DNA of 64,000 bases from Alphaproteobacteria bacterium (GTDB lineage: Bacteria; Pseudomonadota; Alphaproteobacteria; UBA7887). Shown here one piece after another: positions 1 through 64,000 of this stretch. Positions within the stretch are counted from its first letter, which is position 1; each line of letters opens with the position of its first letter. The notes beneath the pieces were generated by a model. That model was not told where the DNA came from. It ran no database searches and saw only the letters and a list, made by a program, of their open reading frames with translations. The stretch is from contig CBDCGL010000011.1 of NCBI GenBank assembly GCA_965216755.1, forward strand, positions 1,760,001 through 1,824,000. Direction: 5' to 3'. Position numbers and translations under genes: made by a program.

Positions 1-508
1 CAACGCAATTGCCGTAAGCCAGTGCCGGGGCCATTTTCCATGCCGGAATCGCGATCGGGAAGTTCCAGGGCGTGATCAGGCCGACCACGCCAAGCGGTTC
101 GCGCGTAATGTCGACATCGACGCCGGGGCGCACCGAGTCCAGCCGATCGCCGGTCAACCGCAAGGCTTCGCCGGCAAAAAAACGAAAGATCTGGCCGGCG
201 CGCATGGCCTCACCGATCCCTTCGGGTCGGGTCTTACCTTCCTCGCGTGATAACAGGGCCCCCAATTCTTCCTTGCGGTCGAGAATTTCGGTCCCCATGC
301 GATCGAGAATTTCGGCGCGCTGTTGGATGCTCGATCGGCCCCATGCCGGCGCGGCCGCGCGGGCCGCCGCGATCGCGCTATGGGCCTGGGCCTCGTCGGC
401 GCGCGCATATTCTCCCACGACATCGGCCAGATCCGATGGATTGATGTTGCGATTGATATCCGCGCCCTCGACCCAGGCCCCATCGATCAGATTTTTGTGC
501 AAGGCCAT
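1..508 (-). CDS. NAD(P)-dependent aldehyde dehydrogenase (5' part; runs off the window start)
   Basis: Not in the ORF track. Translated by hand from ATG at 508: MALHKNLIDGAWVEG...REEGKTRPEGIGE...REPLGVVGLITPWNFPIAIPAWKMAPALAYGNCV, containing the ALDH PWNFP motif. Confidence 0.93.
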   Translation of the reverse strand, partial: MALHKNLIDGAWVEGADINRNINPSDLADVVGEYARADEAQAHSAIAAARAAAPAWGRSSIQQRAEILDRMGTEILDRKEELGALLSREEGKTRPEGIGEAMRAGQIFRFFAGEALRLTGDRLDSVRPGVDVDITREPLGVVGLITPWNFPIAIPAWKMAPALAYGNCV

Positions 509-618
509 GATGTGTTTCCTTCCCTTACCATCCGCCTGTCCACGCCCCGATAGCGATAACCCACGGCTGACCGCCGCGCAATGGCGGTCGCTGCCTAAAC
601 CAGAAAACTTTGAACCGA

Positions 619-1116
619 CTAGCGCGCGGTAGGGTGCCCCGACCCGTGCGACATGCGCCATTCCCAAGGCGGAACAAATACGTACCGCCACAGCCCACGG
701 CGCTCCTGCTTGGCACCGGCCTGTTCTGCTTTTAGGTCAAGAGCGTCACCCGGCGGCACCACCGCCCACCCGGTGTAAATCATGTTGCGAGACAAATCAT
801 AGCCACCGGCACTGCAACGGGCCAGCGGCCCACCATCGCCGAATCCCATCACGCTGTCGCAGACGACATCAACACCTGCCGTTAAGTCACTCAGCTGGGC
901 GCGCGCAACGATGCCACAATCGATCGTTTGGCCGATCGCACCACAGGTCTGGTCGAGTTCAGGCGCGTCAATGCCCGCCAAGTCCACCGTCCGCTCGCCG
1001 ACCTGCAGCGTATCGCCATCGATCACGACGGGCGCGCCCCCAAACTCCTCTGCCCAGCCCGCCGTACACGCAAGAAGCGAAGCCCCGATGGCGAGCGTAT
1101 GGGAATATCGTCTCAT
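619..1116 (-). CDS. Thermonuclease (SNase-like) family protein, exported
   Basis: VIDGDTL, LAGIDAPELDQTC, AKQERRGLW and PPWEWR motifs. Signal-peptide-like N-terminus from ATG 1116. Confidence 0.88.
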   Translation of the reverse strand: MRRYSHTLAIGASLLACTAGWAEEFGGAPVVIDGDTLQVGERTVDLAGIDAPELDQTCGAIGQTIDCGIVARAQLSDLTAGVDVVCDSVMGFGDGGPLARCSAGGYDLSRNMIYTGWAVVPPGDALDLKAEQAGAKQERRGLWRYVFVPPWEWRMSHGSGHPTAR

Positions 1117-1298
1117 AGTTGGAGAAAGATAACATGGGGGCCGACGCCGCACCATCGTGCGTCAGCGCGCGAAAGATCCGACGAAATGGGCCATAAATCC
1201 CGTGATGCTTTAGTGCCCATTATATACTTTCGAAAGAGTAGAAATTTAGCGAGCATAATACAATCTGAAGTAAACCTATAGAAACCAAAGAAGTAAGG

Positions 1299-2609
1299 TT
1301 GTCTCAAGAAATTGGGCGCACACTGGGCCAGGTTGCACCCACGCTCGGATACGTGCCCTTGACCGACGATATCGCCCATCAACTTCGCCAAGAGTTTCTG
1401 GCTGACGCCCGCGACAGCCTGGACGCGGCGCAAACGGCGCTCAACACCATATGCGACGGCAGCGGGGATCCGGGGCGTTTGGCCCTGGAGTTTCAACGTC
1501 AGATCCATACGCTAAAGGGCATGGGCGGTTCGTTCGGGTTTCCTACGATTAGCTTGCTAGCCCATCAGCTTGAGGACTTTGTCGCGGATGCCGGCGGCCT
1601 TACTGCGGCGACCGCGCGCCAGGTTGAGATCTTCCTCGACCATATCGATCAGATATTGGATACGGGCGTCGACGACGGCATGGCCAATGCCAGCGATTTG
1701 ATCCGCGCGTTGCCAACCACGCATGGGACCCAACCATGCGATTCGGCACCCGACGATATCGAAGTCGTCATGATCACCCCGTCGAAAGTATTAGCCAGAG
1801 CCGTCAAGAACATGCTGACCCCCCGTGGTTGTCGCGTTCTAATCTGCGGCACGCCATGGGAGGCGCTGGAACTGGCTGTTTGCGCGCAGCCCGATGTGAT
1901 CGTCTCGTCCGCGGTGATGGATCACGTAACTGGAATCGATCTGCTGTGCGCATTTTCACAGATCGAAGCCACATCTTCGATTCCGAAGATTGTCTTAACA
2001 AGTTTTGAACGCGACCACCCACAGCTGCAACGCCTACCCAAAGACGTGCACGTCGTCCGATCAGGGCGCGAGCATCGGGACGCTTTGGCCGCGGAAATTG
2101 TTGCCCTGGCCACCGATCGGTCACGCCGGGCAGCGGCATCAGTCGCGGATCGGGCGCTCAACATCCTGGTGGCCGAGGACAAATTGGCCAATCGCATGTT
2201 GATTCAAACGATGATCGGCAATGCACGCCATCGGCTGACGCTGGCCGAGAATGGCGCAGAAGCTGTTCGAGAATTGGAAAACGCCGAGTTCGATGTCGTT
2301 CTGATGGATATTGAGATGCCCGTCATGGACGGGATCGCGGCCACCCAGGCCGTCCGCGCTCTGCAGGAACCAAAATCCAAAGTGCCGATCATCGCCCTAA
2401 CTGGCAACGACAACGAAGACGACAAAGCGCACTACCTCAATGTCGGCATGAACGATCACGTCGCCAAGCCTATCGATCGCCGCGCCCTGTATGCCGCGAT
2501 CGAGAGGCAAACCGGCGTCGCCGTGGATGCCGCCGAACCCGGCATCGCCCAAGACGACACCAGCGGCGACGCAGACGATCCACTGTTGAGCCTCGCGGCT
2601 TCCCTGTAA
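1299..2609 (+). CDS. Hpt domain fused to two receiver domains (phosphorelay protein)
   Basis: Hpt motif IHTLKGMGGSFGF. REC1 PDVIVSSAVMD has no canonical phospho-acceptor Asp. REC2 FDVVLMDIEMPVMDG...IIALTG...AKP is canonical. The start may be GTG at 1353. Confidence 0.88.
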   Translation: MSQEIGRTLGQVAPTLGYVPLTDDIAHQLRQEFLADARDSLDAAQTALNTICDGSGDPGRLALEFQRQIHTLKGMGGSFGFPTISLLAHQLEDFVADAGGLTAATARQVEIFLDHIDQILDTGVDDGMANASDLIRALPTTHGTQPCDSAPDDIEVVMITPSKVLARAVKNMLTPRGCRVLICGTPWEALELAVCAQPDVIVSSAVMDHVTGIDLLCAFSQIEATSSIPKIVLTSFERDHPQLQRLPKDVHVVRSGREHRDALAAEIVALATDRSRRAAASVADRALNILVAEDKLANRMLIQTMIGNARHRLTLAENGAEAVRELENAEFDVVLMDIEMPVMDGIAATQAVRALQEPKSKVPIIALTGNDNEDDKAHYLNVGMNDHVAKPIDRRALYAAIERQTGVAVDAAEPGIAQDDTSGDADDPLLSLAASL

Positions 2610-2706
2610 TACGGCTTCCTTCTTCTTGGACCGCACCGATTGCGTGATGGTCGCGGCGCGCTATCGTTTGTCGTAAAGCGGGCGTCTGATTCCTCGGCGC
2701 ACATAT

Positions 2707-3636
2707 GTGTGGCGCATTTGGGAGGACATGGGGATGGGCCGCGTAAGCACGCTAGTCGGCTTGGTAATCGCGCTTGTCGTGGGGATGATCATCGGCCGGC
2801 AATATTTCGCGCCGGACGCCGGCACGGTTGCGGTCACTGAAACCGTTGCCAGCGATAATCAGGCTGAGGCGACAACAGCCGATGCCGAAGCCGCGCTGCA
2901 AACGGTCACACGGAAAATGGGCAGCGCCCAGATGAGCTCATGGCCGATCCACGGCGATCTCGGAAAATTGTTGGTCGACAATCTTGACGCGGTTTCCGGT
3001 GGAACGTTGCAAGCCAAGTATTTCGAACCCGGCGCCCTAGTGCCGGCGCTCGAGTTGTTCGACGCCGTGTCCACCGGGCCGGTCGACGCGGGCTGGTCGA
3101 GCCCCGGCCAAAGGGCTGGCAAAGAACCGGCGATGGTCATGTTCACAACCATCCCGTTTGGGCCCAACATGGGCGGGTATCTATCGCGGCTTTGGAACTG
3201 GGAACCATCCATCGACGCGCTGGAATTCTCGATGCCGATCAGCGATTTGGCCCAATGACTTTATCAAGTGGCCAAACATCATTACTTGCCTGGCTGGCAC
3301 CAGCAAACCAGCTTGTTCGAGGTCATTATCAACGTGGATCGCTGGAACGCGTTTTCAGATACACACAAACGACAAATCGAAGTGGTTTGCGGCGACATGT
3401 TTCGCGCCGGCGCCGCCATGTCTGAAGCCATGCAAGTCACGGCACTGGAGGAACTCAAGGCCGAGGGCGTGACCTTGCACCAGTGGTCGCCCGAAATGCT
3501 GGACAAGTTCGGCGAGGCGACGGATCAAGTGATGGCTGAAGAATCGGCCAACAATGAAATCTTCGCGCGCGTCTGGGAGTCGCTCAAGTCATTTCGGGAT
3601 GCCTATACCGAATGGCGCGAGATGGGATATCTTTAG
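2707..3636 (+). pseudogene. TRAP transporter substrate-binding protein (DctP/TakP-like), disrupted
   Basis: Motifs EPGALVPALELFDAVSTG and IDALEFSMP...HHYLPGWHQ. The two ORFs (2707-3258 and 3268-3636) are in the same frame, separated by TGA at 3256-3258. The central DctP segment appears deleted. Confidence 0.8.
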
Positions 3637-4751
3637 GCAGCTAGAACTGTTCCTGCGCAGTACGTTGAGACCTCGGCAGCGGGACGGTGTCCGAGGATAC
3701 CATCTGCCACCGCCCGCCCCATGACAGGCGCGAACTTGAAACCATGGCCGGAAAAACCGGTCATGACCCATGCGCGGTCTTGGCCATCAAGCGGTTCGAC
3801 AATAAATCGTTCATCGGCGGCCACTGTGTAGTAACAAGCCAGCGTACGTGCCACGCGATAGTCGGCGCTGGCGCGCAGAATCTCGCGCGCCGCGCGCAAA
3901 TTCGCCTCGATATCGGCTTGTGTGACCTGGCGGTCGTCGTCGGGATCGCCGGATGGCGTCAAAGTGTGAATGCCGATCTTGCCGGGTGCCCCACCGGCCG
4001 GCGGCAACAGGAACGCGCCACCGCTGAGGCTAACATCCAATAACATCGGTCCATCGTCCCACGACACAGCCAGCGACGGCGGTGGCTCCAAATACACCAA
4101 GATCTGACGCGATGGCTTTGCACGGGTCGCGAAATCGGGCCGCAGCCGCGCGACCCAAGGCCCCGCCGCAATGATGACGGCATCAGCGCGAACCTCGTCG
4201 CCGCGATCCAACACGACCATCGCGCGCGCTGTGTCAACAGACGCCACCGAGGTCTCCGTCAGTATGGTCGCACCGCGCGTGATGACATAGTCGGCCAGAG
4301 CACCGACGATTTGATCTGCCAACAGCAGGCCACCGTCCGCCAAGAAATAGCCACCCTCAAACCCGTCCGTTCGGATATGCGGCCGACGGGATTCCATGTC
4401 CGCACATGTCAACGTCTCAAAGGGCAAGTTGTCGGCCCGCATGGCGCGCACCGACTCCGTTACCCAGCCGGCGCCACCGCGTGACCCAATCAGAGTCCCT
4501 TTGCGAACAAATAGCTGGCGGCCAAGATCGGCCCACAAGTCATCCCACGCGCGATAAGCTTGGCCCACCATGCGCATATAGCCGATCGCGGGCCCATAGG
4601 GCCGCCGAATCACCCGTTGTGAGTCGACTGAACTGCCACGGGGATTGGGCAATGGCCCCTGCTCCATGACCGTCACCGTACAGCCGTGCGTTTGCAGGGC
4701 CCAGGCGGCGCACAAGCCCATGATGCCACCGCCGACTATCGTGATGTCCAT
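3633..4751 (-). CDS. FAD-dependent oxidoreductase, monomeric sarcosine oxidase/SolA-like
   Basis: IVGGGIMG Rossmann motif, GSSVDSQRVIR, CYYT (covalent-flavin Cys region) and GFSGHGFKFAPVMG. Confidence 0.85.
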   Translation of the reverse strand: MDITIVGGGIMGLCAAWALQTHGCTVTVMEQGPLPNPRGSSVDSQRVIRRPYGPAIGYMRMVGQAYRAWDDLWADLGRQLFVRKGTLIGSRGGAGWVTESVRAMRADNLPFETLTCADMESRRPHIRTDGFEGGYFLADGGLLLADQIVGALADYVITRGATILTETSVASVDTARAMVVLDRGDEVRADAVIIAAGPWVARLRPDFATRAKPSRQILVYLEPPPSLAVSWDDGPMLLDVSLSGGAFLLPPAGGAPGKIGIHTLTPSGDPDDDRQVTQADIEANLRAAREILRASADYRVARTLACYYTVAADERFIVEPLDGQDRAWVMTGFSGHGFKFAPVMGRAVADGILGHRPAAEVSTYCAGTVLAA

Positions 4752-4837
4752 CGCCGCTCCTTTCCGCCACGACACTCTTGCGATCATCGTGCCGCGAGGC
4801 AACACTCGTCATCTGAGCGCAACATGGAGACACGGCC

Positions 4838-5518
4838 ATGGCAAGCAAGATTCCGAGCTTTGACGCTTTTCTCAAGAAAGCGATAAAACGCGCCGGCGGC
4901 GAAGCGGAACTCGCCGCCATGCTGCCCGATCCGGAAACGGACAAAACTTTGCGGGCGCGCAGTGACGACCGCTACTTATCGCTGCTGAGTCTGCGCGTGT
5001 TTTCGGCGGGGCTGAAGCATTCCATGGTCGAAGCAAAGTGGCCAGCCTTTGAAGAAGTTTTCCATGGCTTCAAACCCAAGCGGGTCGCCGCCATGCACGA
5101 CGAAGATATCGAAAAACTCATGGGTGACCGTCGCCTGATCCGCCATCTGCCCAAAATGCGCTCGGTGCCGATCAACGCCGCCGCGATTGTCGCGATCGCG
5201 AAGGAGGCCGGCAGTTTCGGCAATTGGCTGGCGGATTGGCCAAGCGACGACATGGTTGGCTTGTGGCGCGATATGGGCAAGCGCTTCAAACAGTTGGGTG
5301 GCAGCTCAACGCCCTATTTCCTTCGCATGGTCGGCAAGGACACGTTCGTGCTGACACCCGATGTGGTCAAGGCGCTAAATGGCGCCAATATCATCGATAA
5401 GAAACCGACATCGCAAAAAGACATGGCCGCGGTGCAAACTGCTTTCAACGCGTGGCATGAACAGACTGGCCGGCCACTGTGCCACCTAAGCCGTATGTTG
5501 GCCCTTTCAGTCGGATAA
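4838..5518 (+). CDS. DNA-3-methyladenine glycosylase I family protein
   Basis: VFSAGLKHSMVEAKWPAFEEVFHGF, RLIRHLPK and RFKQLGG motifs. Confidence 0.8.
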   Translation: MASKIPSFDAFLKKAIKRAGGEAELAAMLPDPETDKTLRARSDDRYLSLLSLRVFSAGLKHSMVEAKWPAFEEVFHGFKPKRVAAMHDEDIEKLMGDRRLIRHLPKMRSVPINAAAIVAIAKEAGSFGNWLADWPSDDMVGLWRDMGKRFKQLGGSSTPYFLRMVGKDTFVLTPDVVKALNGANIIDKKPTSQKDMAAVQTAFNAWHEQTGRPLCHLSRMLALSVG

Positions 5519-5608
5519 CGGTCGAGTTTTGATTGTCATCGCGGGGTCGTCCTGAAAAAATGCGGCCGCCTTTCGCAGGGGCCGAAAAGTATAAGGGAGG
5601 GACGAACC

Positions 5609-6718
5609 GTGCAAACCAGAGCCGCGGTCGCACACAAGGCTGACGCACCACTGGCCATTGAAACCGTGGACCTTGACGGCCCTCGCGAAGGCGAATGCCT
5701 GATTGAAATCAAAGCAACCGGCATCTGCCACACCGATGAGTTCACGCGCTCCGGCGCCGACCCGGAAGGTGTATTCCCCGCCATTCTTGGTCATGAAGGT
5801 GCCGGCGTCGTGGTCGATGTCGGCCCGGGCGTCAGTACGCTCAGGAAGGGCGATCACGTCATCCCGCTCTACGTGCCGGAATGTCGTCAGTGTGAGTACT
5901 GTCTCAGTGGCAAAACCAACCTGTGTCAGAGCGTGCGCGAGACACAGGGCCGCGGCGTAATGCCCGACGGCACCAGCCGCTTTCGCCTCGGATCGGAACA
6001 GTTGTTTCACTATATGGGCACATCGACCTTTTCCAACTTCACGGTTGTGCCGGAAATCGCGCTCGCCAAAATTCGCGAAGACGCGCCGTTCGACAAGGTT
6101 TGCTATATCGGCTGCGGTGTCACCACCGGCCTTGGCGCGGTCATGAATACGGCCAAGGTCACACCCGGCGCCAATGTGGTGGTGTTTGGCTTGGGCGGGA
6201 TCGGGCTCAACGTCATCCAGGGGGCGCGCATCGCCGGCGCCGACATCATCGTTGGCGTTGACATCAATCCCGGCAAAAAGGCCCTGGCCGAGACATTCGG
6301 CATGACTCACTTCGTCAACCCCAAAGAAGTCGAGGGCGATCTAGTGCCCTACTTGGTCAATCTCACCAAGGGCGGCGCCGACTACAGCTTTGAATGCATC
6401 GGCAATGTCAACACCATGCGCCAGGCATTGGAGTGCTGTCACAAAGGTTGGGGCGAAAGCGTGATCATCGGCGTCGCCGGCGCCGGTCAGGAAATCACGA
6501 CGCGGCCATTTCAGCTGGTGACAGGTCGGGTGTGGCGTGGCACGGCGTTTGGCGGCGCCAAGGGCCGCACCGACGTGCCCAAAATCGTCGACTGGTACAT
6601 GGACGGCAAGATAAACATCGATGACCTGATCACCCACACAATGCCCCTTGACGATATCAACAAAGCCTTTGATCTGATGCATGAAGGCGAGTCGATTCGC
6701 AGCGTGGTGTTGTTTTAG
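5609..6718 (+). CDS. frmA: S-(hydroxymethyl)glutathione dehydrogenase / class III alcohol dehydrogenase
   Basis: GICHTD, GHEGAG, CRQCEYC..C structural Zn site, [10 protein letters not shown] and [12 protein letters not shown]. Confidence 0.96.
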
Positions 6719-6827
6719 TCGTTTGTGAAAGGCGGCGGCCAAATTGGTCGTCGCCCGCCGCACACATCCCCGGCAACCGAGTCCACTTATGGCCTGGTCG
6801 CGCGCCGCCCACGCAATATCTTCCCCC

Positions 6828-6952
6828 GTCACCCGCGGATTTGATTCGCGGGCCAGTGGCTCAGACCATCGCGTGTCGCACGCATCGCCAGCGAGAGCAT
6901 CCGCCGCTGCCCTTTGTTTTGAGCGCAGGCTGCAAGACAAGCCCGGAACAAC
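6828..6952. repeat. Degenerate alphaproteobacterial REP-like palindromic element
   Basis: GTCACCCGCGGATTTGATTCGCGGGCCA hairpin (6828-6855) and a decayed partner ...GACAAGCCCGG (~6936-6946) between convergent genes. Similar motifs occur at 57511 and 60957. Confidence 0.4.
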
Positions 6953-6993
6953 TTTCTGCGATCCTTAGCCCGAGCACCAATTGATCGGTTCGG

Positions 6994-7479
6994 CTAGCCC
7001 ATGCTGAGCGTGTCGATACCGACCGACAGGTCTTGTCGGTGCGCCGCTTCGAAGATAATCGAGGTCTCCAGCTGGGTCACGCCCGGACGACTGGTAAATC
7101 GATCCAAGGCCAAGTCCTTCAAATGCTTCATGTCGCGCACCACCACATGCACGATCATGTCGTGGCGGCCAGTGACCAGATAGGCCGAACGTACTTCAGG
7201 GAACGCCACCACCTCGTTGAGGAAGTCCTCGACGACGTCGCGCGTGTGTTTCTCCAGCGCGATGAATAGCAACGCCTCTAGCTCCAGCCCCAATGCGGCG
7301 TAATCGATGTCGGCATGCATGCCGCGCAACACGCCGTCGGCGCGCAGACGCTTAAGCCGTTCATGGCAACTGGATGGAGCCAGCTTGACCGCGTGGGCCA
7401 GCTGCTTGTTGGACATCCGCGCATCCTTCCGCAAAAGGCGCAGGATTTCGAAATCCGTTCGGTCAAGCACGGCACCCAT
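6994..7479 (-). CDS. Lrp/AsnC family transcriptional regulator
   Basis: LDRTDFEILRLLRKDARMSNKQLA...RLKRLRADGVL HTH and VTGRHD in the RAM domain. Confidence 0.93.
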   Translation of the reverse strand: MGAVLDRTDFEILRLLRKDARMSNKQLAHAVKLAPSSCHERLKRLRADGVLRGMHADIDYAALGLELEALLFIALEKHTRDVVEDFLNEVVAFPEVRSAYLVTGRHDMIVHVVVRDMKHLKDLALDRFTSRPGVTQLETSIIFEAAHRQDLSVGIDTLSMG

Positions 7480-7569
7480 GGAAGATCCCCGAATTCAATT
7501 CGATGGTGTTTGATTAATTCCGATGATATTTCTTTAAAATAAGAATCAAAACGAATAAATGAGAATGCG

Positions 7570-8469
7570 ATGATCGATCCTCAGGCCCTGGCCATCTCTG
7601 AGTCCGACATCAATCAGTTCCAACAGGATGGCTTCCTTGTCCGCCGCGGCGTGGTGACTGCGTCGGCGGTCGAGCGCCTGCGCGATAGCTTCCCGCGCAT
7701 TTTTGCGGGCGACTTTGATACCGGTGTTTATCCGGACGAATGGCATTGGCGCGCGGGCATGAGCCTGCCGGACGTGACCCGCCACATCGGCAATGCCTGG
7801 AAATCGGATCTGACCATCGCACGTTTGGTGTTGTCGGCGGACATCGCCCGGGCGACCGGGACGCTAGCCGATTGGTCCGGCATCCGGCTTGGGCAAGACA
7901 CCATCTGGTGGAAGCCGGCGCAGTGCAAAGCGATCACGGTGCACCAAGACACGTCATTTCTCGATTTCCTCAATCCGGCGCAAACAGTGACCTGCTGGGT
8001 GACATTGGACGACACCCATCGCGATGCCGGCACCATCGAATATGTGCCAGGCTCACATCGTTGGCCGCTAACCAAAATCCCCGCCGACTTCCACGCGCCC
8101 GACGACTACCGGGCCAATATGAAGGCGGCCGCCCGCGCGGTCGGTGTCACACCGCCGGAACCGGTCAAAATCGAAGCACCGGCGGGCTCGGTCGTGTTCC
8201 ACATTGGCGAGGTCTGGCACGGCTCCGGACCCAACATTACGGCCGACAGAATGCGCCGCTCCATCGGGATTCACCTATTGCCGGCCTGGGCGCAATTCAG
8301 CGATCGGCCCGGCGGTTATATCTATCGCCGCTATCAAATCACCGGCGACCCACGGCTAAACGAAAGTTTTTTCCCAATCCTTTGGCAAGGCGACGGCTAT
8401 CGCACCGGCTGGATCGAGGCTTATTGCAACAGCGGTCAGCGGCGAGACCCGGTCGCCGCCGCGAGCTAA
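7570..8469 (+). CDS. Phytanoyl-CoA dioxygenase (PhyH) family Fe(II)/2OG dioxygenase
   Basis: FQQDGFL, HQD iron motif, VPGSH and WHGSGPN...RR. Divergent from the Lrp regulator. Confidence 0.9.
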   Translation: MIDPQALAISESDINQFQQDGFLVRRGVVTASAVERLRDSFPRIFAGDFDTGVYPDEWHWRAGMSLPDVTRHIGNAWKSDLTIARLVLSADIARATGTLADWSGIRLGQDTIWWKPAQCKAITVHQDTSFLDFLNPAQTVTCWVTLDDTHRDAGTIEYVPGSHRWPLTKIPADFHAPDDYRANMKAAARAVGVTPPEPVKIEAPAGSVVFHIGEVWHGSGPNITADRMRRSIGIHLLPAWAQFSDRPGGYIYRRYQITGDPRLNESFFPILWQGDGYRTGWIEAYCNSGQRRDPVAAAS

Positions 8470-8487
8470 GAGGCACTGCGAACGGAT

Positions 8488-9114
8488 CTAGCCGGCGATC
8501 GGCCACCCTGGCCGGTCCATGCGAAACACGTCACGCACGCGCACATAGTCCATGTAACCGAGTCGTCCGATCACATCGAGCCGCGCAAAGTCGACCATGC
8601 CATCGACCAGAACCGCGTCATCGATATGGACGCCGACGACCTTGCCGATCACCATGTTGGCCGGCTGATCCGGTCGCGTGCTGAGCAGCGGGACCGTCTG
8701 CAAATATTCGCATTCCAAATGAACCGGGCTTTCGGCGACGCGCGGCGCGGCGACCAGCTCCGCTGGCGCCTTGGTCAACCTGGCGACTTCGAACTCGTCG
8801 ACATCATGGGGCGCCGGACTTGCGGATCGGTTCATTGCCTCGCGAGTCTCCCATGTTGCCAAATTGACGACGTAACCGCCGGTAGCCTCGATATTGGCGA
8901 TCGTGTCCTTCAAGCCGCCGGCCTCATGCGGCCCGGTCGCGGAAAACATCACCTGAGGCGGCGTGTACGCAACGCCGTTGAAAAACGAATATGGCGCGAG
9001 GTTGACGACACCATCGGCGTCAACCGAGGAAATCCACCCGATGGGGCGCGGGACCACCAGAGCGTTGAACGGATTGTGCGGCAGGCCGTGAGGCAGATCG
9101 GTGCAATAGAACAT
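8488..9114 (-). CDS. Flavin reductase family protein (DIM6/NTAB-like)
   Basis: VVPRPIGWISS, NLAPYSFFN, KDTIANIEATG and ESPVHLEC motifs. Confidence 0.9.
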   Translation of the reverse strand: MFYCTDLPHGLPHNPFNALVVPRPIGWISSVDADGVVNLAPYSFFNGVAYTPPQVMFSATGPHEAGGLKDTIANIEATGGYVVNLATWETREAMNRSASPAPHDVDEFEVARLTKAPAELVAAPRVAESPVHLECEYLQTVPLLSTRPDQPANMVIGKVVGVHIDDAVLVDGMVDFARLDVIGRLGYMDYVRVRDVFRMDRPGWPIAG

Positions 9115-9239
9115 GTCGCCTTTGTCGCCGAACCACGGGCGGCGCGCAAGTCTTGTGGCAAATGACGGCTGGTCGCGCCGAGCCGTGGGGTCCACTAGAC
9201 TGTGCCCGCAAGACACCAATGCCTGTGGGGAGGTTAACG

Positions 9240-10241
9240 ATGGTCGATACGATCAAATGGGGCGTTTTGAGCACGGCGCGCATCGGTACCAATATCGTGA
9301 TTCCGGCGACGCAGGCGGCAGCGAACAATGAAGTCGCAGCAATCGCATCGCGCAATCCGGAGACCGCCAAGGTGGCCGCCGACCGGCTCGGCATTCCTAA
9401 AGCTTACGGCAACTACAACGACCTGCTGGCAGATCCCGATATCGACGCGATCTACAATCCGCTACCCAACGACATGCATCTGGAATGGACCAGCCGCGCG
9501 GCAGAGGCGGGCAAGCACGTCTTGAGCGAAAAGCCGCTTACCATGGACGTGGCGGAAGCCGAACGCATGCTCTCTGTTCGCGATCGCTGTGGCGTACATA
9601 TCGTCGAAGCCTTCATGGTCCGCTATCATCCGCGTTGGTTGCGGGCGCGCGAACTGGTCCAGTCCGGTCGACTCGGCGAGATCCGTCTTATTCAGACGAT
9701 CTTCTCGCGCTTCAACGTCGATCAGGATGATATCCGCAATCGACACCAAACCGGCGGCGGCGCGATTTATGACAAAGGCAGCTACGCACTGACCACCGCA
9801 CGGTTCATACTTGGCAAAGAACCCGAACGGCTGGTTGCGCAATTCATGGTTGACCCGGAATTCGACGTCGATGTGGTGAGCAGCGTCGTCGCCGTCTTTC
9901 CGAACAATTGCCAATTGTCGTTCACTGCGGCAACGCAAATGGCCGACTTGCAGCGCGTCGAAATTTTCGGCACCGATGGACGCCTGACCGTGGATCGCGC
10001 GTTTACCCCGCCACCCGACCAACCGACCACACTGACCATCGACGTTGGCGCCCACCCGGAAACCGTCGAGACCGAGCAATTTGAACCGGTCAATCAATAC
10101 ACGGCCCAGGCCGAGTCATTCGCGCGGGTTATCCGCGGCGAAATCGCGCCGCCTTGGCCGCTTGAAGACGCCATCCGAAACATGCGTGCCATCGACGCAA
10201 CCTTCCGCTCCCATCAGACCGGTCAATGGGCCTCTGTTTAG
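9240..10241 (+). CDS. Gfo/Idh/MocA family oxidoreductase
   Basis: WGVLSTARIG, DAIYNPLPN, GKHVLSEKP and GGGAIYD motifs. Confidence 0.92.
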   Translation: MVDTIKWGVLSTARIGTNIVIPATQAAANNEVAAIASRNPETAKVAADRLGIPKAYGNYNDLLADPDIDAIYNPLPNDMHLEWTSRAAEAGKHVLSEKPLTMDVAEAERMLSVRDRCGVHIVEAFMVRYHPRWLRARELVQSGRLGEIRLIQTIFSRFNVDQDDIRNRHQTGGGAIYDKGSYALTTARFILGKEPERLVAQFMVDPEFDVDVVSSVVAVFPNNCQLSFTAATQMADLQRVEIFGTDGRLTVDRAFTPPPDQPTTLTIDVGAHPETVETEQFEPVNQYTAQAESFARVIRGEIAPPWPLEDAIRNMRAIDATFRSHQTGQWASV

Positions 10242-10421
10242 GTTTCGCACTGCCATGAGGTTTGGGCATGGGCCCCGCCCGCTTCCGGGAGTGGAAAACC
10301 ACACGCGCGCGCGGGACAATGGCAGCAATCGAACGTTTGACTAAGGGCCCGCCCGTGTTGGTTGCCAGTGTAGATTTGGCGCCAGCTGGTGGCCCGATTG
10401 CATCGTCTGGAGGGACTTGCC

Positions 10422-11588
10422 GTGAGCGTCAATACCGACACGCCGCTTTTGTTTTCACCCATCGAACTCCGTGGCGTTATGGCCAAGAACCGGATTGTCG
10501 TGTCGCCGATGTGCCAATATGCCGCCGAAGACGGCATGCCCAACGATTGGCACCTGGTTCATCTCGGCAAATTCGCGACCGGCGGTGCCGGCATCGTATT
10601 TACGGAAGCGACGGCGGTCGAGAAACGCGGTCGCATTACCCATGGCGATGTCGGTCTGTGGAACGACGAACATGTTCCGGGCCACAAGCGCATTACCGAT
10701 TTTCTGCGCGCCAATGGCGCCTTGTCGGCCGTTCAGCTGGCCCATGCCGGTCGCAAGGCGAGCATGCAACGGCCCTGGTTCGGCAACGCCGCGCTTAACG
10801 ACGATGATATCGCGCGCGGCGACAAACCATGGAATATCGTTGGCGCGAGCCCATTGCCCGTGGACCAAGGCTGGTTGGTGCCGCACGAACTGAGCCCGGC
10901 CGAGATCGTTGAACTCGTCGACAGATGGGCGGCCGCCACCAAACGCGCGGTTCAGGCCGGGTACGACATTCTGGAAATCCACGGCGCCCACGGTTATTTG
11001 ATCCAAAGCTTCCTGTCGCCAATTGGCAATGTCCGCACCGACGGCTATGGCGGCGATCTCAAGGGACGCATGCGCCTGGCATTGGAGGTGACCGAAGCCG
11101 TGCGGCCGCTTTGGCCCGAAGATCGACCTCTGTTCTTCCGCGTTTCGTCAGTCGACGGTGTCGAAGGCGGCTGGACATTGGACGATACCGTGTCATTGGC
11201 GCGCGAACTCAAGGCTCGCGGCGTCGATGTTATTGATTGCTCCTCTGGCGGCATCGGTGGCTCGGCGACGGCCGCGCGAGTCAAGCGCCAGCCAGGGTTC
11301 CAAGTGCCCTTCGCAGAGCGGGTGCGGCGCGACGGCGGCATCAAGACCCAAGCGGTCGGATTGATCACCCACCCGGTTCAGGCCGAAGAAATCATGGCCG
11401 CCGGCCAAGCCGATTTGATCGCGCTCGGGCGCGAGGTTCTCTATGACCCCTATTGGCCCCACCACGCGGCACAAATGCTGGGTGCGGACCCGCAATTTGC
11501 CGACATGCCCAAGCAATATGGCTGGTGGCTTGTGCGACGCGCGCGTTCGTCCGAATTCTACCAGCCACAGCCGGCAGCGGCGGAATAA
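10422..11588 (+). CDS. NADH:flavin oxidoreductase (Old Yellow Enzyme, YqjM/NamA-like)
   Basis: NRIVVSPMCQY, QLAHAGRKAS, EIHGAHGYL and RTDGYGG motifs. Confidence 0.92.
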   Translation: MSVNTDTPLLFSPIELRGVMAKNRIVVSPMCQYAAEDGMPNDWHLVHLGKFATGGAGIVFTEATAVEKRGRITHGDVGLWNDEHVPGHKRITDFLRANGALSAVQLAHAGRKASMQRPWFGNAALNDDDIARGDKPWNIVGASPLPVDQGWLVPHELSPAEIVELVDRWAAATKRAVQAGYDILEIHGAHGYLIQSFLSPIGNVRTDGYGGDLKGRMRLALEVTEAVRPLWPEDRPLFFRVSSVDGVEGGWTLDDTVSLARELKARGVDVIDCSSGGIGGSATAARVKRQPGFQVPFAERVRRDGGIKTQAVGLITHPVQAEEIMAAGQADLIALGREVLYDPYWPHHAAQMLGADPQFADMPKQYGWWLVRRARSSEFYQPQPAAAE

Positions 11589-11608
11589 CGGTCGGGCGCC
11601 ATACGGGA

Positions 11609-12310
11609 TCAGGCGTCGTCGCGTCCGCCCAACCAACGATAGACGAAGCCGCCAACGACGGCGCCGACCAAAGGTGCCAACCAAAACAGCCACAGCTGCT
11701 GAAGCGCCCAACCGCCAACAAAAAGCGCCTGGCCGGTTGAGCGCGCCGGATTGACCGATGTATTGGTGACCGGAATAGAGATCAGGTGGATCAAGGTTAG
11801 GCCGAGGCCGATCGCCAAAGGGGCAAAACCGACCGGCGCACTCTTGTCGGTCGTACCCATGATGATGATCAGGAAAAAGAATGTGAGCACGATCTCTGCC
11901 ACCAACGCCGCACCCAAGGTGTAGCCGCCCGGCGAGTGATCGCCATAGCCGTTGGCGGCGAACCCATCCGCAACGGAAAACCCCGCCGCCCCGGATGCAA
12001 TAACGAACAAGACCGCCGCAGCGGCGACGGCACCAAGAACTTGCGCGATCCAATAGGGCAAGATTTCGCCTGATGGGAAACGCCCACCGGCCCAAAGCCC
12101 CAATGTCACCGCGGGATTAAAATGACCGCCCGAAATGTGGCCGACGGCATAGGCCATGGTCAACACAGTCAAACCAAAAGCGAGTGAGACGCCGACCAGA
12201 CCAATGCCGATCTCGGGAAACCCGGCTGCCAAGACAGCCGAACCACACCCGCCAAAAACAAGCCAAAAGGTGCCGAAAAATTCGGCGCCTAAACGTTGCA
12301 AACCTGGCAT
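11609..12310 (-). CDS. aqpZ: Aquaporin Z
   Basis: [26 protein letters not shown] and TSVNPARS (two NPA motifs). Confidence 0.96.
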
Positions 12311-12529
12311 GTCATAAGCCCCCTAAGTCACACCTATCGAAACGCATCGGACGACAACACTGTTATACGCGGTGTTTCATCGGTTGCGCATCATTCAATC
12401 CGTAGCTCAACTCACAATGTCCGATCCGGCCGTGTCGGCCATCCGTCGACACATAATTCTGAATCAGGTCATGCATTTGCCCCGGTCGTTAACGATCTTC
12501 GCATTAGACCGCGGAGGGACAATGTCTGC

Positions 12530-12680
12530 CGTCCGGCCACCGTGTGGTCTAGATCCACGGCCATCGATCGTCACGACAACGGCCTCGCGAACCAATGCCA
12601 TGGCGCATCCACGACCGAGCCCGCGGCTGGACCCACAGATCATCGCATTCTTGCCATCTCGTCTAAGATCCTCTGTCGAT
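12530..12680 (-). pseudogene. Remnant of a short-chain dehydrogenase (SDR) N-terminus
   Basis: DLRRDGKNAMICGSSRGLGRGCAMALVREAVVVTIDGR resembles the SDR Rossmann start. There is no credible start codon and similarity ends after about 40 aa. Confidence 0.6.
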
Positions 12681-12868
12681 TTCCCCTTGCCCGCTTGTTG
12701 TTTGATCCAGCGTCCGATCACCCCCGCCCGACCAGCAACCGTACGGTTGGCTCACTCCAACTTCACGGTCCATGCGTTGCAGTCGGGTCTGCCATTACCT
12801 CAAAGCGCGTCTCTCCGCCGAGATACTGGCAGCCGGATGCAGCTGCCGTGTAACCTTGGCCCAGGCAG

Positions 12869-15800
12869 GTGACAGTGATCGATATACGAGAATGGATGAA
12901 AGGCCTGGGCTTGGGCCAATACGCCGATGTGTTCGCACAGAATCACATCGACGAGACCCTATTGCCTGAACTAACCGAAGCCGACCTCGCAGACCTCGGT
13001 CTCAGTCTCGGCCATCGACGCAAACTACTGAAGGCGATTCGTGCGCGCGCTGCGCCGACGCGCGCGCGACCTCCAACACAAAACGAACAAGAGCCCACCG
13101 ACCTGAAGGCGCCGACGGAAAACGACTTGGAGCCGCAGGCCGAACGTCGACAGCTCACCATCATGTTTTGCAATTTGATCGACGCCGACAGGCGATCGGA
13201 GCAAATCGACCCGGAAGACCTGCAGGCTCTTATGCGCGCGTACCAACAGACCGGAACCACCGTAATAGACACCTATGATGGCCACATCGCCCAGTATTTG
13301 GCCGATGGATTCATGGCCTATTTTGGTTGGCCAACGGCACACGAGGACGATGCCGAGCGCGCCATCCGAGCAGCACTTGACATCGTCGAAGCAATCAAGG
13401 CCGTGGATGCGAAACCGAGCCTACACGTTCACATCGGCGTGGCGACCGGCCCCGTCGTCGTTGGGGATTTGGCGCTTGACCAGGCCGTGCACGCTGCGCG
13501 AATTACGCCGGCGCACGCGGTCGGCGCGACGCCCAACCTAGCCGCACGGTTACAGGGCCTTGCCCGCGCCGACGAAATCGTCATCGCGCCGTCGACTCGT
13601 CAACTTGTCGGCGCGGCCTTTGACCTCGAGGACCACGGCGAACACGCGTTGAAAGGCATTGTCGAGCCCGTCCGCGCGTGGCGGATCCGCGGTCTCGCTG
13701 ATATCGCCGGCCGTTTTGAAGCGCGCACGCAGCAGTTAACGCCCCTGGTCGGCCGCCAAAGCGAGATTGCGCTGCTCCTGGAACGTTGGGAAACGGCGAA
13801 AACCGGTGAAGGGCAAGTTGTGCTGCTCAGCGGCGAACCTGGCATCGGGAAAAGCCGAACCACACAAGCCCTACGGCATCACGTCGCCGACCAGGCACAT
13901 ATACGATTACGCTATCAATGTTCTCCTTACTATTCTAATTCGGCGCTCCATCCCTTCATCAATCAGTTTGAAGCTGCTGCACGATTTACGCCGAAGGACA
14001 CAGCTGCGCAAAAGCTTGATAAAGTCGAAAAGGTGCTACGCCAAGCGACGAACGACATAGCCGATATCGCGCCCCTGTTTGCTGCGATGTTGTCTCTGGA
14101 TACGGCAAACCGCTACCCGCCGCTCAACATGACGCCGCAGCAGCAAAAAGATCAAACGCTGCTCGCATTGACAAACCAAATCGAAGCGCTCTCGGAAAAG
14201 CTACCCGTATTGGTGATATTCGAAGATGCCCATTGGGTCGATCCCACGACGCAAGAGGTCTTGGAGCGGCTTATCGGCTGTATCACCAACCGGCGTGTTT
14301 TGCTGGTGATTACTCACAGGCCCGAATATGACGCCAACGCTCTGCATGCGGGCCATGTCACGTCATTGAGCTTGGCGCGGCTGGACCGCCGGCACGCGGC
14401 ATCCATCGCAACGGCCGTCGCGCGTGACACCCGCCTCGCCGATCGCGTTCTCGAACAAATCGTCGCTGGCACCGATGGCGTACCCTTGTTCATCGAAGAA
14501 CTGACGAAAACAGTGATCGAGACGGCCGCAGAGAAATCATCCACGCAAAATCAACCAACCGCGGGCAGCCCGCTACCTCTTTCAATCCCGACCAGTTTGC
14601 AGGATTCGTTGACGGCACGTCTGGACCGATTGGGCCCCGTGAAAGAGGTTGCACAACTTGCGGCAACACTCGGCCGCAGTTTTCGTCATGATCTTCTTCT
14701 CGCCCTGGCGCCAGACAGGCGCGAAGAGCTCGAATCGGCAATTCGGGCATTGGAAGCCGCTGAGCTTATATTCCGCCGCGGCGCTGCGCCCAATATGAGC
14801 TACCAGTTTAAGCACGCACTCGTGCAAGAGGCGGCGTACAACTCGCTCCTGATCAGTCGAAGACAGCGGCATCACGCACATATTGCCCGCACATTGGAGG
14901 CAAGGTTTCCGGAACGCGCGGAAACCGAGCCGGAATACCTGGCCCATCATTACACAGAGGCCGGACTAGCCGAGCAAGCCATCGACCATTGGCTCAAGGC
15001 CGGCCGTCGGTCGACCGAGAATGTCGCGAATGTCGAGGCCGTCGCCCAATTACACCGTGGGCTGGAACTTGTTGAGGCGTTGCCCAAGGATGGTCAACTC
15101 CAACAGCGCAAGGAACTCGATCTGCAGGTGGCCCTCGGGCCATCTCTCATTTCGACACAAGGTTATTTAGCACAGGAAACGGAAGTATGCTACGCGCGTG
15201 CCCTTTCGTTGTGCCACGCGCTTGGTGATCCGCCGGAGTTGTTTCCGATTCTCTATGGGCTATGGGTTATTCGCTTTATCCGTGCCGAGCTCGACAAGGC
15301 CCGAACACTTGGGGAAGATTTCTTGCGACGCGCTAAGGCATCCAAGGATCGGGTCGCTCTCATTTCAGCCCACAGAACTTTGGGATCTGCCCAGTTGGTT
15401 TTGGGAAATTTGTCAGATGCCCGTAAAGATCTGGAGCGCACAATCGAACTTTATGACCCGCAGCGAGATCGCTGGCTCGGTCACGTCTATTCGCTGGACC
15501 CCTACGTCACGGCCAAGGCTTACCTGTCCTGGACCTATTGGTGCCTGGGCTATCCGGGTCGCGCACTCGCCACAATCCGTGACGCGCGTGCCTTTGGTGA
15601 GGACATCTCGCAGCCCTACAGTCTAGCCCTTGAGCTGATGTTTGAAGCGATGATCCAATTCCTGTGCGGCGAGTGGACGCAGGCGCAACATGAGGCAGAG
15701 ACATGCTTGGCTGTCGCGTCCGAACATGGATTCCCGTATTGGCTTGCGTTCACCCATATCGTCAGGGGTTGGGCGCTGATCAAGGGCGGTGAAATTGACA

Positions 15801-16252
15801 CCGGCATGACCGAAGTATTGCGTGGGATCTCACATTACCGTCAAATTGATGGCGGCCTCTATTGGCCAATGGCGCATTGTGCGCTGGCCGATGGGTACAC
15901 GGCACAAGGCCAAATTGAATCGGCGCTCGCCGCGCTTGAAGACGCGACCCAGGCCGCCGCGAACACTAGCGAACATTGGATGGCGCCCGAGACCGTGCGT
16001 CTCAAGGGCGAGATTTTGGCGGAATCGGATATGGCAGCGGCCGAAGCATGCTTTGCCGCCGCAATATTACGGGCGGAAGCGCAAGACGCCAAATCTTGGC
16101 AACTCCGCGCCGCGACATCGCAAGCCCGCCTGTGGCGTCGCCATGGCATGGCCGACAAAGCACGCGATTTGCTCACTCCCATTTACAGCTGGTTCTCGGA
16201 AGGGCTCGAGACCGCCGACCTTCGCGCCGCGAAAGCTCTATTGGCCCCTTAA
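12869..16252 (+). CDS. SAM - class III adenylate/guanylate cyclase-like - AAA/STAND ATPase - TPR protein
   Basis: SAM motif WMKGLGLGQYADVF...LGHRRKLL. Cyclase ERRQLTIMFC..., YLADG and PNLAARLQ. Walker A GEPGIGKS and Walker B VIFEDAHW. FKHALVQEAAY winged helix and helical TPR C-terminus. Confidence 0.92.
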   Translation: MTVIDIREWMKGLGLGQYADVFAQNHIDETLLPELTEADLADLGLSLGHRRKLLKAIRARAAPTRARPPTQNEQEPTDLKAPTENDLEPQAERRQLTIMFCNLIDADRRSEQIDPEDLQALMRAYQQTGTTVIDTYDGHIAQYLADGFMAYFGWPTAHEDDAERAIRAALDIVEAIKAVDAKPSLHVHIGVATGPVVVGDLALDQAVHAARITPAHAVGATPNLAARLQGLARADEIVIAPSTRQLVGAAFDLEDHGEHALKGIVEPVRAWRIRGLADIAGRFEARTQQLTPLVGRQSEIALLLERWETAKTGEGQVVLLSGEPGIGKSRTTQALRHHVADQAHIRLRYQCSPYYSNSALHPFINQFEAAARFTPKDTAAQKLDKVEKVLRQATNDIADIAPLFAAMLSLDTANRYPPLNMTPQQQKDQTLLALTNQIEALSEKLPVLVIFEDAHWVDPTTQEVLERLIGCITNRRVLLVITHRPEYDANALHAGHVTSLSLARLDRRHAASIATAVARDTRLADRVLEQIVAGTDGVPLFIEELTKTVIETAAEKSSTQNQPTAGSPLPLSIPTSLQDSLTARLDRLGPVKEVAQLAATLGRSFRHDLLLALAPDRREELESAIRALEAAELIFRRGAAPNMSYQFKHALVQEAAYNSLLISRRQRHHAHIARTLEARFPERAETEPEYLAHHYTEAGLAEQAIDHWLKAGRRSTENVANVEAVAQLHRGLELVEALPKDGQLQQRKELDLQVALGPSLISTQGYLAQETEVCYARALSLCHALGDPPELFPILYGLWVIRFIRAELDKARTLGEDFLRRAKASKDRVALISAHRTLGSAQLVLGNLSDARKDLERTIELYDPQRDRWLGHVYSLDPYVTAKAYLSWTYWCLGYPGRALATIRDARAFGEDISQPYSLALELMFEAMIQFLCGEWTQAQHEAETCLAVASEHGFPYWLAFTHIVRGWALIKGGEIDTGMTEVLRGISHYRQIDGGLYWPMAHCALADGYTAQGQIESALAALEDATQAAANTSEHWMAPETVRLKGEILAESDMAAAEACFAAAILRAEAQDAKSWQLRAATSQARLWRRHGMADKARDLLTPIYSWFSEGLETADLRAAKALLAP

Positions 16253-16293
16253 CGCCAAGCAGCGAACACTCAAGAGCTCGCGCTAGCAGGTTG

Positions 16294-17058
16294 CTAAGCT
16301 TCGATCTCAGGCCAAAGGACGTTGTCGACCTTTGTCAAAGCCGCGTCCAGAGTAACCGGGGTCAACTGTAGGCCGCGCGATACGGCCGTCAACAACAACC
16401 GTTGATCGCCAACCTCGAAAATCCGGCAAAGGGTTTCCTTGTTTTCGTCGTCGTGTATGAGCAGAGATAAAGGTGTCGCCTCGCCACCACGCGCGGCGCG
16501 ATCCGCAAACAACAAAACGAGTGAGGACAATGCGGCCAGGCGATCCAAATCGCGCGCATTGCTGCTGGCTGACAAAGGCAGACCATTGTCATCGCTCAGC
16601 AGCACCGCTTCGAATTGACCCTTTTCCGAAATCTGGTCCAACAGATGGGTTAGGTCGCTGCGACGCCCATGCCCGGTTTGAACATCGGAAAGCTCCAGCG
16701 ACAACCGTTCCCGTTTCATGAGCGGCGTCAAGATATCTTGAACAATGACACGGAGGTCCTCGACTTCCTTGTCACGCCGGACGAGCGGATGAATAGCTTC
16801 CTTAATTATTTCATGAACGCTGTTATTCTGCTCCAGCAAAACTTCGAATGTGCGATCTCGATTTGACGTCAGCGCCTCTGCCGTTGCCTGTTGATAGGCA
16901 AGGTCTTCGCGCGCCCGCATAACGTCGTTCAGCAAACGGCGCGCCTGCTGGCGTAGCCGCGATCGGGCGCGGAACCCCTGCCGAGCTCCGAATATATAGC
17001 CTGCCAATAATAGTGCGGCGCCGGAGCCAACGCCTATGAAGACGATGAACGCGATCAT
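16294..17058 (-). CDS. Membrane-anchored coiled-coil protein with C-terminal Roadblock/LC7-like domain
   Basis: N-terminal hydrophobic helix followed by an Arg-rich stretch and a heptad-like region. C-terminal FEAVLLSDDNGLPLSAS...DLDRLAALSSLVL...LLLTAVS fits the Roadblock pattern. Confidence 0.7.
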   Translation of the reverse strand: MIAFIVFIGVGSGAALLLAGYIFGARQGFRARSRLRQQARRLLNDVMRAREDLAYQQATAEALTSNRDRTFEVLLEQNNSVHEIIKEAIHPLVRRDKEVEDLRVIVQDILTPLMKRERLSLELSDVQTGHGRRSDLTHLLDQISEKGQFEAVLLSDDNGLPLSASSNARDLDRLAALSSLVLLFADRAARGGEATPLSLLIHDDENKETLCRIFEVGDQRLLLTAVSRGLQLTPVTLDAALTKVDNVLWPEIEA

Positions 17059-17963
17059 GATCCTCCCTCCGCGCTCGGTTCTTCACAGACGGCGGCGTCA
17101 TCCACAAACACATGAACACGCCGGTTTGCGCCCGACCACCCCGGCATGCCAACTACAGGCTTTGTTTCTCCAAATCCCGTTCGGCGCAGCCGGTACTCCG
17201 GAACACCCGCGGCCGTCAACATTTCGGCTACCGCCAATGCACGCAGCTGACTGACAGCGAGGTTTCGGTGAACTCCGCCCCAAGAGTCGGCATGCCCTTC
17301 GATAGTCACTATGGCCGATGGGTGGTCACGCAACCATTTTGTTAATCGGGCGATGTCGGCTTGCGGCAAAACTGCTTTAGGTTTGGTGTCGTTAAACCCA
17401 AAATTGACCGACAGCATGGGCGGGCACGATTTTGATCCTGCCGTCGTCGTCGTCCGTGGCGCGATGGACCGATCCGCAGCGTCTACCAGGCCGATACCCG
17501 TGGTATCTCGCATGAGGATCTCTCTCGCATCTTCGAACCGTCCGTACAGCATCAATGCGCGCGCCCGCTGCATCCGTTGTAATCGACTGTCAAGATCCTC
17601 GATGGTCTGATCAATATCGACGTTTAGTGGTGCCCGCCGCGGCGCCACCATCGGCGCTTTGTCGGCCGCGCCGACCAATTTGCCACGGCGCATGTCTTTG
17701 TCCGCCAAAGCAGGCTGTACCATTATCGTCGCTGAGTGCGCTAAAGGCCGTGTCGGCGTCGAACCCGCAACGAATGGCTTCCCTGCAAGTCCCGACCAGA
17801 CTTCGACAAACGACGGCACCTCGCCCCGCGAAAACATGACCCAACCGCCGGCGAATGAAATCATAATCGCCATGATTGCAATGGCTGTTGCCATCGGCGA
17901 CGTAACGGTTTCGCAAAACACGTCAAATTCTTCGGGTATGCGCAAGGCATGATCAGAGAACAT
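17055..17963 (-). CDS. OmpA/MotB C-terminal (peptidoglycan-binding) domain protein with N-terminal TM anchor
   Basis: TM helix MATAIAIMAIMISFAGGWVMF. OmpA motifs VNFGFN, IEGHADSWG..RNLAVSQLRALAV, GFGETKP and NRRVHV. Its stop overlaps the ATG of the next gene. Confidence 0.88.
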   Translation of the reverse strand: MFSDHALRIPEEFDVFCETVTSPMATAIAIMAIMISFAGGWVMFSRGEVPSFVEVWSGLAGKPFVAGSTPTRPLAHSATIMVQPALADKDMRRGKLVGAADKAPMVAPRRAPLNVDIDQTIEDLDSRLQRMQRARALMLYGRFEDAREILMRDTTGIGLVDAADRSIAPRTTTTAGSKSCPPMLSVNFGFNDTKPKAVLPQADIARLTKWLRDHPSAIVTIEGHADSWGGVHRNLAVSQLRALAVAEMLTAAGVPEYRLRRTGFGETKPVVGMPGWSGANRRVHVFVDDAAVCEEPSAEGGS

Positions 17964-18039
17964 CTCAAAACTGGCCTCCCCCGTTTAGCCTCTGGTGCGC
18001 CCGTCATGCGACTGCGGCGGCCGGGACCGTCGAGACCAT

Positions 18040-18801
18040 CTACAATTCAGGCACCCGAAACAGATCGCTCACTACGTCGACGCCGCATTCCAACGTGGCA
18101 CACCAATCAATGAACTTGTTCACCATCTTTTTGCCCTCAAAGACGGCGCCATGTTGCGGAGCAATCATCTCGATATCCAAGGCCCGCACCATTTCGGCCC
18201 ACGCCCGCATGACACGATTTGACGCCATATAGCGGCGATGAAATCCATCCATGAAAGATAGATGGTCGTCGAAATCAGGCACGATTGTGTAATCCATGCC
18301 CAGCGACGCCCCAAGATCGCCGCTGTAAAGGATCTTGGCGACTGGATCGTAAAGCTGAAAATTGCCAACGCTGTGCAGAAAATGGGCAGGCAAGGCCGCC
18401 AACTGGGCGCCATCAAGGTCGAAAACCATGCCTTCGTCGGGGATCGGATGCAAACGCTCTTCAACCAGATGATCAAGCCCGAAATGAGGAACGAAGCGAA
18501 TCCACAATTGCGAAACGTAGGCATCCGCGTCCGTGGTCATAAGCCAACCATTGACGGCCGCGACAATGTCCGGATCTTGATGAGACAGGAATATATACCG
18601 CAACGACATGCGTCCCAGCAGCGACATCGTCGCACCGAGGACCTTGCCATAAACCTTGTGGCCGCCGGGATCCAATATCATGCCCGACTCGCCATGGATG
18701 ATAACGTGCTGATTGGCTTGCACCGCCAGGCCACCAAGTCCAAAGTCTTCAAGCATGATGTTTTGATGGGTACCGTCGTCATAGAGGACAGTGTTTGGCA
18801 T
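18040..18801 (-). CDS. Stand-alone di-iron metallo-beta-lactamase-fold protein, ODP (oxygen-binding di-iron protein)/FprA-N-like
   Basis: QANQHVI..ILDPGG, LSHQDPD, PAHFLHSVGN, SGDLG, FHRRYM and IAPQHG. 253 aa with no flavodoxin domain. Confidence 0.85.
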   Translation of the reverse strand: MPNTVLYDDGTHQNIMLEDFGLGGLAVQANQHVIIHGESGMILDPGGHKVYGKVLGATMSLLGRMSLRYIFLSHQDPDIVAAVNGWLMTTDADAYVSQLWIRFVPHFGLDHLVEERLHPIPDEGMVFDLDGAQLAALPAHFLHSVGNFQLYDPVAKILYSGDLGASLGMDYTIVPDFDDHLSFMDGFHRRYMASNRVMRAWAEMVRALDIEMIAPQHGAVFEGKKMVNKFIDWCATLECGVDVVSDLFRVPEL

Positions 18802-18865
18802 TCCGGCTCCTTTCTACGACATCGGGACATCATTGATCTCTGGCGACGCCCCGGCCCACGCAAAC

Positions 18866-19264
18866 TCACAGAATGTTTTGAATATTGCTGATGGTCTCAC
18901 GCATATCGAAAAAGATGAGCCCCAGCTTGGCGTTATCGTTGGCCACAACCAGCAGCAAAACACCGCGCCCGGCGTCAATCAGAACCGCATAACCTTGCTC
19001 ACCGCGAACGACGACCTCTTCAACGGTGCCACGGCCCAACTCCGCCGCGCCGCGCGTGCCGAGGCTGAGAATTGTCGCGCTCATGCCCGCGACCCGCGTT
19101 TCGTCCAGGTGTTCCGGAAGTGAACTCGCGATCATCAATCCGTCTTCCGAAATTAGCGCTGCCGCTTCGACGTCCGGCGATCCGGTTTGCAATGATCGCA
19201 ACACGTTGGTCAGGTTTTCCGTACGGTTCAGAGAAAACGCCTTGCGTGTGGCCTCGCGTGCCAT
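18866..19264 (-). CDS. Roadblock/LC7 (MglB-like) protein
   Basis: DVEAAALISEDGLMIASSLP...RVAGMSATILSLGTRGAAELGRG.VEEVVVRGEQGY...KLGLIFFDM. ATG at 19264 with an upstream GGAG. Confidence 0.92.
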   Translation of the reverse strand: MAREATRKAFSLNRTENLTNVLRSLQTGSPDVEAAALISEDGLMIASSLPEHLDETRVAGMSATILSLGTRGAAELGRGTVEEVVVRGEQGYAVLIDAGRGVLLLVVANDNAKLGLIFFDMRETISNIQNIL

Positions 19265-20632
19265 CGTCTCGCTCCTATTCACAGATTGGTCGTGTAGGCG
19301 ACCTGGTCTAAGTCGGATTGCCATGGTTCGCTGACATCTTGGTGAGTCGATTGATAAGCAAAAAAGTCGCGCGCCATAGGGCTGACGGCCTGGCGCGGCG
19401 TGGGCGATATTCGTTTCGTTGTCGCGCGCGGCGCGCCGCCCGCAAATGTCGGACACTTCGTTCGAGTGAATGAATGTTCACCTCTGGCGCACGCGGCGCG
19501 ACGCGCGCTTGAGCTGACGCCGCGCTATTCTGACAGGATGAACGCTCTCCCAAATCTGACAAAACATCCCGCTCCTTGCGCCAGCGATACTGTTCCGTAA
19601 GAGAAATATTTGCTTAAGCATATACCTACACACGGGTCGTCAGATTGACTTCGGTTAAGTGTCGCAAGATTTCACAAGGTCAATTCCTCACGAATCGGTA
19701 TCCTGCTGCCTACTAGTTGATGCCATGACACCCAAATAGGTGACAAGTCGCCGCTTCAATCGATATGCCCAAATAATTGGACATAGTTTATTAGTTTGAA
19801 CCTATCTAACGTTTTGCAATGATCCGAATGACTACATTCAAGCCGCAGCAGCGCGGTGCTGCCGGACCGTTCGACACAGGGCGTCAGATCAAGCTGCTAT
19901 TGTTATCGTAGCAATTATCTTTGCGACATTCATATCCACACATATTTTAAAGTTATTTTTGACGACCGCGAATTTGGCTTTAAACAAACGATTGATTTAA
20001 ACATGCGACCAAGTGACAGCCCGGTCGCAGCGGGCGTCGTATGGAATTGCACAAGGCGCGGCACTGGTATGGCTGATCTTTGTCGCGCGCGGACACAAGA
20101 TGGCACCTTGACGCTTAGCCCGATGAAGCAGTCGGGACATTGACATACGATTGGGACACTAGCGAAGCGATAACAATTTGATCCATGGAATGGATCTGGT
20201 CCTTGTTTCACCAAAGGTCTGGCTGAGCGCCGCGCAAGTATGGAACGGCCTCTTTGCGATTGGCCGACAAGGCATCTCGGAACTGCTAGCGCGGCTTCAC
20301 CTGCCATTCGGCGGCGCTGATATCAGCTTGTCACTGTTTGATTTTTCTTTTTCATTCGCCCGACACCGCGCAATGACCGGGCGCCTAACTACAGCTTGGT
20401 CGCGCGAAGCAATGCCTGACAGACGCTTTTTTGCAGTGAAACACTTGATGGGGCGACCAAATTGCCGCAAAATCAACAATGTTGAGTGGAGACGTATCGC
20501 ATGTGTTTCGCGATGATTGAATTGCCGTTGACCCGGTAAGCTCGGTTCCTTCCGACATTGTGAGCGTTGAAACGATCCCGCAGCCCACTCAGACGGGTTG
20601 CGTTCTTCCAAATCTCTGTCAGAGGTATGCTT

Positions 20633-20842
20633 ATGCCTACCGGAACTGTGAAATGGTTCAATCCCACGAAGGGATATGGGTTCATCGAACCGGAAGATGG
20701 CTCGAAGGATGCCTTCGTGCACATTTCCGCTGTCCAACGCGCAGGCCTAACCGGGCTCAGCGAAGGACAGAAAGTGTCATACGAATTGCAGACTGGACAA
20801 AACGGCAAGTCATCCGCCGAGAACTTGTCGTTGGTCGACTAG
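20633..20842 (+). CDS. cspA: Cold-shock protein
   Basis: [18 protein letters not shown]...DAFVHISAV (RNP1/RNP2 motifs). Confidence 0.96.
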
Positions 20843-20847
20843 AGTTA

Positions 20848-20887
20848 ACGCTGTCCTCCGTGCGCGTGAGGGCAGCGTCACTTTTTC
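20848..20887 (+). terminator. Probable intrinsic terminator after cspA
   Basis: Stem ACGCTGTCCTC / GAGGGCAGCGT followed by CACTTTTT. Confidence 0.7.
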
Positions 20888-21224
20888 GCCTGGTCTACAT
20901 GACGACCCGGTGCGCGCGGTGATCGCGCGGTTAACGATGACCTAGAGTGTCATGCGCATTTGCCCGGACGCCGTAGCGTTGCAGCTACGCCATTGGGGAG
21001 TGGCGCGCCTGGATCGTCCGACAGCTGTGAACATCTGGCGCGCTCATAGCGCATCCGCGCGGGTTTCCGGTGTTAGCCTTAACAATGACGCGATCCGCGA
21101 ACCATGCGATTGTACCCCACGCGGCAAAGGCATGGCGCGCACCGACAATCTCCTTGAGAATGGTAAGAGCCGGCTCGGCTGGGCAAGAGACGGGGGCAAT
21201 CCAACCAACATTCCAGGAGTCGCG

Positions 21225-21420
21225 AAGTAGGGTCGCCGAGGTCGGTTTCCTTTACGTTGTTGCCGCGCGCGAGAGTCTCAGGCTTGTTGCCAGTGCCGAA
21301 CACGATGGGTTTTCCTTCATGTTCGATGACAGCGGAAACGCCACTATCCTTCTGCATGGCCGAAGACTTTCGGAACGCATCGTCGAGGACCACCATCAAG
21401 GTCGTATCGGATTGCACCGC
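21225..21420 (-). pseudogene. Remnant of an MBL-fold metallo-hydrolase N-terminus
   Basis: LMVVLDDAFRKSSAMQKDSGVSAVIEHEGKPIVFGTGNKPETLARG resembles, from memory, the 'LYDAFGK.SAMQKDWG.AALIE..GKRILFDTGN' start of MBL hydrolases. Key residues are decayed and there is no HxHxDH motif. Confidence 0.5.
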
Positions 21421-21703
21421 GATCGGCGCGACGTCGAATGGCGGCACCAACCCAGCGAAAAATAATGGCGGGCGGCTTGTGCTTGGCCACTTTGGAAGAA
21501 TACGAGCGAAGGGCACGTCCGTCGTTTCCTCCGTTCGATTCGTGGGAACCCGTAACCTACGGGCGCCACAAAGAGCGATGTCGCGCCCAAGCATTCGGTC
21601 ACGCAAAGTCCCTAGCGATAGCGCGTTCGTCAAAGCGAAGTCGCCCGAACGGGCCGCGCGTCTTTATAATGCTGCTTGCGACTTTCACATGGAGGCGTAT
21701 CCG

Positions 21704-22282
21704 ATGAGCACAGTCGACCCCAATCGCGTCATTTTGACCGGCGAGAATCCCTTTATCCGTTTGAGCCGAAACCAGGATGGGCCACTAAGCACCGTCGCCA
21801 GCTTCTGGCGCATCATCTTTTGCCCGGCCGGCCCAGGACATGTGCTCTATCTGAAGAGTGAACTCACCGACGACCATTGGCGGATCTATGCAGACAACAT
21901 TGCCATGGCGCGTTGGTTGCAGAAGACCGTCCAGGGCATGTTGAATGAAGAGACCGCCGATACGACAATTCCGGTGATTGACGCCGCATTCGACCAGTCA
22001 GGCGATGCGCGGGACTTCTGGACCGAGCATGTCGAGGCCGCCAACGAAACCATCAGTTTGACATGGTACGGTCTCGGCGAACCTCTTTTGGTGCACACAC
22101 AACCTGGCGCGGAACCTGGCCGTCCCTACGGTGTCGCCACGATATTGGTCCCAGCAATGAGCGCCCGTTTGCTGCATAACGGCAGTGAAGCCGCCGGCCG
22201 GCCCTGGCCGCAGGAACGCGAGGGGCGCCCGTTCAGCACTTGCGCCCTTGCATTTTCCGAAAGCTGGACAGAAGCACGCTGA
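21704..22282 (+). CDS. Conserved hypothetical protein
   Basis: GGAGG RBS before ATG 21704. Natural-looking globular sequence (TGENPFIRL..., ASFWR, FSESW) with no family I can name. Confidence 0.75.
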   Translation: MSTVDPNRVILTGENPFIRLSRNQDGPLSTVASFWRIIFCPAGPGHVLYLKSELTDDHWRIYADNIAMARWLQKTVQGMLNEETADTTIPVIDAAFDQSGDARDFWTEHVEAANETISLTWYGLGEPLLVHTQPGAEPGRPYGVATILVPAMSARLLHNGSEAAGRPWPQEREGRPFSTCALAFSESWTEAR

Positions 22283-22291
22283 GTTGCACGC

Positions 22292-23080
22292 TCAAAATCG
22301 GGCTTCTGCCCGACCGAGTCGATCAACCTCTATTTGGACGACGTCGCCGGCGTTGACCCATTTCGTCTCCACGACGCTGCCCAACAACACGAAACTTTTT
22401 GCAGGCAGTGTTTCACCGCGTCCGGCGCACATGTTGGCCAGCCAAGCCAACGCCTCGAACGGGTGGCCCATGATATCGCCGCCGACGCCACGTCCGACTT
22501 CGTCGCCATTGATCCGCATGACGCCGGCAATCGCGGTTAGATCCCAATCGCGCCAATCGGGACGTTCGGGACCCAACACACAACCAGCATCGAAAAAATC
22601 ATCGGCGATCAGCGTCGGCGCGCCCAGACGATGATAGTCGTTATAGCGGTCGTCGACGACTTCGATTGCAGCCATCACCGCGCCGACCGCGGGGGCCACG
22701 CTGTCTCGTGAAAAAGTCCCCGTGCCACACAAGGGCGCACACAGGCTCACGGCAATCTCACACTCGACTCCGACCTTGCGATAATCGTTATGGCGAAACT
22801 GGCCAGCTTCCCGATGGGCGGTCGGTGCCAATACGCCGCCTGCGCAGGGGTTATCGATACTCAAGAAACGCTGCATGACCTTCGTCGTGCAACCGATCTT
22901 GCGGCCTGCGATCGGACCGGCGCCACTATCGGCGAGCACGGCGTGTAACCGATTTTGGATATCATAGGCTTGGTGTTCATCGGTCGGGCGACATTCAGTC
23001 GGCAACGCGCGCACAAGGGGTCCATGGCGGCGACCCTCGGCAAGCAAGTTGGCCGCGCGATCTAAATTCTCCGGTGTCAC
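22292..23080 (-). CDS. 2-keto-4-pentenoate hydratase / fumarylacetoacetate hydrolase family
   Basis: AYDIQ, GRKIGCT, VECEIA, AIEVVDDRY, IADD and GHPFEALAWLAN motifs. Confidence 0.9.
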   Translation of the reverse strand: MTPENLDRAANLLAEGRRHGPLVRALPTECRPTDEHQAYDIQNRLHAVLADSGAGPIAGRKIGCTTKVMQRFLSIDNPCAGGVLAPTAHREAGQFRHNDYRKVGVECEIAVSLCAPLCGTGTFSRDSVAPAVGAVMAAIEVVDDRYNDYHRLGAPTLIADDFFDAGCVLGPERPDWRDWDLTAIAGVMRINGDEVGRGVGGDIMGHPFEALAWLANMCAGRGETLPAKSFVLLGSVVETKWVNAGDVVQIEVDRLGRAEARF

Positions 23081-23910
23081 TTTGCGGACTCCGTGCGTGG
23101 CGCCGCGCCGTCGACAAGATGGCCGTTCATCACCACGCGAGCTTGGCCGGCCAGCTCGACGCGATCCGAACCGATGGCAACCCGGACGAAACCACCCCGG
23201 TACGATGCCTGATAGCCGACGAGACTGGTCTTGTTCAGTCGGCGCGCCCAGAACGGCCCAAGCATGCAGTGTGCCGACCCCGTGACCGGATCTTCATTGA
23301 TGCCCGCTGCGGGCGCAAAAAAGCGCGACACAAAATCAGCATCGTCTTGATCACTTGGCGCTGTAACGGTGACCGCGCGCATCTCCATGGCCGCGATCGG
23401 CCCGAAATCAGGGTTGAGATCGCGCACGTCCTGTGCTCGCTCTACGACGATCAGAACATCCCATTTGCCACGGCCGGTCCATATGGGTGTCACCCCCAAC
23501 GCAGCGGTCAATCCCGCCGGCGGCTCAGATTCATGAGGTGGATCACTGGGAAAATCGAGCGCGATCCAATCGCCGTCGCGGCGCGCCACCAACACGCCAC
23601 TGCGCGTATGGAATCGAATCTGCGAAACCGGCGTAACCTTTGATGTCCAGAGCACGTGGGCGCTCGCCAAAGTCGCATGACCGCACAGATCAACTTCAAA
23701 GCGCGGCGTGAACCAGCGCAAATCGAAACCATCATCGTTGCCGCGCGCCACAACGAATGCGGTTTCGGACAGATTCATTTCCGCCGCAACCGCCTGCATC
23801 CAATCCGCGGACGCCGGCGACCGCAAGATACATATGGCGGCCGGATTGCCGGCAAACGGCTTAGTTGTGAACGCGTCAACAATAACAATGGGCTGAGTCA
23901 TAACTGCCAT
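23077..23910 (-). CDS. PhzF family isomerase
   Basis: VDAFTTKPFAGNPAA, EMNLSETAF, LCGHATLA and EDPVTGSAH motifs. Confidence 0.93.
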   Translation of the reverse strand: MAVMTQPIVIVDAFTTKPFAGNPAAICILRSPASADWMQAVAAEMNLSETAFVVARGNDDGFDLRWFTPRFEVDLCGHATLASAHVLWTSKVTPVSQIRFHTRSGVLVARRDGDWIALDFPSDPPHESEPPAGLTAALGVTPIWTGRGKWDVLIVVERAQDVRDLNPDFGPIAAMEMRAVTVTAPSDQDDADFVSRFFAPAAGINEDPVTGSAHCMLGPFWARRLNKTSLVGYQASYRGGFVRVAIGSDRVELAGQARVVMNGHLVDGAAPRTESAK

Positions 23911-23990
23911 GCGCGGTTCCAATGCGATTTGTCAGCATAAGCGGTTGGCATTGGTTGACCACCCCTAAACGGCCGGATAGCGTGGCGCCC

Positions 23991-24692
23991 ATGGCACTGT
24001 TGGGAAAAGGTCTCCTGTGCATTTGGCACGACGTCGATGCGGATGACGACGTCGCACTTCACCATTGGTACATTAAAGAGCATTTGCTGGAGCGAATCGG
24101 GATCCCGGGTTTTATTCGCGCGCGCCGCTATTCTTCTGCTGATCCCCAATCGTCTCCGCGTTTCGCCGCCGTCTACGAAACCGAAACCGCGGAGACGCTA
24201 CAAAGCGCCGCCTATTTGGGACGTCTCAACGATCCAACACCCCTGAGCCGCGACAACTTGGCGCGGTTTCGAAACACCAACCGCACCGTTTTTCGCGTCG
24301 TAGCAAGTCTGGGGCATGGCATTGGTGGTGCCCTGCGGGTGATGCCACTGGCTCCGATCGGCGACGCCGCACCTTTTTGTCGTTGGTTAGAGGACGGGGC
24401 TTTACCCGCGCTCGACGAAAGTCATGGCATTGTCGGTGCGCATCTGCTCGCCGGCGACACAGCGCTTAGCCGCAACGACTCGACAGAAACCGAGATCCGC
24501 GAGACGCCGGACGAAATCTCGTCGTTGGTGTTGATGGTTGAGGGCTTGTCTACCGCGACGATCGCCAGCGCTTGCGAGGCTCAATTGTCGGCACGCACAA
24601 TGGCCACCTATGGCGGCGTTTCTGACAAGGTCCTGGATTTCAGATTGATCCATTCGGTGGTTTCCGCCGACGCGCTGCAGATCCGATCTTGA
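23991..24692 (+). CDS. Hypothetical dimeric alpha/beta-barrel (EthD/DUF4286-like) protein
   Basis: WYIKEHLLERIGIPGFIRARRY and YETE...LQSAAYLGRLNDPTP motifs. Confidence 0.7.
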   Translation: MALLGKGLLCIWHDVDADDDVALHHWYIKEHLLERIGIPGFIRARRYSSADPQSSPRFAAVYETETAETLQSAAYLGRLNDPTPLSRDNLARFRNTNRTVFRVVASLGHGIGGALRVMPLAPIGDAAPFCRWLEDGALPALDESHGIVGAHLLAGDTALSRNDSTETEIRETPDEISSLVLMVEGLSTATIASACEAQLSARTMATYGGVSDKVLDFRLIHSVVSADALQIRS

Positions 24693-26002
24693 CCCACAAG
24701 CCGCGGGGCCGCGTCTGGCGGCTCGCCCTGCCAATCATCCTTGCCAATTTGACCGTGCCATTGCTGGGCGCGGTCGATACCGCCGTTATCGGCGATCAAA
24801 GCGCTGCACATATTGGCGCCGTTGCGGTTGGCGCGACGATATTTTCATTCCTCTATTGGGCGTTCGGTTTTCTGCGTATGTCGACCACCGGCTTCGCGGC
24901 GCAAGCCCATGGCGGCGGCCACGCAAATGAAACCGTCGCGCTTCTTGGTCGCGCCTGCCTGCTGGCAATCGGGTTTGGTGGTGCGCTTGTCCTGCTGCAA
25001 TGGCCGACAATTGCCCTCGCTCTTTCACTTGTCGCCCCCAGTGCCGAGGTAGAACCTTTGGCACGCAACTATGCACTGATCCGTATCTGGGGCGCACCAG
25101 CGGCGCTTGCCAACTCGGTCGTGGTTGGCTGGTTGGTTGGGCAGCAACGCGCCGGAACGGCCTTCGCGGTTCAATTGGTCATCAATGGCACCAATATCGC
25201 GTTGGACGTATGGCTCGCGCGCGGTTTGAACATGGACGTCAGCGGTGTCGCCCTTGCCACCGTCATTGCACAATATTTGGGTTTGGCCGTAGGTGCCGCA
25301 TTGATTGCACATCGCGCCCGGCAGATCGGCGCCCATTGGCGGTGGGACACGATCCGTGATCGTCACGCCTTGCTGGGTCTCCTACGTGTCAACCGCGATA
25401 TCTTTGTGCGCACGATATGCGTGTTGCTGGCGGTCGCGATGTTCACGGCCCAAGGCGCACGGATGGGAGACTTGGTCCTCGCGGCCAACGGTATTTTACT
25501 GTTGTTCCAGTCCTTTATGTCTTATGGGCTGGACGGTTTCGCCCACGCCGCCGAAGCCTTGGTAGGTGCCGCATATGGGAAAGGCGATCGCCGCGCATTT
25601 CGGACCGCCGTGGTTGCTTCGACCCGCTTGGCGGTTATGGTCGCCGGCGGATACACTGTGCTTTACGGTTTGTTCGGCGTGTCCCTCATCAGCCTGATAA
25701 CCAATTTGCCGGACGTGAAAGACGAGACTGCGCGGTACCTGCCGTGGCTGGTCGCGTCGCCTCTGGTTTCGGTTTGGGCGTTCCAGTTTGACGGCATCTT
25801 TATCGGCGCCACGCGCGCCGCGCATATGCGCAATGCCATGGTGCTGTCGTTTGTCATCTTCATCGCCTTGATGCTTTGGTTGGTGCCGGTCTGGTCCAAT
25901 CACGGCTTGTGGCTGGCGTTCACACTGTTCATGTCGGCGCGCGGCATCACGCTTGGCGCCTACTATCCCGCATTGGAAAGATCGGTCGCCAACCCGCGAT
26001 AA
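24689..26002 (+). CDS. dinF: MATE family efflux transporter (DinF-like)
   Basis: LALPIILANLTVPLLGAVDTAVIG, GFLRMSTTG, NRDIFVRT and DGIFIGAT motifs, with many TM helices. Confidence 0.85.
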   Translation: MTHKPRGRVWRLALPIILANLTVPLLGAVDTAVIGDQSAAHIGAVAVGATIFSFLYWAFGFLRMSTTGFAAQAHGGGHANETVALLGRACLLAIGFGGALVLLQWPTIALALSLVAPSAEVEPLARNYALIRIWGAPAALANSVVVGWLVGQQRAGTAFAVQLVINGTNIALDVWLARGLNMDVSGVALATVIAQYLGLAVGAALIAHRARQIGAHWRWDTIRDRHALLGLLRVNRDIFVRTICVLLAVAMFTAQGARMGDLVLAANGILLLFQSFMSYGLDGFAHAAEALVGAAYGKGDRRAFRTAVVASTRLAVMVAGGYTVLYGLFGVSLISLITNLPDVKDETARYLPWLVASPLVSVWAFQFDGIFIGATRAAHMRNAMVLSFVIFIALMLWLVPVWSNHGLWLAFTLFMSARGITLGAYYPALERSVANPR

Positions 26003-26104
26003 CACCAGACGTCACAGCGACCTTGGCAATCCGGTTGCAAATAGGGCATGGTGTGGCGCGCTCGTTGGGGGGGTGCTCGAAGGTAATAGACATAGGTTGT
26101 GCGA

Positions 26105-27262
26105 ATGAAGATCGCGGTTCCAAAGGAAGTGCGCGCGGGCGAAACGCGCGTCGCGACATCGCCGGACGTTGTCAAGAAACTCGTCGGCATGGGGATCGAG
26201 GTTACCATCGAAGCGGACGCCGGAGTGGCCGCAGGTGTTTTGGACGACGCTTTCGCGGCCGCCGGCGCCAAGATCGAGAAAACCGCGAAATCAACTTTGA
26301 AGGGTGCGGACGTGGTGCTCAAGGTTGCCCGGCCGATGTCCAAAGATGAAGGCACCGATGAGGTGGGCGCGATGCCCAAGGGCGCCTTGCTGATCGGCCT
26401 GTTGGCACCGATGCAGCACAAGGAACAGGTGGCGCAATACGCCAAAGCCGGACTCACCGCCTTTGCCATGGAATTGGTGCCCCGCATCAGCCGGGCGCAG
26501 AGCATGGATGCCCTGTCGTCACAGAGCAATCTGGCCGGCTACAAGGCGGTGATTGATGCCGCCGCGACGTTTGGCAAGGCCATGCCGATGATGATGACGG
26601 CCGCCGGCACAATCGCCCCCGCGAAGACGTTGATCTTGGGCGCCGGCGTTGCCGGTCTACAAGCCATTGCGACGGCACGGCGGCTTGGCGCCGTGGTCTC
26701 GGCGTTTGACGTTCGGCCTGCCGTGAAAGAGCAGGTTGAGAGCCTGGGCGCCAAGTTCGTCGAGGTGGCGAGCGACGAGTCCGAGGGCGCGGAAACGGCC
26801 GGCGGATACGCCAAGGAGATGAGCGAGGACTACCAGCGCAAGCAGCGTGAGCTCATTCATGAGACCGCAAAAACGCAGGATATGATCATCACGACGGCCC
26901 TGATTCCGGGGCGGCCGGCACCAACCTTGATCACTGAACAAATGGTCAAGGATATGAAGGCAGGTTCGGTGATCGTCGACTTGGCGGTCGAAACCGGTGG
27001 AAATTGCGAATTGAGCGAATACGGCAAGATCGTTAAAAAACATGGTGTCATCATTATTGGCCATGCAAATGTTCCAGGGCGCGTGGCCACCGATGCCAGC
27101 CATCTTTACGCCCGCAACCTGCTCAATTTCCTGAACCCAATGATCGATGGCGAAAGCAAGAGCCTGGCCATCGACTGGGACGACGAAGTGGTCAAAGGGG
27201 CCCTGCTGACACGCGACGGCGAAGTCGTACACCCGGCCCTGAAGAATGGAGACGGTTCATGA
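26105..27262 (+). CDS. pntAA: NAD(P) transhydrogenase subunit alpha part 1 (domain I)
   Basis: [38 protein letters not shown] and GGYAKEMS motifs. Confidence 0.96.
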
Positions 27263-27582
27263 TCGATCCCTTTGTCAACCAAATCACAATCTTCGTGCTG
27301 GCGGTCTTTGTCGGGTACTACGTGGTTTGGAGCGTGACGCCGGCGCTGCATACGCCGCTGATGTCGGTCACCAATGCCATCTCCGGGATTATTGTGGTCG
27401 GGGCGATTATCGCTGTTGGCGCAGGCGGTGCGCTGGCACCAGCCGAAGATGGCGGTGGTGGCGGTGAAACGGGCCTGGCGCGCATTCTTGGTTTTGTCGC
27501 GGTGGCGCTGGCGTCGGTCAACATATTCGGTGGCTTCATCGTGACCCAGCGCATGCTGCAAATGTTCAAGAAAAAACGCTAA
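27259..27582 (+). CDS. pntAB: NAD(P) transhydrogenase subunit alpha part 2
   Basis: [18 protein letters not shown] and [16 protein letters not shown] motifs. Confidence 0.96.
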
Positions 27583-27597
27583 TAACGGGGGCGAGAC

Positions 27598-28986
27598 GTG
27601 AGTGCCAATGTATCCGCGATCGCATATCTGATCGCCGCCGTCTGTTTCATTCTCGCGCTGAAGGGGTTGTCGTCACCGACATCGGCGCGCTCGGGCAACA
27701 TCTTCGGCATTGTCGGCATGGTCATTGCCACACTGACCACGCTGGCTGCGCCGGACATGGGCAACTTCGGGTATATCGTGATCGCCGTCTTGATTGGTGG
27801 CGCCATCGGCGCGGTCATCGCCATGCGCATCGAAATGGCTGCGATGCCGCAATTGGTGGCCGCATTCCATAGCTTGGTTGGTTTGGCGGCAGTGTTGGTG
27901 GCGGGCGCCGCGCTCTACGCCCCAGATGCTTACGGCATCGGCACGGTGGGCCACATCAAGGCCATCAGCCGCGTCGAAATGTCGTTGGGCGCGGTCATCG
28001 GCGCCATCACCTTTACCGGTTCTGTCATCGCATTTGCCAAGCTTCAGGCACTGATGAGCGGTGCGCCGATCGTGTTTCCAGGTCAACACTTGCTCAATTT
28101 GGTGCTTGGTCTGGTGATTGTCGGCCTGATCGTTGCGTTCTGCCTGTCGGAATCGCACGCGACGTTTTGGCTGATGACGGCGCTCGCGCTATTGATCGGA
28201 ATTCTCATCATCATACCGATCGGCGGCGCCGACATGCCGGTGGTGATCTCGATGCTCAACTCGTACTCGGGGTGGGCGGCCGCAGGGATTGGGTTTACGC
28301 TGCAGAATACCGCTTTGATCATCGTCGGTGCTTTGGTCGGCTCATCTGGCGCGATCCTTAGTTACATCATGTGTCGCGCCATGAACCGGTCGTTTTTCAG
28401 CGTCATTTTGGGGGGCTTTGGCGGCGAAGCTCAGGCGGCCGATATGGCCAGTCGTGGCGATAAAGTCGCCAAGCCGGGCAGCGCCGACGATGCTGCGTTC
28501 ATACTGAAGAACGCGAGCTCGGTGATCATCGTACCCGGTTACGGAATGGCGGTTGCGCAAGCACAACACGCAGTTCGTGAAATGGCTGATGAGCTGAAGA
28601 AAGAGGGCGTATCGGTGCGCTATGCCATTCATCCGGTGGCGGGCCGCATGCCGGGCCATATGAACGTCCTGCTGGCGGAAGCCAACGTACCTTATGAAGA
28701 CGTTTTTGAGCTGGAGGAGATCAACAGCGACTTTTCTTCGGCTGATGTCGCGTTCGTAATCGGTGCCAACGATGTGACGAATCCGGCCGCGCAAAAAGAC
28801 CCGTCCAGTCCGATCGCGGGCATGCCCATTTTGGAGGTGGAAAAGGCGCAGACCGTGCTGTTTGTCAAACGCAGCTTATCGCCCGGCTATGCCGGCATCG
28901 ACAACGAGCTGTTTTATGCTGATGGCACCATGATGTTGTTTGCCGACGCCAAGAAGATGGTCGAGGACGTCGTCAAGGCGCTCTGA
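27598..28986 (+). CDS. pntB: NAD(P) transhydrogenase subunit beta
   Basis: MPQLVAAFHSLVG, GGADMPVVISMLNSYSGWA and HPVAGRMPGHMNVLLAEA motifs. Confidence 0.97.
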   Translation: MSANVSAIAYLIAAVCFILALKGLSSPTSARSGNIFGIVGMVIATLTTLAAPDMGNFGYIVIAVLIGGAIGAVIAMRIEMAAMPQLVAAFHSLVGLAAVLVAGAALYAPDAYGIGTVGHIKAISRVEMSLGAVIGAITFTGSVIAFAKLQALMSGAPIVFPGQHLLNLVLGLVIVGLIVAFCLSESHATFWLMTALALLIGILIIIPIGGADMPVVISMLNSYSGWAAAGIGFTLQNTALIIVGALVGSSGAILSYIMCRAMNRSFFSVILGGFGGEAQAADMASRGDKVAKPGSADDAAFILKNASSVIIVPGYGMAVAQAQHAVREMADELKKEGVSVRYAIHPVAGRMPGHMNVLLAEANVPYEDVFELEEINSDFSSADVAFVIGANDVTNPAAQKDPSSPIAGMPILEVEKAQTVLFVKRSLSPGYAGIDNELFYADGTMMLFADAKKMVEDVVKAL

Positions 28987-29125
28987 CAAGGCTGAGCGCC
29001 GGAAATGCGCCCCGAGACGCGCGAAGCCTATACTCCCGCGCCGCAATCGCGGTCGGAATGCTGAATTGCTGATTTGGGGAGTTTGGCAGCTGCGGCACAC
29101 AGATCCGGCGCCGCGGCGGGCTTTG

Positions 29126-29326
29126 CTATTCTTCGCGTTGCGCCCGCTTCCGCGCCAGCTTTCGCGCCCGGCGGATCGCCTCAGCCTTTTCGCGGGCCCG
29201 ACGTTCCGACGGTTTTTCATAGGACCGGCGCATTTTCATCTCACGAAAAATCCCTTCGCGCTGCATCTTCTTTTTCAACGCACGAAGGGCCTGATCGACA
29301 TTGTTGTCGCGAACCAATACCTGCAA
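29126..29326 (-). CDS. rpsU: 30S ribosomal protein S21
   Basis: [25 protein letters not shown]...YEKPSE. Confidence 0.97.
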
Positions 29327-29425
29327 TGTTCGGGTCTCGTTCCTCAGTGTGTGACGGGTCGACGTGGAAGCATTATAGATAGCGTAACGGAGGCTGATTG
29401 GGAAGGACGCCGGAGAAAATAGTCG

Positions 29426-29761
29426 CTATTGCTCGCCGATTGTCACATCGCGGCGCCCATCAGCAAATTGAATTTCGCGCTCCACGGCCGCGACACGCAA
29501 CGTAAATGACTCAAATATCTCGGCTTTACCCCGATCTTGGGCGGCCTGATGCGGCCCGTGACGTCGCCACGCGTCGATGGCGTCCAGATCCCGCCACAGG
29601 GAAATCGAAACATACTTGTCCGGGTCGGATACGCTTTGAAAGCGCTCAATTCCCATGAAACCGTCGATGCCATCCAGGGCCACCCGCAACTGGGCGGCCA
29701 ACGCGAAATAGGCGTCCGATTGGCTCGCTTTGGTGCGAAGTTCAAATATGACCATGTGCAT
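29426..29761 (-). CDS. Antibiotic biosynthesis monooxygenase (ABM) family protein
   Basis: YFALAAQLR...IDGFMGIERFQS...SLWRD..AIDAWR..H..AQ motifs. Confidence 0.88.
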   Translation of the reverse strand: MHMVIFELRTKASQSDAYFALAAQLRVALDGIDGFMGIERFQSVSDPDKYVSISLWRDLDAIDAWRRHGPHQAAQDRGKAEIFESFTLRVAAVEREIQFADGRRDVTIGEQ

Positions 29762-29851
29762 GACGCAGTCCCTGATACCCGTGGATATATTTACGATAGC
29801 CGCTTGGCTCAGCCCTTTACCCAAGTCCTCTAGCTGACCATAGTGGCGCCC

Positions 29852-30427
29852 ATGGCGATACTGAAAATTGCCCAAATGGGCCATCCCATCCTGGCGCGGC
29901 GTGCCGACCCGGTTGCCAATCCAGATGCGGCCGAGATCAAATCCCTGATCCGCCATATGCGCGAAACGCTGGACGACGCGGGGGGAGTCGGTCTTGCCGC
30001 ACCGCAAGTGCATGTGCCGCTGAGGGTTTTGATCTTCGAAGCACCGGCGACCCGGATCGGCCCCGACGAGGCCGAGAGCGCGGCGGAGCCACGTCGCGTC
30101 CTGATCAATCCAGAGTTGGATGTCGTCGGCGACGACATGGAGATCGGTTGGGAGGGCTGTCTGTCGGTCGAGGGGCTGCGAGGTGCCGTGCCACGCTACA
30201 CCCATATCCGCTATCGCGGCCTGTCAGACGATGGCGAAATGATCGAGCGCGAGGCCCACGGCTTTCATGCGCGGGTTTTTCAGCACGAATTCGACCATCT
30301 TGATGGCATTCTGTATCCGATGCGCATGACCGACTTGTCGACTCTTCATTTTGTCAGTGAAATGCGGTTTCACCCGGGCGCGATGGGTCCCGATCCGAAC
30401 ACGGATGCGAAGGGAGAAGATGACTGA
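29852..30427 (+). CDS. def: Peptide deformylase
   Basis: GVGLAAPQV, EGCLS and QHEFDHLDG motifs. Confidence 0.97.
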   Translation: MAILKIAQMGHPILARRADPVANPDAAEIKSLIRHMRETLDDAGGVGLAAPQVHVPLRVLIFEAPATRIGPDEAESAAEPRRVLINPELDVVGDDMEIGWEGCLSVEGLRGAVPRYTHIRYRGLSDDGEMIEREAHGFHARVFQHEFDHLDGILYPMRMTDLSTLHFVSEMRFHPGAMGPDPNTDAKGEDD

Positions 30428-31076
30428 CGCACCAAGACATCCGCACGCAGCGGCCCGTGTCGCTATACTGGCCGCCGCTTTGCAGCGTATTCCATTTGAA
30501 GGCTGGACAGCGCAATGCGTTGCCCGCGCGACGCGTGACGCCGGATTCGAACCGACGATGGCCGGACGTGCCTTTCCGCACGGTGTCCGCGATTTACTGG
30601 AATTGTTCCTTGAGGACGCAGACGCCCAAATGGTTGCGGCGCTGGAAAAGCAGAATCTCACGGCTTTGCCGGTTCGAGAACGCATTGCGCGCGCCGTTCG
30701 GATCCGCCTGGAACAGCAAAGCGAAAATCGGGAGACCATCCGGCGCGCCATCGCTTTGCAAGCAACACCGCAATACGTACCGTCGGCGAGCCGCGCGCTG
30801 GCGCGTACGGTTGACCTCATGTGGCGCGCGGCCGGCGATAGCGCGACGGATTTCAACTATTACACGAAGCGCGGCTTGCTGGCCGGAGTCTATACCAGCA
30901 CCACGTTTTATTGGCTCAGCGATCGTTCGTCCGGCAACGCCGCGACATGGCAATTTCTCGATCGTCGGATCGAAAATGTCATGGCAATCCAGAAGTTGCG
31001 CGCTCGATTCGAAAAACGGCTTGCATCTTTAAACCCCGTTTTGCGGCGCGTTCTTGCGCGCCACGGGTCGCGCTAA
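30420..31076 (+). CDS. COQ9 family ubiquinone biosynthesis protein
   Basis: IPFEGW, WRAAGDSATDFNYYTKRGLL and TWQFLDRRIENVM motifs. Confidence 0.92.
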   Translation: MTDAPRHPHAAARVAILAAALQRIPFEGWTAQCVARATRDAGFEPTMAGRAFPHGVRDLLELFLEDADAQMVAALEKQNLTALPVRERIARAVRIRLEQQSENRETIRRAIALQATPQYVPSASRALARTVDLMWRAAGDSATDFNYYTKRGLLAGVYTSTTFYWLSDRSSGNAATWQFLDRRIENVMAIQKLRARFEKRLASLNPVLRRVLARHGSR

Positions 31077-31088
31077 CCTGTGGACGGA

Positions 31089-32174
31089 TTATTTCAGTCG
31101 CGTGACATGGCCCATCTTGCGCCCCGGCCGGATCTCCTTTTTGCCGTAGAGGTGTAAACGCGCCCCAGGTTCGGCCGATATTTCCGGCCAGGCGCGCACC
31201 GCATCGCCGATCAGGTTCGTCATGACCGCATCGGCCTGACGTGCAACGGACCCCAACGGCAAACCGCAAATGGCGCGCACAACCTGTTCAAACTGGCTTG
31301 TCGCGCAGGCATCCAGGGTCCAGTGACCTGAGTTGTGCGGGCGCGGCGCCAATTCGTTGACGAGCACGCGACCAGCGTGGGTGACAAACATCTCAACCGC
31401 TAGTAAGCCAACCAAGTCAAGCGCTTCCGCAATTTGGCGCGCGATTTCGTCGGCGGCGGAAGCAACGCGTTTCGCTACCGGCGCCGGCACGATGGTCCGA
31501 TCCAAAACATGATTGGCATGATGGTTCTCAACGGCGTCATAGGTGGCCATTTGGCCGTCGACCCCGCGGGCGACGATGACCGAAATCTCGCGCTCGAAAT
31601 CGACAAAAGCCTCAACGATCCCGCGGTCACCACCCATGGTTTTCCAGGCCGTCCCGACGTCGGCCTGATCGTCGATCCGTACCTGTCCCTTGCCGTCATA
31701 TCCCATCCGAGCGGTCTTGAGGACAGCCGGTAATCCGATTCCATCAAGAGCTGATGCGATCGCAGCGGCATCGGCGACCTCCGAGAAATCCGTGGTCGCG
31801 ACGCCAATACCGCGCAGAAAAGACTTTTCGGCGATCCGATCCTGTGCGACCGCAAGAATGTTGGCGCTTGGGCGCACGGGCACGCGTTCCGCTAGCCACG
31901 CAACGGGTGCAACCGGAAGATTCTCGAATTCCAATGTGACGACGTCGACACGCGCCGCGAAGTCAGCCAGGGCCAACTCGTCACCATATGGCGCAGTGGT
32001 TTGCTGGGCGCTAACCAGACCGGCAGGCGCATCGACCTCGGGGCAAAAGACATGGCACCGATAGCCCAGCCGCGCGGCGGCCAGCGCCAGCATGCGGCCC
32101 AATTGACCGCCACCCAAAATACCGATGGTCGCTCCCGGCGCGATCACGGCCCCGTGGCGTCCGCTAGGAGTCAT
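31089..32174 (-). CDS. purK: N5-CAIR synthetase
   Basis: [33 protein letters not shown] and RPGRKMGHV motifs. Confidence 0.97.
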
Positions 32175-32664
32175 CCTTCGGCGTCTCGGCCACGGACGCT
32201 GTCTGCTGCACCCGATACGCCGTCAATGCATTGGCAACCTGCTCGTTTTCCAGACCGACAACCGCGGCGGCCAAGAGCGCCGCATTGATGGCGCCGGCAC
32301 GACCAATGGCGGTTGTCCCGACCGGAACGCCAGCAGGCATTTGCACAATCGAAAGCAGACTATCCAAGCCACTCAATGCCTTGCTCTCAATCGGAACACC
32401 AAAGACCGGCAACGTTGTCATCGACGCGCTCATACCCGGCAAGTGAGCGGCGCCACCAGCGCCAGCGATAATCGCGCGTAGACCGCGATCGCGAGCCCCC
32501 GTCGCGTATTCATACAAACGATGAGGTGTACGATGGGCTGACACAATTCGGCATTCATGGGTAACGCCAAGCTGCTCAAGCGTGGCTGCGCAGTGGCGCA
32601 TCGTATCCCAGTCTGACTGACTGCCCATGATGACGCCGACCAGGACATCTTGCGAACCAGTCAT
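32164..32664 (-). CDS. purE: N5-CAIR mutase
   Basis: [25 protein letters not shown] and [11 protein letters not shown] motifs. Confidence 0.97.
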
Positions 32665-32819
32665 CGACCGGCTCCAAAGCGATCACACATCCGACAGACG
32701 GCCCCCGTTCCCGGACTTTGCTGCTTTTGCCATGCACACCGAAAAAAGCGTAAGCATACGCTGTGCAAATCCCAATCCTGGTGCACAGTACAGGATTCCT
32801 CAGCCGTCAATATCCAGCA

Positions 32820-33017
32820 TTAAGCGATGATGTCTGGCAACAAATCGCTTTCGATTTTGGTAATCTTATCTTTGATGGCTAGCTTACGTTTCTTGAGCCG
32901 CTGGATTTCGACATCGTCAAACCGGCCTTCGTTGAAAATCGCCCGTATCTGGTCATCCAGAACGCGATGTTCAGCCCGAAGGCTTTCCAGTTCTTCCGCC
33001 AGTGCGTCCTTGTTCAT
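32820..33017 (-). CDS. DUF465/YdcH family coiled-coil protein
   Basis: LRAEHRVLDDQI...RLKKRKLAIKDKI...LLPDIIA. Confidence 0.9.
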   Translation of the reverse strand: MNKDALAEELESLRAEHRVLDDQIRAIFNEGRFDDVEIQRLKKRKLAIKDKITKIESDLLPDIIA

Positions 33018-33185
33018 CGGACCCCGATTGATTGTTTTTCCTGGTGCTCCCCCGCACCCTATTTACAGTATGGAAACAGTACCAGAGATGACCTGGTAAT
33101 AAAACCTTCACGGCTTTCGAAAGCCGCCCGCCTGCGCCCCCGCCACGCCCAAAACTATCGAGTTATCAATAACTTGGTGAAGATT

Positions 33186-34316
33186 ATGACGACCCAGAAC
33201 CGAAACCGAACTTTCGACAAAAAGAAGATTGGGATATTGACCAGCGGCGGTGATTGCGCGGGCTTGAACGCAATTATCCGCGCCGTCGTCCATCGGGCGA
33301 AACGGACCTATGGTTGGGATGTCTTGGGCATTAAGCAAGGGACCGACGGTTTGGCTTCGCGACCAATCGATGCCGCGCCCCTGGACTTCGAGGCGGTCGG
33401 CGGCCGAATCATTGTCATGAGTGGGACGATCCTCGGCACCACCAGTCGCGGCGGGTTGTTCGAGGACGACGACTTCGCAAAACCCACCGACCGGGCCAAA
33501 GAGATTGCCGAAGGCTATCACATCGCCGGTCTGGATGCTCTGATCGGAATCGGCGGCGACGGCAGCATGTCGATTCTGCAGCGGCTGGCCGAAATGGGTG
33601 ACTGGAAGTTGGTCGCCATCCCCAAGACGATTGACAACGATGTCGGTCTGACTGAACACGCAACCGGCTTCGACACAGCGGTCCACGTCGCCACGGAAGC
33701 TTTGGATCGCTTGCATTTTACGGCGGCGAGCCATAATCGCGTCATGATCTTGGAAGTGATGGGTCGAGATGCCGGCCACATCGCGTTGCGTGCCGGCATC
33801 GCTGGTGCAGCGGACGTAATCTTGATCCCGGAGATTCCGTACACCCTGGAGGCCATTCGCGCCAAAATCGAAAAACGCGCGCGCCGCGGGATGAACCACA
33901 GCCTGATCATCACAGCCGAGGCGGTGAAGACAGAGACGGGCGAGTCAGTATTGACGGTACAAGCGGACGGCGCGAAGCGCTATGGCGGCATTGGCCACTA
34001 TCTGGCCGCCCGCCTCGCAACATTATGCAAGGCGGACACACGGGTCACCGTGTTGGGGCACGTCCAGCGCGGCGGCATTCCAACCCACACCGATCGCATG
34101 TTGGCCTCTGCTTTTGGCGTCCACGCCGTTGACCTGGTTGCCCAACAGCGCTTTGACCGCATGGTCGCATGGCAGAACCGTCGTGTCGTCGATGTCTCGA
34201 TCAATGCGGCGACTCAGAGCCATGCAGCCGTCGACACGGCGGATCCATTGATCCATACGGCTCGCGGATTGGGTATTTGCTTGGGCGACGAGATCGACGA
34301 CAGCGACGGCGATTAG
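33186..34316 (+). CDS. pfkA: 6-phosphofructokinase (PfkA family)
   Basis: LTSGGDCAGLN, IGGDGS, PKTIDND, EVMGRDAG and LGHVQRGG. GGDG plus PKTIDND is the ATP-type signature. Confidence 0.92.
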   Translation: MTTQNRNRTFDKKKIGILTSGGDCAGLNAIIRAVVHRAKRTYGWDVLGIKQGTDGLASRPIDAAPLDFEAVGGRIIVMSGTILGTTSRGGLFEDDDFAKPTDRAKEIAEGYHIAGLDALIGIGGDGSMSILQRLAEMGDWKLVAIPKTIDNDVGLTEHATGFDTAVHVATEALDRLHFTAASHNRVMILEVMGRDAGHIALRAGIAGAADVILIPEIPYTLEAIRAKIEKRARRGMNHSLIITAEAVKTETGESVLTVQADGAKRYGGIGHYLAARLATLCKADTRVTVLGHVQRGGIPTHTDRMLASAFGVHAVDLVAQQRFDRMVAWQNRRVVDVSINAATQSHAAVDTADPLIHTARGLGICLGDEIDDSDGD

Positions 34317-34324
34317 TCGCCAAG

Positions 34325-35284
34325 CTAGACTTTGATGTTATTGATCGCGGCGACCAAACCGGCCGCGATTCCGGGTTCACTGGCGCTGTGACCTGCGCCC
34401 GGGACGATATGCAACACAGCATCGGGCCAAGCCTGCGCAAGCCGCACGGCACCCCGCGGCGGACACAACAAATCATAGCGCCCCTGCACGATAGTGCCGG
34501 GTATGCCCTCAAGTTTCCAAGCATTGGCATGCAATTGATCAGGCTGCATAAACCAATCATTGTGCATGTAGTGCCATTCGAGGTACGGGGTATTCGGCAC
34601 TGGACCTGTCGCACTCGTCGGATCCAACGCGGCGGGCAGCGCTGTGTTGTCCGGTTTCAAGACCGACAGCGCGCGTTCGTAGGCGCCCCATGTTCGCGCC
34701 GCCATTTCATGTACTGCGGGATCACTGTGCTCGAGTCGAGCACCGTAAGCCGCGACCGGATCGGCGCGCTCTGCTTCCGGCAGGAGATCGACGAACTTGC
34801 GCCATAGAGATGGATAAAAGGTCTGCGCCGCGCCGACGAAGGCCCATTCCGAACCGGTTCTGGTGCCCAAAAAAACCGCCCGCAAGACAAGTCCCAAAAC
34901 ACGTTCGGGATGCGACTCGGCATATGCCAATCCCAGCGTCGATCCCCAAGAACCGCCAACCACCAGCCATCGGTCGATTGCCAGGGCCTGGCGGATCGCT
35001 TCCAGATCAGCCACCAGGTGCCACGTGGTATTGGCCGCGAGGCCACGCTTCGGCGTGCTGCGGCCGGCGCCACGTTGATCAAACAAAATCACGCGAAAGC
35101 GCCTCGGATCAAACAAGCGCGCGTGATCACGCTGACAACCGCTGCCCGGTCCGCCATGCAGGAACACTGCAGGCGTACCATCGGGCACGCCAAACTGCTC
35201 CAGATAGAGGATATGTCCGTCGCCGACGTCGATGCGTCGGCTGTCGAAAGAAGAGGCAAGCGGAAACAATCCATGCTGCGCCAT
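34325..35284 (-). CDS. pip: Proline iminopeptidase
   Basis: FLHGGPGSG, FDQRGAGRS, GGSWGS, QGRYD and GAGH motifs. Confidence 0.92.
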   Translation of the reverse strand: MAQHGLFPLASSFDSRRIDVGDGHILYLEQFGVPDGTPAVFLHGGPGSGCQRDHARLFDPRRFRVILFDQRGAGRSTPKRGLAANTTWHLVADLEAIRQALAIDRWLVVGGSWGSTLGLAYAESHPERVLGLVLRAVFLGTRTGSEWAFVGAAQTFYPSLWRKFVDLLPEAERADPVAAYGARLEHSDPAVHEMAARTWGAYERALSVLKPDNTALPAALDPTSATGPVPNTPYLEWHYMHNDWFMQPDQLHANAWKLEGIPGTIVQGRYDLLCPPRGAVRLAQAWPDAVLHIVPGAGHSASEPGIAAGLVAAINNIKV

Positions 35285-35321
35285 TAGCCGCCCGCCCACT
35301 CCAAGCCGTTGATCACCCGCC

Positions 35322-37208
35322 TCATTGGGCGGCCACGGTCGATGCGATGCGACCGCCATCGCGAAACTCCAGGGCGACCAGGCGCGCGTAAAGGCCACCT
35401 TCGGCGACTAAAGTGTCGTGGTCACCCGTGGCAACCACCCTGCCCTTGTCAATGACGATGATCCGGTCCGCATTGCGTACTGTCGCCAAACGATGCGCGA
35501 TGATCAATGTCGTGCGCCCCGCCATAAGTTCGCTTAGGGCCTGCTGGACGACACGTTCGCTTTCGGCATCAAGTGCGCTTGTGGCTTCATCCAACAGCAA
35601 GACAGCCGGATCACGCAGCACTGCACGGGCAATGGCAATTCTCTGGCGCTGTCCGCCCGACAGGCGCACGCCGCGTGGCCCTAAATGTGTCCCAAAGCCA
35701 TCCGGCAACTCATCAAGGAAGCCTTCCGCCGCCGCCGCACGTGCCGCATCGCGGATCGCGTCGCGTCCGGCTTCCGGTCGTCCGTAGCCGATATTCTCCC
35801 AGGCGTCGTTCCCGAAGATCGCTGGTTCCTGAGGAACGATGGCCATGCACCGGCGCACATCGCGTGGATCCAAGTTGCGCAGATCGGTGCCATCCAGCGT
35901 TACACGTCCCGCCTGCGGATCGTAAAAGCGTTGCAACAGCTGGAAAATCGTCGTCTTGCCGGCACCAGAAGGCCCCACTAGGGCGATTGATTCGCCTGGC
36001 GCGATGGAAAATGTCAAACCTTCCAGGGCCGGTGCGTCGTGCCGTGTCGGGTAGTGGAACGTAACATTGTCAAACGCGACAGCGCCCGCGACCGGGCCGT
36101 GCAACGGAACGGCTGTCGGAGCGGTAACTATTTCCGGTGCCACGGACAACAGTGCCATCAAACGTTCGGTTGCCCCGGCCGCCCTTTGCAGATCGCCAAG
36201 CACTTCACTGATCGCACCTACCGCGCCAGCGACGACAATCGCAAAGAAAATAAATTGTGACAGCTCGCCAGCGCTGATCGCGCCGGCCATCACGTCGCGG
36301 CCGCCCACCCACAACACCAGGGCGATCGCCCCAAATACGGTCAACATGACGAACGCCGTCATCGCGCCGCGTGCGCGCACACGGCGGATGGCCACCACAA
36401 AGGCTGTTTCCACACGATCACGAAAGCGCGCGCGATCGATATCTTCATGGTTGAAAGCTTGGACCGTGTTGACCGCGTTCACGGTTTCTTCGACATGACT
36501 GGCGGCGTCTGCAACCTTATCTTGACTATCTCGGGACAGCCGCCGGACGCGCCGGCCAAAAAACACGATCGGAAAAACGACCGCCGGCACGAGCAAAAAC
36601 ACCAATCCGGTCAGCTTTGGGCTGGTGACCGCCAGCATGACCGTTGCCCCGATAAACAACAGTGCGTTGCGCAACGCGATCGATGCGCTGCTGCCGACAA
36701 CGACTTGCAGCAGGGTGGTGTCGGTGGTTAAGCGCGACAGAATTTCACCGGTCGGGGTCGATTCGAAAAAGGTTGGCGACAATCCGATAACGTGGTCGTA
36801 AACATCGCGTCGGATGTCGGCAACGACGCGTTCACCCAACCATGACACCAAGTAAAACCGGGCGTAGGTGGCTAGGGCGAGTACCGCGATCACCGCGATC
36901 AAAATCAACAACGCCGTGTCCAGCGCGCCGGGGTCGCCACCCCCGAATCCATTGTCGATCAACCAGCGCAGCCCGACGCCGACCGACAACACGGTCGCCG
37001 ATGCAATCGTCAATGCCACCAGCGCACCGGCAATGATCCAACCATGCGGTCGCAAGTAACTGATTAGGCGACGCAAATGGCCGAGATCACGGTTCGTGGG
37101 CCGGTCGCTGGCGCGCGCCTGTCCGATATCGACGATTGTGACGGTCTCCACTTCTGCCGATCGATATGAAGCTTGGTCGGATATAACGTCAGCCCACAAG
37201 CGCCACAA
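35322..37208 (-). CDS. ABC exporter, fused permease/ATPase (MsbA-like family)
   Basis: TM domain plus GPSGAGKTT, LSGGQRQR and LLLDEATSALD. The true start is probably ~60 nt downstream of 37208. Confidence 0.93.
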   Translation of the reverse strand: MWRLWADVISDQASYRSAEVETVTIVDIGQARASDRPTNRDLGHLRRLISYLRPHGWIIAGALVALTIASATVLSVGVGLRWLIDNGFGGGDPGALDTALLILIAVIAVLALATYARFYLVSWLGERVVADIRRDVYDHVIGLSPTFFESTPTGEILSRLTTDTTLLQVVVGSSASIALRNALLFIGATVMLAVTSPKLTGLVFLLVPAVVFPIVFFGRRVRRLSRDSQDKVADAASHVEETVNAVNTVQAFNHEDIDRARFRDRVETAFVVAIRRVRARGAMTAFVMLTVFGAIALVLWVGGRDVMAGAISAGELSQFIFFAIVVAGAVGAISEVLGDLQRAAGATERLMALLSVAPEIVTAPTAVPLHGPVAGAVAFDNVTFHYPTRHDAPALEGLTFSIAPGESIALVGPSGAGKTTIFQLLQRFYDPQAGRVTLDGTDLRNLDPRDVRRCMAIVPQEPAIFGNDAWENIGYGRPEAGRDAIRDAARAAAAEGFLDELPDGFGTHLGPRGVRLSGGQRQRIAIARAVLRDPAVLLLDEATSALDAESERVVQQALSELMAGRTTLIIAHRLATVRNADRIIVIDKGRVVATGDHDTLVAEGGLYARLVALEFRDGGRIASTVAAQ

Positions 37209-37333
37209 GGGGCAGCACTGTCAGGTGGGGCTTGTTTCAGTGCGCCGACTTCGCTATACCGCCGCCTCGACGACTGACATGACGGTGATACGACCTATCT
37301 GCGTCGAGATGCATCGCGCCAAGGAGAGTTGGC

Positions 37334-37558
37334 ATGAAAAAAAACATTCATCCGGACTATCATGAAATCACCGTCATCATGACCGACGGCACGGAATTCA
37401 AAACTCGATCAACTTACGGCAAAGAGGGCGATACGCTGCGGCTGGACGTCGACCCTAGAACGCACCCGGCCTGGACCGGCGGCGCCACGCAGATCATTGA
37501 TACCGGCGGTCAAGTCGCGCGCTTCAACAAGCGCTTTCAGGGTATTGGTCTCAAATAG
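37334..37558 (+). CDS. rpmE: 50S ribosomal protein L31
   Basis: [10 protein letters not shown]...THPAWTGG...VARFNKRF (Cys-less type). Confidence 0.97.
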
Positions 37559-37571
37559 ATCACCGACGAAC

Positions 37572-38015
37572 TCAATTGGACGGACATAGACGCGACAACG
37601 CGCGTCGGATCTTGTCTGGTATCGGCGTCGTCCTATGCTGGGCTGCACGCTCCACGAATACGTGCACGAAGTAGCCGATCGCCGCCGGGTCGTCCTCACC
37701 GCGGCGAAACAAGCCGATTTCATAGACGACACTGGTCCGCCCCAGCTTGGTCACCCGTAGCCCCGCATCCAAGATCTCAGGATGGCTCAAAGGCTTAAGA
37801 TAGCGGCAGCGCGTCTCGGGGATAATGCCGATGGCCGGATCGTTGTGAATGTCGAAGCCGCCCTCGTCGATCATGTGGCCATTGACGACCGTATCGATGT
37901 ATTCGTAATAGACGATGTTGTTGACGTGCCCGTAGATGTCATTGTCCTTCCAGCGGGTCTGGATCTCGCGAAAATAGGGATAGTCGTTGCGCGTGCGCTG
38001 GTCGTCCGTGGTCAC
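37572..38015 (-). CDS. Acyl-CoA thioesterase (4HBT/hotdog fold)
   Basis: TRWKDNDIYGHVNN, LGRTSVVYEIG and FVHVFV motifs. Confidence 0.9.
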   Translation of the reverse strand: MTTDDQRTRNDYPYFREIQTRWKDNDIYGHVNNIVYYEYIDTVVNGHMIDEGGFDIHNDPAIGIIPETRCRYLKPLSHPEILDAGLRVTKLGRTSVVYEIGLFRRGEDDPAAIGYFVHVFVERAAQHRTTPIPDKIRRALSRLCPSN

Positions 38016-38055
38016 GGCTCTGCCGGCTCCTTTTGCAGTTCGGGATGTGGTCGTT

Positions 38056-38844
38056 CTATAGGAACGTGGCCAAGGCCTTGAGCGTCGCGTCGGGCTTTTC
38101 AATCATCATCATATGCCCGCTGTCCGGGATCATGGCCAAGCGGCCGTTCGGCAGGGATTCGCTTAGTTGCTGGCAGGCACGCATCGGCACCATGCGGTCG
38201 CTGGCGCCGCCAATGACGATCGCCGGACAAGAAACGGCAGACGCCGCTGCGGGCCCCCGTTGATAGGCGTTGCACGCGTTGAAATCAGCATACAGCGTTG
38301 CGCCGCCGTCTCTTTCCAACAGCCTCTGTCCGCCGGCGAGCATCCATAGTCCGGGCGCGCGCATGCCACCGATATGGGCCCGCTGGCCGTAAGCCCACGA
38401 GACGATGAAGCGGATCGCTGCCGCGGGGTCATCTTTGGTCGCAGTCAGCAGTGCCTCGTTGACCGGCATGGCGTCGCCGGCCCCGAGAACGGCGATCGCG
38501 ATAATTCGATCTCCAAACTGCGCCGCGGCTTCCAACGCGATTAGGCCGCCCATACTGTGGCCGACCAATGCGGCGCGCTGCAATCCGGCAGCATCTAGCA
38601 AACCGCTCACCCAGCTGGCAGCATCTTCAATTGATGTCAGCGCCGGGCCGTCGCTGCGCCCATGCCCGGGCAAATCGACCGCCAACACGGCATGACCATG
38701 ATGGGCGAAGTAACGGGCCTGTAGTGCCCAAACCGTGCGATCCATACCCGCCCCGTGCAAAAACACCAGGCCTGGTTGCGAAGGATCGAACGAGGCACCA
38801 CCCGTCGCCGCATAGGCCGACCGACCGTTGACCGTGAGTTCCAT
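38056..38844 (-). CDS. Alpha/beta hydrolase
   Basis: FLHGAG, DLPGHGRS, GHSMGG and SGHMMM motifs. Confidence 0.92.
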   Translation of the reverse strand: MELTVNGRSAYAATGGASFDPSQPGLVFLHGAGMDRTVWALQARYFAHHGHAVLAVDLPGHGRSDGPALTSIEDAASWVSGLLDAAGLQRAALVGHSMGGLIALEAAAQFGDRIIAIAVLGAGDAMPVNEALLTATKDDPAAAIRFIVSWAYGQRAHIGGMRAPGLWMLAGGQRLLERDGGATLYADFNACNAYQRGPAAASAVSCPAIVIGGASDRMVPMRACQQLSESLPNGRLAMIPDSGHMMMIEKPDATLKALATFL

Positions 38845-38847
38845 GAC

Positions 38848-40173
38848 CTAGCCCTGTACCGCATTTGCCGTTTTTCGGGTTTTTTGGGACGCTCGCAGGG
38901 CGCGATCCAAATCGTCGATGAGGTCGTCAGGATCCTCCAACCCGATCGACAGACGCACCAATTCCTCGCCGATCCCAGCCGCCTTGAGTTGGTCGGGTGA
39001 CATTTGTTGATGCGTCGTGCTGGCTGGATGAATCACCAACGATTTGGCGTCGCCAACGTTTGCCAAGTGGGAAAATAGGTTCAACCGCTCGATAAAAAGC
39101 CTGCCGGCCTGGCGGCCACCTTTAATTCCGAATGAAGGAATCGCGCCGGCACCTTTGGGCAATAGCTTGGCGGCCAGCGCCCGATCCGGGTGACTCTCCA
39201 GTTCCGGATAGCTAACCCACGCGACCGCCGCGTGCTGGTCGAGAAACGTCACGACCTTGCGCGTGTTTTCGACGTGTCGGGCCATGCGCAGTGGCAGATC
39301 TTCAACCCCGAGCACGATATAGAAGGCGTTGGTCGGGCTCATGCAAGCCCCAAAGTCGCGCAGACCCTCGGCGCGCGCGCGCATGATCATTGCCGCCGGC
39401 CCAAACTCGTCGGCGAAATCAAGGCCGTGATATCCCTCATACGGTTCGGTCAAAGTCGGAAACTTGGCCGCCGATGCTTCCCAATCGAACCGACCGCCAT
39501 CAATCAACACGCCGCCGATCGCAACCCCGTGGCCGCCGAGAAATTTTGTGACCGAATGCATGACCAGATCGGCGCCGAGCACGAACGGCTGGCACAAATA
39601 GGGCGTGGCAAATGTATTGTCGATCATCAACGGCAGTCCGGCCCGATGGGCGATCTCTGCCACTGCCGGGATGTCTAGGACTTCCAGACCCGGATTGCCG
39701 AGTGTTTCACCGAATACCAAGCGCGTTTCGGGCCGAATGGCCGCCTCGAATGCCGCCGGGTCACGTGGATCGACAAAAGTGGTTTGAATGCCGAACCGTG
39801 GCAGCGTATGGCAGAACATATTGTAACTTCCGCCATAGAGGCATTTGGACGCTACGATGTGGCCACCGGCATCGATGAGGGTGGCGATCGCCAAATGCAA
39901 AGCGGCTTGACCGCTGGCCGTGCATATTGCCCCGACCCCATTTTCCAGCGCCGACAAGCGCTCCTCCAGGACCGCTACCGTCGGATTGCTGATGCGTGAA
40001 TAGATATGACCGGCGCGTTCGAGATTGAACAGTGACGCGGCATGGGCCGTATCTTCAAACATGTACGATGTTGTTTGGTAAATCGGCACGGCTCGGGCAC
40101 GAAATTCCGGATCAGGATGTTGTCCAGCATGCAACGCCAAAGTATCGAATTTCAGGAAGTCGGGGTCGGCCAT
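38848..40173 (-). CDS. metY: O-acetylhomoserine aminocarboxypropyltransferase (sulfhydrylase)
   Basis: PIYQTTSY, YSRISNPT, DNTFATP, HSVTKFLGGHG (PLP lysine) and HLANVGD...HPASTTH. Confidence 0.88.
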   Translation of the reverse strand: MADPDFLKFDTLALHAGQHPDPEFRARAVPIYQTTSYMFEDTAHAASLFNLERAGHIYSRISNPTVAVLEERLSALENGVGAICTASGQAALHLAIATLIDAGGHIVASKCLYGGSYNMFCHTLPRFGIQTTFVDPRDPAAFEAAIRPETRLVFGETLGNPGLEVLDIPAVAEIAHRAGLPLMIDNTFATPYLCQPFVLGADLVMHSVTKFLGGHGVAIGGVLIDGGRFDWEASAAKFPTLTEPYEGYHGLDFADEFGPAAMIMRARAEGLRDFGACMSPTNAFYIVLGVEDLPLRMARHVENTRKVVTFLDQHAAVAWVSYPELESHPDRALAAKLLPKGAGAIPSFGIKGGRQAGRLFIERLNLFSHLANVGDAKSLVIHPASTTHQQMSPDQLKAAGIGEELVRLSIGLEDPDDLIDDLDRALRASQKTRKTANAVQG

Positions 40174-40290
40174 GCGTGCCTCCTGTGCCTGGAACCATCT
40201 TGGTCGCGGCAAGCCTACACACCGAGTCAGTGGCCGTCTACTTGGCGCCACCGTCGGGCCGAGCCAACACAATCGTCGGCAAATGGCCCC

Positions 40291-40321
40291 AAAAAAAAGA
40301 AGGCCGTCCAAATGGACGGCC
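40291..40321 (-). terminator. Rho-independent terminator
   Basis: 9-bp inverted repeat GGCCGTCCA/TGGACGGCC (40302-40321) with an 8-U tail (A8 at 40291-40298). Confidence 0.88.
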
Positions 40322-40395
40322 AAGGTTAACAGGGAGGTACTCGCAAAAGCCAGAAGGCCGAGAATTGAGCCTTCGTGCTGTGCATCACCAGATAC
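40291..40395 (-). ncRNA. Candidate trans-acting sRNA with CCUCCCU anti-SD motif (suhB/MmgR-like architecture)
   Basis: On the minus strand: hairpin GAAGGC..GCCUUC, single-stranded ACCUCCCUGUU, then terminator GGCCGUCCA-UU-UGGACGGCC-UUCUUUUUUUU. The 5' end is estimated. Confidence 0.6.
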
Positions 40396-40413
40396 CAATT
40401 AATAGCGAAACAC

Positions 40414-40429
40414 TTAATGAAATATTAAC
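40414..40429. promoter_or_regulatory. CtrA binding site
   Basis: TTAA-TGAAATA-TTAAC is an exact TTAA-N7-TTAAC match. A GCTATTAAT -10-like element lies just downstream on the minus strand. Confidence 0.7.
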
Positions 40430-40487
40430 GCAGGCAAAAAACTTTGCTTGCACATAAAAGCGCCTGGGAAAACTAAATGACGCATGA

Positions 40488-40673
40488 CTAACGAAAAAAA
40501 CGTTCGGCGTCATTCATTGCTGCTTGTTTGTTTGAAATTTCTTCTTTGACCCGCGTGATCTCGGCCTCCAGATCGCCAATATACTCCTGTAGTGCCTCTA
40601 GAGACATCGGTTCCAGATTTCTCGGAAAAGACAGATCCTGTTTTGGCTTTGCAGCATCATCGTCCGATAGCAT
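40488..40673 (-). CDS. DUF1192 family protein
   Basis: NLEPMSLEALQEYIGDLEAEITRV...KQAAMNDAERFFR. Confidence 0.9.
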   Translation of the reverse strand: MLSDDDAAKPKQDLSFPRNLEPMSLEALQEYIGDLEAEITRVKEEISNKQAAMNDAERFFR

Positions 40674-40823
40674 TCTTGCGCCCTCCAATATCCCCAAGAC
40701 ATTTCCATATGTTACAGGGCATACTCTGTCGCATGAGCGACTGTGTTCTGCAATTGACCCATGGTCAATGCCGCAATGTGGGTGCGGCCTTTTACACTAT
40801 TCGCAACGCGACGGACCGGAACC

Positions 40824-41660
40824 ATGGTTTCTAACTCTGACCGGTTCCTTGTCCGCTTCTGGGGTGTGCGGGGCAGTATCGCGTGTCCCGGCCCGCGCAC
40901 GATGCGCTATGGCGGCAACACGTCTTGCCTTGAAGTTCGCTGCGGTGATCGCCTGTTGATCTTTGACGCCGGCACGGGCATTCATGAATTTGGCGCGCGC
41001 CTTGACGGCGAGCAACCGCTGCAGACCGATCTTTTCTTTAGTCATACGCATTTCGATCACATTTGCGGCTTTCCATTCTTTGCACCAGCCTTTTCCGAAG
41101 ACAATGAATTGCGCATTTGGGCGGGCCACTTATTGCCTGATAGGACCATCCGCGAGGTTTTGATCTACCTGATGATGGATCCATTGTTCCCCATCCCGAT
41201 CGACACTATGCGCGCCAAAATGACGTTTCGCGATTTTCAAGCCGGCGATACGCTGGCCCCCCACAGTGGCATTACAGTGCGTACGGCGCCGCTCAATCAC
41301 CCGAATAATGCCACTGGCTATCGCATCGAGTTCGACGGCAAATCGGTTTGTTACGTCACGGATACCGAACATGTGCCCGGGCAGATCGATCAAAACATCA
41401 TTGACCTGGTTCGCGACGCCGATGTTTTCATATATGACAGCACCTACACTGATGCGGAATTCCCGAGTCACGTCAGTTGGGGGCATTCAACGTGGCAAGA
41501 AGGGGCGCGCATCGCCGATGCCGCCGGTGTTAAGACCTTTATCGTGTTTCACCACGACCCGGATCACGATGATGCCTTCATGGACGGGGTCGCCGCCGAT
41601 GTTGCGCGTGCGCGACCCGGTTCCCTAGTCGCGCAAGAGGGCATGACGATCAGACCTTAG
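40824..41660 (+). CDS. MBL-fold metallo-hydrolase (phosphodiesterase-like)
   Basis: FWGVRGSI, YGGNTSC, DAGTG, SHTHFDH, WGHST and FHHDP motifs. Confidence 0.92.
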   Translation: MVSNSDRFLVRFWGVRGSIACPGPRTMRYGGNTSCLEVRCGDRLLIFDAGTGIHEFGARLDGEQPLQTDLFFSHTHFDHICGFPFFAPAFSEDNELRIWAGHLLPDRTIREVLIYLMMDPLFPIPIDTMRAKMTFRDFQAGDTLAPHSGITVRTAPLNHPNNATGYRIEFDGKSVCYVTDTEHVPGQIDQNIIDLVRDADVFIYDSTYTDAEFPSHVSWGHSTWQEGARIADAAGVKTFIVFHHDPDHDDAFMDGVAADVARARPGSLVAQEGMTIRP

Positions 41661-41672
41661 TGGAGGCCGCGT

Positions 41673-42668
41673 ATGACCGTGCCCGAGACCATGACCGCCA
41701 TCGAAATCACGGCACCCGGCGGGCCAGAAGTTCTGCAACCGGCGACACGGCCGGTGCCGACGCCCGGCCAAGGTGAGATCTTGGTCCGCGTGCGCGCTGC
41801 GGGCGTAAATCGCCCGGATGTTTTTCAACGCCAAGGACTGTATCCGCCGCCACCCGGCGCCTCGGATTTGCCGGGGTTGGAAATAGCCGGTGAAGTGGCG
41901 GCATGTGGTTTGGATGTCACCGAATACACCGTTGGCGATCGCATTTGCGCACTAACGCCTGGCGGTGGCTACGCCGAGTATTGCATGACGCCTGCATCCC
42001 ACGCACTGCCAATCCCGGATGGACTAGACGACATCGCCGCAGCCGCGCTTCCCGAGACCTATTTTACGGTTTGGACAAACGTGTTTGAACGTGGCCGGTT
42101 GCAAGCCGGTGAGTGGTTGCTCGTCCACGGTGGCAGCAGTGGAATTGGCACCACGGCGATCCAGTTGGCGCGCAGATTCGACGCGCGCGTGATCGCAACC
42201 GCAGGATCGGCCGCAAAGTGCCAAGCGTGTCTGGAACTCGGCGCCGAGGTCGCGGTCAATTACCGTGACCAGGATTTCGTCGAAGTGGTCCGCACGACCA
42301 CCGACGGACGCGGCGTCGACGTTATTTTGGACATGGTCGCGGGCGACTATGTTCCGCGCAATATCAAGTGTTTAGCGGAAGACGGCCGACTGGTCATCAT
42401 CGCCTTTTTGGGCGGCAGCAAGGCTCATATCGATTTCAATCCGGTCATGCGCAAACGACTGACCTTGACCGGATCCACGTTGCGTCCGCGGTCACTGGAG
42501 AAAAAGGCGGAAATCGCCGCGGCCTTGCGCGCACAAGTCTGGCCGTTGCTGTCATCCGGACGCGTTAAACCGGTCATCGATACGGTTTTGCCGCTCGCGC
42601 AAGCCGCCGAAGCTCACGGCCTAATGGAATCTAGCCGGCATGTCGGCAAAATCATGCTATCTGTCTGA
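41673..42668 (+). CDS. NAD(P)H-quinone oxidoreductase, PIG3 family
   Basis: GVNRPDVFQRQG, HGGSSGIGT and GSTLRPR motifs. Confidence 0.93.
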   Translation: MTVPETMTAIEITAPGGPEVLQPATRPVPTPGQGEILVRVRAAGVNRPDVFQRQGLYPPPPGASDLPGLEIAGEVAACGLDVTEYTVGDRICALTPGGGYAEYCMTPASHALPIPDGLDDIAAAALPETYFTVWTNVFERGRLQAGEWLLVHGGSSGIGTTAIQLARRFDARVIATAGSAAKCQACLELGAEVAVNYRDQDFVEVVRTTTDGRGVDVILDMVAGDYVPRNIKCLAEDGRLVIIAFLGGSKAHIDFNPVMRKRLTLTGSTLRPRSLEKKAEIAAALRAQVWPLLSSGRVKPVIDTVLPLAQAAEAHGLMESSRHVGKIMLSV

Positions 42669-42817
42669 AGGATTGGCGCGGTCGAAATTTTGCTCAAGCC
42701 CCCTTTTTCGGGTCTTGGCCATCGTTATATCTAACGGCAACTTTTACCTGACCGCTGGTCGATCATCTGAAGAGACGACCGTATCGCGGTCGATTTGCTG
42801 ACAAACGGGGAACAAGA

Positions 42818-43405
42818 ATGGCGCACCCGCTTATGCCCAAAGCGACGGCCGTTTGGCTGATCGACAACACGACATTGACCTTCGACCAAATTGCGGCCTT
42901 TTGCGGTCTCCACAAGCTTGAAGTCGAAGGCATCGCCGACGGCAAAGTGGCCACCGACATTATCGGCCTTGACCCCGTCGCCAATGGTCAGTTGACACGC
43001 GACGAAATCGCACGCTGCGAAGCCGATCCGAACGCGCAAATGAAGATGAAGGCGACCGATACACCGCTGACGTCGGCACGCCGCAAGGGGCCGCGCTATA
43101 CGCCTGTTTCAAAACGCCAAGACCGGCCCGACGCGATCGCGTGGCTGTTGAAATATCACCCAGAAATCACGGATGCGCGCATCGCCAAGTTGCTGGGCAC
43201 AACAAAAGCAACCATCGAAGCCGTTCGCTCGCGGACGCATTGGAACGCATCCAATATTAAGCCGCGCGACCCGGTGCTGCTTGGGCTGTGCACACAAACC
43301 GACTTGGAGATAGAGGTGCAAAAAGCGGCGGCACGGCGACCGAAGACCGAGCCGGAGCCCGAACCCGAACCCGCCGCCGCTACGGTAGAGGATCCGCCGG
43401 CCTGA
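42818..43405 (+). CDS. trcR: DUF1013 family cell-cycle transcriptional regulator (TrcR)
   Basis: PLMPKATAVWLIDNT, RYTPVSKRQDRPDAI and THWN..NIKPRDPV motifs. Confidence 0.9.
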   Translation: MAHPLMPKATAVWLIDNTTLTFDQIAAFCGLHKLEVEGIADGKVATDIIGLDPVANGQLTRDEIARCEADPNAQMKMKATDTPLTSARRKGPRYTPVSKRQDRPDAIAWLLKYHPEITDARIAKLLGTTKATIEAVRSRTHWNASNIKPRDPVLLGLCTQTDLEIEVQKAAARRPKTEPEPEPEPAAATVEDPPA

Positions 43406-43435
43406 CGCTGCGCGGCGCTTCGGCTCAAGCTCACG

Positions 43436-44896
43436 ATGTCGCAAACCAGTGATCTGACGGCGCAACTGGAAGCCCTGGTGGGTCGTCGCGTGCTTTGCAT
43501 CGGCGACATCATGTGCGACCGGTTCGTTGATGGCGCAGTCGCCCGTATCTCACCCGAAGCACCGATACCCGTGCTCAAGACCGCGCATGAATGGTCGATA
43601 CCGGGCGGCGCCGGCAATGTGGCGCGCAACGTCGCCGCCCTGGGTGGCCATTGCCATTGCCTGGGCGTGATTGGCGACGACGAATCCGGTCGCGCGCTGC
43701 GAACGATGTTCGACGAACTCACTGGAATCGACGCAAACTTGGCGATCGACCCATCGCGTCCAACCACGGTCAAGACACGCTATATCGCAAGCGGTCAACA
43801 GCTTTTGCGGGCTGATCGGGAAAGTGACGGACCCATCGATGGCCATTTGAGCGAGAAGTTGCTCGCGGCCGCCAAAGACACCCTACCTCAATGCGACATC
43901 GTCATTCTCTCGGACTATGCAAAAGGAGTCGTCACCGCAAACATCGCTGCCAAGATCATTGGCTTGGCCAATACTCACGGCAAACCGGTACTCGTCGATC
44001 CGGGTCGTGCGGACTACGCCAGCTATCGGGGCGCCACCCTGGTCACACCCAATCGTGCCGAGTTCGAACAAGCCGTCGGTCGCGCGGTGGACGGCGACAT
44101 GGACGTGGTCGCGGCTGGACGCGCCCTCATAGATCGATTTGATCTCGCCGCTTTGCTCGTGACGCGGAGTCACGAGGGCATGTCGTACGTCACCCGCGAT
44201 GATCACTTCGTGTGCCCCACGCAGGCGCGCGAAGTCTTCGATGTTTCCGGTGCCGGGGATACCGTGGTCGCGGTTTTGGCGGCGGCCATGGCATCCGGAA
44301 TACCGATGGAAGACGCCGTTCGCCTGGCCAACGCAGCCGCCGGCATTGTCGTCGGCAAGGTCGGCACCGCCACGATTGGCCGCGCCGAACTTGAGACGGC
44401 GCTGCGCGAGTCGGATGTCCTTGCCGACGAAACCAAGGTGATGAGCGCCGAAATGGCCGTGGAAACGGTCCGAAGGTGGCGCCGCCGCAGGGCGCGGATC
44501 GGATTCACGAACGGCTGTTTCGACCTGTTGCATCCGGGTCATGTGGCGCTGCTGCAGCAAGCCCGCAGCCATTGCGATCGCTTGGTCGTCGGGCTGAACA
44601 GCGATGCATCGGTGGCGCGCTTAAAGGGCGAAGGGAGGCCAGTGCAATCTGAAAACGCGCGGGCCTTGGTTTTGGCGTCGCTCGCGTTGGTTGATGTGGT
44701 CGTGATATTTGCCGACGACACGCCAATCGGCCTGATCGAGGCACTGCGGCCGGACACGTTGGTCAAGGGGGCCGACTATGCGATCACGAATGTCGTGGGC
44801 GCTGACTTTGTACAAAGTTATGGCGGCGACGTGGTTCTGGCGGACTTACTAGACGGTTACAGCACAACCGACACGATCGCCCGTATTGCCGACTGA
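43436..44896 (+). CDS. hldE: Bifunctional heptose-7-phosphate kinase / heptose-1-phosphate adenylyltransferase
   Basis: RISPEAPIPV, GGAGNVA, DVSGAGDTV, FTNGCFDLLHPGH and KGADY motifs. Confidence 0.95.
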   Translation: MSQTSDLTAQLEALVGRRVLCIGDIMCDRFVDGAVARISPEAPIPVLKTAHEWSIPGGAGNVARNVAALGGHCHCLGVIGDDESGRALRTMFDELTGIDANLAIDPSRPTTVKTRYIASGQQLLRADRESDGPIDGHLSEKLLAAAKDTLPQCDIVILSDYAKGVVTANIAAKIIGLANTHGKPVLVDPGRADYASYRGATLVTPNRAEFEQAVGRAVDGDMDVVAAGRALIDRFDLAALLVTRSHEGMSYVTRDDHFVCPTQAREVFDVSGAGDTVVAVLAAAMASGIPMEDAVRLANAAAGIVVGKVGTATIGRAELETALRESDVLADETKVMSAEMAVETVRRWRRRRARIGFTNGCFDLLHPGHVALLQQARSHCDRLVVGLNSDASVARLKGEGRPVQSENARALVLASLALVDVVVIFADDTPIGLIEALRPDTLVKGADYAITNVVGADFVQSYGGDVVLADLLDGYSTTDTIARIAD

Positions 44897-44911
44897 GGTG
44901 CGACGCAACAC

Positions 44912-45508
44912 ATGACACCCCAGCGACTGACAGTCGGTATCAGCGGCGCCTCGGGTGCTATTTACGGCATCCGTCTCTTGCAGCAATTGCGGGATCTGCC
45001 AATTGAAACCCACTTGGTGATGTCGCCGGCGGGCGAGCGGACCATTGCCTACGAAACCGACCTCAAGGTCGCCGCGGTCCGTGCCCTCGCAGATCATTGG
45101 TATGCCAACGACGATGTTGGCGCGGCGATTGCCAGTGGCTCCTTCCGAACGGCCGGTATGGTTGTCGCCCCGTGTTCCATGCGGAGCGTTGCCGAGCTTG
45201 CCGCCGGAACCACGGCGACGCTGCTGACCCGCGCAGCGGACGTGGTACTCAAGGAAAAGCGACCGTTGGTCCTGGTCGTGCGGGAGACGCCCCTACACGC
45301 CGGGCATTTGCGCAATCTTGCCACCTTGGCCGAGCTGGGTGCCACGATCGCGCCGCCGGTGCCCGCCTTTTACGCCCGGCCGCGCAACCTTGATGACGTC
45401 GTCGACCACACTATCGGCCGCGTCCTCGACATATTCGGCATCGACATCGGCGCGGTCGAACGGTGGGGTGAACAGCGACAACGGCGACGGCGTCCGGGCA
45501 ATGGGTAA
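44912..45508 (+). CDS. ubiX: Flavin prenyltransferase
   Basis: GISGASG, ASGSF, PCSM, RAADVVLKE, RETP and PAFY motifs. Confidence 0.95.
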   Translation: MTPQRLTVGISGASGAIYGIRLLQQLRDLPIETHLVMSPAGERTIAYETDLKVAAVRALADHWYANDDVGAAIASGSFRTAGMVVAPCSMRSVAELAAGTTATLLTRAADVVLKEKRPLVLVVRETPLHAGHLRNLATLAELGATIAPPVPAFYARPRNLDDVVDHTIGRVLDIFGIDIGAVERWGEQRQRRRRPGNG

Positions 45509-45521
45509 TTCAGCAGCGTCG

Positions 45522-45624
45522 GTTTCGGTGACAGTTTCGGTGACAGTTTACTAAATACACTATACGTTGTATGGTGATGTTTTAGACCACTTTATTTTGT
45601 ATATTTAGTAAACTGTCACCGAAA
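45522..45624. mobile_element. Miniature inverted-repeat element (MITE/REPIN-like)
   Basis: Perfect 23-bp inverted repeat TTTCGGTGACAGTTTACTAAATA (45535-45557) / TATTTAGTAAACTGTCACCGAAA (45602-45624) around a 44-bp AT-rich core. The 12-mer GTTTCGGTGACA is tandemly duplicated at the left end. Confidence 0.65.
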
Positions 45625-45638
45625 TTAAAATTCGTATA

Positions 45639-46478
45639 TCAATGGCTTTCAGCACCATAATGTTGCCGTAGCCGTGCCCAATCGTCCGCCCAACAGCATT
45701 CGTGGTTGTAATCCGGCAGGACGGCGAGCTTAACCGGAGCGGTCGGCGACAATGCGTCGATATACGATTGGACGATCGATTCCGGGACTTTGTCATCGTC
45801 GGCACCAACCAGATGGGTCTGCGGGATCGCATCAAGCGCCGCCGCAAACGCGACTGGATTGAGCGAACCCAACAGCGGGCTGACACCGTGGTAGCGAGTC
45901 CATGCTGCGTGATCGAGATTGGCAGCCACCGTCATGACATGATCGACATCGCCACGGCCCGCTGCCAACAGGGTGGCGATCACGCCACCGCCCGAATAGC
46001 CAATCAAAGTGAGTCGCGCGGCCCCGGCGTCGGACTTAAGGATATCAATGGCGGCACCGATCGCATCAATAACTGGGGTGCCGTAGCGGTGGGACGACCA
46101 AAAATGCGGTGCGCAAGGGCCGCTTGGACCGCGTTCAACAAATTGGCAGGGGCGCGCGATATATGCGACCGCCGGTGCCGGTTCGGCAATCGCCATGCGC
46201 AACACGGTCAATTGCCTCGGTGTCGGATCCATAGAGAGCTGATAGCGATTGCGCCACGCCGCGCCGTCACCTTCGATATAGACGACCAGGCGCTTGTTGT
46301 CGTGGCCGCGACTGTAGCTGCGGAGCGTAAATTCACCTGCCGCGATATCGCGACGATCAAAGCCGTGGTCACGCGCTAGATCGTCGCTCGCCTGACGCGA
46401 ATCGGATGGCAGGCCCGGCCCTGAGCAGCCAAAACCGAGGATGCTCAGCGGCGCCAAAATAAGACAAGCCCGGCGCAC
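45639..46478 (-). CDS. Alpha/beta hydrolase lipoprotein (esterase-like)
   Basis: Lipobox-like ILGFG-C, VYIEGDG, ARPCQF, GYSGGG nucleophile elbow and HECCW. Probable GTG start at 46478. Confidence 0.85.
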   Translation of the reverse strand: MRRACLILAPLSILGFGCSGPGLPSDSRQASDDLARDHGFDRRDIAAGEFTLRSYSRGHDNKRLVVYIEGDGAAWRNRYQLSMDPTPRQLTVLRMAIAEPAPAVAYIARPCQFVERGPSGPCAPHFWSSHRYGTPVIDAIGAAIDILKSDAGAARLTLIGYSGGGVIATLLAAGRGDVDHVMTVAANLDHAAWTRYHGVSPLLGSLNPVAFAAALDAIPQTHLVGADDDKVPESIVQSYIDALSPTAPVKLAVLPDYNHECCWADDWARLRQHYGAESH

Positions 46479-46515
46479 GCGCCGGGCCTTGCCAATAAAT
46501 TCCTCGCAATGGCGG

Positions 46516-47544
46516 CTAGAACTTGATGCGCAGGTTGCCTGAAACCGTCGTTTGCTCGACATCCGAGCGGCCAAACAGCGTAGTGCCCTGAATTCCACCC
46601 GTGACGCGCTCGCTAAGCGCGAAGTTAACGCCGCCGCCAACTTCGAAACCATTGCGATCATTTTCAGGAACCAGTTGACCGGCACCGACGGCAACCTTGT
46701 CGCGCATGAAGTCATGCTCGAACCGGCCGGTGACAAAAGGCTCGACCCGCCCCAGCACATAGCCAACCTGGCCGCCGACATGGAGCTGCCCAAATTCAAT
46801 ATCGCGCGACGGATTTCGCGTCCCATCCGTTTCCGTGAACTCGTCTTGATCCTCCTGCGCCCACAGCAGTCCAACTTGCCCCGACAAGGCCAGCCGGTTG
46901 ACGCGATAATAGCCGTTAACGTTGCCGGCCAGGAACCAGCGCTCCCAATCCATATCGCCGGCAATGTTGGTTCCGCCCGTCGACCTGGTCATTTCGCTTT
47001 TGCCGGCGAAACTATACCCGCCCGCAACATCGGCCGTGAAATAGCGGTTCAAGATGAAGCCGACATACGGCGCGACAGTAAAACCGTCGCCGTTCAAGCT
47101 ACCACGATTGTAGGTCGTATCGACTTCAATGTCCTCCCAACTGGTCGCGACCCCACCTAACAATCGGTCGGTCATTTGGTAGTCGGCGCCACCGACCATA
47201 GTCACGTAATCGCCATCATGAGCGATCGAGCCCAAGTCGTTTTCCAACGACCTCCATGCGCTGGCGCCCCATACGCTCACGCGATCGTCGCTGCCGCCGG
47301 CAGCCAGGCCGGAATCGATATCCACAACGGTTCCCACCGCACCGCCCGGGGTCGGGCCCAGCGATGCGGCCACGCGCGACGTGATCAGACCAATATTGGT
47401 ACTAAGGGCCTCGTTGGTGGTCGCGGGAAACGTCGCGACGGAACCTGCTTGCAAAGTCGTATCGGTACTTTGTTCCCCGGCAAGTGCCGGTATGGCCACT
47501 AATGTGCAGGCCGCAGCAAACCCTAGAACGCGGATTTCTCTCAT
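46516..47544 (-). CDS. Autotransporter-type outer-membrane beta-barrel protein lacking a passenger domain
   Basis: Signal peptide (ALA|G), short linker, amphipathic strands (VWG, GADY, VAPY, EPFV) and C-terminal Phe (LRIKF). Confidence 0.82.
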   Translation of the reverse strand: MREIRVLGFAAACTLVAIPALAGEQSTDTTLQAGSVATFPATTNEALSTNIGLITSRVAASLGPTPGGAVGTVVDIDSGLAAGGSDDRVSVWGASAWRSLENDLGSIAHDGDYVTMVGGADYQMTDRLLGGVATSWEDIEVDTTYNRGSLNGDGFTVAPYVGFILNRYFTADVAGGYSFAGKSEMTRSTGGTNIAGDMDWERWFLAGNVNGYYRVNRLALSGQVGLLWAQEDQDEFTETDGTRNPSRDIEFGQLHVGGQVGYVLGRVEPFVTGRFEHDFMRDKVAVGAGQLVPENDRNGFEVGGGVNFALSERVTGGIQGTTLFGRSDVEQTTVSGNLRIKF

Positions 47545-47955
47545 CTCACCCTTTCAGACGACGACCGCAGCGGTCGCTTTAGATTAGAGCAACCCTCCCC
47601 GCGTTATTCATTGGAGGGATTTCATCAGATTGATATGGGGAGTCCAAGTCCTGCTGCGACCGGCGGCCACTATTCCCGCGCCTTCGTTGCACAAATGGCA
47701 CAACGGCCCAGGCCGCATGTCTAAAACCCGCCATTCCCCAGAGGACCGGCGCGTTCGGGTCAAAAATTGTCATATTTTTTGTAAAATTACTGTGAATAGG
47801 CGAGCATTGGCCGGAACTGCGTGCGTGTCCCATGCCAAGTTTGGGTGGTGCAAGAAAAGCACAGACGTGGCACAAGCGCCACGGCTCGCGTGGTGCTGTG
47901 CGACAAGAAGCACAAAACTGTTGGCGCGCCCGACGCGGGCGCCAGTTTACGGGGG

Positions 47956-48453
47956 TTATGGGGTGGCGGATCCCACTTTCTTGCTCACAGGAAACGGCGC
48001 GACGCACCGCAGACCGGCCGGCAGGGTATTGACGACCACGCAGCCGACATCACGGTTTTCGAATTTGTCCCGCCAATATTGTGAGTCGTAGAGCCCAAAA
48101 ACCTCAACCAGGGCGTTGAGCGTCGCCATTGGATCGACGCCATCATCCCGCAACGACTCGTCAAGCTGCAGGCGTTCGCACAGATTCTCCCACCTTTGAC
48201 CATCGACGGCCGCCACCACCACATAGCCTGTATCGGCTGTGTGGTAGATGTGATAGCGGGGTGAAATGCCATTTGACGGTCCTTCCGACGCGTCTTGGAT
48301 CAACACATCGGTCGTGTTGCCCGCCTCGCCGGCTGCGTCTTCTGGCGCCATGCGCGTGACGCGCGCGCCCGCGTCGGCCAATATGTCAGCCACCTGTGTG
48401 CCAGGCGCTGACATGCTCAAACTCAAGACCCGGATCCCTTCAAGCGGTCGCAT
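47956..48453 (-). pseudogene. Truncated / internally deleted CaiB-BaiF CoA-transferase
   Basis: PLEGIRVLSL...LADAGARV N-terminus joined almost directly to the small-domain YHIYHTAD..VAAV..WENLC. Only 165 aa. Confidence 0.6.
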
Positions 48454-48716
48454 CGGTGCCCCTCATGCTGATCTCAACGGCTTCGGCCTCAGACAGGTCC
48501 AGCTGTCGTCGGGAGAAAGCTCTTCTAGCCGGCCATGACTAGTAATTAGGGGCCGGATGCCGGAATTTCGAACAACTCTGCCGAAATCTAGCAAATCAAA
48601 CTGCTTTTGATGCCGATCCCGTATCGGCCAGGCGCTACAGCGGTTATCCTCACGCACCCTGGCAACCACGCCAATCCGGCCAGGCGCTGGATAAATCCCT
48701 CTACGGACTGAATGAA

Positions 48717-49838
48717 ATGGTCGAGAAAGGCGAAAATGAACGGCGCATTTTGCGCCGCGACCCTAACCCCAAATGCTTTGAGCCCATGACGCTGCGCAGC
48801 ATCACCACACGCAATCGCATCGTGCTGTCGCCCATGTGCCAATACAGCGCCCAGGATGGGCTGCCCAACGACTGGCATTTGGTCCACCTCGGGGCGCGCG
48901 CGGCCGGTGGCGCGGGCATCGTTTTCACCGAATCCGTCCATACCGAGCCGCGCGGCCGTATCACGCATCATTGCCTGGGGTTGTGGAACGATGCCCAGGA
49001 GAACGCTTTTGCGCGCATCGCCGCTTTTGTCGCCGGTCAGGGCGCGGTCCCAGCAATCCAACTCGGCCATGCCGGCCGCAAGGGTTCGGTCACGCGGCCG
49101 TGGGAGGGAACCAAGCCCGTCCTGCCCGATGGTGGCGGCTGGCCGATCATCGCTCCCTCGCCCACCGCTTACGCCGCGGGTTGGCAAGTGCCGGAAGAGA
49201 TGTCCCAGGCCACGATTGATGACGCCATCGCCGCGACCGCGGAGGCGGCGCGCCGTGCCCATCGAGCGGGATTCAAGCTGGTTGAGGTCCACGCGGCTCA
49301 CGGCTATCTGATCCATCAGTTCCTGTCGCCCTTGTCAAACAGCCGCACCGACGGCTATGGCGGGTCGCTCGACAATCGCATGCGATTTCTGATGGAAACT
49401 CTGGACGCGGTGCGTGACGTTTGGCCCGACAACTTGCCCCTATTTGTACGGCTGTCTTGTACAGACTGGGTTGACGGCGGTTGGGACCTCGATCAATCGA
49501 TCACGTTGGCCCGCGCCCTGAAAGCGCGCGGTGACGTCGACTTGATTGATTGCTCAACAGGCGGCAATGACCCGCGCCAGAAAATCCCGATCCACCCCGG
49601 CTATCAAATCCCGTTTGCCGAGGCTGTTCGTGGCGCGGCGGATCTTCCGACCATGGCGGTTGGTCTGTTGCATAGTGCTGATATGATCGAAGAAGTGATC
49701 GCCAACGAGCGCGCGGATTTGGTCGCGTTGGGCCGCGGCCTGATGGCCGACCCCCATTGGCCACTGCGCGCCGCCAACAGCCTCCGTGCGCGCAACGTCA
49801 CCTGGCCGATTCAATATGAACGGTCGAACATATTCTGA
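48717..49838 (+). CDS. NADH:flavin oxidoreductase (Old Yellow Enzyme, YqjM/NamA-like), second copy
   Basis: NRIVLSPMCQY, QLGHAGRKGS, EVHAAHGYL and RTDGYGG motifs. Confidence 0.92.
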   Translation: MVEKGENERRILRRDPNPKCFEPMTLRSITTRNRIVLSPMCQYSAQDGLPNDWHLVHLGARAAGGAGIVFTESVHTEPRGRITHHCLGLWNDAQENAFARIAAFVAGQGAVPAIQLGHAGRKGSVTRPWEGTKPVLPDGGGWPIIAPSPTAYAAGWQVPEEMSQATIDDAIAATAEAARRAHRAGFKLVEVHAAHGYLIHQFLSPLSNSRTDGYGGSLDNRMRFLMETLDAVRDVWPDNLPLFVRLSCTDWVDGGWDLDQSITLARALKARGDVDLIDCSTGGNDPRQKIPIHPGYQIPFAEAVRGAADLPTMAVGLLHSADMIEEVIANERADLVALGRGLMADPHWPLRAANSLRARNVTWPIQYERSNIF

Positions 49839-49957
49839 CCGTGCGCGCGGGTTTCTAGATCAATCTTCGTTTAATCGGTGTCGTTTGAACGAAGTTAATT
49901 TGCTCGGTATCAAATAAATGGAACATATCATGCGAACGCAAGTGAGCATGACAAGTT

Positions 49958-50917
49958 CTAGTTGAAAGCCTCTTCCCACGTGCCCTGGGTGGCGGCGCGC
50001 GAGTATTCGGTGGCCCGGTTTTCGAAGAAATTGGTGTGTTCAACGCCGTTCAGGATTTCCTCAAGCCACGGCAGCGGATTGCGGCCGACATGATAAACAG
50101 GATCGAGTCCGAGCTCAGCCAAACGACGGTCGGCGATATAGCGGATGTATCGTTTAACGTCGACGGCACCCAACCCTTCGACGCCGCCAAGCTCGAACGC
50201 CAGATCGATAAAGGCGTCTTCATGTTCCACCACTGTATCGCAGATCTGATAGAGATCATCGCGTAGCCCGCGATTGTCAATTTCCGGATTTTCAGTCACA
50301 AAAGTCTTGAACAACCGAATAACCGATTGGGTGTGCAAGGTTTCGTCGCGTACCGACCACGAGACGATTTGTCCCATGCCCTTCATTTTGTTGAAACGGG
50401 GGAAATTCAGCAAAATCGCAAAGCTGGCAAATAATTGCAGCCCTTCCGTAAACGCACCGAATGCAGCCAAAGTCCGCGCAATGTCTCCCTTGGTCGCGGT
50501 CCCGAACTGCTGCATATAGTCATATTTGTCCTTCATCTGCTTGTAATGCAGAAACGCGGCGTACTCGCTTTCAGGAATGCCGATCGTATCCAGCAAATAG
50601 GAATAGGCGGCGATATGGACGGTCTCCATGTTCGCGAACGCAACCAACATCATCATGATTTCAGTTGGTTTGAAGACAGCGGCGTAGTGCCGCATATAAC
50701 AATTGTTGACCTCAACGTCGCTTTGGGTGAAGAAACGGAAAATCTGCGTGAGGAGATTTCGTTCCTCGGCGGTGAGATTCCGATGCCAGTCCTTGATGTC
50801 GTCGGCCAGCGGCACTTCTTCCGGCAGCCAATGGATGCGCTGCTGCGTGTACCAAGCATCATACGCCCAGGGATATCGAAACGGCTTGTAAACCGGGTTG
50901 GCGTCCAGCAAAGACAT
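49958..50917 (-). CDS. nrdB: Ribonucleoside-diphosphate reductase class I beta subunit
   Basis: HWLPEEV, FFTQSD, ETVHIAAY (radical Tyr), TEG, DETLH and NFFENRATEY motifs. Confidence 0.95.
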   Translation of the reverse strand: MSLLDANPVYKPFRYPWAYDAWYTQQRIHWLPEEVPLADDIKDWHRNLTAEERNLLTQIFRFFTQSDVEVNNCYMRHYAAVFKPTEIMMMLVAFANMETVHIAAYSYLLDTIGIPESEYAAFLHYKQMKDKYDYMQQFGTATKGDIARTLAAFGAFTEGLQLFASFAILLNFPRFNKMKGMGQIVSWSVRDETLHTQSVIRLFKTFVTENPEIDNRGLRDDLYQICDTVVEHEDAFIDLAFELGGVEGLGAVDVKRYIRYIADRRLAELGLDPVYHVGRNPLPWLEEILNGVEHTNFFENRATEYSRAATQGTWEEAFN

Positions 50918-50951
50918 AATTCAGACCTTTTCCCCAGATATTATTTGTACG

Positions 50952-52775
50952 CTACTGGCAAGCCAGACACTCTTCATAACGTGCATCGTCGGCCGAATTT
51001 GGCATCGTTGCCGCCGCGGCTGCTGGCGCCATCGGCACATTGCTAATCGTGTCGGCCCGCTGGATCGACTTGGAACGACAGTAATAGAGGCTTTTCACGC
51101 CCTTGCGCCACGCCAACATATGGACTTGATGCAGATCCCGTTTGTGGATATCGGCGGGCAGAAACAGATTTATCGATTGTGATTGGCAGATATACGGCGT
51201 CCGATCAGCGGCAAGTTCAACCAGCCAACGCTGATCCAGCTCAAACGCGGTCTTGAACACCGCCTTATCGTGCGCGCCAAGAAAATCGAGGTGCTGTACC
51301 GAACCTTGCTGGGCGGTGATTGAAGACCAGACGTCGTCGGTATCACGACCGTGCTCGCGCAGCAAACGTGTCAAGTAGCAATTGCGCACGGTATATGAGC
51401 CGCTCAAAGTTTTGTGCGTATAACTGTTCGCCGCGACCGGTTCAATCCCCGGTGACGCGCCGCCACATATAATCGAGATGGAGGCTGTCGGCGCGATCGC
51501 GAGTTTGTTCGAAAAGCGCTCGGTGATCCCGTAGTCGGCCGCGTCCGGACATGGTCCCCGCTCCGCCGCCAACCGGTTCGACGCAGCATCGGCTTGGGCA
51601 CGGATTTTCTTGAAGATGTTGCGATTCCACACCTTGGCCATAACCGACTCGATCGGCACACCCTTGCTTTGCAAAAATGAGTGGAAACCCATGACGCCGA
51701 GGCCAATGCTGCGTTCGCGCATGGCGGCGTATCGCGCTCGGTCCATGCTGTCCGGCGCGCGGGCGATAAAGTCTTCCAACACATTGTCCAAAAAGCGCAG
51801 AACATCTTCGATGAAACGTGGGTGCTGTTGCCAAGCGTCAAATCTCTCCAAATTCAAGGATGACAAACAACATACCGCAGTCCGCTCTTGCCCAAAGCGG
51901 TCGCGCCCGGTCGGTAGCGTGATCTCGCTACACAGGTTTGACATCTTGACTGTCAAACCCGCCAGCTTGTGATGTTCCGGGGCTGCGCGATTCACGTGAT
52001 CGATGAAAAGAATGTAGGGCTCACCCGTTTCGATCCGCGCGGTCAGAATGCGAATCCAAAGCGCTCGTGCCGACACGCGACGGATGACGGCATTGTCTTT
52101 CGGGCTGACCAGTGCCCATTCGTCGTCGTCCTCAACCGCGCGCATGAAGGCGTCCGGGACGACGACAGCATTGTGCAGGTTCAATGCCTTGCGGTTCGGG
52201 TCGCCGCCGGTCGGGCGGCGCAGTTCAATAAACTCTTCGATCTCGGGATGGCTGACCGGCATGTAGACCGCCGCACTCCCACGCCGCAAAGATCCCTGGC
52301 TGATCGCGAGCGTCAGCGAGTCCATCACCCGGATAAACGGGATCACGCCCGAAGTCTTGCCGTTGCGCCCGACCCGCTCGCCAATCGAGCGCAAATTGCC
52401 CCAATAGCTGCCGATGCCACCGCCGCGCGCTGCCAGCCAAACATTCTCGTTCCATAGCCCGACAATGCCATCGAGACTGTCGCCAGCCTCATTCAAGAAA
52501 CACGAAATTGGCAAGCCACGATCCGTACCGCCATTGCTCAAAATGGGTGTCGAGGGCATAAACCAATGGCGACTTATGTAGTCATACAATCGCTGTGCAT
52601 GTTGGCTGTCATCGGCGAAGTGGCTGGCGACGCGCCCAAACAAATCCTGATAGGATTCGCCCGGCATCAGATAGCGGTCCGCAAGCACCGCCTTGCCAAA
52701 ATCTGTCAAAACTGCGTCGCGTGACTCGTCCGTTTCGACGCGCCCGCCACGCTCCAGCTGCACAACGTTGAGCAT
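50952..52775 (-). CDS. nrdA: Ribonucleoside-diphosphate reductase class I alpha subunit (no ATP cone)
   Basis: PISCF, SNLCSEI, APTAS, KSLYY and C-terminal ECLACQ. Confidence 0.95.
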   Translation of the reverse strand: MLNVVQLERGGRVETDESRDAVLTDFGKAVLADRYLMPGESYQDLFGRVASHFADDSQHAQRLYDYISRHWFMPSTPILSNGGTDRGLPISCFLNEAGDSLDGIVGLWNENVWLAARGGGIGSYWGNLRSIGERVGRNGKTSGVIPFIRVMDSLTLAISQGSLRRGSAAVYMPVSHPEIEEFIELRRPTGGDPNRKALNLHNAVVVPDAFMRAVEDDDEWALVSPKDNAVIRRVSARALWIRILTARIETGEPYILFIDHVNRAAPEHHKLAGLTVKMSNLCSEITLPTGRDRFGQERTAVCCLSSLNLERFDAWQQHPRFIEDVLRFLDNVLEDFIARAPDSMDRARYAAMRERSIGLGVMGFHSFLQSKGVPIESVMAKVWNRNIFKKIRAQADAASNRLAAERGPCPDAADYGITERFSNKLAIAPTASISIICGGASPGIEPVAANSYTHKTLSGSYTVRNCYLTRLLREHGRDTDDVWSSITAQQGSVQHLDFLGAHDKAVFKTAFELDQRWLVELAADRTPYICQSQSINLFLPADIHKRDLHQVHMLAWRKGVKSLYYCRSKSIQRADTISNVPMAPAAAAATMPNSADDARYEECLACQ

Positions 52776-52804
52776 CCGACCCCCGTACTTCCCCTGGCCC
52801 GGCC

Positions 52805-52838
52805 TTATCCACAGCTGTGGATAAAACTTTGTGGATAA
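52805..52838. promoter_or_regulatory. Three consensus DnaA boxes upstream of nrdA
   Basis: TTATCCACA (52805-52813), TGTGGATAA (52816-52824) and TGTGGATAA (52830-52838). Confidence 0.85.
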
Positions 52839-52887
52839 AGTCAATATCTAGTAGAGAGCGCCCACACCCGCCCACGAGATCTTGACC
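52839..52887. promoter_or_regulatory. Tandem NrdR-like boxes
   Basis: AGTCAATATCTAGTAG (52839-52854) and CCACGAGATCTTGACC (52872-52887) resemble acaCwAtATaTwGtg and are 33 bp apart. Confidence 0.6.
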
Positions 52888-53008
52888 GGCTGCGCAAACT
52901 AAGGGGCTGGGGGCGGCGTCGCAACACGAAAATAGCGTTGCCAAAAAAATGCCGGTGAGCGGGCCATTTCCGCCACAAGACGCGCATCGAAAGCGGACTG
53001 ACCAACCG

Positions 53009-53755
53009 CTAGGGGGTGGATAGGAGCGCGTCTTGCATCAAGCCAACCGCGGCCGCGCGCAGGCTTTGGGGGTAATTGCGCGAGAACGCTTCCAACGCTG
53101 TTTCAGCACGCAAGAGATAACGGCCGGCGTCAACATCATCGGGCGCATCGCGCGCGGCTTCAAAGGCGGTCGCGGCCGCGATAAACGCGATTTCTTCGCG
53201 GCGCGCATCATCGCCATAGTTTGGGAAACGCGCCGAAAACGCGGCCACCGAATCTGCGCGCGCCACGCGCAGATTCCAATTAGACCGACCGGCATCTGCG
53301 GCGATCGGCCGATCATAGAACCACGTTGTGATCAGGTTGTAGTGAATATCGGCGGCATGGTCCCCATCCGGCCGTAGAGCAAGATAGGTTTCGAAGGGCG
53401 TCGGGTCGACCTGGTAACGTTGGGTCGATGGCGACATTTCCAGAGTGACGCCGTGGGTCTGGATGTCCGCGAGCAAAAGCTCCGCAATAACGCTGTGGCT
53501 ACCGGCGTGCGCCAACCAGTCATCGCTCAGCAAGACCGCGACTTCGTCCAGCAACAGGCCAAGGCGATAGGCGGCGTCCGCGCGCTGGGCTGTGTCTCCA
53601 GGACCATCCATCGATCGCTGAAGCGCCGCCACGCTAGTTCCAAAGCTCGCGGCTTGATCGGCGGTGATCGTGTCGTGCGCCCGGCACGGCGCAATCGTCG
53701 CGCAGAGCAAGCTGATGGCGACAACCCAATGGGCGCCGATGTCAGTGCAACGCAC
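53009..53755 (-). CDS. Exported all-helical (TPR-like) hypothetical protein
   Basis: Signal-peptide-like segment (..CRA|HD) and helical repeats (AAYRLG, YLALRPDG, FSRNYPQS). Start uncertain. Confidence 0.65.
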   Translation of the reverse strand: MRCTDIGAHWVVAISLLCATIAPCRAHDTITADQAASFGTSVAALQRSMDGPGDTAQRADAAYRLGLLLDEVAVLLSDDWLAHAGSHSVIAELLLADIQTHGVTLEMSPSTQRYQVDPTPFETYLALRPDGDHAADIHYNLITTWFYDRPIAADAGRSNWNLRVARADSVAAFSARFPNYGDDARREEIAFIAAATAFEAARDAPDDVDAGRYLLRAETALEAFSRNYPQSLRAAAVGLMQDALLSTP

Positions 53756-53765
53756 CGTGAAAATG

Positions 53766-54338
53766 CTAACCGTCGACCGCCGGATCCGGCGGCGGCAAGC
53801 CTTGCCAATACGCCGCCGCTCCGGCATGAATGTCCAACGCGACGCCAGCCGGGTCGGCGGGCTGACGCGCTTCCGCCAACCGGGCACGATGGCCGTCAAG
53901 AGTCTCGACGACCGTGTAGGCGTGGATGGGGCGGAAGGCCTCATGGCACACCAGGTGGTGGTGACCCAGCGCGAACAGTAAGGAAATCGGCACGGACGGA
54001 AGACTTTGATCGGTCTTGCCACCCGCCAGCAACCGCGCCGCGTCGGCCGTCGACACCACCGCGAGTTCGATTTGCCGGGTCGACAGCAGGCTCGCCGCGC
54101 GTGACAAGTCCGGTGCCAGCGCGACACGCGCGCGGCTTTCCGGCAACGCGATCGCCAGCAGATTGGCGACCTTTTTGCTCAAAGGGAAACTTGGCGCGTC
54201 CGTCTTGGTCGCCAAAATCATCAAGTGGGTTTGCCGGTAGACGACCCATTGCTTATACGGCGCGTGAGCCTGACACAACCATGCCGCCATGGCGGCGACG
54301 CCGCCCTGCAATATGCGTCGCCGCGTGGCCGTTTGCAT
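53766..54338 (-). CDS. Exported hypothetical protein, possible Tat substrate, solute-binding-like
   Basis: TRRRIL twin-Arg-like leader, AHAPYKQWVVYRQTHL, PESRARVA and IHAGAAAY (similar to TAXI C-termini). Confidence 0.65.
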   Translation of the reverse strand: MQTATRRRILQGGVAAMAAWLCQAHAPYKQWVVYRQTHLMILATKTDAPSFPLSKKVANLLAIALPESRARVALAPDLSRAASLLSTRQIELAVVSTADAARLLAGGKTDQSLPSVPISLLFALGHHHLVCHEAFRPIHAYTVVETLDGHRARLAEARQPADPAGVALDIHAGAAAYWQGLPPPDPAVDG

Positions 54339-54363
54339 CACGCTCTTGCCGTTCTTGCCGCCG

Positions 54364-55626
54364 CTATTCGTCAAAGATGTCCAAAGACAGAACAGCCGAT
54401 ACGGCGTAATTGGGCACATCGACCACTTGGCCGACGCGCAGATCGGCAGCAACGCTGGTCAATATGTAGGCCTGCTCGCGCGTCAGACCATGTTCGCGCA
54501 CCATATAGTCGATCAAGTCGATGAGTGCCGCGCGCGCAGCGACTGTCAGATCCTCGGACAGGTTTTCCAGCGGCGCCAAGTCCGCCGAATCCAGATAGGC
54601 CGAATAAGGCGGTACAAAGCCGGCCTCTTTGAGCGGATAGCCGACCGTGGCGTAGAACGATGATGGTTCGATCGCCTTTAGCTGGGCACCGCCCTCAAAT
54701 TGCGGGCCTTTGATATACGCCGCCTGGCCTTTCCGCACCTCGGTCTGCAGTATCACCCGTGCGCCCATTTCGATCGCCGTGCCCGAAACCTCGCCATCGC
54801 CTTGGGCATAGTGAACGTCGCCCGCGAACAGTCCACAGCCGTCCACGAAACAAGGCAGCAGCAGCGTGGTGCCAACTTGCATCTGTTGCACATCCATGTT
54901 GCCACCATTTTCGCGCGGCGGAATGGTACGCAGGCATTTATCGGGATGGCTGCCTTCGGGGCCACAAACGGCGGCCGGCAGCGCGCCGGTCGCTTGCGGA
55001 TCCAACGCGATGCCGCCGGCTTCGGCCAGAGCCGTTTCGCGCGCAAGCCACGCATCCACTTCGGACTCGCCGGGCAATACCCCGACCGAGCCCATGAAAG
55101 CTTCGTAGGGGATCGCCACACCCGGAATTTGGTCCGAGCGAGCCTCCAGCCGGCTCAGCTTCCAATTGACGATGTGCGGGTCCGGATAGAGGTCACGCAG
55201 GAAACCAAACCCCGGCACAATCAACGTGTAACCATACTGATCCGGCTCGATGTCCACCAAGGTAACCGCCAACACATCCCCACGCTCGGCGCCGTTGATG
55301 TAAACCGGCCCCGTCATCGGATGGACCAAATTGAGGTCCACAGCAGCCAATTCCTCGGCGACTGAATTGAGCGTCAAATTGCTGTCGAGGGCATCACGCG
55401 TGCTCAGCACAATCATGTCACCCGGATCGGCGGTCGCCGCCGGCGGGATCGCCGGATGATAGCGATTGAAGCAAGCGGGATCGTCGGCGCAATGGTCGCC
55501 AGTACGTTCGACCACGACACGGGTTTGCCATGTCTCGTCACCGGTATCCGCCGCGGCCGGCAGGGCCATGGCCATCGCAAGCCCCATGCCCAGCAATGCG
55601 TGTCGCAAACTGATTGATCCGTTCAT
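54364..55626 (-). CDS. Acetamidase/formamidase (FmdA_AmdA) family protein with signal peptide
   Basis: HPMTGPVYING, PPRENGGNMD and GDVHYAQGDGEVSGTAIE motifs. Sec-type leader ending in PAAA. Confidence 0.9.
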   Translation of the reverse strand: MNGSISLRHALLGMGLAMAMALPAAADTGDETWQTRVVVERTGDHCADDPACFNRYHPAIPPAATADPGDMIVLSTRDALDSNLTLNSVAEELAAVDLNLVHPMTGPVYINGAERGDVLAVTLVDIEPDQYGYTLIVPGFGFLRDLYPDPHIVNWKLSRLEARSDQIPGVAIPYEAFMGSVGVLPGESEVDAWLARETALAEAGGIALDPQATGALPAAVCGPEGSHPDKCLRTIPPRENGGNMDVQQMQVGTTLLLPCFVDGCGLFAGDVHYAQGDGEVSGTAIEMGARVILQTEVRKGQAAYIKGPQFEGGAQLKAIEPSSFYATVGYPLKEAGFVPPYSAYLDSADLAPLENLSEDLTVAARAALIDLIDYMVREHGLTREQAYILTSVAADLRVGQVVDVPNYAVSAVLSLDIFDE

Positions 55627-55828
55627 TGAGTCCTCCCCACGCGCTCAACATGTCGACGCGCGAGCCGCCGGCAGCGTTCGGCCCCAGGGAACGTTCGCGG
55701 CAGCGGGCGTCATTCAGAATCTCATCCCAATGATAGGACGCCGATCGTAAAACACAATCCGAATTAGTCAGGTTCTGACGCAACGGTGAACGGCGGTCGC
55801 GTGAAGTTCACAACGCCGCGCCGTGGCT

Positions 55829-56980
55829 CTACACCGTGTTGGCGCCGCCCAGGATGACCGTCGCCTGGCTGGACAAGACGCCGCCATTGCCGTGACACAG
55901 GGCGATATCGACATCGGGGATCTGTCGTTCAGCGGCTTCGCCGCGCACCTGGCGGACACCTTCGATGACCGGGAATATCCCGTACATGCCCGGATGACAG
56001 CACGACAAACCGCCGCCACTGGTATTGACCGGCAACGATCCGCCCGGCGCAATACGGCCGCCGGAGACGAACGCCCCGCCCTCGCCCTTGCTGCAAAAGC
56101 CCAGGTCCTCAAGGAACAAGATCGTGTTGATTGTAAACGCGTCGTAGAGCTGCAGCACATCCACATCGTCAGGTGCGCAGCCCGCCATGGCATAGGCACG
56201 CGTGCCCGACTCGGTCGCGGCCGTCACCGTCAAATCGGGCATGTTGCTGATATAGCGATGCCAATGCGCGGTGGCCTGACCCAACACATAGACCGGGGGC
56301 TTCTTCAAGTCGCGTGCACGGTCGGCGCGGGTCATGACCAGAGCACCGCCACCGTCGGTCACCAGGCAGCAGTCCCGCAAGGACAAGGGATCGCAAATCA
56401 TGCGCGCGTTCAATACGTCGTCGATCGACAGGGGATCGCGCATAAAAGCTTCCGGATTCATTCCCGCCCACCCGCGCGCCGCCACCGCCACTTCGGCCAA
56501 TTGGGCGCGCGTCGTCCCGTATTCAAACATATGACGCGACGCCGCCAGCGCATAAGACGTGATGGGATTGCGCGGCTCATACGGCCCTTCATAGAGATCC
56601 GGCAGTGAGTTCGACACCAAGCGACCGGCCGCAGTGCGCTGGTTGCTGCCATAACAGATGAGCGCGACGTCGCACAGACCGGCTGACAACGAAAGCATTG
56701 CCGGCAGAATGTGGGCGACGAACGACGCACCCCCGATCATGTTCGACTCGGAGACTCTGGGCTTGATCCCCAAGTATTCGGCCGTGGTGAGCGTCGCCAT
56801 GTTGTAGAGCGGCGACGCGGTGAACAGGCCGTCGACGTCGGCGAAGCTCAGGCCACAGTCGTCAAGGGCCGTCCGCGCCGCTTCGGTAAGGATTTCCAAC
56901 GGCGACTGCCCCGGCGCCTCGCCGAGCCCCGCGACACCGGCACCAACAATCGCCGTCGCGCCACGCAAGGCATCAACCAT
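55829..56980 (-). CDS. Thiolase-superfamily protein (SCP-x/Ltp2-like)
   Basis: DCCLVTDGGGA, LYDAFT, NTSGGGLSCCHPG and QVRGEA..RQ motifs. Confidence 0.88.
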   Translation of the reverse strand: MVDALRGATAIVGAGVAGLGEAPGQSPLEILTEAARTALDDCGLSFADVDGLFTASPLYNMATLTTAEYLGIKPRVSESNMIGGASFVAHILPAMLSLSAGLCDVALICYGSNQRTAAGRLVSNSLPDLYEGPYEPRNPITSYALAASRHMFEYGTTRAQLAEVAVAARGWAGMNPEAFMRDPLSIDDVLNARMICDPLSLRDCCLVTDGGGALVMTRADRARDLKKPPVYVLGQATAHWHRYISNMPDLTVTAATESGTRAYAMAGCAPDDVDVLQLYDAFTINTILFLEDLGFCSKGEGGAFVSGGRIAPGGSLPVNTSGGGLSCCHPGMYGIFPVIEGVRQVRGEAAERQIPDVDIALCHGNGGVLSSQATVILGGANTV

Positions 56981-57371
56981 TGCCTTGCCCTCCCTCGGAA
57001 GACATCGGGCGAAAGGTGAGGAACGGCCGGTCGTCCTTGCGCCCGATCTGCGCTTCAACCGCCAGCCCGATGGCCACGGCGTCCGGCGCCAAACCATCGA
57101 CGCGGCTCATCAGGCGTGGCCCTTCCTTGAGTTCGATCAGCGCAACGTTGTAAGAGCCACCTTTCTCGGGCCGCCTTCGGACCACGCTGGTGGCGTAGAC
57201 GACGCCCTCGCCGCTCGCGCGCACCCAGTCAGGATCGGATGCCTGGCAATGGGGACACAAGGCACGCGGATAAAAGATATGGCGTTGGCATGACCGGCAA
57301 TGCTGGATCATGAACACGCCGTCTTCCAGATACCGCCAATAGGCGGCGTCAGGACCTAAGTCTTCGGCCAC
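56973..57371 (-). CDS. Zn-ribbon/OB-fold (DUF35) protein
   Basis: CRSC..FYPRALCPHC and LKEGPRLMS motifs. Overlaps the thiolase start. Confidence 0.92.
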   Translation of the reverse strand: MAEDLGPDAAYWRYLEDGVFMIQHCRSCQRHIFYPRALCPHCQASDPDWVRASGEGVVYATSVVRRRPEKGGSYNVALIELKEGPRLMSRVDGLAPDAVAIGLAVEAQIGRKDDRPFLTFRPMSSEGGQGNG

Positions 57372-57510
57372 GGTGATCGCTCTTTGATGTCTGTGAATCC
57401 ATTTGTGCGGACGAAGTGTAGCCCGGATCTCGCGCCATCACATCCGACGTCGGAACATAGGTGCAATGTGATCGTCGTATTCGATGCCAGCGGCCCGCCA
57501 TGCCCATTCC

Positions 57511-57535
57511 GTCACCGCCGGACTTGATCCGGCCA
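57511..57535. repeat. REP-like hairpin, left half
   Basis: GTCACCGCCGGACTTGATCCGGCCA. Confidence 0.45.
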
Positions 57536-57709
57536 CACGGAATATCCCGTTTTGCTGCGATCCTGGCGCCGGACACACCATTGTTCGCGTTTGTCGACCC
57601 ACAATCGACCGTTTGACCGGTACGCTTCGTTCCTATCGCTTGCAACCTATCCGATTGGGCTTATCCTAATGCCGCGATTGAGGGCATCTATCGAGAGTGA
57701 TCGTGGGCG

Positions 57710-60700
57710 ATGGTCGCTGACGAGGGCCAACGGAAGCTCGCGGCGATATTGGCCGCCGATGTCGCCGGATATTCGCGGCTGATGGCCGACGACGAGCGCG
57801 CCACCGTGCGTACCCTCACTGCCTATCGCACCCTGTTCAGCGAATATGTTGGGGGCCACCAAGGCCGCATCGTCGACACCGCCGGCGACAGCGTCTTGGC
57901 GACGTTCGACAGCATGGTCGAAGCGGTCGAGGCGGCCGTCGAAATCCAACGCGCGCTCGCGAACCGCAACCAAGATCTGCCCGGTCACCGCCGCATGCAT
58001 TTCCGCGTCGGCGTCAACCTCGGCGATATTATCGTGCGCGATGATGGCACGATCTATGGCGACGGGGTCAACGTCGCGGCACGGCTCGAAGGCCTCGCCG
58101 AACCCGGCGGCATCATGATTTCCGGTTCGGCCCACGAACAAATCGAAGGCAAGCTCGACGTGAGCCTGGCGGACGCCGGCACCCACGACGTCAAGAACAT
58201 CCCGCGCCTCGTCCGCGCCTATCGCGTTCACCTGACCGCCGACGAAGCCACCGACGCGCCCCGCCCAAAACTCCGCCGCCGCGCCGTGCCGTTGGGCGTC
58301 TCTGCATTGGTTGCGGCGATTATTGTCGCCAGTGCCGTTTGGTGGTTCGCCCTGCGCGACACAACACCACCCATGCTCACCGCCGACGGTATCCCGACCG
58401 ATGATCCGATCTTGGCGATGCCGACGGGGCCATCAATTGCAGTGCTACCGTTTAATAATATAAACGACGACACTGGTCACGAGTACTTTGCCGACGGGAT
58501 TACCGAAGACATCATCACGCGCCTCTCACATTTCCCTGACTACATGGTGATAGCGCGCAATACAACGTTTCAATACAAGGGCCGAGCAATTGACGTTGGC
58601 GAAGTGGCCCGCGAACTCAGTGTCGATTTTGTGCTTGAAGGCAGCGTTCGGCGCGACGAAACGCGCGTGCGGATCACTGCGCAACTGATCGATGGGAACG
58701 CGGGAAGCCATTTGTGGGCAAACAGCTTTGATGGCGACCTGACCGCCGGAGATATTTTCGATATTCAAGATGCGATAACCGAACAGGTCGTGACCACATT
58801 GGCGGATACCTACGGTGTTATCTCGCTGGCCGGCTATAAGCGATCGCTTGTCCGCGGCTCCGCGGACCTATCTGCCTATGAGTGTGTATTGGGCGCCCAC
58901 GGCTACTACGGTAGCAATACGACGCCAACCGAGCATGCACGTGTTCGCGATTGTCTGGAACGCGCGGTCGAGATTGCTCCGGATTATGCGGACGCTTGGG
59001 CATGGCTTGCAGCCATGTACCGTGATGAACACATGGTTGGCTTCAACGCAAAGCCCAACGCGCTTGTTCGGGCCGAAGATGCTGCGCGCAAGGCTGTCAA
59101 TTTGGATCCGCAGAACGTCGAAGGCAACCTGGTGCTCGCGCACGTGCGCTTTTTCAAGCACGACATCCCAGGATTTCTAGTCAGCGCACGTCGGACGGTT
59201 TCCATTAACCCAAATAGCGCTGACGCCTTGGCGTCTATGGGTATGGCAATGGGTTATGCAGGTTATTGGGAGGAAGGTCTGGCCTGGACGACAAAAGCGA
59301 TGAAGCTAAATCCCCGGTTTCCGCCGTGGTTTCAATGGGTGTTCTTTTATGACCGCTTTCGCAATGGAGAATACGAAGTGGCGGCAGAGCGGGCGGAACT
59401 AGGCGTCGTTCCCGGATTCTATTGGTCAAACCTCATGCAAGCGGCCGCATATGGGAAACTAGGGCGTTTGGCAAGAGGCAGATCAGCAGTGATGGCACTC
59501 ACCGAGCTCTATCCTGGTTACGATCTCGAAATGGCGGAGGAGTTGCATCGGACCTGGAACTTTGATGATGCATTGATAGCTGACATACTCGATGGACTGC
59601 GCAAGGCGGGCTTGCCTGAACCCTCTTTTGCACCTTCTCGTCCGGTCATTGCCGTGCTACCGTTTGACAATCTCAGTGGTGATCCGGAGCAAGACTATTT
59701 CTCGGATGGCATCACCGAAGACATCATCACGCGCTTGGCGCAGGTCCAGGATATCCTCGTACTCGGGCGCAACACGTCTTTTCAGTTCAAGGGCGAGGCC
59801 ATTGACATCGAAACTGTCGCCCAGAAACTCGGCGCCGACTATGTGGTCGAAGGCAGCATCCGCCGTGGCGGCAACACCGTGCGCGTCACCGCCCAGCTGC
59901 TGAACGGCGATGACGGCACGCACCTGTGGGTCGAAACCTATGACCGCGCACTCGATCCCGCCAATCTATTTGCCATTCAAGATGAGATCACAGCCGCGGT
60001 GGCAAGCCGCATTGGAGACCCCAGTGGCGCCATAAACCGTGCCGAGTTCCAACGTTCGGTCAAGCGTGCGCCAAGTCAATTGGCATCTTACGATTGTGTG
60101 CTGAGGTATTTTGAGTACCTTCGGGTTACCAGCGAACTAACATTTCGTACAGCGCTCGATTGCCTGGAATCCACTGTCGCGGCCGATACGAACTTCGCTG
60201 ACGCGTTGACATTCCTTGGTGACCTCTATGTCGATGATGTCGCAATGGAGTTTGGCCTTTCGCCGCATGCGACCCTTCGGTCGGGCCTCAATCTGATTCA
60301 GCAAGGCGTCGCCGCAGATCCGAAGAATGGCGTGGCGCGAGTCCGATTGGCCCGCGCGCTTCTACTTAATGATCAGCCCGAACGTGCTATTCGTGAAGCC
60401 GAACAAGCGTTGCAATTGGCACCCAACAACACCGACGTCCTCGGCACAGCCAGTGTCGTATTCACGAACTCGGGGCAATACGATCGCGCCAGAGAAACCA
60501 TGGAGAAAGTCGCGGTTTTGAATCCAAACTATTCGGCATGGATGAATTGGGAACCGGCAAAAGGTCATCTGGCCCGCGGCAACTATGCCGAAGCCATTCG
60601 GTCAATCGAGAAAACCGAGATGCTTTGGTGGTCCCGAACAAAAATCTTCATGGCCGCGGCCTTATGCGCAAATGGCGATACGGAACAGGGTCGGCAAATG

Positions 60701-60880
60701 CTCGACAAAGCATTGGAAGAAGAACCAAATCTTGCCGAAGTCCATTGGCAAAAAATGTATTTCTGGCACAAGGGGCGGGCGACCAGGCCACTCCTTGACG
60801 CAGTTGCCAAGGGCCTTGAAGCCTGCGGTTGGAATGTGCCGCCCGACCCGGGCCCCGAAGCCTTTGCGGTCGCGCAATAG
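57710..60880 (+). CDS. Class III adenylate/guanylate cyclase with TM helix and two TolB-like/TPR modules
   Basis: AILAADVAGYSRLM, DTAGDS and GDGVNVAARLE motifs, one TM helix. The IAVLPF..YF.DGITEDIITRL module occurs twice, each followed by TPRs. Confidence 0.92.
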   Translation: MVADEGQRKLAAILAADVAGYSRLMADDERATVRTLTAYRTLFSEYVGGHQGRIVDTAGDSVLATFDSMVEAVEAAVEIQRALANRNQDLPGHRRMHFRVGVNLGDIIVRDDGTIYGDGVNVAARLEGLAEPGGIMISGSAHEQIEGKLDVSLADAGTHDVKNIPRLVRAYRVHLTADEATDAPRPKLRRRAVPLGVSALVAAIIVASAVWWFALRDTTPPMLTADGIPTDDPILAMPTGPSIAVLPFNNINDDTGHEYFADGITEDIITRLSHFPDYMVIARNTTFQYKGRAIDVGEVARELSVDFVLEGSVRRDETRVRITAQLIDGNAGSHLWANSFDGDLTAGDIFDIQDAITEQVVTTLADTYGVISLAGYKRSLVRGSADLSAYECVLGAHGYYGSNTTPTEHARVRDCLERAVEIAPDYADAWAWLAAMYRDEHMVGFNAKPNALVRAEDAARKAVNLDPQNVEGNLVLAHVRFFKHDIPGFLVSARRTVSINPNSADALASMGMAMGYAGYWEEGLAWTTKAMKLNPRFPPWFQWVFFYDRFRNGEYEVAAERAELGVVPGFYWSNLMQAAAYGKLGRLARGRSAVMALTELYPGYDLEMAEELHRTWNFDDALIADILDGLRKAGLPEPSFAPSRPVIAVLPFDNLSGDPEQDYFSDGITEDIITRLAQVQDILVLGRNTSFQFKGEAIDIETVAQKLGADYVVEGSIRRGGNTVRVTAQLLNGDDGTHLWVETYDRALDPANLFAIQDEITAAVASRIGDPSGAINRAEFQRSVKRAPSQLASYDCVLRYFEYLRVTSELTFRTALDCLESTVAADTNFADALTFLGDLYVDDVAMEFGLSPHATLRSGLNLIQQGVAADPKNGVARVRLARALLLNDQPERAIREAEQALQLAPNNTDVLGTASVVFTNSGQYDRARETMEKVAVLNPNYSAWMNWEPAKGHLARGNYAEAIRSIEKTEMLWWSRTKIFMAAALCANGDTEQGRQMLDKALEEEPNLAEVHWQKMYFWHKGRATRPLLDAVAKGLEACGWNVPPDPGPEAFAVAQ

Positions 60881-60955
60881 CCAAGCACGTGCCGACGCGC
60901 CGTGCGTGGCGACCGTCGTCTGTGGCGGGTCACCGTCGCCTCATCCGTTTTGCTC

Positions 60956-60982
60956 ATGGCCGGATCAAAGCCCGGCCTTAAC
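60956..60982. repeat. REP-like hairpin, right half (inverted relative to 57511)
   Basis: ATGGCCGGATCAAAGCCCGGCC. TGGCCGGATCAA (60957-60968) is the exact reverse complement of 57524-57535. Confidence 0.45.
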
Positions 60983-61014
60983 CAAACGTTTACGGCATGT
61001 GGTAACGGCCGCGC

Positions 61015-61317
61015 TTACAGCGGCGCGTCGACTCCTTCGACGATGAGTAGGGTTTTCGGCGTGGTCGCCGCCTCGCGGATTGCCTTCAGCGGCTGGTAGT
61101 CCGGGTCGTTCAGGAAATCGTCGATTGCCTGGCGGTTTGGCCAGCGGAATATCAACAGCCGTGAGGGCTTCCAATCACCACGCAACACGTCAACGTCACC
61201 GCCGCGCACGAGATACTCGCCACCGTGTTTCTTCACGAAAGCCGGAGCGCCTTCCAGATAGGTCTTGAACGCCTCCGGATCATGTACCTCGCTGTCCGCG
61301 ATCAAGTAAACAGCCAT
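61015..61317 (-). CDS. DUF1330 family protein
   Basis: YLIA..EVHDPEAF..Y...KHGGEYLVRGG..LRGDW.P...DYQPLKAIR. Confidence 0.92.
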   Translation of the reverse strand: MAVYLIADSEVHDPEAFKTYLEGAPAFVKKHGGEYLVRGGDVDVLRGDWKPSRLLIFRWPNRQAIDDFLNDPDYQPLKAIREAATTPKTLLIVEGVDAPL

Positions 61318-61439
61318 GCCACTCCCTCCAAATCATCGTGCCGCGTGCCATACACGGCACGCCCTGTGTAAACAAAAGCCATGGAAGACCCGTACGTCAA
61401 CTTCGATCGGTGCTTCCCAGGTACCCGGTCGCCAACAGG

Positions 61440-61471
61440 AAAACGCCGCCTCCGGAAACCGGCGGCGGCGT
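61440..61471 (-). terminator. Probable intrinsic terminator after the rcdA-like gene
   Basis: Minus strand ACGCCGCCGCCGG-TTT-CCGGAGGCGGCGT-TTT. Confidence 0.65.
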
Positions 61472-61500
61472 GGTCCACTCTCACGTATGTTCGGAAGTGA

Positions 61501-61989
61501 TTACAAATCGGATGCGCTCTTGCGCACGGGGGTTACGGCTGCGGCCGGTTCGTCGACATAGCCGCGCAGGTCATTGTCGAGACGCACGACGCGCTGATAC
61601 AAGCGCTGGCTGCCTTCGACGAGTTCATCAAATCGGGGGAAAAACGGCGCCGCGTCTTGCGCACCATTGGCGCCCAGCGTGCGGTCCAAGGTCCAGTTCT
61701 TAGCACGCGTGTCCGGATTGCTGCGCGCTTCGATTGCCGATTGCTGCGCCAGCGCCCAGCCCATCACCTGCATCAAGCGGGCGGTGACCAAGAGCATCTC
61801 GCGGCGATAGGCCAGTTTCTCGCGCGCACTCAATGCCGCCGGCTCGCCATCGTCACTCATCTCGCACAACAGCCGCGCTTCGCCACACAGCACCGCCGCA
61901 TCATCGCGAAGGCATTGCAGCGTACGCCAATAGAATTGGCTGTCGATCTGTTCCGAATGGCCTATCTCGGTGATCATGTGTGTCTCCAC
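61501..61989 (-). CDS. DUF1465 / RcdA-like protease adaptor
   Basis: AYRREMLLVTARLMQVMGW and LVEGSQRLYQRVVRLD match the RcdA three-helix signature, but the sequence is divergent. Confidence 0.7.
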   Translation of the reverse strand: METHMITEIGHSEQIDSQFYWRTLQCLRDDAAVLCGEARLLCEMSDDGEPAALSAREKLAYRREMLLVTARLMQVMGWALAQQSAIEARSNPDTRAKNWTLDRTLGANGAQDAAPFFPRFDELVEGSQRLYQRVVRLDNDLRGYVDEPAAAVTPVRKSASDL

Positions 61990-62214
61990 GCGTTATGGCC
62001 TACCGGCCTCTTGTCCCTGAATTCACGACAGGTTGGTTCGGTCACCTGTCTGAATGCGTGGAAAATTTTACGGGATTTTGCGCCCACGTCATGGTTCGAA
62101 CGAACCAATAGTGTAAATTTGCGTTCCGGCATCTTGCCGGTCCGGATTCGTTTAGTGTTATCAATGATTTAGTGTCTGCACGCGCGCCTGCGCGTCAGAC
62201 TTGTGGTGGCGGAC

Positions 62215-64000
62215 CTAGGACCAGGACGTGGTATAACCCTTTCGCCGCGCAACCGAGGCCGCGACCGCTGCACTGGGTTTCGCGGCGTCTTCTGTGACGG
62301 CCGTCACAGGCTCCGCGGTCAGGGCAGATGTCTGCGCCGATGGCTGCAGATTGGCCTCTGCCACCTGCAATACCATTTGGGCCAGACCAGCCGTGGGTTT
62401 GCCAAACAAGAAGCCTTGCGCGAACGAAACGCCACTATCGCGGAGGAAACGCGCGGTCGTTTCATCTTCGACCCGTTCCGCCACGGTGGCGATGCCCAAG
62501 TCATGGCACAGGCCGATGATGGCCTTCAGAAACGCGCGGGTTTCGGCGCTCGCCAGGGCATCGACGATGTAGTCGCCGTCGATTTTGACGATATCCACCG
62601 ACAGCTCGCGCAAATAGTGAAACGCGGCCGCCCCGGACCCGAAATCATCGAGGCTAACATGATGGCCGCGTTTCCGGAGTTTTTGAACCACCGTGTCTGC
62701 AGCAGGAAGATCACTGATCTCGCTGGTTTCGGTGACTTCAAATGAGAGATGCTGACGCAGCTGATCGCGACCATCGAGCACCACATCCAGTGCATCCAGA
62801 AAGAAGCGGCTGGTGAGCGATCGCCCCGAAATGTTCACCGCTACGTTGACCTTTAAGCCCGCGTCCAGGACGGTTTCGATATCACTCAGCACGCGCCGTG
62901 TCATGGCGACATCAAACTCGCCGATAACGCCAACCTCCTCGGCAAATGTGATCATTTCGAACGGCGACTTGGTACTACCCTCACCGTCAAAGCGCGCCAA
63001 CGCCTCGAAATGATGAATGGTTCCGTCGGCCAAATTGACGATTGGCTGATAGGCGACTCCGAATGATTCGCGTTCCATGATCGTCCGAAATTCAGATATC
63101 CGGTTGACCACATCATTGAGCATCAGCTGATAGCCATCATCCAGGTTCGCGATGCTGAGTCGGCTGAGTGGTTCGCGGGTAAAACGCTCCACAGTATGAA
63201 TCAGGGCACGAATCGCGTCGTCGGGATCCAACGCCCCGGCGCCGATGTCGATCGTCGCGCTGCTGAACTCAATTGGCTCGCCAGCGGGGGCTAAACTCGA
63301 CAATCCCGATTGCAGCTGTGCCAGCGCCCGATCGGTGTCGAATTGGCCGTCGTGAACAACACCATACTTGTTGTCCGCGAGCCGGCCCGCCGTCATGCCA
63401 TCAATCGACATAGCTCGCAACTGATCGCCAATATGGCCCGCGACATCCCGCAGAACATGGGCTTCAAGCTGATTCTGTAGGTCGCCGAAGTGATCGACTT
63501 CAACCAAGGTCAGGTGGCTGGACCGATGGGCATCATTGCGGGCATTCAGGCACTCCGCAGCCAATGTCGTGAAGTCTTCCGCGCCGGCCAATCCAGATTC
63601 AGCATCGCGCCGATCCGCGGACAGCATGCGAAAAACGCTGTTATTGCGTACAGAGCTCAAGGATACGAAGTAACGATCGCCAAGCTCTGAAAGGCGATGC
63701 CCCGAAATCGCCGCCGGCACAACGCTGCCATCAGGCATGGCTAGTCCGACGATTTTTGCGGCGATCCGTTCACCACCGTCCGCCTGGCGAAGCAATCGCA
63801 CACAATAAGATCGGTCGCGGGGATCGATGAGCTCTTCGATGGGCTGGCCGACCAATTGCTCGGGCCGCGAGGTCCCAAGCAGCGACATCGCGCCTGCCGC
63901 AAACACGATGCGCAAATCGGCGTCAAGCTCGATGAGGACGTCGGCAGCGGAAAATGCCAACGCAACGAATCGGTCGCGTTCTGCGCGCAACTGGCTTTCT
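62215..64000 (-). CDS. PAS - degenerate GGDEF - EAL c-di-GMP phosphodiesterase (start lies beyond the window end)
   Basis: YQPIV, FEALARF, NISG, EVTE, DDFGSG, KIDG and AERVE motifs. The GGDEF position reads GRLADNKY. Confidence 0.9.
   Translation of the reverse strand, partial: ESQLRAERDRFVALAFSAADVLIELDADLRIVFAAGAMSLLGTSRPEQLVGQPIEELIDPRDRSYCVRLLRQADGGERIAAKIVGLAMPDGSVVPAAISGHRLSELGDRYFVSLSSVRNNSVFRMLSADRRDAESGLAGAEDFTTLAAECLNARNDAHRSSHLTLVEVDHFGDLQNQLEAHVLRDVAGHIGDQLRAMSIDGMTAGRLADNKYGVVHDGQFDTDRALAQLQSGLSSLAPAGEPIEFSSATIDIGAGALDPDDAIRALIHTVERFTREPLSRLSIANLDDGYQLMLNDVVNRISEFRTIMERESFGVAYQPIVNLADGTIHHFEALARFDGEGSTKSPFEMITFAEEVGVIGEFDVAMTRRVLSDIETVLDAGLKVNVAVNISGRSLTSRFFLDALDVVLDGRDQLRQHLSFEVTETSEISDLPAADTVVQKLRKRGHHVSLDDFGSGAAAFHYLRELSVDIVKIDGDYIVDALASAETRAFLKAIIGLCHDLGIATVAERVEDETTARFLRDSGVSFAQGFLFGKPTAGLAQMVLQVAEANLQPSAQTSALTAEPVTAVTEDAAKPSAAVAASVARRKGYTTSWS

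Follow-up and report, generated by a model that had tools for sequence, protein, structure and literature searches.

A recurrent gene cassette linking Roadblock proteins, a di-iron ODP and an OmpA-like protein as a candidate envelope-anchored O2/Fe(II)-sensing module

Four co-oriented genes on the minus strand of the window (the whole stretch of 64,000 nucleotides analyzed here, from an alphaproteobacterial genome) form a cassette that recurs in the same order in other genomes, and on balance we favor the interpretation, inferred as to both binding and output, that it has spread horizontally and encodes an O2/Fe(II)-sensing module seated on a Roadblock platform that is anchored to both membrane and peptidoglycan. 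The ORF listing gives the genes in the order RB1 (18866..19264), which encodes a soluble single-domain Roadblock/LC7 protein of 132 aa with a Robl_LC7 match; ODP (18040..18801), encoding a stand-alone oxygen-binding di-iron protein of 253 aa with an MBL fold (PF19583); a gene for an OmpA-like protein (17055..17963), TM-anchored, 302 aa in length and with a peptidoglycan-binding domain (PF00691); and TMRB (16294..17058), whose 254-aa product has an N-terminal TM helix, a long helix and a predicted C-terminal Roadblock fold. RB1 and ODP are separated by 64 nt and ODP and the OmpA-like gene by 76 nt, while the OmpA-like gene and TMRB overlap by 4 nt (ATGA), and these coordinates agree with the layout proposed in an earlier sequence-only reading of this DNA. 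That reading had also seen no P-loop GTPase, MCP or kinase nearby, and indeed none adjoins the cassette in the window, as judged by the ORF list and Pfam.

The presumed promoter location is the region upstream of the cassette (19265..20566), which extends to a divergent cspA-like gene and, in the ORF listing, contains no more than short ORFs that are doubtful as coding sequences. A consensus scan of this region finds no sigma-70-like site upstream of RB1, promoter and terminator scans give no excess over the shuffled expectation, and there is neither an AAA_22 remnant nor a GTPase remnant within it. The window contains no tRNA genes or Rfam families and thus no island marker. A convergent gene encoding a 1127-aa SAM/cyclase/AAA_16/TPR protein was considered as a partner and rejected, as it is a singleton cluster and its adjacency is not conserved; an unrelated STAND/TPR gene lies upstream in three other loci, which we take to be coincidence.

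Comparison with the best 80 ODP loci from other species shows that a Roadblock gene lies directly upstream of ODP in 75 of the 77 assessable loci, with a median gap between the two of 57 nt (n=71). Genes for OmpA and TMRB both follow ODP, with the order kept, in 59 of 72 assessable loci, and both are absent from 11 of the 72, so that RB1 and ODP can do without the anchor. The only widely recurring protein clusters in the 81 regions are the four of the cassette, with 74, 61, 53, and 48 members, and the next-largest neighbor cluster has 13. RB1 and ODP constitute a conserved core, and genes 3 and 4 are far less conserved; in the alignments of relatives, mean column identity is 69% for RB1 and 75% for ODP (51 sequences), compared with 26% for OmpA and 36% for TMRB. 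Carriers of the same-order four-gene set are found among the Alpha-, Beta-, and Gammaproteobacteria and the Myxococcota, and include an Acidobacteriota MAG; by their record names they include methanotrophs, nitrifiers, purple bacteria, photosynthetic Bradyrhizobium, and bacteria that accumulate polyphosphate or glycogen, and such organisms inhabit oxic-anoxic boundaries. Because the gene set recurs elsewhere, the cassette is more than a chance adjacency. The sequence-only reading had left open whether the set recurs and whether a GTPase usually accompanies it; the order is kept across several phyla, and no homologue of an MglA-like GTPase is present in any of the 80 loci or in the window region.

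The RB1 reading frame (18866-19456) is open past the ATG at 19264, which gives the 132-aa product and has an AGGAG 7 nt ahead of it. RB1 scores 58.5 bits against Robl_LC7 (PF03259; Pfam cut-off 23), its nearest solved structure is a Thorarchaeota Roadblock (7f8m_A, E 3.6e-27), it also matches CvnB5 (3leq, E 1.4e-9), and it is 56-74% identical to the ODP-upstream gene of 69 other loci. An AGGAG ribosome-binding site likewise lies ahead of the ODP ATG, and ODP scores 233.7 bits against PF19583 (Pfam cut-off 27.2), its Pfam matches being to ODP and Lactamase_B alone, with no flavodoxin or rubredoxin domain. Alignments to the solved ODPs 6qrq_B (E 2.1e-71, residues 3-249) and 6qnm_A (E 1.3e-63, residues 3-248) span its full length, so that the MBL protein is a true ODP, as the sequence-only reading had supposed. 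The HQDPD, HFLH, and QHG motifs are invariant among 51 aligned relatives, as are H74, Q75, D76, P77, D78, H140, H143, D162, Q216, and H217. The ODP-type ligand set, as given in PMC7785958, lacks the third His of motif 2 and has a Gln at motif 5, and the window ODP conforms to it, H74-Q-D76-P-D78 and Q216-H217 being invariant in the 51 sequences. Judged by its sequence, gene 2 is an orthodox ODP, for which the binding of two Fe and a stable O2 (peroxo) adduct are predicted.

The OmpA-like protein scores 53.2 bits against PF00691 (Pfam cut-off 27.2) and has one hydrophobic segment, at approximately residues 24-44. Residues G223, D226, G229, N234, S238, and R241 are invariant, and the conserved D/R motif for wall binding is represented by D226 and R241, both unchanged across 35 sequences and presumably the residues that bind the peptide stem; two invariant cysteines, C180 and C293, flank the domain. 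None of the named OmpA-type equivalogs in NCBIfam (Pal, YiaD, MotB, TssL, and others) is matched over cut-off, the best being YiaD with 56.5 bits against 175, and all of these are domain-only matches. Because the N-terminal flank is acidic (one K/R and five D/E), we argue the topology of this protein from the function of its domain and not from charge. The overlap of the OmpA-like gene with TMRB is 4 nt in 19 of 38 loci and 1 nt in three of the 38, and from this sequence arrangement the OmpA gene is predicted to be translationally coupled to TMRB.

TMRB has a single hydrophobic segment (residues 1-24), and nine of the 26 residues following the TM helix are K/R. Sequence comparison fell short of establishing the nature of the remainder: TMRB scores 17.6 bits against Robl_LC7, under the Pfam cut-off of 23, although 23 of 42 family members reach this model at E<=0.01; hhalign of the TMRB profile against RB1 is weak (E 0.019, probability 2.5%); the best match of the profile among PDB sequences is cvnB5 (E 0.0043); and the protein atlas places TMRB in unnamed atlas clusters with a Roadblock lead at 0.78. 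The fold was settled by the AF2 model (pLDDT 89), which has a helix at residues 2-124 and then an a-b-b-a-b-b-b-a arrangement over residues 134-253, with pLDDT >90 over most of residues 140-250, and by Foldseek, in which the top matches are MglB (6hjm; E 5.6e-7, prob 1.00, TM (target) 0.69) and LAMTOR2/p14. As modeled, TMRB begins with a membrane helix, continues in a long helix and ends in a Roadblock fold. The identities first assigned to the four products have therefore held up under profile and structure searches, namely a soluble MglB-like Roadblock with an MglB fold, a stand-alone HQDPD/HFLH/QHG di-iron MBL protein of one domain and without a flavodoxin, a TM-anchored OmpA protein, and a TM-coiled-coil-Roadblock protein as gene 4.

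Around the RB1-ODP core the output part varies, and several loci depart from the four-gene form. An AAA_22 P-loop ATPase domain is present in 13 of the 80 loci and in 12 of these it is fused in frame to RB1; its best NCBIfam match is an XrtA/PEP-CTERM-associated ATPase, at 97 bits and below the cut-off of 324.5. There is no AAA_22 domain or remnant in the window region, and the sole AAA_22-like match in the genome is approximately 600 kb away, inside a 1473-aa frame. Myxococcota loci add a histidine kinase and a REC-PATAN response regulator, with the kinase first and then the Roadblock gene, and in three Myxococcota loci OmpA and TMRB are replaced by a ParA/MinD-like ATPase and a 216-aa protein whose similarity to Roadblock is weak, a replacement that fits a positioning or anchoring role. 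A protoglobin is encoded inside the cluster at locus L075 and at loci L117, L118, and L120.

The Roadblock-linked ODPs form one clade (support 0.994) in a tree whose root we chose among MCP-type ODPs. In the outgroup a short MCP-like gene precedes ODP, and a 44%-identical ODP from a genome of the same class lies within a CheR-CheD-CheB-MCP cluster. A sister ODP clade has the gene order Roadblock-fold, ODP, Roadblock, 210-aa protein, and MglA/CvnD-like GTPase, with a protoglobin gene also adjacent, the GTPase being present in all four extended loci and partly seen in six more; the best match of this GTPase is ATP_bind_1, which we take to be typical of CvnD-type GTPases. For the upstream gene of this clade hhalign against RB1 finds nothing (E 0.56), and a fold search identifies it as a Roadblock. 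The genome that contains the window is 99.8% complete, and a search of it with the sister-clade GTPase as query finds no small GTPase; a PF03029 search returns only a 22.9-bit P-loop fragment, and the genome has no PATAN domain. The lack of an MglA-like GTPase that the sequence-only reading described is a property of the window and of this cassette type, but relatives do carry a kinase or AAA_22, and the sister clade has its GTPase.

The known system closest to the sensor is that in which ODP acts as an O2 sensor for chemotaxis, as described in PMC7666581 and in the summary in PMC7319448. The pairs of ODP and a sensor-less chemoreceptor of Treponema denticola (TDE2498/TDE2496) and Thermotoga maritima (PDB 6qnm, 6r9n, 6qrq, 6qwo) are like the cassette in family, length, and metal-ligand motifs, and likewise have a small stand-alone sensor encoded beside its signaling partner. 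However, the partner there is an MCP and here a Roadblock, the window has no chemotaxis genes adjacent to the cassette, and the ODPs belong to separate clades; we note also that no MCP lies near ODP among either the window neighbors or the conserved clusters of the 80 loci. With MglA/MglB(/MglC) of Myxococcus the cassette has in common the MglB fold, found in RB1 and in the TMRB domain, and the co-encoding of Roadblock-fold proteins, but coupled MglB systems have an MglA-like GTPase within four genes, whereas neither the cassette nor the window's genome has one, and one Roadblock of the cassette is membrane-anchored. As an analogy only, Ragulator/LAMTOR consists of membrane-anchored Roadblock heterodimers on which Rag GTPases dock; LAMTOR2/p14 is among the structures that the TMRB domain matches, and both systems would be Roadblock platforms on a membrane, although the cassette uses a TM helix and a peptidoglycan-binding partner for anchoring and has no GTPase.

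The Streptomyces conservon (CvnA kinase, CvnB Roadblock, CvnC, CvnD GTPase) is related to the cassette through the match of RB1 to CvnB5, and its kinase-then-Roadblock start is also seen in the Myxococcota cassettes, but the window holds the Roadblock component only, without a kinase, a DUF742-type protein, or a GTPase. Nothing in the conservon as PMC4316618 presents it corresponds to ODP, OmpA, or TMRB, and by the definition in that paper the cassette Roadblocks are 'orphan' MglB homologues, a group in which it reports no characterized member. The same source (Wuichet and Sogaard-Andersen 2014) describes conserved Group 1 Rup GTPase sets in which a signaling switch is encoded beside a coiled-coil protein and a second protein that has an inner-membrane helix and, at its C-terminus, an OmpA domain. 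The idea of wall-anchored signaling is common to these sets, as there described, and to the cassette; in the former a Rup GTPase serves as the switch and a c-di-GMP enzyme or the like as the output, whereas the cassette has no GTPase, has an ODP sensor, and has a coiled-coil protein ending in a Roadblock domain.

In the sensing module that we favor, the Roadblock domain of TMRB would be cytoplasmic, according to the positive-inside rule, and the OmpA domain would be periplasmic, in view of its two invariant Cys residues and its role in binding peptidoglycan, the OmpA-like protein and TMRB together forming a wall-fixed anchor. RB1 would pair with the Roadblock domain of TMRB, as is usual for Roadblock proteins, to give an inner-membrane platform on which ODP would dock, and the docking would be altered by the iron/peroxo state of ODP. 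A complex prediction for ODP and RB1, both supplied as alignments, gives a score of 0.01 and a mark of 0.32 and is evidence neither way. ODP would stand at, or upstream of, the position held by the small GTPase in the sister clade. No recognizable output partner in the form of a small GTPase, a PATAN domain, or an AAA_22 fusion is present in the window's genome, and the candidate outputs there would be that the sensor is anchored at a particular position or that the envelope is changed. A bolder reading, which we entertain only tentatively, is that ODP is a gas- and metal-operated switch that replaces the GTPase on a heterodimer of the RB1 and TMRB Roadblocks, with the platform wall-fixed via OmpA; the iron/peroxo state of ODP would then be read by RB1 and TMRB in the way that GTP/GDP is read by MglB-type platforms.

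Other functions can be proposed. ExeA combines AAA_22 with a wall-binding domain, and the in-frame RB1-AAA_22 fusions, the XrtA/PEP-CTERM-associated ATPase as best match of that domain, and the ParA/MinD-like ATPase that takes the place of OmpA and TMRB in three Myxococcota loci all speak for the cassette being chiefly an ExeA/GspA-like peptidoglycan-anchored assembly or positioning device, in which ODP and RB1 would have an accessory, regulatory role, with an ATPase provided in cis in some lineages and in trans or not at all in others. We consider this unlikely, as AAA_22 is confined to a minority of loci, the window has no remnant of it and the only similar match in the genome is distant, and in the 80 loci the cassette has no conserved neighbors for secretion, pili, or exopolysaccharide. 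Alternatively, ODP could be an enzyme that reduces O2, NO, or peroxide in the manner of a flavodiiron core, with the cassette protecting the envelope and playing no part in signaling; close homologues are labeled 'flavorubredoxin' or 'FprA family A-type flavoprotein' in the source records, and long flavodiiron-like frames of other genomes are likewise matched by the ODP model of Pfam. This seems quite improbable for a 253-aa protein that has neither a flavodoxin nor a rubredoxin domain, aligns end to end with solved sensor ODPs, and keeps the ODP-type ligand set with the Gln at motif 5 (a feature taken from PMC7785958). Moreover, the conserved partners are adaptors and signaling proteins, namely Roadblock proteins, histidine kinase, response regulator, GTPase, and protoglobin, not reductases.

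The sister ODP clade, with Roadblock genes and an MglA/CvnD-like GTPase, together with the lack of such a GTPase in the window's genome, could also be taken to mean that the cassette is a decayed Roadblock/small-GTPase system, either MglA-MglB or conservon-like, left without its GTPase and with residual function or none. We regard decay as highly improbable, since the GTPase-less four-gene form is conserved in most of the assessable loci and in several phyla, ODP is 67-78% identical across the loci of this form and the reading frames are intact, no GTPase homologue accompanies any of the 80 loci, and the GTPase type forms a sister clade in the tree and is not scattered through it. The existence of a conserved GTPase-less form and a separate GTPase clade points to a stable alternative design rather than to decay.

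So far ODP has been seen as a sensor of O2/Fe(II) that signals to chemoreceptors, and Roadblock proteins as regulators of small GTPases, and to our knowledge there are hundreds of 'orphan' bacterial Roadblocks with no assigned role. The cassette probably represents a known sensor wired in a new way; as in the sequence-only reading, which knew of no account of this gene combination, we find no description of it in the literature searched, although the supplementary neighborhood tables of the 2019 ODP paper may list Roadblock neighbors. In the membrane Roadblock TMRB the cassette delimits a compact protein family that has no name yet, and it supplies in ODP a candidate partner for a large group of orphan Roadblocks, and ODP in turn gains a second, widespread wiring. 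As there are several cultured carriers, among them Methylocystis sp. B8 and Bradyrhizobium sp. ORS 375, the idea of a sensor on a Roadblock platform is directly testable. If ODP does indeed act as the switch, the cassette would be a Roadblock platform that signals without any NTPase, and ODP sensors would have a further, new route of output.

The four genes lie head-to-tail on the minus strand of the window and encode a soluble Roadblock protein, RB1 (open reading frame 18866–19456, whose ATG at 19264, with AGGAG ahead of it, yields a 132-residue product), a stand-alone oxygen-binding di-iron protein, ODP (18040–18801, 253 residues, also with AGGAG before its start), an OmpA-like protein (17055–17963, 302 residues), and TMRB, a Roadblock-fold protein with a membrane helix (16294–17058, 254 residues). 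The reading frame coordinates bear out the tight spacing described in the sequence-only reading, with gaps of 64 and 76 nt followed by a 4 nt ATGA overlap; NCBIfam provides no name for any of the four proteins, and its OmpA-type equivalogs all score far under their cut-offs. Upstream of the cassette there are about 1.1–1.3 kb without a convincing gene and then a divergent cold-shock-like gene (20567–20842); the interval 19457–20566 contains only short, doubtful reading frames, and scans of it for an RNA family, a tRNA or a promoter-like site gave none. The G+C minimum of the window (0.534) is at 18001–20000. Downstream, a convergent plus-strand gene (12869–16252) ends 42 nt from the last cassette stop codon and encodes a 1127-residue protein whose Pfam domains are SAM, class III nucleotide cyclase, AAA_16 and TPR; clustering of reading frames from related loci gave no conservation of this gene beside the cassette elsewhere.

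Gene 2 encodes an orthodox ODP, matching the Pfam ODP model at 233.7 bits (cut-off 27.2) with no other domain, and aligning end to end with two solved proteins of this kind (6qrq_B, E 2.1e-71; 6qnm_A, E 1.3e-63). Across 51 aligned relatives there is no variation at H74, Q75, D76, P77, D78, H140, H143, D162, Q216 or H217; among these is the motif-5 glutamine, which PMC7785958 picks out as the unusual ODP ligand. There are 4355 database relatives at E≤0.001, of which the best 120, after the window's own protein, are 71–79% identical, come from several phyla, and are almost all 249–264 residues long. RB1 is a plain Roadblock (58.5 bits against Pfam Robl_LC7, cut-off 23) that among solved structures is closest to 7f8m_A (E 3.6e-27; by its title a Roadblock from Thorarchaeota) and then to CvnB5.

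TMRB is a second Roadblock-fold protein, carried on a membrane helix, and here the earlier assignment of gene 4 as a transmembrane, coiled-coil and Roadblock protein is upheld by fold, not by sequence. Its match to Robl_LC7 is weak and under the cut-off (17.6 bits), and 23 of 42 family members reach that model at E≤0.01. An AF2 model built with 42 relatives (pLDDT 89) has a single long helix (residues 2–124) and then an a-b-b-a-b-b-b-a domain (134–253), for which the top structural matches are MglB (6hjm, E 5.6e-7, probability 1.00), LAMTOR2/p14 and further Roadblocks. Residues 1–24 form a hydrophobic helix, and the next 26 include nine lysines or arginines. No Pfam model covers the compact family to which TMRB belongs. 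A search of 1.84 billion representatives gave 370 matches at E≤0.001, 165 of them at E≤1e-30; the lengths of the 150 listed run from 143 to 423 residues, too short for a large extra domain to fit.

The OmpA-like protein matches Pfam OmpA at residues 202–278 (53.2 bits, cut-off 27.2) and has a single hydrophobic segment at residues ~24–44. Alignment of 35 relatives reveals a short conserved motif immediately before this helix, a linker rich in Pro and Ala whose length varies, a pair of invariant cysteines (C180 and C293) that flank the OmpA domain, and invariant G223, D226, G229, N234, S238 and R241. At a position of the pre-helix motif that is glycine in at least 90% of relatives, the window's protein has a cysteine. 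It also has a ~55-residue insertion (residues ~115–170), seen in none of 34 aligned relatives, whose predicted place is after the membrane helix and before the OmpA domain.

With each species represented by one genome, a scan gave at least 574 ODP relatives; the best 80 loci were searched with the four window proteins (tblastn), counting only those loci with enough flanking sequence. RB1 is the constant Roadblock partner of ODP; a Roadblock gene lies directly upstream of ODP in 75 of the 77 loci having at least 600 nt upstream, with more than 50% identity to RB1 in 69 and no more than 35% in six, and the median RB1-ODP gap is 57 nt (n = 71). The OmpA and TMRB genes are both present, in the same order, in 59 of the 72 loci having at least 2500 nt downstream; two others have TMRB and an OmpA gene too divergent for the window query, and 11 have neither. 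OmpA is a wall-binding partner translationally coupled to TMRB: of 38 loci with a placeable TMRB start, 19 have the OmpA stop overlapping that start by 4 nt, and three have a 1 nt overlap. All-against-all clustering of 1020 reading frames called in the 80-locus regions returns the four cassette genes as the four large clusters (74, 61, 53 and 48 members; the next largest has 13), sizes that fall under the tblastn counts because the caller is crude (farthest start codon, GC3 filter). The neighborhood check proposed from the sequence alone finds the four-gene set recurring in several phyla; by record title the 80 loci are from Alpha-, Beta- and Gammaproteobacteria, Myxococcota, one Acidobacteriota MAG and one Acidimicrobiales MAG, labels that depend on MAG bin assignments and should be treated with care. 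Three MAGs, identified by shared assembly prefix, each have two copies of RB1-ODP on different contigs (L039/L040, L058/L060 and L051/L069, with L051 having neither OmpA nor TMRB), which may reflect either paralogous cassettes or redundant binning.

Close kin of the window's organism rarely have the cassette: in a sample of 401 genomes of its class, RB1 was found in one, the window's own, and a search of 22 genomes of its family found no ODP. High identity across phyla together with this patchy distribution leads us to infer that the cassette has spread horizontally. In the window's genome (99.8% complete) there is one over-cut-off Robl_LC7 match, one TMRB, and one distant AAA_22-like match ~600 kb from the cassette; a search for DUF4388 found none, the small GTPase of a sister clade described below gave no match as query, and PF03029 gave only a P-loop fragment. 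The cassette therefore stands alone in this genome.

ODP and RB1 form a core that is far more conserved than TMRB and OmpA (mean column identities of 75%, 69%, 36% and 26%, respectively), and the RB1-ODP pair is kept at loci missing OmpA and TMRB. Signaling or gas-sensing genes accompany related versions of the cassette. Among the 80 loci, 13 from Gamma- and Betaproteobacteria have an AAA_22 P-loop domain ahead of RB1, and in 12 of these the two share one frame with no intervening stop and are thus fused; the best NCBIfam match of this domain, under the cut-off, is an XrtA/PEP-CTERM-associated ATPase. Six Myxococcota or 'delta' loci have two-component genes, with a PAS/HisKA/HATPase kinase upstream of RB1 in five and a REC-DUF4388 (PATAN) regulator after ODP in five; beyond these lie OmpA-TMRB or, at three loci, a ParA/MinD-like ATPase and a protein of 216 residues whose Roadblock-like match is weak (E 0.0065). 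At locus L075 a protoglobin gene is situated between RB1 and ODP. A minimal form in six gammaproteobacterial loci consists only of a divergent Roadblock (31–33% identity) and ODP (L055, L056, L063, L079, L080 and L084), and upstream of these pairs are HemN-like radical SAM, outer-membrane beta-barrel and Sel1-repeat genes in conserved order. Two RB1-cluster reading frames lie upstream of ODP in each of L023, L047, L072 and L078, and L023 (a Methylocystaceae MAG) also has ~2.3 kb inserted between ODP and OmpA (6754–9030), including an extra RB1-cluster frame of 287 residues as called.

A sister clade carries a GTPase. The Pfam ODP model matches 129 of 401 sampled phylum genomes, a count that includes long flavodiiron-like frames, and in 16 of the 30 best loci from this sample, where ODP is 54–61% identical to that of the window, a Roadblock gene is immediately downstream of ODP. 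Four of the 16 loci were extended for neighborhood reading. In these, the gene just upstream of ODP has only a sub-threshold LAMTOR5 match, and its model (17 sequences, pLDDT 85) has a Roadblock fold (MglB 6hjm, E 2.6e-8, TM 0.69–0.73); downstream there are a protoglobin (three of the four), a conserved 210-residue protein that belongs to no known family, and a small GTPase of MglA/CvnD-like type (all four, its start also visible in six short loci). The 80 loci and the window region contain no homologue of the GTPase or of the 210-residue protein. The 210-residue protein (L119:7814–8446 and homologues) always follows the Roadblock or protoglobin and precedes the GTPase, is 70–100% identical in 11 sister-clade loci, and may be a CvnC-like or exchange-factor-like component. 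L117–L120 (for example L119:2994–9030) have a second trio of ~100–118 residues, a 160–161 residue Roadblock and 132–135 residues, with a divergent calcineurin-like phosphoesterase upstream and an SLT/LysM lytic transglycosylase after the GTPase; L117 carries a pair of protoglobin genes plus a second Roadblock, of 121 residues.

Phylogenetic comparison of 111 ODP sequences (FastTree) groups every Roadblock-linked ODP into a single clade (support 0.994), with the GTPase type as one branch and the kinase/regulator and four-gene types on the other, the kinase/regulator type being basal to the four-gene type; the root is an assumption, set on ODPs with a short MCP-like gene upstream. The window ODP groups with three Defluviicoccus-labelled loci. 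The known type is seen in a genome of the window's class, where a 44% identical ODP is located in a CheR-CheD-CheB-MCP cluster.

Roadblocks are known to regulate GTPases. As summarised in PMC7319448, a 2019 paper describes ODPs recruited to chemoreceptors and 'different signal transduction related genes', and PMC4316618 counts 328 orphan MglB homologues, none of them characterised according to that paper. The latter also provides the nearest architectural analogue of the cassette, the Rup GTPase neighborhoods, in which the GTPase has as neighbors a coiled-coil protein and a TM-OmpA protein anchored to the wall. We found no ODP-Roadblock link or description of the cassette in the papers covered; the 2019 paper and its supplements may list such neighbors.

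By the positive-inside rule the Roadblock domain of TMRB would be cytoplasmic, and the two invariant cysteines and wall-binding motif suggest that the OmpA domain is periplasmic, such that OmpA and TMRB could together form a membrane anchor fixed to the wall. RB1 may pair with the TMRB domain, as Roadblocks do in solved complexes, and ODP would bind this platform in a mode set by its iron/O2 state. The presence at some loci of a ParA-like ATPase in place of OmpA-TMRB fits a role in positioning or anchoring. In both the four-gene form and the GTPase-bearing sister clade, ODP lies between or beside two Roadblock-fold genes, which suggests that the ancient unit is a Roadblock pair plus ODP, and that the four-gene form swapped a soluble second Roadblock and GTPase for a membrane-anchored Roadblock. 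The mechanism is one that we infer; the cassette itself is real, conserved and testable.
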